A stretch of 64,000 bases of DNA from Parasitella parasitica NRRL 2501. Taxonomy: Eukaryota; Fungi; Mucoromycota. Numbering within the stretch: the first letter of the stretch is position 1; each line of letters begins with the position of its first letter. Below, in pieces: positions 1 through 64,000 of this stretch. The stretch is from the NCBI GenBank assembly GCA_025201805.1, contig MU619252.1:1-64000 (forward strand), in the 5' to 3' direction. The position numbers and the translations under genes are program-made. The notes under the pieces were generated by a model. It was given only the letters and a program-made list of their open reading frames with translations, was not told the origin of the DNA and searched no databases.

Positions 1-1844
1 AACTGTGTCCATAGGGACAGAAAGCGTTTGGTGTGTAGTAGTAGTCTACGCGACCTAAAAAAAAGTCTTCTTGTAATTACACATATATTTTGTTGTTTTT
101 GCTTCATTCGATCAATGAACTGAACAAATATTCAGTTAGAGCTTAAAGACACTGCTAACAACCTAGAAAATACTGTACGTTATCTATTAGCTTCAGAAGT
201 ATGTCATTCACAGTCTTTGTTCATAGATTAAAGTATAAAAAATTGGACATTTTGGCCTAAAAAAAAAACAAAATTTCGGTTTTTCTGCTGTTTAATCCAT
301 TAATTTTCAATACAAATTAATTTTATATTTGCACAGTTAGGTAGAGCACCAGTACTTGTATCAGTTTGTTTTATTATGCTTGGAGACTTTGTGATAAATT
401 TAGCATCAAATATGCAATCAAAAAGCTTAAAAAATGACAAATTGAACCATTTAGAACAAAAAATGCGCTTACTTTTTTAAATTCAGCTGTGTGCTCAATT
501 AAAGGCTTTGGAGGTATAGCTTGTAACTACACCATGACATATCAGCATGGCATCATCTCTCTTTTTAGAAATCAGTACCGAAAGATAGATCAAAATCTTT
601 ATATTTGCATACAATACCAATAAAAAGCACAGCACATACCTTATAATTGTAATATTTTCAAAATGATATTGCTGTATGTCGCCGATTTCTCAATTTTGCT
701 TGTTTGTATTAAGCAGTCTAGAGACAAGAGAAACAACCCACATGTCAATTATAGTACACCATTCGAATGCTACAATGCATTCAAACTTGACTGTCATAAC
801 TAAAAGTCTAGAGAAGAAATATGAGATTTGAAATAACCGTTTTTCCCTGTTTTTCCGCTTTTCATCAAGATTTAAGATTTAAATAACTTTTCATCCAAGC
901 AACCAATTTTCAAAACATAAAAAGTATCATATTCCACAACATCGAGGCTATCTTTTCATTTAGCTTTGGTGCACCAGATTATAGTTTTCCTCTTAGTTTT
1001 GTCACTTTGTATTGTTTACTGCATTGCATGCATTTACTGTTTATGCAAAACTACGGTCACAAGCGTATTAAAAAATTGGCTACACCTTTTTTTTTTTTTT
1101 TTTTGCTGCTTCTCCACTTTTATTACGCTATTATGTTACTACTATATACTCTTATACTTAATCATCTACAGTCCATACGTGTGCAATTTGCGTTCATTAT
1201 TGTTGGTATTATACGGTGTACCTTTTTGATTCTGGGTAAAATCGATTTTTTTCTTAAAAACAGTGAATATTACACACGTTTTCTAAAAAACCATGATTAA
1301 CACTCTCATACGCGTTTTCTATAGAACCTATCACAAGAAAACAATATACAGAATGGCGTGTTTCTAGTGAAGTAGTTCATTCAGGTATTATCATTTATTA
1401 TGTTTCTGTAAGAGCTTTTTTACTAATTGAAAAATATTTTTTGCTCTTCATTTGTAGATTTGGTTCTCTCTTGATGTCAAGTGGACAGCCTATCATTGAA
1501 ACTTGACATTAGGTTTTTATCCGGGTCATACAGGAGCATGTAGGCTGTTTCTACTCATCGACTGTGCTTACCCTAGCAGTTTTTGAGATGGGCCATTTTA
1601 TCCGAAGCTGCGAAGTGTGGTAAGGCATTTTTCGGCTATTGAGGGGGGGTATTCATTGAAATTCTACCAATTTCTATTTTTGGTCGAATTTCAAGTTCCG
1701 CCTAACATCAAAACAGGGGGAAACCCTGTTTTTTTGTTTTTAGAATTTTGGTGTTGACTTAGCCAAATTAATCGTATTTTTATGAGAAAAACAAAAATAA
1801 TAAAAATATTATGCACTTTGCAATGCATTCACTATAATGATCTG

Positions 1845-2155
1845 TGATGTGTCAATTTCCTAACCGGAAGTCAAACTCAAGTAAACACAATCCTGAACAC
1901 AATTCAGGAACATATCCCAGTGGATCATGTTCCTTATTTATAATTCAACATGACATGTTCATGGACAATAGATACAATCTATCATCGTTCCATTCTCTAA
2001 ATCACACCATGTCCCACACTTGTATCTTATCCTCCCATCAGTCCACTTAGACTCACTAGTATATAAACCATCACTTTTTCCATGTAATAAACGAGATCTT
2101 TACCTGATTAATTCACAACCGTTTTATTTGAATAATTTCTCATTCTGATAAATCA
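1845..2155 (+). repeat. Solo-LTR-like repeat, family A, copy 1
   Basis: Near-identical to 29723-30030. Termini are TGAT...ATCA, with internal TATATAA and AATAAA. No target-site duplication is visible for this copy. Confidence 0.75.
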
Positions 2156-2163
2156 ATAACTAT

Positions 2164-2628
2164 TGACAGGAGATCATGACAATGTAGTTCAATTGAAGAT
2201 TGAAGATTGTCCAATGATGTGATGTGATATACGCTTGTGTAAAGTGGAGAATAAAGTCTCCTCTGTTTAAAATCAAGGAGTTTATTTCTGTAAGTAGCAC
2301 AGATCTGAGCACCACGATAAAGGTTAAGGCACTGTCAGATCAAAGACGTGTAGCTCTTGTTGTATAACCTTACGTCGTATACTATCAAGTAGATTGTCAC
2401 TGTGAATTAGTCTTGTCTGTTATATCAATAACATGGCAAGGTCTCACATCAGGATCTCAGATCAGTCCCAGGGTCTTACAGTAAATCATGGGTAGTCATG
2501 AATTACATTATGCAGCTAGACATTAGAACCCTAGTGTAATGAACGTGTATATAATACATCGAGAGATGTATTATGAATAAAAGTGTAATTCTTTGGCAGA
2601 TTTATCTTATCAGACTTTTGACATAACA
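2164..2628 (+). repeat. LTR-like repeat, family B
   Basis: 2166-2350 aligns by eye with the reverse complement of ~32005-32185. TATATAA (~2548), AATAAA (~2576) and a ...TAACA end follow. Boundaries are approximate. Confidence 0.5.
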
Positions 2629-2884
2629 TTGTCAATTAGTCATTAAAATAAATCAAAATACATGATCATTTATTTAATGCTTTGTTTATACGCACATATT
2701 CCATTTATAATTTTCTGCAGAGCTTACGTATTTTTAATTATTGTCTGAAACAGAGATGTGCTTGACTTAACGCCGACTTCTTGAAAAGCAACAAACTGGA
2801 ATGAGAAAGAAAAAACTATCCAAACCATTTTTCGACTCCATTCCTTCTTTGTTTATGTTTGTTTTGCTTAGTTCTTGTTTTAAA

Positions 2885-2952
<68 letters not shown>

Positions 2953-3542
2953 NNNNNNNNNNCAACGATGGTCGAGTTTTTTTACGGTGCTTTATTTTGG
3001 TTTTTTAGCCAAAGTGTCTGTCAGAAAGCACTTACGGGTTTTAAGATTCGTTGTTATTGCTTATTATCTAGAAGAAGTAATGCAACAGCGACTTTCATGA
3101 TCGAGTAACAAGATTGAGCAGAATAATCAAATACTGCTTTTTACTTTCCAGCTTTACTTTTTGCAGTTGCACTTGCACTCTCCTTGGCCAAACTTTGTAC
3201 AGGCGAGCGCAAAAAAGGTGATAGAATTTCCGCCTGTTACAAGGACCACAAGGGCTGGTATTCACATGCGTGCGAATTAGGTTTTGATTTTCCTGAAAAA
3301 GAATTCAGCAGTAAGAGAAATTGAAATTTTTGGCAGCAATATGTGTTTGCTTCTATCAATTTATCTTTACTAGGTATTATTACTGCTCTTTTGTAGTATG
3401 GTACTACAAACCACACTGCAATAATATTGAATAGCTGAAAAAATTAATGATGATATATCATTGCAAATACTATATTCCTAGCCAAACTTTGACATCATTT
3501 CATTTAGGTACAGCAGTTGTTTCTATTCCCTTAATTAAAAAC

Positions 3543-3610
3543 ATTTGCTCATAACTTTTGCTAAAAAAAAAAACCCCCCGTAGAACCCGCGATCGAACCT
3601 GGAAAACATA
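3543..3610 (+). repeat. Short dispersed repeat (probable non-autonomous TE fragment), family C
   Basis: ATTTGCTCATAACTTTTGCTAAAA...CCGTAGAACC...TGGAAAAC recurs in diverged form at ~31246-31305. Confidence 0.5.
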
Positions 3611-4789
3611 ACGACAACTCAGCAGCACTATCGAATAAAACCATTTATATCCATGAAACATTGATATATACAAAGTTATCCGCAGAAAACAGTGATTTTA
3701 TGAAAACAGAAGCTGTTTATGCACATAATTTTTTTTAGACACGTTGCCCTGTGGCAATCAAAGAATACTCAGTTTATGCTTAATTTAGCCCAATGCAAAT
3801 ATTTTGTTCCTTATCTAAGCCTATCATCGTATATGTGTATATGAAATACGGTCCCCTATGTATGAAATCAGAGGCACTTTCAAGTAGACTATGCCTACAA
3901 ACTGGCACTTGCCTCATCTGCCAAAATTACATTGAAGTGCGAAAGAGTTGAAAGCTGAGAGCTGTGAGCTGCGAGCTGCGAGAGCTTATGTTTGCATATA
4001 AATAGTTTCATAGAAAAAGTACATTAGGAATATAGACACTTTTTCTGACGAGCCAATTTAGAAAAACAACCGCAAACATTGTAATCGGCAAACAGCAGTT
4101 CTCTTTCCTTTTACGTTGTTTGTTTAATTACATAAAAATAAACACAATGCACTTTATTCTAAAGGCTTCCATTTTGTTTGCAGTTCTTTAATTTTCTTTA
4201 TTTGGTGAGGATCGAGAAATGTCGTATATACAGGAAGAAAACGGAGATTTTCATTAGTATGAGTAAGCCCATCATTGTATTATTGATTGAGGGAGGTTGT
4301 TTGATTCTTTTCCAACCTGAGCGTTCAGAGGTCAAGTTCTGTGCTCTTTACGATTGTCTATTATGCGATTTTGGTGGCCCAAGCATTTTCTCAGCTGGCT
4401 TATTTTAATCACTTGTCATCAAGAGTTTACCAAAGTTCATGTTAGAACTGTGCATACTTAATTTTCCTCAAAAGTGCATGTATAAACTCGTAAATTATAT
4501 GTCGTATCCCACATTCATCACCATATGATTTGGGCCTTTCTATGATGTTTATGAGCGAATTAAATAGTTCAAGTATTGGGTAAAAACTGAATTTGTTTTT
4601 AATGCTTGATACGAAATGCAAAATGGCTTGCATCGTTACAGACACAGTTTACGGGCAATTTCAATATTGTGTTTCATTACCGAGCCGACGTAGTTTGCAA
4701 CTTTTTATTTTGAATGACTGCAAAGGTATGGATTAACAACAAGGTATTATCAAGATCGTCTGTGCGTTGAAAAAGTGCCATATGTTCTT

Positions 4790-5809
4790 TTAAGAGAGAG
4801 GCTGCTGCTTTGTCTGTCTCCAGCCTACTGTTTCTGGCTTCAAGACAAAGACAATAACCAGGATAATCATAAGGGTGACCGTAAATATGCCAAAAGCGAT
4901 ACGAGATCGACGTCTCCAGATGTGATCGATTCTATTACTTGCTGATGTCTGCCGCTGCGCATAAGAAGAGATGTAGAATGCGCCCCATAGCCATAATGGA
5001 GGGAAAATAAACCCAAGCATAAAGCATACAAACGATCTTCGACAGCATATCTTTTTGTTGCATGTGTCTGTTGCTGTTGCTTCTACTCCAGTGGCAGCCT
5101 CCTCGTCTGGAGCTGCACACTTCTTTTCACAACTCAAATCAGATGAGCTACAAGAAGAGACAAAGCTTGTGGAATCAACCTGCGCCTCTTTGCAGAACTT
5201 TTTGGCCTTTTGTGTCAACTGCCGTTTCCAGCGAGCAGTGGCTGTATTTGTAGTACTGTGGTCGCCTAGATCATGCTCATGTGGTTTCTGCACAAGATTA
5301 GTATCAGGCTGGGCACGAATCTTTTTGAGTAGCTCCAATCGCTCAATCAGGGTCTTTTCATCACGAGGCTGCCATTTTTGTTTGTCAACAGATGTGTTGT
5401 TACCGTCTAGACAGGGTAGAGAAGGTGTCATCATGCCTGCAGTAGGAGTGGACGACCTTGAGAGTTCGTAGCTGGGCCTTGTGCTGGATCTTGGTGATTT
5501 ACTAGTGTCTAACAAATGGTTGCCATCATCAATCATTCGGTCTAGTTTCTTTTTGTGTTCGTGCGCATTATCCAGCGGCTGGTTTGATCCGTGCACAAAT
5601 GACCCAAACGAGTACTGTGGCTCAAAAAAAGCATCCCATCGCTGTCTTTGCAAGTGGACATTGGCCGCATTCCCGTAATTTTGGCTTGTTTCCTCTATCA
5701 AGTGCATGCTATTTCGACTGGACGAACTTTCATGCAAGTGAATGCTGTAACTGTTATAGCTATTATTTCTTGAATGCGACGGTGTGGTAAAGGATGTTGC
5801 TGGATCCAT
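4790..5809 (-). CDS. Hypothetical membrane protein: Ser-rich disordered N-terminus, two C-terminal hydrophobic segments
   Basis: 339-aa ORF from ATG 5809 (MDPATSF). C-terminus CFMLGFIFPPLWLWGAFY...WRRRSRIAFGIFTVTLMIILVIVFVL. An N-gap lies just upstream, so the start is uncertain. Confidence 0.7.
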   Translation of the reverse strand: MDPATSFTTPSHSRNNSYNSYSIHLHESSSSRNSMHLIEETSQNYGNAANVHLQRQRWDAFFEPQYSFGSFVHGSNQPLDNAHEHKKKLDRMIDDGNHLLDTSKSPRSSTRPSYELSRSSTPTAGMMTPSLPCLDGNNTSVDKQKWQPRDEKTLIERLELLKKIRAQPDTNLVQKPHEHDLGDHSTTNTATARWKRQLTQKAKKFCKEAQVDSTSFVSSCSSSDLSCEKKCAAPDEEAATGVEATATDTCNKKICCRRSFVCFMLGFIFPPLWLWGAFYISSYAQRQTSASNRIDHIWRRRSRIAFGIFTVTLMIILVIVFVLKPETVGWRQTKQQPLS

Positions 5810-6076
5810 AGTAATTCCGCTTTTTTTTTTTTTTTTTTTTTTTTNNNNNNNNNNCAATGTAGAAGTAAGAAGAAAGCGCCAGTTTATCACAGTTTGATGA
5901 CCTAAAGAAAACGCTACATTTTAAACGGAAATTTTGCCTTTGTTTGTTGATTGACGACATTATGAATCAAATGACATTGTGTGTTTAATATTTATATTAA
6001 GAGGAAGATGTTTATTATATGTGATATGTACAACAATAATGCATGTTTGTATATGAGGGAAATGGGCTTGTTCTTC

Positions 6077-7138
6077 TTAGTTGTTGGCTTGAGATTTATA
6101 ATGGACTTCAGAAAGATCTCTGAGACGAGCAGCAGCTTGTTCTGGCGTTAGATCACGTTGGGGCTCGCCCAGCATTTCAAAGCCAACAAGGAATTTGCGA
6201 ACAGTCGCACTTCTGAGAAGAGGAGGATAATAGTGAAGATGCAGATGAGCAAAGTCGTACTCGCCATTCAGAGGCTTTTGATGGATACCCATAGAGTAGG
6301 GGAAGCTAGTCTTGAACAAGTTGTCATAGCGGCAGGTAACACGGCGAACGGCATCAGCAAGGTCAGTCTTTTGTTTATCGCTCATCTCGGGTAGGGATCC
6401 AATATGAGTCTTGGGCAAAACCATTACCTCGAAGGGCCATGTAGCCCAGAAGGGGACAATAACCAAAAAGGTATCGTTTTCAAAGACGGTGCGCTTACGC
6501 TCGGGATCGGCCATTTCACGTTGAGCGTAATCACACAACAAGCAATTGCCATTATGCTTGTCCTTATAATCTTGTAGAGCAACCAACTCTTTGCTGGGCT
6601 CCTCCGGGATACGTTCAGTGCACCACATTTGACCATGAGGATGAGGATTAGAACAGCCCATAGCAGCGCCCTTATTTTCAAAGATTTGAACGTGGTTGAT
6701 GAAATCCTTCTTTTGCATTTCCAAATAACTGTCGGTCCAGATATCTACTACCTTTCTGATGTCTTGCACAGGCATCTCGGCCAAGGTCAAGTCATGACGA
6801 GGAGAAAAACAGATAACGTGGCATTCACCACGGACACCCTCCACCTTGATCAAGTCATCGTCGTTAACCTCGAGATCAGGCTGATCAGTCTTGACAGCAG
6901 CAAAATCATTGGGAAAGCGGAAAGTGTCATGGTATTTGGGGTTGGATTCGCCACTAGCTCGCTGATTACCAGGACACAGGTAGCACTTTGGGTCGTATTG
7001 AGGTCTTTGTTCCATATCAGCGCCTTCTTGTTGTCCTTGCCAAGGTCTTTGAGTACGATGGGGCGAACAAAGCACCCAGGATTTGGCCAAGGGATTGTAG
7101 CGACGATGAGAATTGCTACTATAGTCGAAATTAGACAT
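6077..7138 (-). CDS. GAL7: Galactose-1-phosphate uridylyltransferase
   Basis: 353-aa intronless ORF with HRRYNPL, CYLCPGN and FENKGAAMGCSNPHPHGQ (catalytic HxH) motifs. Confidence 0.97.
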   Translation of the reverse strand: MSNFDYSSNSHRRYNPLAKSWVLCSPHRTQRPWQGQQEGADMEQRPQYDPKCYLCPGNQRASGESNPKYHDTFRFPNDFAAVKTDQPDLEVNDDDLIKVEGVRGECHVICFSPRHDLTLAEMPVQDIRKVVDIWTDSYLEMQKKDFINHVQIFENKGAAMGCSNPHPHGQMWCTERIPEEPSKELVALQDYKDKHNGNCLLCDYAQREMADPERKRTVFENDTFLVIVPFWATWPFEVMVLPKTHIGSLPEMSDKQKTDLADAVRRVTCRYDNLFKTSFPYSMGIHQKPLNGEYDFAHLHLHYYPPLLRSATVRKFLVGFEMLGEPQRDLTPEQAAARLRDLSEVHYKSQANN

Positions 7139-7332
7139 TATTTATATGACTGAAAATGAAAGAATACGAGATTGAATAGTAGCCTCAATCAAAAGCAAAA
7201 AAAAAAAAGGGTTAATTTATATAGAGAAAGAATATGAGAAACACCGCGGTTTACGCTTGATTATGTAAACAACTGAGTTACGTGGTCTTCCCGACAGCTT
7301 ATGTAAATTGCAAATCCGTTTCCAAAAGAAAT

Positions 7333-10051
7333 TTAGGCTTGATAACCTGTTTCTGCCAGTAGTTTAACCATTTCTTGGGATATCACAATACAGTTTCAGC
7401 AACATATACTTGCACAAACAAATTTATAGTTTACCTTGCCATTCAATGCCACTTGAAGCGCCCCATAGATTAGCCTGTTGGTCAAGAATAGTTTCGTTTT
7501 CCTTGGATTGAAAGGATTCAGCTGTTTCATTGGAGCTGGTCCACTCACCACCGATGACATTGGACAAAATATCGAGAAATGGAACAATGGAAGGCTTGCA
7601 GCAAAAAAAAAAAAAAAAAAAATTAAATAAATATCTCATCGGCGTAAGCTATCTAACACAGGCTTACCTCTGTTATGTATTCAGCGAGCACATGATGCCG
7701 ATTTTTAAATCTATATGCTAATGATTTGGATTCTGCTATGAGGTTGGCATCTGCATTTCTAAAATTGAGAAACAGCAATGTTTGATTCTGTGATGTGCAA
7801 TAGCCTGCATAGACAAAAATGTGAGCTGCTGGAAATTCTACAATATGAAACCTCTCCCTCCCTCCCCCCTCCCCCGCCTCTTGAAAGCCTGCTTACTTGA
7901 TAGTGACCAGCCACACAACAGGTTGCTTGGATCGATAATATCAAAAATATCTACGGATATCTTGATAGCCTCTCGACACTCAGAAGGCATGGTAACGTTC
8001 GACGCATTGCCAATGCCCAAGGAAATAAAGGGTCTTTTGATCAGCATGTACACGGCACAAAATGTAAGATGCAATTTACCAGCTGGAAAAAAAAAAAAAA
8101 AAATTAGCACAATATATCCCGTACAACAGATAAAGTATGTCAACAAACCTCCGTTATTTAATTTCCAATCTAATCCTGGGTCTACTTCCTTTCGGGATAT
8201 CCGGGACAGCTCGTCTTCTGTCAGCTTAAGGTCTGTAGGTAGCGAGGTTTTCCAATCTAGAAGCATCTGTTCCAAACTATGGGAAATGTTCTCCAAGCCA
8301 ACTCCTTTTTCGGACATGAGACGAGCTCTGGGTGAACAGAGTGCTCTCAGTACATCTCCCAAAATACATGACAGCTTGACCAAATAGATAAACATCGAGT
8401 ACTTTTTGTCCAGCGAGTCGGGGTATTCAACATCACAATCTGCATCAGAGATAGTCAAGGGCCTAGTATAGTAGATAAAAAGCGACTATTAGCATACATT
8501 ATCATTTGAGCTACAAATGTGAAAATGTGAAAATGTGATACTGACCTTCCCAGCGAAGCACAAACCCAGCGATCGATTATGTAAGCTGACCACCACAATC
8601 TTTTTTTAGCTTCCATGGCCTTTTTTGGTATTCCCTCCTGTTGCGTATTTGCTCTATGTAAACCTAAATCCTGGGCCATTTTAACTGCTATACTGGTGGT
8701 AATCCAATCTGTGCTTTCCAGTCCCCATTTTTCCGCATTGGAAGCATTAAGTAATAGGACTTGAATGGTTTCAATTTTGGGCTCGAGAAAGTCTAAATCG
8801 AAATACAAGCTGATTTGTTTGCTGATATCACGGAAAAAAGTGCTGCGATCGATGTTGTACTTTGTCAAGAATGGGTCGTCCTTCTTTAAAATGCGACTTG
8901 TTACTCGACAGAGCGTCATTATGATCGGTGTAAAAGTGTGGGCGTGATTTGCTTTGCGGTACTCTTTGTAAAACAGGTCTTCGTCCAAGATGGGTAGCAT
9001 GGGATTCATCTTTTCAAAATAAACGGCAATCATATGGTCGACCAGGTCCTTTGGTGGCATCTTCCAATCAGGGTTCAAAATCCTTCCAAATCCAAGTTTA
9101 TTCAGCGGATCGCCACCGAATCTGACAATCATCAAATCCTCTTCATGGCCCTCTAAGGGTCGAGGCAAAGCCTGCTTTTCCTCTGTATCTAGATTGGCTG
9201 CATCTTTGGTGAATAATCGACTCAGAAGGTAAATACCGGACGAACTTCCAACATAGGAAAATGGCTCTTTGATTCTCTCTCTATCTTCTGCAACGACTTG
9301 AATTGGTTTGATTTCTTGTGCATCTTTAACTCTATCAGCATCTGTGGGCGAATGTTCTTTTGATGCTGTGGCTGGTGGTTGTTCCGTATCATCAGAGCGG
9401 CTAGCGTGCGAGTCATCTCCATCAGACCTTTCGTCATCTCCTCCATCTTTTAGAGAGCTGCCCTCCATTACTGCTTTCATCGCATCTTCAGGTAAATTTC
9501 CATTGGCTGCAATATTCATCAGTAATTTCTCCATGCGCTTCAATCTGCTTTCTAACCCTTCTACATATCCTTTCGGTGGTCCTCGCTTTTTGGCAGCCTA
9601 TATGAAGAGGAGCAGTATTGCCTTTGTGAGCTAAATCGCTCGCTTATTCTCGTTTCTTCAGTGTCGTACCTCTTTGAATTCGCAGGTCTTGTTGTAGCTT
9701 TTGCATGAAGCGCACGAGTTCTTTGGGTAAGCTTGGTCATAGTCGCATCTGGAGAGTGTTGTTGTTTTTGTATCAATTGCCAGCTACTACACACACGTAA
9801 AATACAAAGCGGCTAGACATACCTAATTTTCTTGCGTCTACACAGATCACCTAGAGGGGTTATGGTTAGCTTGCACAATGATGTTTTGCTCACAACCACT
9901 TACATGCTCTATCCTTCTTGGTTCTCTTTTTGCCAGCAACTTCAGGAGGAGCATTGGGAGGTGGTTGTGGAGGCAGCATTTGTGGCTGCAAAGGTGGCAA
10001 TTGCGTATACGACAGCTGTTGCTGTACAATTGGTAAATTATTTGAATACAT
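7333..10051 (-). CDS. Zn(II)2Cys6 transcription factor with Fungal_trans (middle homology) domain; multi-exon
   Basis: Spliced cluster RAC-DLCRRKKIR-CDYDQAYPKNSCASCKSYNKTCEF, then KRGPPKGY and AQDLGLHR...RLWWSAYIIDRWVCASLGR. Last exon EMVKLLAETGYQA* ends at 7333. Confidence 0.9.
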
Positions 10052-10495
10052 GCGGTAGTAGGCCTTGCTCAAGAAGTTTGTAGTGCAGAACAAAAAAAGA
10101 AAAAAACAAAAAAAAAGATGGCGGAAGCAGAGTTTTTCCTAACATTGCCATCTGTTATTGCATTACAATCATCCAATCACAAATGCTTCCTCTAATGCGT
10201 TCGTTCTTCTTGGGTCAGGCAGGCATGGGCTAGCGTTGGTAATTTATGCTAGTGAATTGCAAAAAAAAAAAAAAGGTGGTATTGGCCTCTTTTCATAACA
10301 CGTTTCAAACGATGAGGCAAATTGATTTATTAAAAAACCATAGCATTAGAGGATATGCATGAGATCCAGGATAATGCCGCAGTACTCGGCCGCAATCATG
10401 TTCAAGCGCAGCGTTCAAAGCTAAAGAAAAAAAAAAAAAAGAAAAAAAAAAACACTCTTTTTTCTCTTTTTTCCTTGCTGAAAGATTTGACAAGC

Positions 10496-12608
10496 ATGAG
10501 CAAAAAAAGACCTCAGCACCAGCCCATCAGCGTTTTCGATATACCAAAAGATCTACTAGAACAACTGGAGCCGGTTGAAAAAGACACGGAAGCTGTTTGG
10601 GGCCTTGCTGCCGACAGTGAAGAACAGCAAGACGATATTGTCAACGCAAAGGCTTTAGAGCGTCTGCAAATTCAGCAAGAACGCCTTGCTAACCAAGACA
10701 ATGAGCTTACTTGCAACACGTGCGCCACTAAATTTCAAGACCGAGGAGAGCAACGCCAGCACTTTAGTACAGATTGGCATAGGTACAATATCAAGCGAAA
10801 GGTGGTGTTAGACGTAGAGCCCGTTACACTCTCTGATTTTGAAGCTATACTGACAGGTAAAGTGCAAAAAAGGAGAACGACGGGATTGGAACTGTATAAA
10901 GCTGACAACCTCTTTGCCTTCTCTGCATGGGAAAAAAGATCTCACAGAGAGCATCTCTGGGTCTGAAGGTGAGTATAGCGAGGACGAAGGCGATGAGGAA
11001 GGCGACAAGAGCGAAAAACGACCAGATCTCGACTCGATTGTTGACAAGCAAAAGCAGCATCAAGAGATACAGGAGAGGCTTGCCAACGAAGCGAGGCAGA
11101 TTGTTTTGCCAATGATGAAAAAATACTCTGCGCTTGCATGGTTCAAAACTTTGGATAAAGACTCCAGCCATTACGGGATTTACCGTCATCTATTGCAAAA
11201 CAGCACATTAGCCCAACTCCAACGGCCGCAACATGTAGGCAAGAAGCGTACTTGGATCATTATCATGCTGGGCGGCGGTCATTTTGCAGGCTGTATTATT
11301 GACGTCAACGCAAGCATTTCAGATGTCAAGCTAATCCAGCACAAAACATTCCACCGCTACACGACTCGACGAAAGCAGGGTGGGTCTCAATCCGCAAACG
11401 ACAATGCCAAGGGCGCGGCAAATTCAGCAGGTGCTCAAATCCGTCGCTATAATGAACAACTGCTGCAGCAAGAAGTCAGGGCCGTACTATCCCAATGGCA
11501 TCAGTACATTGCACAGAGTGAAATGGTGTTGGTCCATGCACCCAGCGGCAACCGCAAGCTGATTTACAACTATGAAGGTGCTGTTTTAGACATTAATCAC
11601 GTAAAGTCCATTCCTTTTGCGACCCGCCGCCCTACACTGAGCGAGCTGAAGCGAGTGTTTACGGAAATGACGACCGTCAAACAAGTCCAAGTAGACGAAC
11701 AGGCCATGCAGACATACAAGCAAAAATGGATCGAAAAAGAAAAGAAGGCCAAGGACTTGCTGGAGCGATCAACAGTGGTAGCCAAAAAGACAGCGGCCGT
11801 AAACAAAGATACCGGCAATCCCCATTTGAAGAAGCTTGTGAATTTGGTGAGACAGAATAAAACATCTGTGACATTGGGGTACTTGGAGAAGCACATGAAT
11901 TTGCCAGTGAATGGACGTTTACCGGCCGACGAGTTGTCTGACGACGAAGATTTATATCACTACCCTACATTATTACATATTGCAGCAAGCACAGGCGGGG
12001 CAGGGGATCTGGTAAAGACCCTATTGACGCAGTACGATGCGGATCCTACTGTTATCAGCGATGCAGGAAAGACTGCCTACGAAGTCAGTAAAGACAAGGA
12101 GACTAGAAATGCGTTCAGAAGATGTATGTGCGATTACCCTGACAAGTGGCGTTGGTTGGAAGATGGTCGGGTACCTAGTCCATTGACTGAACAGCAGGAA
12201 CTGGATCAGTTGGCCAAGGAAAAGAAAAAACAAGCCAAAGAGCAAGAAAAGAAAAAATTGCTTGATTTAGAGCGACAAAGGATGGAAGCAGCTAGAGAAG
12301 CAAAGGATGAGGAAGCAAGATTTGAAAAGCTCCAGGACGTCAGAGCAAAGAGTAACATGATGCCAATTGTTCGACCTTTGGGAGGTGACTCGGTGTTGAA
12401 TACTGCCAACATGACTCCAGAAGCCCGCATGCGTCTTGAGAGAGAGAAGCGTGCCAGAGCTGCAGAGGAGAGACTGAAAAGATTCCAAAAAAAAAAAAAA
12501 AAAAAAAAAACTCAGTTTATGGCTATATCTTGGTGTTGGCTGAAATGTTGCACCTTTTTCCTTTTTTTCCATTTTATAACTACGTTAAAAAATGAGCGAA
12601 ATATCTGA
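10496..12608 (+). CDS. VMS1: Vms1/ANKZF1 ribosome quality control peptidyl-tRNA release factor (C2H2 finger, VLRF1 domain, ankyrin, coiled coil)
   Basis: CNTC...HFSTDWHRYNIKRK, GGHFAG, HKTFHRYTTRRKQGGSQS and an ankyrin TLLHIAA motif. One intron at ~10857-10938. The 3' end is uncertain because the ORF runs through an A24 tract. Confidence 0.92.
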
Positions 12609-13422
12609 TATCACTATCGACACATTACAGTATGATTTAGCAAGATTCCCTACAAAAGACACCATAAAAATGATGACATTTCTGCTGGAAAAGGTCATCA
12701 AAGCGAACGATAGTTTACAGCAACAGCAATCTTCGACAGTCTCCCCACATGGCAGCGAAAGACGAAAAAGCACAAGCAGCTCTTCAACCTGCTTTCATGC
12801 TCGCTCAATACCGAGTATATCAATATATGCCTATCTTACGCGTATACTGAAATACTGCCCTTGTGCCAATGAATGCTTCTTGGCATTGCTGGTTTACTTT
12901 GATCGCATGTCGAAATCAACAAACACGCGCGCAGCCAATTTACGTATTGATTCGTACAATATCCACCGCCTAATAATCTCTGGTGTCATGGTATCAAGCA
13001 AGCTGTATTCTGATGTTTTCTTCACAAATACTCGCTATGCAAAGGTATTTATACATACGGCAACTAGATGCAACTACAGGGAATTTATTGCTTCTTGTGT
13101 ACGTCTATATATATAGGTTGGAGGATTACCCGTATCTGAATTGAATATGTTGGAATTGGAGTTTTTGTCGATTAACGATTTTGCATTGTTTGTCTCTATA
13201 GAAGAGTTACAGCATTACGGCGATCAATTACTATCGCACTGGACCAAAGAGCATGAGGAGCTCGTTAGCAATAATGTAAATAATGATATAGAAGAGCAAG
13301 AGCTGGCACCACCAGTGAGAAGACGTGCCAGACATTTGTCAATAGATAAACATGGAGACGAAATTGATGTGAATAGCTACAATGACAGCGAGAGAGTATA
13401 TAAAAAACCAACATGTCCATAG
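12592..13422 (+). CDS. Pho80/Pcl6-7-type cyclin
   Basis: FHARSIPSISIYAYLTRILKYCP...YNIHRLIISGVMVSSKLYSDVFFTNTRYAK|VGGLP. Intron 13045-13116. Confidence 0.92.
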
Positions 13423-13464
13423 TCCACACACATTTTTATATATAAAATTTATTCCCGTTACTGG

Positions 13465-14519
13465 CTACTTTACAGACAACTTTTCTCTTTTACTAACACT
13501 GGCTTCTTCTGGCATGACTGAGGACACCCAGTCTTGGTCGTTCAGTAGTGAAATATCGCCTCTCCCAAGTTTCTGATTTGACACCGTTTACTATACATGG
13601 CATTTTATATGTGTAGATCTAATTTACCTGTCTTATTCCATTGTAATGAGCCTCTTTGGAAGTGTATTCTCGTACGATATACTCTTTTCCAAACTCATGA
13701 TATAATCTGGTGTCGTTGATCCTAAATAGCACATCATCCACCCGTAAAAAGAATCTCTGCAAGACCAAAAAGCAGGTTGGCATCACTCTCTAAAATAAAA
13801 TTTTCATCAATAAACCTTGATGTGTCCACACGCACACACAAACATATCCAATTTACTAAACGAATAGTCAGCATAGCAGTACCGTTGTCCGCCAATTCAT
13901 CCTCGTACAAAATATTTTGGTCGTAAAACAGAATGGGATCTTGCTGGCGAAGCAAATCCACATTGACTAGTGATGCCCCGTCGTTGATTTCCATATCTGT
14001 GTTTGCTTTACCTCGATAATCCGTGGTGTAAGTCCAATCGTACGGTTTAACAACATCTTTGACATCTGTATGGTTGACAGAACTAGGTATATCTTATCAG
14101 ATCAAACCAAGATCTTTTAATTAAAAAGCCGTACAAACCTTTTCCTCGTCCATTCTTCTGAATATGCGACTTTGATCTTTTCGCTGCTTGTCGAACTGGT
14201 ATCTACTAGTGCTAGTGCATCGTAAGCGCCAAATACAATTTCAAAACCACCATATTTCACGATAACATGGTTGTTGCCAAACACCATTTCAGGTGGTGGT
14301 AAGCTGAAATCCTTGTGAATTCTAAACGCCCAAAAGGTCAATTGTCATATCCTACACAAAATCCTGTCTAGTAGCTTTTTTTTTTTTTTTTTACTTTTCC
14401 ATTTCAGTCGAACTACATATAGATGCTTTTTTGCTTGTAATGGTCCACCCATTAAGCTGGATACCTTGGATAAGACCCTCTTTAGGTGTCCCTTCCTTGA
14501 TGAATACTGGTGCAGACAT
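13465..14519 (-). CDS. TIP41: TIP41/TIPRL PP2A regulator; multi-exon
   Basis: [49 protein letters not shown] and [22 protein letters not shown] motifs across exons. Confidence 0.92.
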
Positions 14520-15142
14520 ACGAGGAAAAAAAAGAAAAGGAAAAAGGTGGAGAAAAAAAAAAAAAGTCGAGCTTAGCAACCAAGTCAAAACTTACAAGTC
14601 AAGATACCGTCTCCAAAGTCTAATTCATCAGTGCCTTACAATTACTATTGTCTAACAAAAATGGCGATTCATTTCCTGAAATAATAAGCAGACCGTTTAC
14701 ATGTAAATACCCCATTGCTTTACTTGAAATGTATTCATGAATAAATTACTGCATATAGAATGTATTCAAATTGCTGCAAAAATAGCGACTCATATTTGAG
14801 AGAGCAGTAACTCCCCCAAAGTATTTTGTCAAAAACACGAGTAGTGTGTATTGCGGGATTGCTCATGGCACTATAAATTCTTCTATCTCGGAACACTGGT
14901 TTATAACATACGCTTAATTTTCCAGGAATGGCATGTAATGATTAGTGACAGAACCGTTCTTGTGCTGTGTTGTATACCGTTGCGAGATCCATCGACCTTG
15001 ATCCTCTTCGGCTTCAATTGAGTAACCTGATCTAGACATTTACTAGTTTTAAAAAAGCGTCAATTGTGTGCTCCGGACCGCTTCCATATGCATACGGCAG
15101 ATTTTTACGTGGCATTATTACGTGTCCTTTTATTTCAAAACC

Positions 15143-16569
<1,427 letters not shown>

Positions 16570-17019
16570 TCAAAACGTTAATAAAAGCAACATATATTAC
16601 CTTATAGGCATAGATTATTAGGGCAATCATGCAGCCAGTTGACGACGACGGACGAAACATCGATGGGCTGTGCTGGCTTGGCTGGTCGACTTCTCATTTT
16701 TTGAGCCTCATTTCTACTCTTTTGAAAATTCCTCGAAAACTGATTATATAAACCTCTACAGCTTCTTGATTTTTTTTTTTTCAGATCAAACGTTTGAAAA
16801 TAAATACCACGGTGCTATTTATATAGAAATTTCTCAACTCAATTTTTGAGAAATTTTCAAAAATAATAATGAAATGCGTTTTTTTGCAGAAAAAGACTAG
16901 TCAATAGCATTTAATCTTCGTATCCTTATTATCTGTTACTATTTATTTTGGAGCGATCCTTACTTGGAAATAGTATACTAAAATTTCCATTTTTGGGTGA
17001 AAAAAAATGAGATGAAGCG

Positions 17020-17260
17020 ACCTTGGTTGATTCTCATGAAGGATTGCAAGGCCTAGGAGGCTCAAATCTGATGATATTTTTTATGGTCCCAAAAAAAAGT
17101 GAGAAAATAGTACTTAAAGTTGCACCTCAATTCCAGAAATTGGTTTAGTTTGGCTTGAGCTTCTTCAGACGGCAAAGACTTTCTAATATCGAAGACATCG
17201 TTATTCAGATGATTCGCAACACAACCAACATAAGTTTTATGAGCATATATGTACAATATG
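17020..17260 (-). mobile_element. Possible degenerate DNA-transposase fragment (MULE-like)
   Basis: Interrupted frame EEAQAKLNQFLELRCNFKYYFLTFFW...MR, loosely reminiscent of MULE transposase helices. Weak evidence. Confidence 0.25.
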
Positions 17261-17710
17261 TTTAGTTAGATATATAATAAGTTGTATTTATTGCCTGTAT
17301 ATATTTGCACGCAAGAAGCAACAGGTAACCGATACTGCAAGACAAATTTCGTGCCGTAGTGGTGCAGGCGAATTATGAGAAGCAAACAAATTACAATGTG
17401 CAAGAATAAGGGGGTTTTTTTTTGTGGGTAACATATCCTATTTCTTGTGCAAGAGAAATGATGACAGATATCAATGGCATTCCTATCCATCAAGCTCTTC
17501 GAACAAAGAATATGTTATTATTGATAGTCTTATCCCACACAGATTATTTGACAATTTACAAGGAGCTTGCAATTGAGTCCTCATTCAAGCTCGACGAGGA
17601 GACTGAAAGTATCGGTAGGCAGAGTACATTCACACAAGCGTATATCAAGTAAATCTGATTATGAATTATACTCGTACACTCTATACCTATGCAATTGATA
17701 GCCGTCTAGT

Positions 17711-18570
17711 AGGTACTCAATTTCCTCCATGGACAGAAGGTCCTGGCGCTTGGGGCGTTCAACATTTGATGCACTCAGAATTAATAGATACACTATTTGC
17801 CGAATGTTATGAGTCAATCTAATTGTAAAACACTGTTTGCCAGGTATTGGGTGCCAAACCTAAAGAACTTTATCTTGGTAGTTCAGAAAGTAAAAAATTG
17901 GTTGCTGAATCATGAAACATTTCAACTGTGAACAGTAAAACTGTAGAGCTGTTTAATCAATTGATCAATTCCCCGGATCCTGATCCTGATTTTGATCTTA
18001 CTTGGCACAGAGACTCTGTACCTGCCGAAACTGGTAAAGAAAGAGAACGTGAGATAAATGAGTTTTCCTCATTACGGTACTCATTGAAATATGTAAATTG
18101 TAATTATTTGTTGCCTACCATAAATGAGTCCCCTGGCTGACGAATAGACACGGTATAGAGCACTGTGCCAAGATATATGTTTGTACAGATGTCGTACGTT
18201 GTTCGCATCGTAAAGTGAGAACCCCCATAGAACGTCATATAACCATCCATGACCCTAAAGGCCATGATATGCTAGGCATGCTTAAAGTTGTACTGAAGTC
18301 AGGACAGCCCGTTTTTTTTACGATAGAACATTGTTCATCCTGCTGCTTATGAATGTCGATCCAAGCGCGCTACGTTACATGCTTGTATGGGTTCAATTGA
18401 AGCAGGAGGACAGCGCTCTGTCAACATTTTTCCAACATGAGTTGGACTGGTAGAAAATACCTGCATTCAAGCAAAGCTTGCCCTCTAGTTTACATGAACC
18501 CTATGCAAATGTCTTTGCAATCGCAGAAGGTGCAGGATTGAGTCAACTCGAAACAGCACCTATTCTTTAA
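17711..18570 (+). pseudogene. Phytanoyl-CoA dioxygenase (PhyH)-family pseudogene
   Basis: Fragments GTQFPPW..WGVQHLMH, ELFN.LIN...DFDLTWHRD and NIVHPAAY...KRATLHACMG. Frameshifts near 18311-18326, in-frame TAG at 18451, no clear 5' end. Confidence 0.7.
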
Positions 18571-18626
18571 AATCTATTACATTATCGTCAAATGCTGCGT
18601 ACTTTGTGCTTCATTTATTATTGAAT

Positions 18627-20904
18627 TTAAGCTGATGAGCTCTCTTTTCCGAGAGTAGCTAGTTGACCCAAAAATTGATGAGGTGATAAGATATCGGTGG
18701 AACCATATGTGATCTTTTTTTTCCCATTATTTTGCTATTGATTTCAGACGCATTAGTCAAAGACATCGAAAATAAACTCAACAATACTTACTGTTGCAAG
18801 TTCTTGTAAATTTTGATATTCTACATAGTTACCACCGCCGACAACAAAGACAATGGCTTCTTGGAATGCAACCTTATGTTGGCGTGGAGATTTTGTGTTT
18901 TTACTGACCTTAGGATCAAAATACAAGTAATCGCTTGCTTTTGATATTTCGTTTTGCGGTGGAGTCATTATATCAGAAACGATCTTACTAACAACCAGCT
19001 CTTTGCTAGTAGGAAGCAAGTTCTTGACACCCGATAATAAGTTTTCAAAACCACCGCCTAGTCCACCTTTATTTAATCTGTCAGATAACTTGTTACCGAT
19101 GCTACTAAAACCACGGAACAAATCATTCTGGGAAAATCCGGTTTGTGGTGCAGATGGTGAAGAAATCATGGATGTCATGCGCATTAAAGCACGCACTCTA
19201 AATGTGTCATGTTAGTATTTCCATCTCTTTGAACGAGCATACACCTACTTTTTAATGTAGTTTAATGGCTCCATATCACACCCAGCCTCAGAAAGTGCCT
19301 TCTCATAATCTTCCATATCATCCTTGGGAATTTCCTCCACTGTTGACAAGTAATAAATCAAAAATAATCGCATTTTGTCCTCTGGATTCTTTTTTTCTGC
19401 ATCACGAATAGTTTCCAATAAGGTCGTTTTGTTTTGTCTAGTGATGCTTTCCTCGATTTGAAAGAAATTATCCAGTTGTCTATCCTTGATGTCGTTCAGA
19501 AGCGCAGTTGCAACATTCATGTGCATATCCAAAGTTGCTTTTCTTGCCGTTAATTCAGGTAGGGCAGTAATAGCCGATTTGAGCAGCTTGGTATTGGATG
19601 ACATATCAATATTACCAACATCTTCCAAAGAAGAAACTCCACTGATGCCTGTAATTTCTGCAGCATCCTTCTTGTATTTGTTCAATTCGGCATCAATATC
19701 CTCAGCTACCTGAGGAAATGGGCTTGATGCATTCTTTGACCAAAAGAAATCTTTGGCGTCGAGGTCATAGCTCTTTTTCTTGGATCCGTTCTCTCCTCCC
19801 TCAATAGTGATGCGATTTAATTTCATTGAAAGGACGTCATGAATAAGCGCTTCGTATGTCCAGGAATGGCTCAACATGGGTGTCAAATCCATGCTTCGAT
19901 CCAGCAAAATGAGAACAGGGCGTTGTAGGTTGGCAGCACTGTTTTCTGAAAATAAATTGGTTCTACTGTTCATGACATGATCGCGTAATTTACTATCGAG
20001 TTTGTTAGCGATACTTTCGGCAGCATTTCCTCGAGGACAGCGAATGATAGGAATAACGCCCATAGTGACAATTACTGAAAATAGTGCATTGACGGTTTTG
20101 TCAATGGTTTCTTCAATTAATGTTTCGGTGGCAGTTGGATTATTCAAGTTAATAAATGTTTGTGGCTGATTAAGAGAGAACACGTTGGGGTTTGTACAAA
20201 TGAAATTAAGGTATTGATCGTAAACCTACAAAAATAAGTTATGCATGTAGTTTTGAGATATTTTGGGTTACACTACTTGGTTCACCATATCTGAGGTATT
20301 GTCAGCGATCGTAGTTGTTGCAAAGTCTTCTAAAATAGGTCGAGGTATAGTTGAACAAAAGTTGATATAGTAGGAATCGTACAAATTGCGGCTCAAATCC
20401 TAATAAGATATACATTGAATCATTTATTTGGTTTGTCATCATAGAAACCCATACTTCGCAGATCTTTTTGATGTTTTCTAATGTAGGCTCGACAAAATAG
20501 ACAGCTGGTACATCAGGCAAAGATGATCTTTCCTGAGATAAAAGCCTAATGTTGTGGGGTTGTCAGATTTGAAAGTGCCAGAACAAACCAAGTTTTACTT
20601 TACATGTGAACTGTTACTCCATTTTCACGAAGATCGTTTACACGCATGATGGAGGAAATAATATCTTGACCAAATTTATCAAATATAAGAACCTTCCAAA
20701 CAATGTTTCCAGGATTATTGCTTTCAGTTGGTCCACCGTCATCCGATGAGTTGAGGTGAAGCATGTTAGCAACAGCAGCTATACGATTTCAATTATTGGT
20801 TAAAATGTTAAACCTTTTTCTTTTCTTATAATTCAAATACCATATTGTGCTGATCGCAATGAATTTGCATCTACCAAAGGAATGGTGTTTGTTTGTTGTT
20901 GCAT
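18627..20904 (-). CDS. SLY1: Sly1 (Sec1/Munc18 family) ER-Golgi SNARE regulator; multi-exon
   Basis: [55 protein letters not shown] and [17 protein letters not shown] motifs. Confidence 0.95.
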
Positions 20905-21079
20905 ATTCGCGTTGGAAAGATAGTGAAGAAAAAAAAAACAAATGTTACAATTAGAGAGACCCAGTTACTTCTATGATGATGTGAATAACCAAAATGGGTG
21001 TCCTTATACTATCTACAAAATCACGTGATATGTATTACATTCATTAATAATAAATGTAAATAAAAAAACGCCATCAAGA

Positions 21080-21153
21080 GCTTCCGTGGCGCAATTGGCT
21101 AGCGCGTCTGACTGTTAATCAGGAGGTTGGTGGTTCAAGCCCACCCGGGAGCG
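21080..21153 (+). tRNA. tRNA-Asn (GTT)
   Basis: Acceptor stem GCTTCCG/CGGGAGC, D-arm TGGCGCAATTGGCTAGCGC, anticodon loop CTGTTAA, T-loop GGTTCAAG, downstream T-run terminator. Confidence 0.96.
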
Positions 21154-21570
21154 TATTTTTTACTACTTTTTTTGTATGCCGGAGTTTGAATTCTTCACAT
21201 CGTTCTGTGTTAATCGTGATGGATGTTTTGGGTCTCTAGTTAATGGCTAAACACTTTTATAAGCAAAAATAAAGTATATATTGTGTAATCTATTGTTATT
21301 TGACATTTTTGATTAGAAAATGAGGATATTTTTACGTTTTTAACCAATTGAAACTGTTGCTCATCAGAAATCCAAGCAGACGTTTATCATGTTCGGAAGC
21401 CTTGAAGGTATTAAAACTCCTCCGTTATTTACTTGCTTCTTCTGTGCCTCATCTGGAATATATTAGTAGCGACACGCGTCGGTACTCGTCATCTTGGCTT
21501 CGAAGTTTTGATAAAGTGTTATTTACATCTTCTTTTTTTTTTATTATTTCTTCATAATATACGCAAGAAA

Positions 21571-22621
21571 ATGAACAGATTTGTTTCCAGATATTCATCA
21601 TCGCCTTTAAGTTTACCTCAAGAGGAAAATTTCGGTCAACTTTGTGGGCGTTGGGATGCTGCTCAACAGCTTGCATTTCCCACTTTTGATATTCCTGCTA
21701 TCCACAACGTACGTGAACTATCTGCTTTGAGAAAATCGTGTAATAACAAAAAAGATAGCCTGTAGATTTTTTAAAAAACGTTACTGATGAGAAATCTGCC
21801 GATTACAAAATAAAAATTCAACATGGTACAACTACACTTGCTTTCCAATTTCAAGGTGGTGTTATTGTTGCCGTAGATTCAAGAGCAACCATGGGCAATT
21901 ACATTGGTAAATGATTGCGTGACGATAAATACGGTAAATGATATTAAAATCTGTATGCTATAGGCTCTCAAACTGTAAAGAAGGTAATCGAAATCAATCC
22001 TTATTTGTTGGGTACCATGGCTGGTGGTGCGGCTGATTGTTCATATTGGGAACGTGAGCTAGGAAGACGCTGTCGTTTGCACGAATTGAGAAACAAGGAA
22101 CGTATTTCAGTCGCTGCTGCATCCAAGTTATTAGCCAACATGGTATATGCTTACAAAGGCATGGGCTTATCCATGGTAAGATCGAATTATGCTATGTTTA
22201 AAATTGTTTTTGCTTAATACTGTTAATGCAGGGTACTATGGTTACAGGATGGGATAAATCTGGACCTAATCTCTTCTATGTTGATTCTGATGGATCAAGA
22301 TTAAAGGGAGATATATTCTCTGTTGGTTCAGGTTCAACATTTGCTTATGGTGTGCTTGACTCTGGATATGACTATGATTTAGAGATCAAGGACGCTCTTG
22401 AACTTGGAAGAAGATCTATTTACCACGCTACACATCGTGATGCAATGTCTGGTGGTTCTGTCAATTGTAAGCTTATATATCTCTCTGTTTATAATTCAAC
22501 AATACGCTAACATTAAATAGTATATCATGTCACTGAAAAGGGTTGGACATACCATGGCAACCATGATGTTGGCAATCTTCATTGGGAGTATCAAGATGGT
22601 ATTGCAAAAGATATTATCTAA
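21571..22621 (+). CDS. PRE2: 20S proteasome subunit beta5 with propeptide; multi-exon
   Basis: HG|TTTLAF catalytic Thr, [31 protein letters not shown] and [10 protein letters not shown] motifs. Confidence 0.96.
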
Positions 22622-23158
22622 ATAGGATTTCCGGATTATAATTAAAAAAAAAAATAAGAGTAAAAAAAGACGATAAATAAAACTGATTCTGGCTTAACAA
22701 GCAGAACCCCTTTACGCTAACAAGCCTTTTATTGGAAAAGACTTATTTAATGATTGATGTAATACTTTATCCGTTTAGATAATGATGCTACACTATCGTT
22801 TGCTAACCTGAAATCAAGCCAGGTTTTTAGCCGTTTGCAATAGCAACTCCCAACCATATAGGTGATAATTGTAGACACCATTCGGTAATTACTGTACATA
22901 GCAAGCAGCCATTCCATATTGCCGTTTTCAGGCGTTCGGTGAGATAACAATAAAACTTTGAGGGGTTCTGTTAAATCTTTGATCATGACAAACCCAATCA
23001 TTCGACACTCTGGTGTATACGATTTTTATATAAAATTTATTTGAAAGTTGGATAAAAAATTACTTTGATTGATTTTGCATCAAAATAAACCAATTCTACT
23101 ATTTTGCCGTAAAATATAAATGGATTTGTATGTAAGATTTTATATGTTTGATATTTAT

Positions 23159-23577
23159 TTAACATCCTCCGATTTGTTCAACCATAACATCAATAACATC
23201 TCCATCTTCCATATCCAACTTTATAAAATGAGAATGTGAATTGAGAAAATCAGTAAAAATATTGAAGATCTCGTTCGATACTTACTTCATTAGGTGTATG
23301 ATGTGCTTGGACACGGGAACCATCATACAAGAAACGTATAGAGTCAATACTTTTACCTTGACGTTCACAATAGGCTTCCATCAACTTTTTTAGTTGAGTA
23401 GTACGTTTGATTTTGAAGAAAACCTCGTTGCTATCCTGCAATGATCATAGTTAATATTAGTTTCCTATAAAATAAAAATAAAAAAACATTTGTTGAATAC
23501 TTTACGCCTCCTACAACTTTGAGATTAATGTGTTCAATAGGTCCCTCCTTCTTTTCCACTTTCGAATCTTCAGACAT
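23159..23577 (-). CDS. SMT3: SUMO precursor; 3 exons
   Basis: EHINLKVV...[24 protein letters not shown]...RFLYDG...[19 protein letters not shown]. Confidence 0.96.
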
Positions 23578-23766
23578 GATTTAGTACGCGAGTATTGTTC
23601 AAAGAAGAGAAAACTGCTTTGCTGTGCGGAGGAGAGAATAAAACTTTTATACATCACGTGCTGCTCTAATTCAGTTGAAACCATCATATCCTGGCTCGCT
23701 CGCCGGGGGTGGATGGAAGATGTTTTCCATGAAATAGAAGTTTTGTCAGTTGTTTATATGCTTAAC

Positions 23767-24780
23767 ATGTCATTCATTACTCGAAATCTAGCTAGAGCTA
23801 ATATCAAGGTAATAGGAACATAGGAGCACCCATAGTTGTCGCCTAACTGTTGTCATCTCTTTGCTAGGCTGCGAAGCGTCAATTCTGCAAGCCTGCAACC
23901 TCTTCAATGTCATGTTCCGCTTTTCCTGCCTACAAGCCATCATTGAAAACTATAGCTCCTAACCGCTTCTATTCTGCTTCTGCATCCAAAGAAGAAATCC
24001 GCGCAAAAGCAATTGTTGGCGTAAAGTATCCTTTTGCTTCATATTACAGCACAAACTAACACTTTTTGCATAAAACTGACATGATAGCCTTTCACTTTCA
24101 GAGCGGCTGCCGTCTTTTTAGGTGTTGGTGCAGGTTTATTGTTGTATTTTCAAAACGAAAAGAAAAAAGTTGCAGAAATTCGCAAACAAAAGGAAGCTGA
24201 AAAATCTCAAACACAATCATACGGCAAGCCCAAGTTGGGAGGACCTTATACATTGACAAATGCAGAAACCAACAAGCCATTCGGTTCTGAAGATTTGAAG
24301 GGCAAGTTCACCATGATTTACTTTGGATTTACACATTGTCCTGATATCTGCCCTGAGGAATTGGACAAGATGGCTGAAGTAGTTGACACGATCAAAAAAG
24401 AGATTGGGGAGAACGTATTGGTACCTGTCTTTATCACCTGTGACCCTCGACGTGATACTGTGGATATCGTCAGAGAGTATGTCAAGGATTTCCACAAAGA
24501 TTTAATTGGCTTGACAGGTGATCAGGATCAAATTAAACGGGTTGCTAAACTGTTTAGGGTCTATGTATCGTCTCCTCCTGACATTAGCGAAGGTGATGAC
24601 TATCTGGTAGATCATTCGATTTTCTTTTATTTGATGGATCCAGAAGGCAATTTCCTGGATTGCTATGCTCAAAACTCAGAAGCTGATGGCGTCAGTGAGA
24701 GCTTCAAGAGCTACTACAAAGCCTACATAGAAAATGGCGGTAAATTAGATCAGTCCCCTATCAACGATACTAGCAATTAA
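23767..24780 (+). CDS. SCO1: Mitochondrial copper chaperone Sco1/Sco2; multi-exon
   Basis: Basic presequence, TM segment, YFGFTHCPDICPEELDKM (CxxxC) and YLVDHSIFFYLMDP motifs. Confidence 0.96.
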
Positions 24781-24800
24781 ATGAAGAAGGAAACCATGAA

Positions 24801-26388
24801 TTATATGACGTTTATTTTGGACCAGCCGTTATTTTTTTTTTTGAAATATGTGGATAGTTGGTTTGATGGTTGAGAAGCAGTAGTGAGGAACAGTGACATA
24901 TGGTGTTTTTGATGACTAATGTAGTCATCATGTTCAATCATTGAAGAGTCCATTGAATTGGGCGTTGAAGGGGCAGAAATCAGGGAAGGTGCAGCCTGTT
25001 TGTGATAAGGTGGGGTCTCAGGGGTTGTACTCAAAAGAGTGTTACTTAAAGCAGGGAATCTATTGCTAGGAGATGTAGGGGTTCGGCACATGGCAATCTC
25101 GTTCTCGGTAATGATCTCCAGCTGTTGCTGTTTTGGTTCTATTTCGATTGTTGCTACTGGGGACGACCGTGCACGTAAAAAAGTGCGAGAATGTGCCTTG
25201 TCTTCGTACGACAATTGTCTACTGTGAGTCTTTGTGCGAGATACCACTGCTTCATATTGTGCTTTATCTTTCACAATATCACTGTTGATGTTTTGCTCAA
25301 AATGATCATCTAATTCACGAATATGTGCGATAGGTTGAAGTGAAACTGCACGCACTTTTTTGCCCTCTAATGCCAGCATGGCGTCCTGCCTTGGTCCATC
25401 ATTTAAGGATGGGCAAGCAGATAAATCCATTGAGCTTTGAGAGCACGGTGTATCATGTTGCTCAGATTGTGTTGGGAGAGGTGGCAGGGGTTTTTGTACG
25501 TCGTCTATTGACTTGTCTTCAACTGCCAACGTCAATTGATCTGTATTTGGCATAGTGAGTGGACTTCGTCTACGTCTTCTTTCTATTAAAGTAAATTTCT
25601 GCTCTTCATCATCACTTGTAGTAGTAGTCGAAATGGGGGAATCCGTTGCGGTAATAATAGAATGGGGTCTACTATTGTTGATGCTTGAGTCAAGGGGTAT
25701 ATTCAAGGGTGGTAATGGAGGTGGTAACGATGCGCTATTCGACCTGGAATTATTAGTGGGGTCTAGTGTTCCATTGCGAAATGGCGAAACTGAGCCAATG
25801 CCACTTTTAAAAGCAATATAACTATCGTTATCAATGTCGGACGATACGAGAAATTCAGCATCCATCGATAAGCGTAATAGGGAAGGCTGTTTTTTAGTCT
25901 TGATGGATATAGGCTCCACTCTTGGAACGGCTGGGTCTATTAATGTGCGTCGACTGACGATTGTTGTATTCGTGTTGCTATGGTTGCTAAAACTCTCTCG
26001 TTTGGATTTGGTCCGTCTTGGTGGCGGTGAAAGGGATAGCGGTGCTGGTGGCTGCTGGTGTGATTGTGGGTAGCTCCATATCATTCTAGGAGAAGATGCA
26101 GATGGCAGCGTTGGTCTCAGAACTATGTCCAGATACCTAGTTAATTCATGCGATATTCTCAATTCGTATTGCTTTACCTTTGATCGTTCCTGACAAAACA
26201 ATATGCTTTTTATCAAGTTTATCACAGGATTGAGATTGTTTCTGATTTGATGCTGACTTGCCGTTGTTTCTTCCCAATTTGTTGATGACAAAAGAAAAGC
26301 AAGACGACCAGCGAAGTTTGCGAAGCTTATCATTTAAATTTTTCTGTCTAGTATTAGCTGAATGGTTTGATTTGCCTTCATTTGACAT
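24801..26388 (-). CDS. Hypothetical Ser/Pro-rich, probably disordered protein; 2 exons
   Basis: ORFs 26146-26388 and 24801-26333 join in frame through a 55-nt GT-AG intron at 26123-26177 (TIK|VLRPT). No recognisable domain. Confidence 0.7.
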
Positions 26389-29300
26389 GAGCTGTTGATT
26401 TGTTTAGGGTATATCAAGTTAAAAGAAAGAAGAGGATAAAGAAGAAAAAAGGGGAAAAGAAATATATATTGTGCCTCGCTACACATCATGTACCCTAAAG
26501 AGGTAAGAATGCTTTACTTTTGGAGGGCTCAGTCCCGAAACCTCCGTTCTAATTTGCTTGTCTTCTATGTTCTGTTTGGTGATACTCTACTTGCAGAGAC
26601 AGATGGCGTATGTATCTATCTACATGTTTAAATGAGACATTTAAAACAGATTAATGGTTAGGAAAAATCATGCCATATCTCCAAAGAAGTACATAATCAG
26701 AAGCTGATATTTGCGTAATTGGTTACATTACACAGACTTTGATATATGAAAACAACGGGCAGCCATTTTGTTTCATCGTACTAAACCAGGTCTAGGTTTT
26801 TTTGTAATGAGAATTGTGAGCTGTTTTTCAAGGAGGTTTTGAAAATAAACAATCATTTTGTACAATCCCTCATAACAGTGATACAATGGGTCTCTTTGTG
26901 GTCTTTTTTTTTTTTTCCTTTCTTTTTCCAGTAATGCACAGTACTGATGGCACCTTTTTCGAAATGTTTGCTCTCAAAGATACACACCATATATGCTCAT
27001 CAACATGATTTGTTTGTTGATCATTTATGTAGCGGGAAAAAAAAAGCTTGTTTTATTAAAAGCTTCATCATATGCTGTGTACGTGGGTAGCTTCATTTGG
27101 CTATCACAATGATGATTATAGTTTTATATTTATTTTTGGTGGAACCCGTTACTGGTGAATCATTGTGTAATTTATCCTCGTGGCAAAACGTTTCTAACGT
27201 ATCCTGTCCCCTCATTTCTGAATGATTTTCAATATACATATAGCGTCGAAATAAAGCCACGTTTTACATATATAAACAGAGTGATATTAAGTATGATATT
27301 TGCAAACTGGCACTATGGTTTAGATACTAATGTGCACGCAAAATTATACTATATTCCAATATTCGCAGGACTCTACTTAGAATATCAATATAATACACAA
27401 GACTCAGGGTCGTTGCTGAGTACGAGCACAAAATCTAAAAAACAAGTGTTGACGATGATGTAAAATAAGAATATTCAGGAACCCAGAACGTTTGCAACAA
27501 ATATTTACTTTATGCATCAAAAATATCATTGAAATAAATACACATGGTACCGATTCACACACACGTACACAGGCTGGCCACTTATAATGCCCACATAAAC
27601 CCTTGACAACTCAAAAGAAGGACTACTGTTTAAATATGTATAACAGAGCAAACAATCAACACAGCGTGTTATATCCTGAAATGCCATGTACAATATTATT
27701 TGCCGACTTAAACGAAGAGCGAGATACTGTATATTTATAGGCCGTATAAGCTAATTTAGATTAAAGGTTTATTTTTAGTCTTCTCACGTTGTTTTATGGG
27801 AACTGCACCCGTGTTTTTAATTTTAACTGATTCAAGAGACAGAGCAAAAAAAAAGCCTGTTCCTGAGTTGGGTTTAAATATATTATCAAGGAATCAGTTG
27901 ATTACTTTGATCCAGAGCAGATTTAACAAATAAATAGAAAGCTCAGGAGCATGAGTCACTTAAGTTTACATGAAGTGTCATTTTGAGCTACCACATACTT
28001 GGCGCATGTGATTTTGTGCTGCTTCTTCATATCTAAGTATCAAATTTCAATGTCATAACCTACACATTAACCCGGAAAAGAAACGTTCAATCAATATTGC
28101 CCACCTTATTGATCTTCGTTCTCTATTATATCAGTGCTTCTCTTGTAATGTTGAATTGACAAATATTACCTCAAACTTAGGATTATAATTTCGAGAGATT
28201 GATATGCAATCGTTGTAACGATGATAAATCTGCGCGCGGAAAAAAATTAGTTGGAATTCCGTTGCTAAGATGGCTTGACATGCTGCACTTCGCCTCTTCT
28301 TTTGTGTACATTATCATTTTCTCTATGCGCATACATGATGGTCTCTTTAAGTAGAACATTTATTTATTTTGGGGTTTTACTGTCTCGACTCTCCCACTTT
28401 ATTTACTTACTGGACACAAAACTCACGTTGTCCATATGTACCCAGGACCTAACTCTGTACGCCGTGGTATCAAGGTCGAAACAAATTTGTAGACGGTTAA
28501 AATAACTTTTTTCGAAGCTCCTTTTTTTGTTATCTCTATATTATTCATACCAGATACCTAACATGTACATTTCTATACAAGGCCTTTATTCTATCTTTAC
28601 AAATGTGTAGGAAAATTTTTAGCTTAATGCATAATATGATACAGCTCACTTCTTCAAAAACTGGTAATAATACCCTTTATAAGCTATTAGAAGGTACACA
28701 TCTTTCCCAAGTTGAGTTTATTCTTTTGAATAATGAATAAAGGAATCTTTTTAAAATGGATCAATTCAACTTGATAACAGAACGATTTTGGATAGAATCC
28801 TTCTAGCTTGTACATACAAAAATAACTATTTGTTACTTTAATACAAAGATAACTTTTAATACACAACATCGCCCAGTGGGAATTAAGTTATGTTCAGATA
28901 GCGGTCAGTTAACAATATTAATTTTTTTCATGTTCATTACAAATAACTAGTAATTTCACAATAAGCTCGTAACACATACTAAATAAATTAAATATCTAAA
29001 GCTCATGTCGAGATAAAAGTGCAAGTCTATAGCGTCATCCATTCTAATGGTGCTATCTCCAGCCTACATTTTATGTAAAATGAATTTGCTTTTTACATCT
29101 TAATAACTGTATACAAATGTAGTCTATATCAATTTAAGGTAACGGGATGATTCCAGAAGTGGAATGCAGATCATTTTAGTGAATTTTTTTCACAATATTT
29201 TTTAAAACTGTTATTTATTTTTTAGATGAATATCATCAAAATGCCATTTAAAAACTATCTTTTTATGCTAGTATCCAGGATAAATGGTTATGGATAAGAA

Positions 29301-29722
29301 CCTAAATTATATTGGGTTATTCATCCTGGCCGTCTTAACAGCAACGATTGAGAAAGAAAGGAACAATGGCAGATTTGACGAGTGTTGCAGTTTCTTCTAT
29401 TTGTCCTTGATACTGGATTACGTATTTTTGAATCCTTACTAGCCTGATCTTGATGATTTTGATCTTTGTAGAATATTTTTGGATGATTTGAAGTTCATAA
29501 TATTTACGGAGATTCTTTTTATGAGATAGCTCAGTTTATACTGATCTATAACACTTATGCCACGATCTATGCTTCAGATGTGTAACCCAGTTTCCAGGTA
29601 CACACTACAAGACATATACTTCTATCCATGATACTAGCTACATATCCACTATGTATTACAGACTTGTGCAATATGTGCATGCTATAGATATGCTCATAAC
29701 ATGCTGCATATACAGATCACGC

Positions 29723-30030
29723 TGATGTGTCAATTTCCCAACCGGAAGTCAAACTCAAGTAAACTCAATCCTGAACACAATTCAGGAACATATCCCAATG
29801 GATCATGTTCCTTATTTATAACTCAACATGACATGTTCATGGACAATAGATACAATCTATCGTTCCATTCTCTAAATCACACCATGTCTCACACTTGTAT
29901 CTTATCCTCCCATCAGTCCACTTAGATTCACTAGTATATAAACCATCATTTTTTCCATGTAATAAACGAAGTCTTTACCTGATTAATTCACAACCGTTTT
30001 ATTTGAATAATTTCTCATTCTGATAAATCA
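29723..30030 (+). mobile_element. Solo LTR, family A, copy 2
   Basis: TGAT...ATCA termini flanked by CACGC/CATGC (5-bp TSD with one C>T change). Near-identical to 1845-2155. Confidence 0.8.
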
Positions 30031-30121
30031 CATGCTAAGATAAATACCAAGTGATATATTCAGACATGCACTATTAATATAGACTAAACAAGAACACAGC
30101 AAAATAAACACAATTCAGCGA

Positions 30122-30437
30122 GGAATAGAGTGTATAAATGCTTTGTTTGGTTTTGTAATTCCCATTCAAGTTTCGAATTTTTGAGAAGTCAGCGTTGAAT
30201 CAAGTATATCTCATTTTCAAAAACTAGTTAAAAATATATGGAAGCTTCAGAAAACTATAAAAAAAATATGTGCGTATGCAACAAAGCGTGAAAAAATGGT
30301 CATGTATTTTGATTTGAAATAAGAGCTCTTTCAACAGAGTAAATCATGTTGAAAGTCGGGCGAAATAGCTTGAATCAACCAAATTAGGAGATTCGAAATC
30401 CAAAAAAGGCGATTTTTTAAGCTGTACACTCCGTTCT
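30122..30437. mobile_element. Possible degenerate MITE
   Basis: Loose inverted similarity between GGAATAGAGTGTA...TTTCGAAT...GTTGAATCAAG and CTTGAATCAAC...ATTCGAAA...TACACTCCGTTC. Confidence 0.3.
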
Positions 30438-30944
30438 AATTAATAATATGTTAAGACTATAATAGAAATGGTATTCGCTTAAGGATCAATATTAACTGAT
30501 CATGGTATTTCGGATATGGTCTATCTACGTACTCAGGTAGATCTAAGTTATATAAAGTCTACTGAGATATCGTTTAGTACGACAACACAAATGCTTATTA
30601 CTCAGAATTGTCATGCGAAATTTATTTATGATAGTAGAACGTTTATCCATAGCTTAAAGTATAAGGTTCATTTACCTGACCAATAGACGAGCTGAAGCTT
30701 TATACACCTGTCGATTTGATAATAAATACTATACCTCCATCAAGTTGACACTAATTGATTTTGTGTTTTAATTTTTTTCAGCAAATATGTCTAACAACAT
30801 CCTAATTAATTCTACAAATTTTTCAGAAGATTTAAATAGAAATTAGTTTGGTAAAGATCTGTTTATTATATTCAAAACATAAATTTATATACTTTTCAAA
30901 AACCTAGGGAAATGATGCGAAAGAATAAAATCTGAAGTAATGAT

Positions 30945-31230
30945 TGATGTATCAGAATTTGAGTAATTATTCAAATAAAACGGTTGTGAATTAATCAGGT
31001 AAAGATCTCGTTTATTACATGGAAAAAATGATGGTTTATATACTAGTGAATTTAAGAGGGTTGATGGGAGATATAAGATGTAAGTGCCAGAAGACATGGT
31101 GTAATTTAGAGAATGAAACGATACATTTTGTATCTATATGTCCATGAACATGTCATGCTGAGTTATAAATTTGGAACATGGTCCATTCGGATATGTTCCT
31201 AGATAGTCTTCACACGATTGAGTTTCTTGA
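30945..31230 (-). repeat. Solo-LTR-like repeat, family A, copy 3 (older, inverted, 5'-truncated)
   Basis: Its reverse complement aligns to 1875-2155 and 29755-30030 with many substitutions. Confidence 0.75.
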
Positions 31231-32004
31231 TCATGAATACCAGATATTTGCTCATAACTTGTGCTAAAATAACCGTAGAACCGAGATCTAACTTGGAAAA
31301 CTTAGCGTTGACTTGACGCTATTTGAAAACAACATTGGCTTTTATGTTTTCATTGATATCCATAAAGTTATCAGATGATATCCCAAATTTACATACCAGA
31401 ATTGCATATAATCGATGATAGGCTTCGATAAAGACCAAAATAAACAATGTCTTATGCGCCATAAGAACAGTCATGATCATCGCTATCTGAGCATAGCTTA
31501 GGTTCCACTGGGCGATGTCTCTATCAAAAGTTATCTGCGATAAACGTTTTTTTGGTTTTGGTAGCGGAGTTTGAAATAATATGATCACGTGATTGTTTTT
31601 TCTGTTGTAGAATTTGATGAGACAAGCAAAAAGTAATGGCTTTACTGATTGAATATAATTGTTCTTCATAAACAACTTAATGCAAGTATTTATTTCTTGC
31701 TAAGACAAGGAAGTAGACAATGTATATCCCAATTTTATTGAAGCGCTTTTACTGAATTTGGTATCAAAAAATTGACAGAAAATGCGTATGCATTATTGTT
31801 GAGATTTGTAAGATGGAAAATAAAAAAACTATAAAATAACACAATGTATAAACGATACACGAGAACTTGAGATTACTTTATTGATGATTTAATTTTGCAT
31901 CTGCTATTTATACTTTTTACAAGTTTTGGTGCCTTGAAAAAATACTAATCGATAAGAGTAATTTATACACTAATATCATCCTTAACAGGGAGCGTTGTAT
32001 TATT

Positions 32005-32185
32005 ATACTACAAGGCTATTCATCTTTGATCTGACAGTATCTTAATGCCTATCAATCACACAGATCTGTGATACAGATAACCTTGATTTGAAAGAGACAT
32101 TATTCTTCTGTTTCGACGAGTATAACATCACAATGTTGGACAATCTCCAATCTTCAATTGAAGCACATTATTATGATCTCCTATC
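32005..32185 (-). repeat. Family B repeat fragment, inverted
   Basis: Reverse complement GATAGGAGATCATAATAATGTGCTTCAATTGAAGATTGGAGATTGTCCAA... matches 2166 onward. Confidence 0.6.
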
Positions 32186-32880
32186 TTAAATTTATGGCAG
32201 ATCAATTCTTGTATTTCCTGTGATCACTTGGACAACTCATAATCCAAATTTCGTTTATACAAAGATATTTTTTACATTTTTACAACGGCTATTTATTATT
32301 TGAATTTATGATTTTCAAGTTCAATCGTTGGCTATTACCAGTACGCTCAACGTTAACTCACACCAATTCCATTGCAATTTGACAAATTGATCAATACATT
32401 CTATCACTGTCTACATGACACTACATCATGATAAAGGAATTGAAGTCTATACTTTTTTTCGTTTTTACGACCGTTAATTACCTTGTCAAGATTAGTTTAA
32501 ACTTAATAGTACGAGATCTGATTTGACTCTTCCAGCAGTTAAAAACTATATTCAAATGCTGGATCGTGAAACGTGAAACAGCCTCCTCAGCATCTTTTGT
32601 AGTCGAAAATACGTTCCAAGCACTTCTGTACTAGCAGTTTTAACGATTTGTAATGTGATTTTCAATTTATCGAAGGCAGTCTGGGTCTTGCGCTCGTCAT
32701 CTTGCGTCTAGAATGCTTATCCTGAACACTCGAAAAGATTTTTTTTAGAGTGATGACAGTCAAAAATTATTAGTTTTTATTGGGTATGTAATCCATTTAG
32801 CTTGCTACAATATTTTTTTTTCATTATCATTTCCTCTTCTCTTTTCTTTTGCTAAATTATATTTATTCTAGAGATTAATC

Positions 32881-34404
32881 ATGGATGCTCAACAATCATG
32901 TAAATAAACCAGTGCTAAAAAAGAAATACGTTAGGAGACGTTATTAACAAAATTGTTATAGCTTCCGGCGTAGACATTAAAAATAAGAATGGCAATCTTA
33001 CTGCCCCTACACCTCAAAACACACCAATTAACCCTGCTCCCATTACTTCAAATTATCGTCCCTCTATTCCCGCTATTTCAGAGGATATGGAAACCATTAC
33101 AACCAAAGGTATTTTTTTATAATGAGAACTCTTATATTTTCACTATTAAAACGCGATTGTATTTTGAAATGACTAGGCGCAGCCGACAATTCTGCTTCTG
33201 CTTCGGCCATCGCCGGCGCCTTTACAGGTAATCCAGCTCTTTTGACCATGCTTCAAGGTAAATTAGGTACTTTGGTTGGTCGCTCTTCTGGCTACATTGA
33301 GCAATTGCCCAAATCTGTTAAGCGTCGTCTCAACGGCCTTAAGTATCTTCAATCCAAACATGCCGAACTTGAAAACAAGTTTCAAGAAGAAGTTTTGGCT
33401 TTGGAAAAGAAATACCTTCAGCTGTATCAGCCTTTGTATGATAAGCGTGCCCAGGTAATTAACGGCACTTACGAGCCTACAGATGAAGAAGTCGCTTTGG
33501 GTGAAAAGGTCGACGAGGAAGAGGAGGAGGAAAAGGAAAATCAAGATATTGAAGAAAAAGAGGAGAAAGAAACACAATCATCGGATGCTGATCAAAAGGG
33601 TATTCCTGAATTCTGGTTAACTCTTTTAAAGAACCACCCTCAAATTGTTGAAACAATTACTGCAGAAGATGAAGGTGCCTTGAAACATTTGGTCGATGTT
33701 CGTATGTCTTATATGGAAAAACCTGGCTTCAAACTTGATTTCGAATTCTCTGAAAACGATTACTTTACAAACAAAGTACTCTCAAAGACTTATTATTACC
33801 AAGATCATGCTTATGGTGGTGATTTCGTTTATGACCACGCCGAGGGTTGCACTGTCAATTGGAAAGAAGGTAGAGATTTAACTGTTACTGTTGAAACAAA
33901 GAAGCAGCGCCATAAGGGCACCAACAAGACCCGTGTTGTCAAGCGCACTGTCCCATCAAATTCCTTCTTTTATTTCTTCAGTCCACCTGCTATTCCTGAT
34001 GAAGAAGAAGAAATTGACGAGGAAGAGGCTGAAGGCCTAGATGCTAAGCTTGAAGCTGATTACGAAATGGGTGAGGAGTTCAAGGATAAGATTATCCCTC
34101 ATGCTGTAGACTACTTTACCGGTAAAGCACTTCAATATGAAGATTTCGAAGATGAGGAAGATTTTGATGTAAGTTTATATTCTTGCTCTTCATTATCACA
34201 ATACTTATTCGTCTTAAATAGGATGAATACTATGAAGATGAGGATCAGGACGAAGATGATGACGATGACGATGATGAAGATGATGATAACGATGATGATT
34301 CTGCTGTAAGTTGAGTACCCTTCACTCTGACAACATTATATTCATTCATTTTTTCGCTATAGCCTGCCAAGGGTGAAAACGCTCCTGAGTGCAAGCAATC
34401 TTGA
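32881..34404 (+). CDS. NAP1: Nucleosome assembly protein 1; multi-exon
   Basis: LGTLVGRSSGYIE, KGIPEFWLT, DHAEGCTVNWK, SFFYFFSPP, KIIPHAVDYFTG, acidic tail and C-terminal CKQS*. Confidence 0.96.
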
Positions 34405-35107
34405 TCTCCAAAATCCACAAATCATCTTTATACATTATAAAACCAACACACTCTAATAAAATTCAATCATTAATCAAGCTTTAGGAACACTTTTTGTTTG
34501 TTTGTACACTTCGAGTCTAGATGTTGTACTAAGGAAACAAACCAGAATTCCTAGAGCTTGAAATGTACACATTAGCCACATAAATGAGTCGCAGTAAGAA
34601 AATTGCCTTCTTAAAACAAACTTATTTATATAGCATGATATAGTCGATATGCCAGAAGATAATTTTCGTAAATTAGTGGATTACATCTACTTTAGCTTAC
34701 CTCTTTACCATACCTTGAAGGACAAGATTATTTATTCTCAATATTAAATGTAACCAAACTGTATCACATGTTTTTTTTTTTACGCATTACAGTACTTGAA
34801 TTCTCAATCATTATCCGAAAGTTTCAAAGCCTCGTCCAGGTCAATTGCTTTGACAAAAGGTGTTCATCACACTGAGTTCACAGGCGACACATTAGACATT
34901 AAGATTGCATTTTTCAACATGGAGGTCATAGAGGCATAGATAAGGGCTCTATTCGTAATACTGGCTGTGTTGATCCCGTGATAATAGAAAGAGATTACAT
35001 GACAGTAAAATTTCTCCCTTTTATTCACCTGAGTTTTGTATCATGTAATTTTTGAACGACAGAGTGAACCAAGCGGAAGCTTTACTTAAAAGGTCATATA
35101 GAATGTA

Positions 35108-36741
35108 CTGTGCTTCCACTCCCACTTTCCCACTTTTGTGAAAATGCCGCCCACTTTTTTGAGGTCAAATTGCCCAGAAAAATGAGACTAATTTGGCCCC
35201 ACTTTTCAGAAATAATTTGGCCATTTATCAAAACTATTTCAAAGGCTCTTTATTCAAACATATAGGGAATATGTTAATTGAATGTTGAATGAAGTTTTGT
35301 TTTTGCTCTAAAGGAATATTTTCGCTGCCTTCAATTATTCTCAAAGTCAGGGATTCCGTTGCTGTTAAGAGAGTTCTTTTAACATGCTCTTTCAGCACTT
35401 TCCAGAACATCTCGATAGGGTTAAGTTTAGGTGAATAAGGTGGAAGATACACTGGTATATAGCCTCTTCCTAAGATAATGGAGTCGATGGCTTTTGGTAT
35501 ATGAATAGGAGCATTGTCCATCACAATATGATATCCTTTCATTTCGGGGTGTTCGTCCATAATATCCAAGGCGTCGCTGATGAATTGTGCATAGTGGCCA
35601 GCTGTAGTTCCTTTTGGAATAGCAGAAGCAGCAGAATCTCCTGGTTCCTTTCGTTTTCTAGCACCAACAACTTTCCTCTTCTTGACATTGCCCGGCTCTC
35701 TCAAACTTACGTTTATCACACCAGCTGCAGAAATTGCCCCAATCACTGTATGCGATACGCCTCTTGCAGACGGCGATTCCACAATTGCGGGCTTACCTCG
35801 CGTTGACCAACATCTTGTTCGACGCATGTTTATATCAAACCCTGTTTCATCCAGGAAAACACAATTCTGCATGTAGAGCAAACCCTTTTGTAACCATTCT
35901 TCGACCCACTTTGCACGAGCTTCAATAGTCGTTGGGCTATTTCTAGCTTTGGGGTGGCGGGTGATAACCTTTATACTGAGATTACAATCTTCCTTCATGA
36001 ATTCAGCGACCCTACTTTTCTTGATCTCCAATCCTTCGAAACTTTTTGTAAGGTTTTCGACTGCGTCCAGAATGACAGCTGTGGGATTTTCATCGAAGAA
36101 GTCAACTAAGTACGCTTTGTGCTGCTCATTTAAACGACTTGGAAGGGGATTAGATGTTCGAGTTGTTTTTTTTTTGAAAGGAATTCTATTCTCGGGGTCG
36201 TTCTCGTATGCTCTCTTCCATTTTCTCGCAGTTTCTGGATTGACGTTTGCAAGTCGCGCAGCTTCAGATGACTTCAGTAGATGTTCATGTATAAAATAAA
36301 AGTAACGTCGTCGACCTTCGTCTGAATATGTGTTGTAAGTTGATATTCTCTCTTTCTTTGGTGGTGCCTCCTGCATATCGTTGTCTTTGGGCTCATCATC
36401 GACAACTACTTTTTTGTGTTTGATATACTTCTGCAGGTTTGTCAGATTTGTTAATCGAAAGGATGGCTCCACAACAAACGCTGTTGCTTCTTTGCCAGAT
36501 TCGTCTACAATTCTACCTTTGCCATCCTCTTGAAAGAAACTCATTTCAGTGTTGAATTATTGTACTGATAAAACTTTAAGAGGTCAAATTACTTCTGAAA
36601 AGTGGGCAAATTGTTTTCAAAAAACTGGGCAAATTAGTCTCTCATTTTTCTGGGCAATTTGACCTCACACAAATGTTCAAATTTATTCAAAAAAGTGGGC
36701 GGCATTTTCACAAAAGTGGGTAAGTGGGAGTGGAAGCACAG
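35108..36741 (-). mobile_element. Tc1/mariner (IS630-Tc1) DNA transposon, apparently full length
   Basis: TIRs CTGTGCTTCCACTCCCACTT... at 35108 and the reverse complement ending at 36741. TA on both sides (35106-7, 36742-3). Internal transposase ORF. Confidence 0.95.
35234..36544 (-). CDS. DD34E (DDE_3) transposase, 436 aa
   Basis: HTH region (AARLANVNPETARKW), VFLDETGF, IVMDNAPIH and LPPYSPKLNPIEMFW, with 34 residues between the second D and the E. Confidence 0.95.
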   Translation of the reverse strand: MSFFQEDGKGRIVDESGKEATAFVVEPSFRLTNLTNLQKYIKHKKVVVDDEPKDNDMQEAPPKKERISTYNTYSDEGRRRYFYFIHEHLLKSSEAARLANVNPETARKWKRAYENDPENRIPFKKKTTRTSNPLPSRLNEQHKAYLVDFFDENPTAVILDAVENLTKSFEGLEIKKSRVAEFMKEDCNLSIKVITRHPKARNSPTTIEARAKWVEEWLQKGLLYMQNCVFLDETGFDINMRRTRCWSTRGKPAIVESPSARGVSHTVIGAISAAGVINVSLREPGNVKKRKVVGARKRKEPGDSAASAIPKGTTAGHYAQFISDALDIMDEHPEMKGYHIVMDNAPIHIPKAIDSIILGRGYIPVYLPPYSPKLNPIEMFWKVLKEHVKRTLLTATESLTLRIIEGSENIPLEQKQNFIQHSINIFPICLNKEPLK

Positions 36742-37039
36742 TAACTATCGAATATTATCTAGCATCCATCCGTGTTTCCAAAAATATTTTTCGAAAAGAG
36801 AGATAGTTTTCTCTCAAGCATGTAGTCGAAAAAGTGGGACCTATATTCCGAATGTTTGATAATTAAATGGAAGCACTGGATTATCTATTATTGTGTGTAT
36901 ATTATATGTATATACATGTATATATACAAATATCTACTTGAACCAAAAATTTTAAGTTTTAGGTTATTTTTGTAAGAGGTTAAGACGTTATGTGTGTGTA
37001 AATCTATCTGCAATGGTTTCAGAGATTAGTTGTTGATAT

Positions 37040-38593
37040 TCAAGCTGACTTAGAGTACTTGTTTCGGTTGCGAAGACCGCGTTTACTAAGGAACAAATGA
37101 AGAACGAGCAGCACGATAGACACAACATGCGCATACCAATAAACACTATTATGGGCTTGAACGCTTCTTGAAAATGTCAATAAATCAAAACCAACCATAG
37201 CATAAGCAAGGCAAGTATTAGCTGTCATCCAAGCAATGAGCTCCCAGCAATAGAACAAGTACTTGCTGTGATCAATCAAGGGCTTGACAATTGGTGTATA
37301 TAACCTTTTGCGAAGGATTCGCTCAATAAAAATAAATGAAAACTCCAAAAAGAAAGTTTCAAAGTAGCCAAAATGAAAGCCATGCCAGATGGCGAGGAAG
37401 GTAAGAGCACCAATTTGTGACAAATCTTTGTTTTCCAAGAAGCGAAGTCTCTTGAAGACATACTGCTTGACCCACAAGTTAGTATTGATGTTAAACGTAG
37501 GAATCAATTGTTCAACGGAGGTCATCAATTCAAATTCCAGAGGTTTGGAATTGGCAAGGCCCGAGAAACTGAGCTCGGCTGCTGTGGTTCCATTTTTTTG
37601 AAACGTAATGCCAAAACATGTACTTGCACCTATATATTTACATTTTGAATATATTATATACGTACATCAATGTCTTGTATATTATAATACAGCAATGATG
37701 GTAATGGTGATATATGTGTATATACCTTCTGTAAGTAACCATACACCAATATACTTTACAAAGACCATTTTTCCACACAGCCAGAAATCGACGTTTCGCT
37801 GCAATAAGGGTTTTGCGGCGTATTCCTTAGTGAGAATATAGGAGGTAGGATAATATGCGCATACTGTCTGGAGGACAATGATATAAGTAATACCAATAGA
37901 CAAACATCGAATTATGTAAGCCAGTTGGATCTTTTCAACATGCTTCGTATCCCTGATTTCTTCGCCATTGTAAGGACCGGACAAAAATCGGCTATAAAGC
38001 GAAAAAGAAAATTGCGGGCCGATGAGAAAAGCTGAAGGAAAATAGCAATACGCTAAAAACTCGCACCATTCTGGCAAGGATTGCAAAGGGCAATCAGAAG
38101 CAAATGAGTGAGGTCCCGTCAATTTTTCTCCTTGCTCCTTTCTGAGGTTACCACCATCCATATAATCCATGCTGAATCCTATGAGGCGTAAACACAAAAC
38201 ACATTGAGATGTAGTCCAACTGATATCGTACTCTTCTGAAGCGGTAAAGTAATAGCCCAGCAAAAGGTAAACGAAATTGAATAACCAAACGGCGGTGGTA
38301 CCAGCACGACGATTATGAAATCGATTACCTAGGTAACAGAGGCAATAACTAGTTGCTATGGTAATGAGTGAATGGAATAGATTAAAACCAGAAAAAAAGA
38401 GTGCCAAAGCTAAGCCTGTGCCTAAAATGTACATGTTTCGAGCTTGTCTGTTGGCATTGGGGTTTTGAATGACATATAGCTGATGGTATTGATAGCCAAT
38501 GGGATATGCAGCAATTAATGTTAAGAAGAGTCGAACGTTAGGCTCGGGTACGCCTACTAGCCAGGATATTAGCTCCGTAATAATGTTGTACAT
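37040..38593 (-). CDS. ALE1: MBOAT lysophospholipid acyltransferase (Ale1/LPCAT-like); 2 exons
   Basis: Multiple TM segments, YCYFPSAFLIGPQF, FNINTNLWVKQYVFKRLRFL and AIWHGFHFGY (catalytic His). Intron at ~37630-37727. Confidence 0.88.
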
Positions 38594-39057
38594 TTGATAA
38601 TCTGCAGAGATGAAAGAGAGAGAAGAAGCTCAAATGTGGCATGTCACATATCTGATCTTCTTTTGTCTGTGTTCAGTTGGCTCTGGTTGTTGAAAAGGTC
38701 ACATTTTCGATATCATTTAATTTAAACAGCTTACTTTGTTATGAATCACTACAATTTCTCTTCTGTAGTTTATTGTTTTGTAGACTATTTGTAGACGACA
38801 ACTTTAATGCTTGATCTGATCGTGTAACAATGCTTCCAATAGCCTCATTTTCGATGCTGAATCGTTGGTTCCCTTGATGACGTCCTTGACCAATACCTGA
38901 AGCATTTAAGGTCCTCCAAACACTCGCACATCAAAGAAAAAAAAAAGTTGAAAGGTGCGTATTTGTATATCAAACGCTTTCTCGTATTTTCTTCCATTCT
39001 TTTGTTTCAAAGGCTTTGAAAAGTTCTATATAAAAACATAATAATCGCTTGAGCAAA

Positions 39058-39988
39058 ATGTCTGAATCTGAAGTCTACTGTCCAAACTATGCTCCCTTTT
39101 TTGGGTTCGCCGGTGTATTTTGCGCTGTAAAGTATCTACACATTTGATATATATCACGTTTAGAAGCAAAAGAAGAAATCGAGATGGGAAAACTAACTAT
39201 TTATGAACTATTTTTTATGGATTTCTAGATGGCATTTAGTAGTAAGTCCTCACATCATAACCACTTTTATAAAAATACGTGTACTCAAGTTTGAAACGAT
39301 TACCCTCCTTTATTATCATAGCTATTGGTGCTGCTTATGGTACCTCGAAGGCCGGTATTGGTATTGCAGGTATTGGTTCCTTCAAGCCTGAGTTGGTTAT
39401 GAAGGTAAGAAACTATTCACTCATTGCAAAATAATGCATTATACTAATCAAATCTCGTCGCGACCTCTTGATTTTTTAATATAGTCATTGATTCCGGTTG
39501 TCATGAGTGGTATCATTGCCGTTTACGGTTTGGTTGTTGCAGTACTCTTAGCTGGTCAATGTAAGTATTGTCAAGTTGAGCATCAAGCATGTATCTGATG
39601 GAATGTTGTATTATAGTATCACCTACAGCTGGATACTCGTTATTCTCGTAAGTACTTCTTTTCTTTTTTGTTTCCAGACATTTGGTCTTACAATTATTAT
39701 TAGTGGTTTTATTGCCTTGGCTGCAGGTTTATCTGTTGGTATGGGTGGTTTAGCTGCTGGTTATGCCATTGGTATCGTTGGTGATTATGTATGTTAATTT
39801 TATCTTTTATTCGCAGTATATGAAAACCTAATCCAATTATGTAGTGTGTTCGTGGATATGTTAGAGAAAGCCGTTTGTTTGTTACCATGGTTTTGATTTT
39901 GATTTTTGCTGAAGTTCTTGGCCTTTATGGTTTGATCGTTGCACTTATTTTAAATGCCAAAGCTGACAACGGTGCTTGTTCTGCTTAA
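39058..39988 (+). CDS. VMA11: V-ATPase V0 proteolipid subunit c'; many small exons
   Basis: [51 protein letters not shown] and [20 protein letters not shown]. The GIG.FKPEL..KSL pattern fits c' better than c. Confidence 0.88.
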
Positions 39989-40202
39989 ATAGCATATAAA
40001 CATTTTAAAAAAGGCTCATGGAGATCATTTAATGTATATAATCGTTGATACACGGCTCTTTTTTTTTAAACAAAAATCCACATACAAGAAACGAAGAAGA
40101 GGACAAGACACAATAAACTACTTTTTGATACCATGAATGCTAAAATCAGTTTATTATTGGGGCAAACTTGGTAAATGTATGTGTAATATGACGTCTAAAA
40201 AT

Positions 40203-42907
40203 TTACGCAGATTCGTCCGCAAGAACTTCTCGAATCTGCTCTAAGGCACTGTTTGCTCTGTCCCGAACATCTCGACTTGTATCGTTTTCCATAATCTTCA
40301 ATTTATCTTCAATACCCAATTCTCTGAGGCGTTGGCAACGTTTTATAAGATCTAATGACATAAAATGTTAATCGCCGGGGCCTAATCGACAGCAGTTCAC
40401 CTCATATCACCTTGTGAGTTCTCTTCAGAATTAGCCCAAGTCCAATTGATCATACACCAAGCAGCCGCTACTCTTACTAGTGGGTCTTCGTGTTCCTACA
40501 TTAGCAAAAAAAAAAAGGGGGCGGGAATGAGCTAATCTACATTGCCTATCGAGCTCTTTCTCAACTTACCAAATGATGAATGACACTATTTACAATATTT
40601 GGTCGACTGATAAGCGCCATTTTTGGGCCTTCAGCATCACTTGACATGTTTACTACAATGTAAAGAGCAGGCACCAATGTCTATTTTTTTGTTAGCTGTA
40701 TTACAAAACTCTTTTTCACTAGAAAGGACTCACAGAGGCCGTGATTTCTTCTTCATCTGACACACCCATATTCGATATAACCTGTAATTTGCTTTCCAAT
40801 ACGTCTAATAAATCGTCCTTTCCTATGCCCTGAATAACCCAATCGGTGTCTTCTTGTTTACCAAAAACTAAATTGCGCACGATTTCCAATGCTTGTTCCT
40901 GAATAGCAAGCTTGGGATCATGCAACAACTCAATCAAAGCATTATATGTTAAAACATCCATCACTGCTTTTTTGGCTTGAAGATCAGCTCTGAATAATAA
41001 GTTGTTAAGGGCCCAAACACCGTTGAGTTGAAGAGTACAGTCAGTGGATCGAGAATATTCTACAAATCGAGCAATGGCTCCAGCTTCTATAACACTTTTC
41101 TTCATGGGAGAAAACTCAAGCACGAGATTGCACAATGCACCGCAAGCAGCGGCTTGAACAACAAGCGATTCGTCATAAAGTAACTAAGATAATGCGGCAG
41201 TAAATATTAGCACTCGTTTAACTAATAAATATACTACCTTGATAAGCGGCGGTGCGATGCCTGCATCAACAAGACTAGTTCGAAGATGGCTGACACTGCG
41301 AGATAACGATTTGGCAGCCTGACAAGCAGCTAAACGAACGTGCTGTTGTTTGCTCGACAAGCCAGAAATGACATGAGGCAAGACTTTAGCTTCAATGGCT
41401 TGCGTACGACATTCTTCCTTTGATAGAGTAGCTGCGGCAATCGCAATCAGTGAATTTTCCTTAATTTTTTCCTTTCGCTTCGCCACACTGCCCTTTCCAG
41501 GGACGCCTAGTTGCGACCCTTCTTCCTCATCTGAATCCTTGAATGACACACTAGATAATAATTCTGCTAAACGAGAAATAGCATCAGCGTCAAAAGCCGC
41601 CTTTTGCATATCTTCGCTATCCTTAATTAAATCGGCTAATACAAGTGGGGCTCTTTCCTGAACATCATCGGTTGAATCTTGTAACAGCTTGACAAGTGCA
41701 GGTAATACAACAAGCGTGATTTCACTAAAAGGCTCTTTAAAGACACCAGTACGGTACAAGTTCGTCAAGCTACGTATCTATTAGCAAAGCCTGCATTCAA
41801 CGCTGAATAAATGAATCAACTAACCATGTGGCAGCGATTAATCTCATATTTGGATTTTTATCTCTCACGAAATCAAGGATTGTATTTGTTGTTAATTGGG
41901 TTAAATCAAGAGCTAAGCATACATTAGTAAAGGTTACTGCTAAATGCAGATATACATACTTTTTGACTTGACGATGAAATCTCCCAGCACCTTATTTTCA
42001 CGGCATAAAGTAGCAATTGCATCCAATGAAGCTTCCTGCGCTTTTATACAACCAGAATGTAATAAATTAACAAGAGGCTGAATAACTCCAGCATTTTCCA
42101 ATTGCAGCTGCTGTAGTTGAGTATCGCAGCATTTAGCAATGATAGCAGCTGTAAACTCTGCAATCATAGCATACGATAAGCCTTCCGAGGAAACATTACC
42201 TTGCGGCTCGCTTGTCAGAAAACTAGACGTAGTATCCAATAAAACGACTAAATCGTGTATGTGTTTATCCTACATAAGTATAGTAAAACACGACTACTTT
42301 AGAAATCCCTAACCCTATCCCTAATTTTCAAATACTTTACTGTAAAGGTGTCATATTTTACTGTTCTGAATGATGCAAATATGGCTTTCAAAGCTCTGGT
42401 AGCAGCCTCAATGAGTTTTCTTCTCTCTTGAATAGCTTCCAACACAGGCGTATTGTCCGGCAATTCGAGTGTGTCTAGTAGAGGGATTACAGCACCTGAT
42501 GCTACAACAGCAGAAACGTTTTCGTCTTTCCCTATTTAATTACGCACCAAACAAACGTGTCAATGTCATGTAAATGCGCATAAAATTGTCATTAAAAGTA
42601 GCGTCATACCATAGGCAATACTGCCAAGGATCGTGGCTGCCTGAATTTTCAAATTGTAGGAAGAGCTGTCGTCAGGGAAAGATAAATACTCGACCAGTCT
42701 GCATACTTGAATGTTGGTAAATGTGAAATATATCCCGTACTTTTCATGTTGAACATACCTCTGAACTACGCCAAGTTTGATGTACAATTCCTTTTTGGTT
42801 TTGTTTCCAATAACTGAATTCTTGATAAATCGAAGTGCTTTTAGTCTCTTGGCATCATCTTGCGAAGCGAGCTCCTTGATAGATTCTTCGTATTTAGATG
42901 TAGTCAT
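40203..42907 (-). CDS. VID28: Armadillo-repeat protein ARMC8/Vid28 (GID/CTLH complex subunit); multi-exon
   Basis: LRFIKNSVIGNKTKKELY, AATILGSIAYG, SLSRSVSHLRTSLVDAG, CNLVLEFSPMK and CMINWTW...RLRELG motifs. Confidence 0.88.
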
Positions 42908-43263
42908 TCTCCTAGAGTGTTGAATAGAAAAAGAAAGAGTTCCTCCCTCTCATTGCTTGCCGTTTGCATTTTTCCTGAGACTCAACTCAGATGGGCTCAA
43001 TTTTGGAAAAAATTGACCTCGGTGTAGGTAGAGCATCGATAATTAATGGGTATTGGAAACCCGACATGTTTGCATACACAGCTAGTAGCTGAACATAGTT
43101 GATAAAGCCAACGAATACCGAAAATGGAGCTCTTGGCATGTATTCTTTCTTCTTTGATAATTCATGATAACAGAACTCTTGTTTTTAAAATCCTATTATT
43201 GTGAAAATAGGGCTTTTATTGCACAAACCATCTCTTGAACTTTGTAATGTAGTTTTTTAACTT

Positions 43264-43360
43264 GGAATTGAGACGAATGGAAATATTTTTTAGACGAATG
43301 GGAATTTGATTCAAGACGAATGGAAATTGTTTTGAGACGATGAGAAAAGAAATTGAGACG
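43264..43360 (+). repeat. Left array of ~21-22-bp units ending in AGACG
   Basis: GGAATTGAGACG|AATGGAAATATTTTTTAGACG|AATGGGAATTTGATTCAAGACG|AATGGAAATTGTTTTGAGACG|ATGAGAAAAGAAATTGAGACG. Confidence 0.9.
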
Positions 43361-44383
43361 AGGTGGCCATCGACACTCATTCAACCTATGCTTCTCATAT
43401 CTGACCCGTTTTCAACCTATGCTATCTAATTTACTCTCAAAATAAGTGGTTTGGACTTGCTGTGCGGCGTGTCCGTCGTTATGATTATCTTTGCTTCCCT
43501 GCGTCTTTGGTGCTTCAAAAGAAATGGGTTTGGTGCAGCCTATTAGCCTTAGTGATATACCCCAGGAGTAGTGCCCTGGCAGCCTCGTTAGCGCTACCCA
43601 TACTTGGGACTTCGTGTCTTAGCTATTATATCAACCAAATGTACATTCACTGATTACCTTTCGCTTTCCCAAACTCATGCTCGCGGTACTTATTTTGATC
43701 TACCCCCAACTGCCCATTCCTTTTATCCCATCAATAATTGGAAAACTACACGACCCAAACCCTTTTTACCCAGTCTTTTTCTATCCCTCATTATGACATC
43801 TAAAGGACTTTCAATAAAACAATGGTTAAAAAAAATTACCTGTAAAAATCCAAATCACTCTTGCCAGTGAAACTGTGTACGATACGGCAATGTAAGAACC
43901 AAAAGCCGCATACCGGAATAACTTCTGCAGCTATAATACGCCATCGCTTAAAAGGTAATAAAACCCGAGCCACAGCCGAGGGAAACTTTTTTTGGGTAGA
44001 GGTTTCACCCCCAAATAGCATAAAGCCTGATCCTTTCTCATCAACATAGTCTAGTAAAGAAGTGGGATATTTCTCGATTCAAATGTAAAGTGGGCAAGTG
44101 AACCTTTTATATTCAAGTTCTTTGATTGCTATGAAACTTGATTTTTGGGTATGCTTCATGTAAGAGTTTTTAGCTGTCAAAACATTGACAGTAATATTGT
44201 AGTTGTACATAAATAGATATGGTATATTGGCCAACGGTGAAATCTTGAATTAAACCAGTTTTAAAAGAGCCTATACATCAATATACTATAAATTTTTCTT
44301 GAAAATGTTGTTGATTACTCTCTTCACTCTTCCTACTACATTTTTTTTCTTCTATAAATCTGTACCCTATATCATAATCAAAA

Positions 44384-46435
44384 GTGAGCTCTCTAAAAGT
44401 AACAACGATCAAGAGCTCTGTCTCTGGTCTTTGCTGGAAACCTGAATATGTACAAAGGCTTAAAACACTTGTTTTCACCACTCATACGCTTGTCACTCAT
44501 ACTTTTGCACTAACAAAGTTCATTTTCATTAATGAACTGAAGAAAAGCGAGTCTTTTGACCTTCAAAAGTAAGCTCAGAAAGAGTTCTACATGCAAGTAT
44601 TTACGGCACTCGTACAACAAAAGAAGATAGTTCCTCCAAAGACAACAAAAACAATAGAATTTAGAAACTTGATTAAGAAATACATGGAAGAATATTGCCA
44701 GCTAAGCGATTACGTTCCTGTTGAACTCAAATACTCACAACAAATCGCAGCATATGAATGCACTAAAATTAATACTGCGTACGCAAATGCTATTGCGTTA
44801 CAGTTTGGTAGTAGATTCCGTATGTTCGTCAATCAACTGACACGTCAAAAAGAGAGGGTTAAAAGTAGAAAGCAAGAGTTGCAAAAGGAAAAACGGACGG
44901 AACAAGATATAAGCAACATTATTTACAATGAGATCACGCAGCCTTGTACTCGCTTGAAGCTTTTGCTTGCATCTGGCAACATTCATAACTTGCCCACAGG
45001 CTTTTTAGACAATGAAGGAATCGCTCGTCTACAAGAATTTTTTGGCACTTATGGTTCTGAATACCAATTCAAAAAAGGAAGTATTTACTATGATTGCAAA
45101 GCAGAGCCTTTTAACCACTTGAAGGCCTATTACAAGATGTCTCAAATATGTGAACAATCTGACTATAAATCATTCATGTGCTTTCCACTTAGAAAATCAT
45201 ATGTTCCTTGTTATATGACGATCGATACCATGATCTTGAACAACCAGATTGTACAGAACAGCCAACGATCAAAGCTAGACAAAACACTTGTTTGGGGAAA
45301 AGTGGTCAATATATCATGTAGAGCTCTGAAGGATCGAGGCCAATCAAAATCAATGCAGTTTCGAGGCATGATCTTGGTTATCAAACAAAACCAAGAAACA
45401 GCTAAAGGCGGCACGAGGGGTATACACGCAAAGGATGAAGAAGACGTCCAATATATACACGAATTGACAACAAAAGAGCTCCAAGACACTACTGGCAAGT
45501 GTGTGTTTATAGATCCTGGGCGCAGGGATATGTTGTACTGCATGCACGAAAAATGCAAAGCTAAAAATGATGGGAGCCTTTACCGGTATACAAGTAATCA
45601 AAGAGCCAAAGAGACCAAGTCAAGAGAGTTTACAAAGTTGCGACATGATACGAAGCCAGAAGTAGTACAGAAGTGGGAAGAGCGTCTCTCCAAGCATTCA
45701 GCGTCAACAGTCGATGTTACAAAGTTTTCCGAGTACTTGAAAGCAAGATCAATGGCCCATGAATCGCTATCCTCATACTACAGAAACGAGGACAAAGCTC
45801 AGCGTGACCAAAATGCCCTTCCTTTCCGGAAGATGAAACTCTCCTCAATCATCAACAGGAAGCAGTCTGACAGCCGACTTGCAAAGACACTTCGAGGAAA
45901 ATTTGGAGAGGATCCCGTACTTGTAATTGGGGACTGGTCTGCTGGTAATGTCAAGTTCCACGAGCCGATACGAGGGAAGGGCATGAGAAAAATGTTGAAG
46001 AAACATGGCTTCCCTGTTTATTTGATCAATGAACATAAAACTTCTTCCCTTTGCCCTAACTGCAAAGATGGAAAGTTAAAGAACTTTTTGAATGTTCCCA
46101 ATCCACGGCCATTTCAACGAAAGAAAAGACCAGTAGTCAAGTGTCATGGGCTCCTAAGGTAAACCCTCATTTATGAAAGGTAGAACAGGTTTTTCATAAA
46201 CTTTTTTTTAATTAGATGTACAAATCAAAAATGTTTGGAGCCCACCAGACTGTGGAATAGAGACTTCGCTGCTGTTCTGAATTCTAAGGAAATCATGAAC
46301 AGCCATCGACTGGCACTTGATCGTCCTTTAAGGTTCCAAAGGCAGACACTTAAGCGTCCTTCAACAGGCAAGGATACTTCTCAAAACAAAAAATTCCGCT
46401 CTATGCCTCCTGAAGATGGCCGCAATTCTGTCTGA
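44384..46435 (+). pseudogene. Fanzor1 (TnpB-like RuvC RNA-guided endonuclease), ~664 codons after splicing, probably inactivated
   Basis: RuvC-I VFIDPGRRD, VLVIGDWS, RuvC-II LINEHKTSSL, Zn finger CPNC...C-TNQK-C, RuvC-III LWNRDFAAVLN. Intron 46159-46215. GTG in an AAA context at 44384 and in-frame TAA at 44570. Confidence 0.88.
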
Positions 46436-46499
46436 AGGAAGAATATTGATAGAGTAAACCACGATGCAGGTCCATTTTTACTTTTTCCAAAAAAGGTAA

Positions 46500-46634
46500 G
46501 CTAAACATCTCAAAATGAATTTTGATTCGTCCAGAAAAAAACTAACAAACGTCTCAATTTCTTTTCTCATCGTCTCAAAACAATTTCCATTCGTTTTGAA
46601 TCAAATTCCCATTCGTCTAAAAAATATTTCCATT
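46500..46634 (-). repeat. Right inverted array of AGACG units
   Basis: Reverse complement of the left array plus two extra degenerate inner units (…GGACG, …GAGATG). Confidence 0.9.
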
Positions 46635-47319
46635 GACCTTTTTTACCTTTCTCTCACTCAAATGTCTTTGAGTGTCCATGCATAAATTTTTTGCAAAGAA
46701 GAGTTGAGAAAGTCTCTAAGGATGAAGCACCCTATCCATGTTATTGACTTGCCAATTTTGCAATTTTATTCAAGTGTGAAACATTTCTGTTTTGCGGGTT
46801 GATATTCGAGTAAATAGGTATTATACACTTAAACAATTGTAATTCGCCTAGCGTCTTTTCACATTTCCACCAGAAGATTGGTAATCTTCATAATATCACA
46901 ACATCTTATAATGAACAAAGATTTAGTACTAGCTGATAAACCAGACCAGAGGTGGACGACGTTAATCGAATGTAGCGAGATTAAACAATTTTTCAGTAAC
47001 ATGTTATACAAGGAAGTGATAGCCAATCTTTCCCCTCTATGAATATCAAGAATAAACTCTGTCTCTAGTTTGAGATCCAGATTTATATCTGCTAGCTCTT
47101 TTTCAAAAGCTTTACAATACTTTAAAATCTGTTGCTTGTTTTACGAGATAGTTGAGTGCTCTTGCGCTTCCTATAAACAGCAATTGAAATCAACCGCAGC
47201 TTGAAATGTTTGCTTACAGTTATACCAGCGCTGATGTATCTCATGTGCCTGATGTATCTGATACATCAAATACACAGAATTGATCATATTCCTCATGAAA
47301 AAGAGCGTCGGATTCTTAT

Positions 47320-47840
47320 TACTGCCTCATTAATTTTGATGTCAATGGCTTTCTGCAAAAACCTATGGCCCCTCGTCTTACTTTCTGTCTTTGGTCAGAA
47401 TTGTTTTATTGGGTTAGCCGCAAATGAAATTGGCAGCATATGCTCCTCAATCAAAATGCACTTACGACTAACCTAGTTACAGTTTTTAAAAATAATCACG
47501 AGGTGAAAACTATATAGCTTGGTTCATCTCTATACTTTGAATCTAAATGCTCAACTGCTTCGCTGCAGTTGATGCACTCTGATCAAAGAATCGAGCCTTA
47601 CCTTGGACCTTACGCCGAACATAATTTCGTTTTGTGTTCGCCTCTTTCATACCAACGTCTTTATTTTTAAATTTTTATAGCAGCGTTGAAAAAATAGCAG
47701 AGAATTTGTATTAAACTGTAATTCTCAAGTAACCAGAATGAGTGGTAAAATATGCCAATGATAAGCTCATTCTGACAAAGATGTACTCTATGAGCCCAGT
47801 GCCGTCATTTGCATTCAATATTCTCATTTCCATGAATAAA
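47320..47840 (-). mobile_element. Degenerate, internally deleted Tc1/mariner transposase relic
   Basis: Minus-strand fragments DVGMKEANTKRNYVR...KARFF...SASTAAKQLSI* (HTH) and LNPIKQF*..ESKTRGHRFLQ (DDE C-terminus), with stops. Confidence 0.6.
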
Positions 47841-48499
47841 CATAACGTATCCACCTTTTTTTTTTGAACGCCAAGAAGCTAAAAAATCACTCACTGTGAT
47901 AACATCATTTTGAAAAGCAAAAAAGCTCTGTAAAAATATAAGATTAAAATAAAAAGTTGAATTTGATTGGCCAACAGCGATTTTTGATCTGCCGACATTT
48001 CTGATTAACTAAAGACTTTAAATTGATTGGCTGAAAATAGTGATTTTTATTGGTCGCGGCACTACCCTTCTGAATTTTTTTTTACATTTTATCCCAAATA
48101 GGTAAGCTTAATATTTGAATTTTAATTTTGATTTGTCCAGAAAAGAACTATTATCGTCTGAATTTGAAGTGTAAAAACTGTATCCTACATGTTTGCATGC
48201 ACATTCAATGTTTATATTTGTCTGTTTTTAAATCAACAGAATATTCATCTGCATTAGTGACATTGTCAGACATGTATGGTAATCAATGCAAATTTGGGTA
48301 TATGAGGTCTTCTATGTCTTGCTCGCACAACACATGCAAAAGAAGAATAGAGCTGTTTTAAATGCCAGAGATCAATCATTTCTGTCATTCTCGTCAAACC
48401 AACCAAATATTTTTTTTCCTCATTATAAAAATGACGGTTCTGACTCTTTAGACTTTTTTTCTATTTGACTGACTCACATTTCCTGATATTTTTACAGCG

Positions 48500-49943
48500 A
48501 TGGCATCTATTGTTTTAGATACTGAAGTCCTACCTACATCTGAGAAAGATCATTCATCTTTGGACAGAGATCTCTCAGATGCCGAGAAATTATCTGTATC
48601 TTCAGGTGAAGCTTATATTACACCTCCTGATGGTGGCCGTGGCTGGTTGGTTGTGGTTGCTTGCTTTATGGTATGACACACTAATTTCAATGATATGACA
48701 TTCTGACGTTTAATTCTTTAGGGCTTATTCTCCATGTAAGTATATCACTATCTGCAATGACAGTTGTTAAAGGTTGGTAATTGACATTTCTGTATGTGTA
48801 TATAGTTTTGGTTACAATTACAGCTGGGGAGTGTTTTTGAATTACTATACAACAAATGTGTACGTTGGCCAAATGAGCACATTGTCTTGGGTTGGCTCAA
48901 TTTGCGTCGCATTATTCTTTATCACTGGTCCTTTCAATCAGTTGCTCAATGAAAAGATGGGATTTAAATATATGCTAGCTACCGGAACTGTCTTGTGTTC
49001 GGCTGCATTGATTTTAGCTAGTTTTGCCACTCAAGTTTGGCACATCTTTTTGACTCAAGGAGTCATGTTTGGTATAGGCGCCTCTTTTGTTAGCTTGCCC
49101 TGCATTGGTGCCCCACAGCAATGGTTCTCGGAAAGAAGAGGTTTGGCCATCGGGTTAGCCATGTCTGGTTCAGGCATTGGTGGTCTCTGTGTTGCTAATA
49201 TCAGTATGGCTGCCATTGAACATATTGGTTATCGCTGGGCCCTACGTATCGATGGCATTATTGTTTTTGTTCTCTTGTCATTTGCCACTTGCTTTGTTCG
49301 TCCATTTGGAGATGTTATAAAGACTGGCGGTGGGCGCAAAATATTCAATTGGTATCTTTTCAAGAATCCAATGTTTACTGTCATGTTCATGCATGGTTTG
49401 ATAACTACGTTTGGCTACATGACACCCTTCTTTCTACTACCATCTCATGCCAATGCTCTTGGATTAGATCCTTGGATTGGCGCTAATCTTTCGGCCATCA
49501 TGTCTGCTGTGAATGCTGTTGCGAGAGTATTTACTGGCTATATGGGTGACAAATTAGGCCGATTCAATAGTCTATTTATCTGTACCTTTTTGTGTGGTGT
49601 CATGTGTCTTGTTCTCTGGATCAATGTTCATAATGAAGCTACTCTTTGGGTATTTGCCATTTTGTACGGGTTCTTTGGTGGAGGATACATTGCTCTTTTC
49701 CCTACAGTCCAGCCTCAAATAGTAGGTCTTGAACATATTGGCCCTGCAATCGGTCTGCTTTATACTACCAATATCTTTGGCTACATGTTCGGTACCCCCA
49801 TTGCCTCTGTGTTGATCAATCTGTCAAGCCCTCCTAGTTATGTTAATGGTGCTATCTGGGCTGGCTGTTCTATCATTGTCGGTTCACTCTTCGCAGGCTG
49901 GGTCCGCGTTATGAAGGGTGGATGGGCATTTGCTAAAATTTAA
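48500..49943 (+). CDS. MFS monocarboxylate-porter (Mch/MCT-like) transporter; 3 coding exons
   Basis: PPDGGRGWLVV, FLTQGVMFGIG, QWFSERRGLAIGLAMSGSGIGG and ~12 TM segments. 14-nt exon at 48722-48735. Confidence 0.93.
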
Positions 49944-50272
49944 TAACCAACTACTTGCATTCTTTTATTGTATTTTAAACATTTCATTACTTCTCACATC
50001 AATAACAGCACCTTTATAACCTGGGAGATATCAAGTTTTCAGAGTAACAGCTTTTTCTCTACGTGTTAGTTTTTAACAAGATATAACACCTGTAAACTAG
50101 CTTAATTCTGTTGAAAATGTGCCTTCACCACAGTTTTGACATGAAAACGTTTATCCGAAAACAGGATGGCGATTTCCACGCGCGTCCCAAAATCAAATGT
50201 TTTTTCTTTTTGTGTGCATTCCCTAGTTTTTTACATCTTCTGGCTTAGTGGTTACATAAAGATTCACCTGCC

Positions 50273-51549
50273 ATGACTAGTCAAATTTTAAGCAATAGAC
50301 TTCAGAAAGAGATCAGTAAGTTCTCTCTATAATGCGCTAATCATTTGCTCATTTTGCTTAGTGGTTTTGGAAAGGGATCCTCCTCCGGGTGTAAGTTGCT
50401 ATCCCAAGGAAGATGACTTGACCAAACTGGAAGCTTGTAAATATACAAATTCCATTAGCCTGATGGAAAAAACATTAATTATATTTTGAGTTGCCTATAG
50501 ACATCAAAGGCCCACCAGAGACACCATATGAACGAGGCCGTTTCAAACTAGATGTTCAGATCCCAAACAGCTACCCTTTCGACCCACCTCAGATCCGCTT
50601 TGTTACTCGTATATACCACCCCAATATAGATGACGCTGGTCGCATCTGTGCAGACATTCTAAAAAAGGGCGAGAACGGTGGTTGGAAGCCTTCATTGAAT
50701 TTGAGAACAACTTTACTTTCGCTATCACAACTTCTAGCAAACCCCAACCCAGATGATCCATTAGATGCTGAAATTGCAAGAGAATATCAAATAGATCTGC
50801 CAACATTCAGCCACAAAGCTCTAGATTTTACTTTGAAGTATGCAAATGAAGAAGCTGTCATGTCATGCACCACCGAACAGGTAATGAAAACAACACACTA
50901 TGCCTTGAAAATGATGGCCCACAATAATTAAATCATGCAGGAAGAAACAAAGATAGAAATGAGAGAACAGGGCGATATGAGCGAAGAAGCAATTATAAAA
51001 TCAAAGCCAAAGTTATCGTTATCTCTCTCAAAAAAGAAAAGCACTACAAACTCATCTCAATCAACATCATCCCAATCAAGCCTCAGCAGTATCAAATCAC
51101 CAGGTCTGAAAAGAAAACCTTTCTTGGAGAATTCTCAAGCACTTGAATCTGCTTTGAAAAAGTCAAAAACTCCTAAAGAAGCAGAATCAAATGTTAATAT
51201 TTCGAAAAAAGAAATATTGCCCACAGATGATCAAACAACACTGACTGCAACAGATGTACCAGAACCAGAAGAGCATATCATCAAAAGCAAACATTTCACA
51301 TCTTGTAACACCAAACTAGCAAAATCTGTGTCTAAACCAAAACAAATGACGATCAAGGAAGCACAGGTGAACGTTATGAAACAAACATTGGCCAACAATA
51401 CCCCGCAAGAACAGCAGCAAGATACAAAAAGAAACCCAAAGCAAATAATTGTACTTTCAGATGATGAAGATGATGGTATTTTGCATAGTTTCCAATTATC
51501 CAGAAAGATTAATCGAACAAAGCTCTCATTGAGCAAACGTCGCAAGTAA
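50273..51549 (+). CDS. Ubiquitin-conjugating enzyme E2, UBE2T-like, with long basic/Ser-rich C-terminal tail; multi-exon
   Basis: RLQKEI, GPPETPYERG, IYHPNIDDAGRICADIL (catalytic Cys) and GWKPSLNL...LANPNPDDPL motifs. Confidence 0.85.
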
Positions 51550-51762
51550 AAAACTAAATCAATAAATAATTTGGTTTATTACTGTCTGCACTTTACGGCA
51601 GCTCTTCTTGCGGTAAAAAACACCCACCACAAACTATAGTGAGTCAGCACAAACTCTCTTTGCGGTCACATAACTTCCCAGGCTTCATCCAGGTACATTG
51701 AATGATCCGAATACCTCTTTGCTCTCGCTTTGTTTTCTCATCCTAATTAACCAAAATATATC

Positions 51763-52841
51763 ATGGCAACATCTATCCCTTTGCTTGAAACACTTGAAAT
51801 TACTCTATCCGGCACTGGAGTTGCAGAATTAGCATTCAACAGACCCAATAGATACAATGCCCTCTCACCATTAGCCTACAGAGTAATGTGTCATCTCTTT
51901 TGATACTCTAAGGCCAACATTTAATAATTTTTGTTATTAGGATTGGCTTGCAGCTATTCAATGGGCATCAATATGCGATGCTGTCAAGGTTGTCGTCCTG
52001 ACTGGTCGTGGTAAATACTACACTTCAGGCCAAGAATTGCAAGAACCCGATAATAGCCCCGAAGGCAAAGAATTTGTCAAAAAGAGAAGATCAGTTACCA
52101 AGTAAATAATACTACCCAATCTGTATAAACAAGTACCGGAAAGATTCTTTAACACTTTGTTTCAGGACTTTGGTGGATGAACTAATTAACTTTCCCAAGT
52201 TATTGATTGCTGGTGTTAATGGTATAATGCGGCATAACCAACTAGACATTCTCTTTTACTCAAAAATAACAATAGGTCCTGCAATTGGGTTTGGTGTTAC
52301 CACACTTGCATTATGCGATGTTGTTTACACTGTCCCTGAAGCGACTTTTAATACCCCATTCATGAAACTAGCTTTTTGTGCCGAAGGTTGCTCGTCTCTT
52401 TTATTCCCTAAAATCATGGGCGTGTCTAAAGCCAACGAAATGCTGGTTAGTTGAACCACAATCCTGAGCGTGAATAAGTTTGTGCTCATAAGTATCTCTC
52501 TATAGTTGATGGGCCGCACATTTACTGCCCCTGAGCTCGTTGAATGTGGTTTTGTTAGCCGCATTTTGCCTTTGGAAGGCTTCCATGGTCAAGTTCTTGC
52601 ATTAGCTGAAGATGCAGCTAATTTCTCCTCTGATGCTCTTGCTGTCACCAAAAAATTGATCCGCGATGTTGATCGTCAGGAGCTACTCAAGGTAAACGAG
52701 GTTGAGATGATTAGATTAACAGAGCGCATGAAGGCCCAGGATTCCCAAGATGCTATTAATGCGTTTGTTGAGCAAGCAAAGAGAAAGAAGGCAGCTAAGC
52801 TTGCTAAGCAACAGAAACAGCAAGCCAAAAGCAAACTTTAG
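51763..52841 (+). CDS. ECI1: Peroxisomal delta3,delta2-enoyl-CoA isomerase (crotonase family); multi-exon
   Basis: FNRPNRYNAL, LTGRGKYYTSGQEL, GVNGPAIGFG, TPFMKLAFCAEGCSS and C-terminal PTS1 SKL*. Confidence 0.85.
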
Positions 52842-52979
52842 TGTTCCTGTAATAATAAATTTCTAACCGTATTACCAATACAACAAATATGAGAATTACG
52901 CCAAATCTGAAAATTTATTTAAAACAATATACCAGTGCAATGTAAAGTCTCCAAAAAAAAAAAAAAAAAAAAAGAGCGG

Positions 52980-53560
52980 TTATTATGCTACGAATAATTG
53001 GGGTCTTTTATCTCGTATAGTACCTTTCAACGGCTTTCTACCAAGCATTATTGATATTTTGACTCATAGTATCAGTAGACAACTTGTGAACCGCTAGTAT
53101 AGATCTAATTAAACGCCTCGCCAAGTCTAAATGTTGATTTTCGTACAATTGTATACATACTATGTTAGATTTCTGAATATTGAGATGCGTACAAATAGGA
53201 GCACAATCCATAGCAATATAATGCCCTGTAATTATCCCATGTCTGTCAAGTTCATCCAATGTTGCAGCCACAAATTTGAAATATTGACCCGCGGCAGTGC
53301 TACCTTTGTTCTTACTTTGTACAGCAGCGCCATCAATATTTCTAAACAGGCTCAGCGCTTCTCGGGCGCCTTCCGCAAACTGCTAGATTATCAAGCTGCA
53401 CCTATACTTTTAATAAAGACTCCAGTATTCTCAGACCCAAAGGAAAAGACACACTCACGTCGATCTCGAGCTCCATGGAGAAAATTATTTATAAACAAAC
53501 GAAGCTACTGTGATTTCAACAAAGACAGAGTCTTTTGACTTACGTCTTTAGAAAGTATGT
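52980..53560 (-). mobile_element. Degenerate Tc1/mariner transposase relic
   Basis: ATLDELDRHGIITGHYIAMDCAPI parallels DALDIMDEHPEMKGYHIVMDNAPI of the intact element. Stops and frameshifts present. Confidence 0.65.
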
Positions 53561-53706
53561 CTGCAAGTTTATATTGTTTAGCATCAAGCAAAGAGCTGTT
53601 TGATTAGGGTTTCATGTGTGGAAATGAATAAATAGAGGGATTAAATTTATCGCCATGTTCCGACATTTTTTTTTTTTTTTTCTTTTCGCTTTGAACATAA
53701 AAAATC

Positions 53707-56700
53707 ATGTCAAATGAAGAACACTACAGCAACAATGAACAATCTTCATCAAGACAACCTGCCGATTTGCGGCATGTTTTACTGGAGAAAAACATAAGCG
53801 ACAAGAAAAAGAAAAATGCACTGTCTGCTTGGGACAAAATTCGTGAAAATGTGAGCGATTTTCACCAGGAGAATGGCGCATTTGCGATTTCGCCTACATC
53901 TTCAAACAACACATCGGCCAGCTCATCTCGATGCAGCACTCCAAAGCTCCACCAGAACCAAAGCAACATTTATTCACCATTGTCAAAAAGCAAAAATTTA
54001 AATCCTTTTATACGATCATCTACATTTGATAACCATGGCAACGATAGCCGCCCAAACATCAGTTTGGCAAACACAACTTTGGTGGCGGCACAGGCTGCTG
54101 GTATGACCAACTTTGCTCGCAACTTTCGACCCGCTAGGCACCATAACGGTGTCATCTATGCCACATCCACTGCAGTACAACAGGACATATACCGTCTCGA
54201 ACGTGATCTGGATAAAATATTGGTTCAGCTACACCCAAGATCACAGCACGCCAGCTTTGCAGAATCCGCATCAACGCTCGTTTCCACCACCACAACGGCA
54301 GGAGCAGGAACAACAGCTGCTGGTGGTCAGTCCAGTGCTCCCACTACATTTTCAAAGAGATCAATGTTCCAACGAAACTCTGTCGCAGACATTTTTTCTG
54401 GATCATCAACGCCCAACTCTGGCACTATCACCCCAATACGAGAACCGTTACGACAGGATGTTACCAGGCTATCGTTCATAATGACATCCATCTTGAATTC
54501 AATGAAAAAGCACAAATCTGCTACCAGATTACCCTTGACCGGCGAGATCTTGGCGGTTCTGGCAGCTCCGTTTGACAGAGTGCCTTTGATAGGTACTTGT
54601 TTTGCGCATACATTGCACACCCCGTCAGCAGATGAAATTAACTGTTTTTGTAGCTACTGATTGCAATCAGGCCTTGGACACATTTGAATATATTCGAAGC
54701 AGATTTACGCAATTGGACTCCACAGTACGTATGATTTGGCACTATGGACAAGCAAGCGAATCAATACTTAATTTCACCATTGCTAGGAACACTTTGAACA
54801 ACTAATATTTTGCTGTCGATTATTAGGCCAAGGTGACATGAGTTTAAAGGTTAATATTAATAATGAATCTGGAAGAATTGCATGGCGATTAACGTAACAA
54901 ACATAGAAACGAGTGCTTGATCTACTAAATTCGCAATTGCTACACTGCAAGGAGAATCCAAGCTTTTTACCTTCAACACCTCCATCCTACCATTCCCTGG
55001 TTTATACCCTCACCAATGCCTTGACCCAGCTTTCAATCCAATCAAAACATCATACAGGCAGCGATATCAGAGAAAGCATTTTGAACGAGAGCAGCATTAA
55101 TATCATGAATATGGATCAAGATGAGATCCGATCTGGCATTTTGCATATTATAGATACACTAGCCAACGGCACCCTAATACCACCCACTGGACCTGCATGG
55201 TGTCAATACCACACTAAAGATTCCATACCCATCTCCATTGCTCAACTATGTGTAGTGGAGGGACTTTTGAAATGCGTAATGGTCGGCATTTGCAGTCAAA
55301 GTGATCCGTACCAAGGCTCTCATGAAGCGTCAAGAGCCGTCCTGAGCGAAAGAGCTCGAGACATTCTAATATTACAGGAACTACTACAGCGGTATTGGAT
55401 TGAGCCTGAACTGGATGCACAGCCTGCCTATTTCAAGATTATATTCTTGATCAGCGAGCTTGCCTGCGAGACGTTTTTGACGGCAAACGTACAAGACCTC
55501 AAGATCAAGACGTCCACGGCTTCATTGCTTTTGCCATTGGTGGTCGACAAACTATCGCCTGCTAAACTTCAGCAATATTTGGCAGATCGAAATACAGACG
55601 AAACGCAAAAAATGGTAACATCGAATGTGATTGTCATGTTGCTGGCTTTATTGTCTATTTGCAGCTTGGAAGAGCAGCCGCAGCCTCAAAGCAGCAGCAA
55701 CGCCTCATCGCCCAACTTGCACCCTAAACTATCCATGCCTGATTTTGCCAGCGATGATATCAACCTATCTTTCCTGGATTCTCAACACGACGCCCAGAGT
55801 ATCAATAGCTTTAACGTCAATAACTCAAACGATGCAGCTATGCGTAAATCTCTGCTTACATTGAAGGGGTACATTGCAGAGTTCTGGAGATCGGGGTATA
55901 GGGATTTTATCTTGACAGGGACAGAGGCCATGCTTCACGATGCAACAGGCGAGAGAACGGCAAGAGCATATCAGAATTTGGTATTTCATATTGATCCAGC
56001 CATGGGCGAAGAAATTGTCAAAAAGACACTACCGAGTTTATTCAAGCGACTTGTTGAAACATACCCGCCCGCCCTGCCTCCTCTCTGCAACATGCTATAT
56101 GAGCTATCAAAGCGATTCCGACCCTTCTTTTACAAATCGGTGGTTTCTTGCGTAGCATCGGACGATGAGGACAAGGTGTCCAAGCTAATGGCTCTGATTA
56201 CGGTTTTGCGTCGCTATCTTTCTGGCGTGCAACTGTGGATGCAAGATGCAGAGATGATCAATGTGCTTTTGTTGAGCGATATTGGGCTATCAGAGAAGCA
56301 ACAGCGCGAAGCTTCTCTTGCTTCGACTGCCAGTGCTGGTGCTGCTACTGCTGCTACCACAACTGGAACACCGCAGCTCAAAGCCAATAATGCCTCACAT
56401 GATACGCAATGGGGACGTACAACGTTAGGCCAGTGCGCAATAGCGACTGAATTTTTGTGGGCGGTCAAAGACCTTCGACTAAAGCAAAGAGATCCCAATC
56501 GCAACATGGAAGAGGACGAGGTGGCCAAAAAATTCTTGATTGATCTTGAGAGACGATTAGCTGTATTCCTGACTGCAAAAGAAAAGATGTCGATAGTACC
56601 TATGCCGCTGCGAGTTATCCTTTGCAATATCTTTATAGACATACGGTTTTTTTGCAACACCACTCATCGTCCTGGATGGCTGACCCGAGTCATTGCGTGG

Positions 56701-59700
56701 GCTTCTCAGCCAGTGGTGTCCACTCCTGAACATATCTATCATCACGTCCTGCCCACCATCAACCCTGATGAATCGCCGTCGCCCAACAACCCACACATCG
56801 AAAGTAGCATGCCAGCTCTGCATACGGGGCATTTATCTGACATTTCATACATGTTCCAGAGTTTGCACAGCGTTTATCTAAATGTCGTAGAGCAGCTCCA
56901 GTACGAAACGAATGATACGCATGACTATGGCGGATCCCTACTACGGCCTGGAAGCAGTAATCAGCAATTGTCGCAACAAAATGACAACAACACGGAAACC
57001 CGCTCAGGGCAAGTCCCTCGACATAAACGTCAGCAGGTGATCCAGACCATGTATCCTATTAGCAGATCTGCTGCCATGTCGCTTGATTTGAGCCCGCCTT
57101 TGACAATTAGCACGAAAGATAACCAAGATGGGCTAGTACCAGAGGGCCCTGCATTGAAACTGGCACGCTACAGGTTTGAAAATATGGAGGAAATAAACCA
57201 GCATCCGTTTGGATCAGTGTTTTCCTTACTTACGGCTGTCTTTACAACCCTATCATCGCATGAATTTGGCCGTCTTGTGAGGCCATTATGGGATCGTCAT
57301 ATGGATGATCGAAAACCTCAATCCTTTATGCCTGCTGTCTTTTTGCTGATGGAATGCGGTGAAAAAATACCCAAAACAATGATAGAAGTGTGCACACATG
57401 ATTTCTACAGGTAAGAATAAATAAATTAATGAATGAATAAACACATACGGCGTTGTCAGTATATACACAAAGGGACTAATAATCAAGCATTACTCAGTGG
57501 TGATCCATTACGGCGTCTAGCAGTAATCCAGAAGCATTCCTCCCTCAGTGCGTTCAGATTCAACGCCCTCAGCCAGGAATACATTCCCATTTCAAACAGA
57601 AAAAGGCCTTTCCGGGGCGATGGAGGTGCCTTTTCGACGCCATTTGTGCCTACTGACCTTGGCAGTAATCAGTTTACTCTGGATGAGCCTCGATGGATGT
57701 CCAAGCTGAAAAACGCCAGTAACTTTCCTATTGAGCTCAAGCGCCAAATCCAAGAACTCGGGTGGGACGATGACGATAACGGCGAAGAACACGAAGCTCT
57801 GAAGAAAGTGCTGACGCCGTTAGCATTGCTGCCGTCTCTTTTCCTGGAAGAGGAAGAAGACCGCATGAATGAAGACGAGAATCCTGGGGTGGTCGCCGCA
57901 CGGCAGAAGGGCAAAGCGGTCGATATAAACAAAATTATCACACGTCGAAAACGGGCTACGACGATTCAATCGCTGACAATCTCTTTTCTCAGTATGGTGG
58001 ATTTACTCAATGATGACTACGGCGGCGCATCCAATGCGTTGCGTGAAATGCTCGAGTACTTTTTGCGGGATGATCCGGCGCTGTTCTTGCGCGCTTTTCT
58101 GAACGATATGGGCAAATTCAAGCTGGAAAGACACAAAGACATGCTGACTCGGCTCAGATACCTTGTCAGCATGCAGCATAAATTGCCTCCTGGATTTACG
58201 CACATTCTGTTCAACTACTTGGCGGGTATGCTCAAATGGCTGATGAGGGAAAACAAAAAGAAGGATGGCCTTGTTCTGATGACGTTGATCCATCCTATTC
58301 TGGCAGAGCTCACTCTGTCGACAAACGATCTGTCCATTCGGGACCTTAGAAAGAACAAGATTGAGCATTTGTTGGTCAGCACTGGTCGCTTTTGGTTTAC
58401 CCATGAGCAGCCTGCGGAAGTATTTCCTCGCTACCTCTCCAGCAACAGCACTCCCTTTACAGTCCTTGACATTCCGGCTGAAATTTTTAATGTCGCCATG
58501 CTGCGTATTAGCCACATCCAGTTTCTGACAAACTATTTAGCTCGCTATCCTCGCGAGGTATATGCTGTCAAGAAGACACTGCAAGATTACGAACCTACAC
58601 CCATCCCAGGCGCCAGAAAGGAGCCCAACTGGATTGCAGACGAAACGTATTATCCAGACATATATAGACGCAAGCGCCGTGAAACCAACTCTTACATTTA
58701 CAATGGGGGAGAGGAAGAAGAAAGAGATACTGGTGGCGCTGGTGTTGCAGATCGAAGCGACGATTATGCCAAAGAGGCTATTAGACAGCCCAGCCAACAA
58801 AAGATAGACACAGAGGCATTATCAGCCCTTCGTGCGCGCATCTGGTTACGTTTTATCGATAACTTGCTAAACGGCTTGAACAAGAATTACAATGATCGTG
58901 ATGAGCTGGAGCGCATTCTGCAAGGCATCAATGCGATTATCACAGAACACGACCGAGACTTTGGCATTATCGGTCAGTCATTGATTTTATACACCCGTGT
59001 AGTAACACGGTTTAAGAGATTGTTTATTTCGAATCGAGGATATACAACATTTTTGCCTGCCTTGTTCAAGGTATTTTGCGAGGTCGACTGCTTCCCTCAG
59101 GTGCGATCTGCTATTATTTTTGCCTGGTGTCGCTTTTACGCTGTCCATGAAGAGTCGTTTGTGTTCCAAATGCTGGGTACGTTGGTGCCTACTATTTTAG
59201 GCGCTTATGAAAAATCAAATGAATTAGGTTCCTGGATGGTAGATAACCTATTTGTACTGATGCAAGCGATGCACGACCCTCCACAGCTTGGCGCTACGTC
59301 TGACGTGCTTGGCTTACAGCTGCAAGTGGAACTAGACGACCATGAGCGCAGTATTCAGGAACGCATTGATGCAGCCAGTAATCCTATGGCAATTCCGCTG
59401 TCGACTGCTATTTTGAAGCCCTTGGCCAGAAGCGTCACTGCGCCCATTGCACCTCTTGATATCAACAACTACAGCAGACGATCATTCGAACTTGCCAATT
59501 TCGTAAAGCTTTTTTTGACGATTATCGCATACGATGCTGGGTCTCTGCGCGCAGAACAGTTTGTCAAGATATTCCGCCACTTGATATCTCGTTTCCACAA
59601 ACTCCATATGCTCAAAGACCTCGTTGACGAGGGTATTGCTGCTCTGGTTGGTGTGTTTGCCAATTTCAGCAAGCACGCCAAGGTGGCATTGAACACTGCA

Positions 59701-61872
59701 AATCCCTCCGCGTCCAACTTGGGTTATCAGGGCGTGTCTTCGGGTGTAGACAATGACAGTAGAGTCCCTGGAAGCGGAGCACGAACGGAATCGGCGCAGC
59801 ATGCCTACGGTAAGCAGTGGCAGCAAAACGACAAACTGACTGTCCGAATGGAATTCATCCTTCTGGTGCATGAATACCTCAAACACGACGGCACGTTGTC
59901 GGAAGTCTGCCATGAGAAAATGGCCCTTATCATCCGTACGGTTATGCGGGATTATGGCAACATCAAAGGCCTTACGTTCAAGTCAGACTGGCTCAAGGGC
60001 TACCTCGTTGACTGTTTGCATTCGATGGTTGACACAAGAAACTACACAAAATCATTCAAGAAACTGCTGAATCAGATCAATTCTCAATATCGCTCCCAGT
60101 GGAAGACGATGGATGCATCTGATTTATACGAAGGTTTAGCTATTCTGCTAGAACAGGGCCAAGGAAAACCGGTGAATATGCACGACATTGCTGGCGTGCT
60201 GAATGAAAAATTTGTTCCATTTGGGCTGGACATAGCTACGAGGATCGACTGGGAAAACGATACAAAGGGATATAACAAATTCTGTAATTCCCTTGTGCGC
60301 CTGATTATTGCAGTGATGGAAAACTCTACCCAGGATGTCCTTGGCGAGTTTGAACAGTTGACGCCCACTCCAGGCCTGATTGCTCATATCATTATCCCAA
60401 TCTGCCTTCAATACAACCTGCAACTGGATTACAGCAACTCGTCTATGCCTGGCAGATTTAGGCCTGATCCCACCGGCAACTGGACTCGCTTGCTCAACTA
60501 CATCTCGCGTGCTTGCAGTCAGGCGTCTCTAATGAAGAGCAAATCCTCTGGTTTCTCCCTGTCGCAGCTTACCCAAAGCATGGGGCAGAACACAAATCAA
60601 GATGGCATAGACCCAACTGATTTCCCCGATATCAAGGATCGAAAACAGACACCACAGTCAGTGGCATTGCTATTCTCGCTCAGTTTTGTCGCAATGAAGA
60701 TCATCCTGGTTCGTGGCAGTAGTTCATTCAACAAACTCAAAGGATCTTGGGTTCAGGTTGCATTTTTCATCAAAAGCGCTCTCATATTTGGCCAAACACT
60801 CAAGTTTCTCAAGCCTAAATCAGGCAAGTCGACGCCCAACATGCCAACATCGCCAGTAGCAGGCAATCTATCGCCTGGAGGCCCATTGAATGGCGGTCTC
60901 TCGCCTGGCATTGCCAACTGGACAAATCCCTCTACAGATGGCCGAGCCTCATTCTCGTTTACTGCACCGCTAAGCACAAGCACTGTCTATGATTTTACGA
61001 CATGGCGGTTCCTGGAGTTTGTTATCTGTTATCGCTGTCCTCTGCTTGTATTTTTAAAGGGTTTTATTCATGAAAAGTTACTGGATATGGGCGGTAACAC
61101 CAATAATAGGTCTTCAATCTATGCGCCTAGTCCCAGCCCTCGTGTTAGCATGAACTTTGGCAATAGCAGTTGCTATTCTCCTCCTGCGTTTACAAAGGAA
61201 ACCAACAGCTCTCGCTGGAAAAGCTGGGGCGGTGGATCGTCCACATCGCCCCCACACAAGCTAAATCAATCGTCAGTCGTTGGCATTATTCCACAGCTCA
61301 ATGTGCAGGATACTGATGCTCTAAGCATACAGATGCCGGAGGGATCTCCAACCTGCGGCCTGGGCTTGCACATTCCTGGCAAGCCTAGCTACAGCAGCTC
61401 TACGAATGTCCCACTTGCGCCAGCATCACCCTCGCTGTCTATTAACCTCGCATCAGAATTTTCAGATGCTGAGGTCGCCTTTCCTGCTGGCGGTAGTAGC
61501 AGTATACATTCACCAAAGCAGCAGGCTAAAAGCCGGCCATCCTCGTCTATTTCTGCGCCCGGGCAGATTCTGTTAAACAGTATGAACCGAGACAACGCCA
61601 CATCCACAGTTTTGCATGTTTTCCACGCAGAATCCATTACATCCATTGTACATGTGCAAATCGCAATGGGTTTTAAGCCTGCTCTGCCTTGGATGGCTGT
61701 TAATAAGCGTCAGCAGCTGAAGCCATGGAGCCAAAGGGAGTCTGTTGCCAAATTGGCTAATGAATGGCAATTGCTATTACAATTGTATGCTGAAACGGAT
61801 CTGTCTATTGCCAAAAGCAACTCTCAAAACAATGCTTCCAATATAAATGTGGCTAATACGCCTTTGATTTGA
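53707..61872 (+). CDS. Very large (~2600 aa) UNC-80-like protein; multi-exon
   Basis: Long consecutive exons (53707-, 54913-, 57433- ORFs). PFVPTDLGS...DEPRW, LFISNRGYTTFLPALFKVF...AWCRFYAVHEESFVFQ and LFLTIIAYDAGSLRAEQF resemble, from recall, conserved UNC-80 C-terminal blocks. Confidence 0.72.
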
Positions 61873-62011
61873 TCACCATCTTTGTATATCGGTATATAAT
61901 AATAATAATAAAGAATTTTAAATATGCGTATATTTTGGATGCTTGTATGTTTGTATGTAATTGTTACAAATGAATGAATGAGGGATAATATATATAAATA
62001 TTTAGCAAAAT

Positions 62012-62842
62012 TTAGTAGTTCACATTGCTTGGCATTCTGTAATGCTGGTAAGGGCCAGGCATGAATCCCAACGAGTTTCCTTGCATTATAGGCGATGAGA
62101 TACTTTTGGCAAACAGTCTATGTTGCTCCAAAGTCTGTTGCGCTCGCTTTTGTCTGCGTTTACGGTATATATGAACGCCAATGACGGTTGCAGCAGCGTA
62201 AACACAGACGCTAACGCCAACACAGATCCCAATTATGCCTCCCTTTGGTAGTCCTCCTTGGCTATCGTTTGCATTACCCTTACTTGATTGCTCAGCGTGA
62301 TCAGTATCGCCATTAGGATCTGCTAAAGCACCTGGTCCGCCTCCAGAGTTGATAATGGCTTTAGCAGTAATAGGGTAACTACGGTCAATATATGTGGGCA
62401 GTTGGCCATTTTTGCTGTCATATAAAGGGCTGCTAGAATTGGTGATAAGCGCCTGCAATTCGTTCACTTCGGTCTTTGGAATGGCAACAGAAACCATGAC
62501 ACCGTTGTTGTCATTGTTGTTGTTGTCGTTGTTGCTAGCATCAGAGCGTTTCTTGTTAACGGTTGCAGCTGATTTCTGAATAGACACAACAATAACATTA
62601 TCAGCGCTGGTATCCAGTGCATCGCCCAGCATCAAAGGTATCTCTTGGACCATCTGCGCTGTCAAAAGTGCATCTGATACTAATTTAGCGTATGAAATGC
62701 TATTAAACTTGATGAATGTCACTTGGCTCGAATCTATTGATTGTGTGTGGTATTGATGTTTTTCCTGCGCTGACTGGTTTTCTTTTACTTGAGCAAGACG
62801 AACAAGCGTAATGATAAAAAAAAAAAAAAAACAAAAATAATA

Positions 62843-62887
<45 letters not shown>

Positions 62888-64000
62888 TTAGGCGGATGGC
62901 TACAGATAAACAATGCATTTAAATTTACCTGGGATGATAGCATTCAAATTGGGCGTAATGTACTGTGGCAGATTATTTTCAGTGCTAGAGGAAAAAGGAT
63001 CGTCGGCTGTAGCAGTTGTGCTTGAGGTAGCTGTACTGGATTCGGATTTACTGGATGTAGCTGAGCTGGATTCAAGTGTACTGGATGTAATTGTGCTGGA
63101 TTCTGATGTACTGGATGTAGTTGTGCTGGACTCAGATGTACTGGATGCAATTGTGCTAGAATTAGTCGTGCTAGACGTGGCTGTACTAGACGCAGTTGAA
63201 CCAGATTCGGTGGTAGTAGTATCTTCTTCATCTTTAGCCTGCGAACTAGATGCAGATGTTGTGTCATCATCAGTCAAAAAAGAAGCCGTTTGTGTAGAAG
63301 CTGTTGTCAGTGTAGGCTCTTCTTGGGTGGATGTAACTGTATTTGTAGTTATGTTTGTAGCCGTAATGGTGCCTGTTGTAGTTTTAGTAGTAGTTGTGGT
63401 GGGGGTATTTGTTGTGGTTGTTGTGGTCGTTGCAGTAGTTGTAGTAGTTGTAGTAGTTGAGCTGTAATACATAAAAGGTTCTGAAAGCCAAGCTAATGTC
63501 TCGTACCTGTAAGTCGATTTAGGTATGTCGCTTACTGCATCATCACTATAAATCTCTGTGGCTGTAGTCTGAGTAGGCTCAGTCGTAGTTGTCGCGCTAG
63601 TCGTGATAGTTGTGGTGGGAGCAGCAGAAGTAGTGGAAGTGGAAGAGATAGTATGGTCTTTTGTAATTGATGACAATCGTGTATGTTTAGTCGAGGCATT
63701 ATCCGTTGGAACGGGTGTTCCAATCTTGATGGTTAATGATTCAATGGTCATCGCTGTTCTTTCATTATCCGTTGAAACAATAGAGCTATGTTGTAGAGAG
63801 ATCGATTTTTGTCTATTTGATTCAGAATGATATCCTGTTGGTGTTGGTGCTGTAATCATCAATGTGTGCTTGGCAGAAGCAAACATATCCACGCTGGTAG
63901 TACTTGCAGTATTTGGTAATGAAATCTCGCTAGATGTTGGTTCAGCAAGCGTTTCATCAAAAGTTTTGCTGCTAGTTGAATGAGTTGGTAGAAGTCTATT
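62012..64000 (-). CDS. MSB2: Msb2/Hkr1-like signalling mucin (5' end outside window)
   Basis: Long Ser/Thr-rich region, HMH-like domain (LITNSSSPLY...QLPTYIDRSYPI), TM GIIGICVGVSVCVYAAATVIGV followed by RKRR, and tail ISSPIMQGNSLGF. Intron at ~62800-62928. Confidence 0.78.
63010..63200 (-). repeat. Coding tandem repeat, ~30-bp units (SSTSESSTTT-like)
   Basis: About 6 copies of (G)CTGGATTC...GTACTGGATGTAG in the mucin region. Confidence 0.85.

Follow-up and report, generated by a model that had tools for sequence, protein, structure and literature searches.

Elements in which a Fanzor1 gene is the only cargo between mariner-type terminal inverted repeats (TIRs), with duplicated TA targets, have been described, for example PUl-4, and the Fanzor elements of Mucorales in the same survey were either of the MuDR type or unclassified (Bao and Jurka, 2013, PMC3627910). 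Mariner/Tc1 was also listed among the carriers of Fanzors by Jiang et al. (PMC10530073). In Spizellomyces punctatus, Fanzor loci flanked by inverted repeats (IRs) and free of a transposase were reported along with protein-less "ghost" loci, and the Spu-1 element of this species has IRs of 30 nt, where the omegaRNA spans the right IR directly into the flank (Saito et al., 2023, PMC10432273). Among the solved structures, the closest relative of the protein studied here is PpFz1 (PDB 9CF0-9CF3), whose published omegaRNA contains ...ATGCAGGTAAGC... (Xu et al., 2024, PMC11423790).

The window analyzed in this study is a stretch of 64,000 nucleotides from Parasitella parasitica NRRL 2501 (contig MU619252.1, positions 1 to 64,000). 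The segment from about 43250 to 46634 was identified, with a probability of roughly 0.88, as a decayed non-autonomous DNA transposon of the Tc1/mariner type whose sole cargo is a Fanzor1 gene (Table 1). The gene copy at 44378-46435 is Fanzor1 by descent and is now a pseudogene, which is transcribed and partly spliced. An element with a Fanzor1 cargo, Tc1/mariner-type ends, and no transposase is already known as a kind, since matching carriers or loci were described in PMC3627910, PMC10432273, and PMC10530073. The locus itself is an ordinary one, being another dead Fanzor1 in a carrier of known kind. The original prediction, made from the sequence of the same stretch, was right about the inverted repeats, the Fanzor1 open reading frame (ORF), its motifs, and the 3' exon join, while its 5' join and its boundaries required correction.

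Table 1. Features of the decayed Fanzor1 element, in coordinates of the window.
Feature	Position	Strand	Remarks
Left terminal inverted repeat	43250-43360	+	Tip TAGTTTTTTAACTTGG, then three 21-22-bp AGACGAATGGRAAT units, then two GAGACG units
Non-coding interior 5' of the gene, about 1 kb	43361-44377	+	RNA contig 43331-43900
N-terminal Fanzor1 coding remnant, 64 codons	44378-44569	+	Open from the stop at 44375; GTG at 44384
In-frame TAA	44570-44572	+	Coding position; kept in RNA
Main Fanzor1 coding block (REC/WED/RuvC/TNB)	44573-46158	+	21-bp deletion near 45373; lacks the FRI insertion of PpFz1
57-nt GT..AG spliceosomal intron, zinc-ribbon/RuvC-III region	46159-46215	+	Run X7 joint 46156>46214 (cut +2); homologue alignment
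Last exon, with CTNQKC and WNRD	46216-46435	+	Stop at 46433-46435
3' tail	46436-46549	+	Unspliced in the window copy
Right terminal inverted repeat	46550-46634	-	Outer 26 nt (CAGTTTTTTAACTTGGAATTGAGACG tip) absent

The arms at 43276-43360 and 46550-46634 are 85 nt each and 99% complementary, in agreement with the inverted repeats of about 85 bp predicted around the gene. Both are composed of units of about 21 bp with the core AGACGAATGGRAAT, and arrays of this type were confined to three places in the 32.8-Mb genome, namely the window, contig 22, and contig 149. The left end reaches further out than the arm: outside it, the window and a sister copy on contig 22 have 26 further bases in common (TAGTTTTTTAACTTGGAATTGAGACG), which start from about 43250 and displace the left boundary from the predicted position of 43264. 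A contig of run X13 also matched 43251-43361. The true termini of the family read TA/CAGTTTTTTAAC..., where the slash marks the boundary of the element, and the outer end sequence of the TIR family is TACAGTTTTTCTAC.... In the window copy, the first base of the left tip has changed from C to T, and the adjacent flank is TG in place of the TA of the contig-22 copy. The 24-nt tip occurs only once in the window and its reverse complement is absent at the right end; hence, the right repeat lacks its outermost 26 nt. Mutation of the left tip and truncation of the right one make the window copy a fossil, and with these two defects it is probably immobile now.

The proposed collection of further copies yielded relatives with CAGT tips and a TA duplication, although at the window copy itself the duplication is unreadable because the left flank is TG and the right tip is lost. 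The contig-22 sister copy is about 1.65 kb long and internally deleted, is 95% identical to the window over 620 bp, and reads TA/CAGTTTTTTAA...TTAAAAAACTG/TA. The right subterminal segment of the window element (46471-46560) matched paired sites elsewhere in the genome. Family B, found on contigs 188, 46, 8, 25, and 2, is composed of elements of about 3.8 kb that encode a divergent multi-exon Fanzor, with inverted arms of 119-204 bp in the complete copies (TIRs of about 190 bp). Four complete copies of this family read TA/CAG...CTG/TA, an intact example of the family being located at contig 25:19614-23421, a fifth lacks the left tip, and a sixth has the right end CTG/TA. Family C, on contig 77, includes a Fanzor together with a non-LTR insertion. 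Short relatives that encode no protein were represented by a 1.07-kb element on contig 44 and by the segment 47480-48180 of the window, and both resemble the ghost loci of S. punctatus (PMC10432273) in having kept their ends.

Families A and B and the short element at 47480-48180 have tips that read CAGTTTTT(T/C)TA..., the tip of family C is CAGTATTTC, that of the contig-44 element is CAGTTTTAC, and the right ends read ...CTG. A TA on both sides was observed for the contig-22 copy, four family-B copies, and the element at 47480-48180. Outside of P. parasitica, the same right-end sequence, closing with CTG/TA, was located 3' of Fanzor genes in Cokeromyces recurvatus (L074) and Gilbertella persicaria (L079), and the TIR sequence is common to at least four Mucoralean genera. 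In addition, a solo end was present on contig 69.

The ends of intact relatives show TA target duplications, CAGT...ACTG termini, and inverted ends of 100-200 bp that are packed with short direct repeats. As judged from these ends and the TA flanks, the combination of TA duplications, CAGT tips, and long repeat-studded inverted ends is that of Tc1/mariner. The suggestion that the end architecture may be undescribed was not upheld, given this pattern and the Fanzor1-only elements with mariner TIRs known from 2013 (PMC3627910). Like the PUl-4-type elements, the window family has Fanzor1 as its sole cargo, TA duplications, Tc1/mariner-type ends, and no transposase. The PUl-4-type elements differ in their host clade, which is not the Mucorales of the window, and in their TIRs, as those of the window family are long (about 110-200 bp), studded with repeats, and common to at least four genera. 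In Tc1-like elements of the IR/DR type, such as Sleeping Beauty, the long inverted ends contain internal direct repeats that are transposase binding sites. The TA/CAGT tips, the long inverted ends, and the repeated short motifs at each end are similar in the two groups, whereas in the window family each end has a larger number of repeat units, a transposase gene is absent, and a nuclease gene forms the cargo.

An assignment of the ends to another superfamily that targets TA or TWA, either PIF/Harbinger or pogo-like, instead of Tc1/mariner proper appeared improbable. It draws on the fact that no transposase was linked to the ends of the family, but the duplication is TA, of 2 bp, and not TWA, of 3 bp, since in L061, L062, and the contig-22 copy the bases adjacent to the left TA are unlike those adjacent to the right one. 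Moreover, CAGT tips and long TIRs of multiple repeats are typical of Tc1, and the window also includes an intact Tc1 element of a similar general layout (35106-36743).

The predicted absence of a transposase from the element was confirmed, and the family B and C elements that were read carry the Fanzor alone, apart from the non-LTR insertion in family C. Spu-1, with its SpuFz1 gene (PMC10432273), is alike in that its Fanzor gene is flanked by IRs and no transposase lies between such IRs. A transposase-bearing element with the same ends, which the original prediction had proposed to look for, was not found in the readable sequence of the assembly. At least 171 DDE_3 matches were present in the genome, and only one was close to a match of the tip or the inner repeat motif of this TIR family. 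This DDE_3 ORF, on contig 35, is located some 2 kb inward of a family-B left end, has the opposite orientation, and was read as a nested insertion. Two further candidate partners were rejected, since the TIRs of the intact Tc1 element (35106-36743) are unrelated to those of the family and the tip-like pair on contig 12 is located in a large inverted duplication without a transposase. The interiors of several related loci are given as N, among them contig 77:32908 and the remainder of the contig-35 locus, and a partner may be located in them. In this genome, the cargo of the TIR family consists of Fanzor genes only, or of nothing. A Tc1/mariner transposase that is provided in trans may bind to the short direct repeats in the ends, and the existence of a conserved partner transposase is suggested by the recurrence of one end sequence among Fanzor elements from at least four genera of Mucorales.

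The ORF at 44591-46159, with 523 codons between the inverted arms, matched PpFz1 (PDB 9cf0) with an E-value of 2.7e-121 and SpuFz1 (PDB 8gkh) with an E-value of 4.3e-45. These matches, in a Mucoralean genome, answered the proposed comparison with Fanzor1/TnpB and substantiated the predicted membership in that family. A Pfam search of the Fanzor1 exon returned a weak match to the TNB zinc ribbon (PF07282) with an E-value of 0.0024, which is below the cut-off. There were 105 homologues at an E-value of 0.001 or less, the top ones being 50-55% identical. Among the best 60, all named homologues were Mucoralean, while Coemansia (Kickxellales) and unnamed metagenome proteins ranked lower.

The Fanzor motif has been defined as D-X(125,275)-[TS]-[TS]-X-X-[C4 zinc finger]-X(5,50)-RD (Bao and Jurka, 2013, PMC3627910). 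In the window, the three RuvC residues were located in IDPGRRD (D; 45509-45529), NEHKTSS (E; 46028-46048), and WNRD (last D; 46253-46264), and the zinc-ribbon cysteines are intact in CPNC (46052-46063) and CTNQKC (46217-46234). The distance from the D of IDPGRRD to the TSS of NEHKTSS is 176 residues, followed by CPNC...C..C and by WNRD at nine residues past the last Cys. Hence, the predicted D/E/D triad and C4 zinc finger are present with all motifs and their spacing. The RuvC triad and the TNB zinc ribbon are also alike in PpFz1. PpFz1 further includes an insertion of about 100 residues that binds cyclophilin (FRI; PMC11423790), which the window protein lacks (query 401/408 aligned to chain 985/1092), and the window copy also differs from it in being a pseudogene.

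The exons were searched singly, and the three pieces of the window gene were aligned as separate fragments to 15 homologues. The alignments of homologues of about 620 residues (Cokeromyces P0003 and Pilaira P0001; 50% identity) begin at 44393-44399, stay in one frame up to 46159, and resume from 46216 to 46432. The predicted join of 46158 to 46216 was corroborated, as the GT..AG intron between them is absent from an RNA-derived contig. In contrast, an intron between 44572 and 44591 was rejected: the two pieces are in the same frame with a TAA between them, and the intervening 44573-44590 itself keeps the frame, corresponds to coding residues in homologues, and is retained in RNA. The contig of run X7 that spans 44339-45619 has no gap and no difference from the window, with the TAA retained. 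An RNA origin of run X7 is an assumption backed by intron-less joints, of which one is in this gene and three are in a neighboring minus-strand gene; since three introns of that gene are also absent, the run is RNA-derived in practice. Its contigs are blind to strand and to rare isoforms.

Several lesions were observed in the gene. At the column of the TAA, 11 aligned homologues have F, H, Y, or L, and the other four of the 15 stop short of the column. The sequence, read directly, has no ATG in frame from the stop at 44375 up to position 44570. In addition, seven residues of the form xTDG(V/I)(G/A)V, which were kept in all 15 aligned homologues, are missing after RGMI; by analogy to Fanzor structures, these residues would form one strand of the conserved WED sheet. 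The in-frame TAA that is retained in RNA, the lack of an ATG, and this unique gap of seven residues make the locus a pseudogene. With the same three lesions, the window copy can no longer produce a full-length protein.

Less probable than a different superfamily of the ends is that the window copy yields a working, N-terminally shortened nuclease from the ATG at 44591, with its tail as a working guide RNA. This ATG opens the 523-codon frame with all catalytic motifs, from which, as judged by sequence alone, a truncated product may be made, and a transcript is present, but two short upstream ORFs are located ahead of it in the transcript. Such a protein would also be without the xTDGxxV strand conserved in 15 of 15 relatives and about 70 N-terminal residues that are conserved in the longer aligned models, while the tail has no significant fold (no better than shuffled sequences, z=-0.74) and ends in a truncated repeat. 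The least probable was the original reading of an intact three-exon gene of about 664 codons in a mobile element with new ends, which the intact catalytic triad and zinc ribbon, the nearly perfect inverted repeat, and the transcription and 3' splicing of the locus would fit, but which conflicts with the in-frame coding nature of the 18-nt gap at 44573-44590 and its presence in RNA, the missing ATG, the seven-residue deletion, and the Tc1-like termini, one of them truncated.

Upstream of this Fanzor1 pseudogene, a tblastn search with eight homologues revealed no protein similarity in 43361-44377. Additional N-terminal exons in this region were rejected, as nothing similar to the eight homologues was present, including those of 800-880 residues. 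A 53-bp fragment derived from the 3' tail of a poly(A) retroelement was found at 43767-43819.

By analogy to PpFz1 and SpuFz1, the Fanzor protein of intact relatives would bind a short guide RNA derived from the 3' tail and the right end. The tail segment conserved with Cokeromyces ends in CAG/GT at about 46473/46474, and a U/A hairpin follows at 46478-46499, whose 3' arm contains a donor-like AAG/GTAAGC (46493/46494). A branch-point-like CTAAC is located at 46542-46546. The PpFz1 omegaRNA and the 3' tail of the window and its relatives have, as compared by eye, a similar CAGGT / AGGTAAGC motif. An Rfam search and a tRNA scan gave no match, and alignment of the right ends revealed no consensus structure, with -0.44 kcal/mol and 0 covarying pairs. 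Among the distant relatives Gilbertella, Rhizopus, Pilaira, and Helicostylum, a covarying hairpin with a UUAYCG loop was observed at the stop codon, with 78.6% of cells paired as compared to 62% in shuffles, and with four of seven pairs changed on both sides. This hairpin resembles, by eye, SL1 of the PpFz1 omegaRNA, and its motif is missing from the subfamily of the window and Cokeromyces.

The most conserved block of the right end is AAG/GTAAGC, which was invariant in seven of seven aligned sequences and is followed downstream by CTAAC. Many relatives have an earlier CAG/GTRAGT directly after the stop-codon hairpin. On the sense strand of the window, the region 46540-46634 includes no AG and six CT. 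A run X7 contig that leaves the window sequence at 46203 reads ACTTTTTCTAAAAAAG-GCATGCTATCGAAT, whereas on contig 22 the ACTTTTTCTAAAAAAG and GCATGCTATCGAAT halves are 116 nt apart (L069, 2553/2554 and 2669/2670). The skipped 116 nt start with GTAAGC, end with CAG, and take in all of the outer right repeat together with the TA and 10 flanking nt. Since the RNA contig joins halves that are separated in DNA by a removed GTAAGC...CAG segment, the transcript of the contig-22 sister copy was spliced from the right-repeat donor AAG/GTAAGC to an acceptor located 12 nt past the end of the element, as observed in a single RNA contig. The sister copy hence supplies evidence at the RNA level that splicing can remove the right end from a transcript. 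The window copy was unspliced here, where the contigs covering 46214-46579 and 46550-47050 are both continuous.

It is possible, though doubtful, that the right end of the TIR family doubles as a spliceosomal intron, composed of the donor AAG/GTAAGC, a CTAAC branch site, and an AG-free run to the terminus. Such splicing would free the Fanzor transcript of the transposase-binding repeats and put the guide scaffold beside flanking host DNA, and a long Tc1-type end would then be compatible with the OMEGA rule of a guide derived from the flank. In contrast to the 30-nt IRs of Spu-1, the right end here is 100-200 nt long and was spliced away in one sister copy. Among the literature matches listed for Fanzor and splicing, no description of right-end splicing in Fanzor elements was found. 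If splicing makes the guide RNA in the native host, some intron sequence may be present in the published guide RNAs of Fanzors that were defined in yeast, and guide design for Fanzor enzymes would need to be revisited.

The run X7 contigs indicated that the window element is still transcribed and that its coding intron is still removed. Overall, the element was present in seven runs from six studies, where one run is possibly non-independent of the window DNA. In runs X10, X11, and X13, which have the same species label, a flanking single-copy gene was not covered at 88% likeness, and these runs were unusable as empty-site controls because they are too diverged. Run X10, from which one short piece matched the edge of the window, showed differences of G>A and C>T only.

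Downstream of the Fanzor element in the window, at a distance of 0.85 kb, lies a short element of about 700 bp that encodes no protein and whose ends belong to the same family of Tc1/mariner-type terminal inverted repeats. It is similar in this respect to the protein-less "ghost" loci that retain the ends of the Spizellomyces punctatus Fanzor1, SpuFz1 (Saito et al., 2023, PMC10432273). The window also contains an apparently intact Tc1/mariner element of 1.64 kb, in which CCCACTTTT repeats stud both of the ~130-bp ends; these ends are unrelated to those of the Fanzor element.

Within the Fanzor element, a 53-bp stretch matched at least eight other loci at 85-92% identity. As the matching stretch at these loci precedes AATAAA and a poly(A) tract, the fragment is the 3' tail either of a retroelement or of a retrocopy.

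Features in the window and elsewhere in the genome
Feature	Location	Details
Protein-less element	window 47478-48182	TA, CAGTTTTTAAAAA ... GTGTAAAAACTG, TA
Tc1/mariner element	window 35106-36743	tips TA, CTGTGCTTCC
Tc1/mariner transposase	window 35234-36544	minus strand, 436 residues
Retroelement-like fragment	window 43767-43819	
Distant Fanzor copy	contig 10:178026-181792	L036, L046
Paired DDE_3 ORFs	contig 46:167897/175900	
Paired DDE_3 ORFs	contig 128:47419/51283	
Paired DDE_3 ORFs	contig 38:61848/67094	
Inverted duplication	contig 12:213198-219167	L073

Elsewhere in the genome, a more distant Fanzor copy is interrupted: its residues ~390 and 391 are separated by DNA that holds a DDE_3 (Tc1/mariner) ORF and is probably a nested insertion. 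Several DDE_3 transposase ORFs were also observed across many contigs as identical pairs in opposite orientation, spaced 4-8 kb apart (examples in the table), an arrangement suggestive of either large inverted duplications or structures of the foldback type. Additionally, contig 12 carries a perfect-looking inverted duplication (99%; each arm longer than 600 nt), matched only through a TACAGTATTTTTACTTT word within it. The roughly 4.5 kb between its arms contains two ORFs whose function is unknown.

Contigs of X10, a sequencing run under the same species label, were compared at window positions 42207-42346, 43194-43311, and 46489-46626. Taken strand by strand, the differences from the window were almost exclusively of the G>A or C>T type, a pattern characteristic of bisulfite-converted or deaminated DNA and not of strain divergence.
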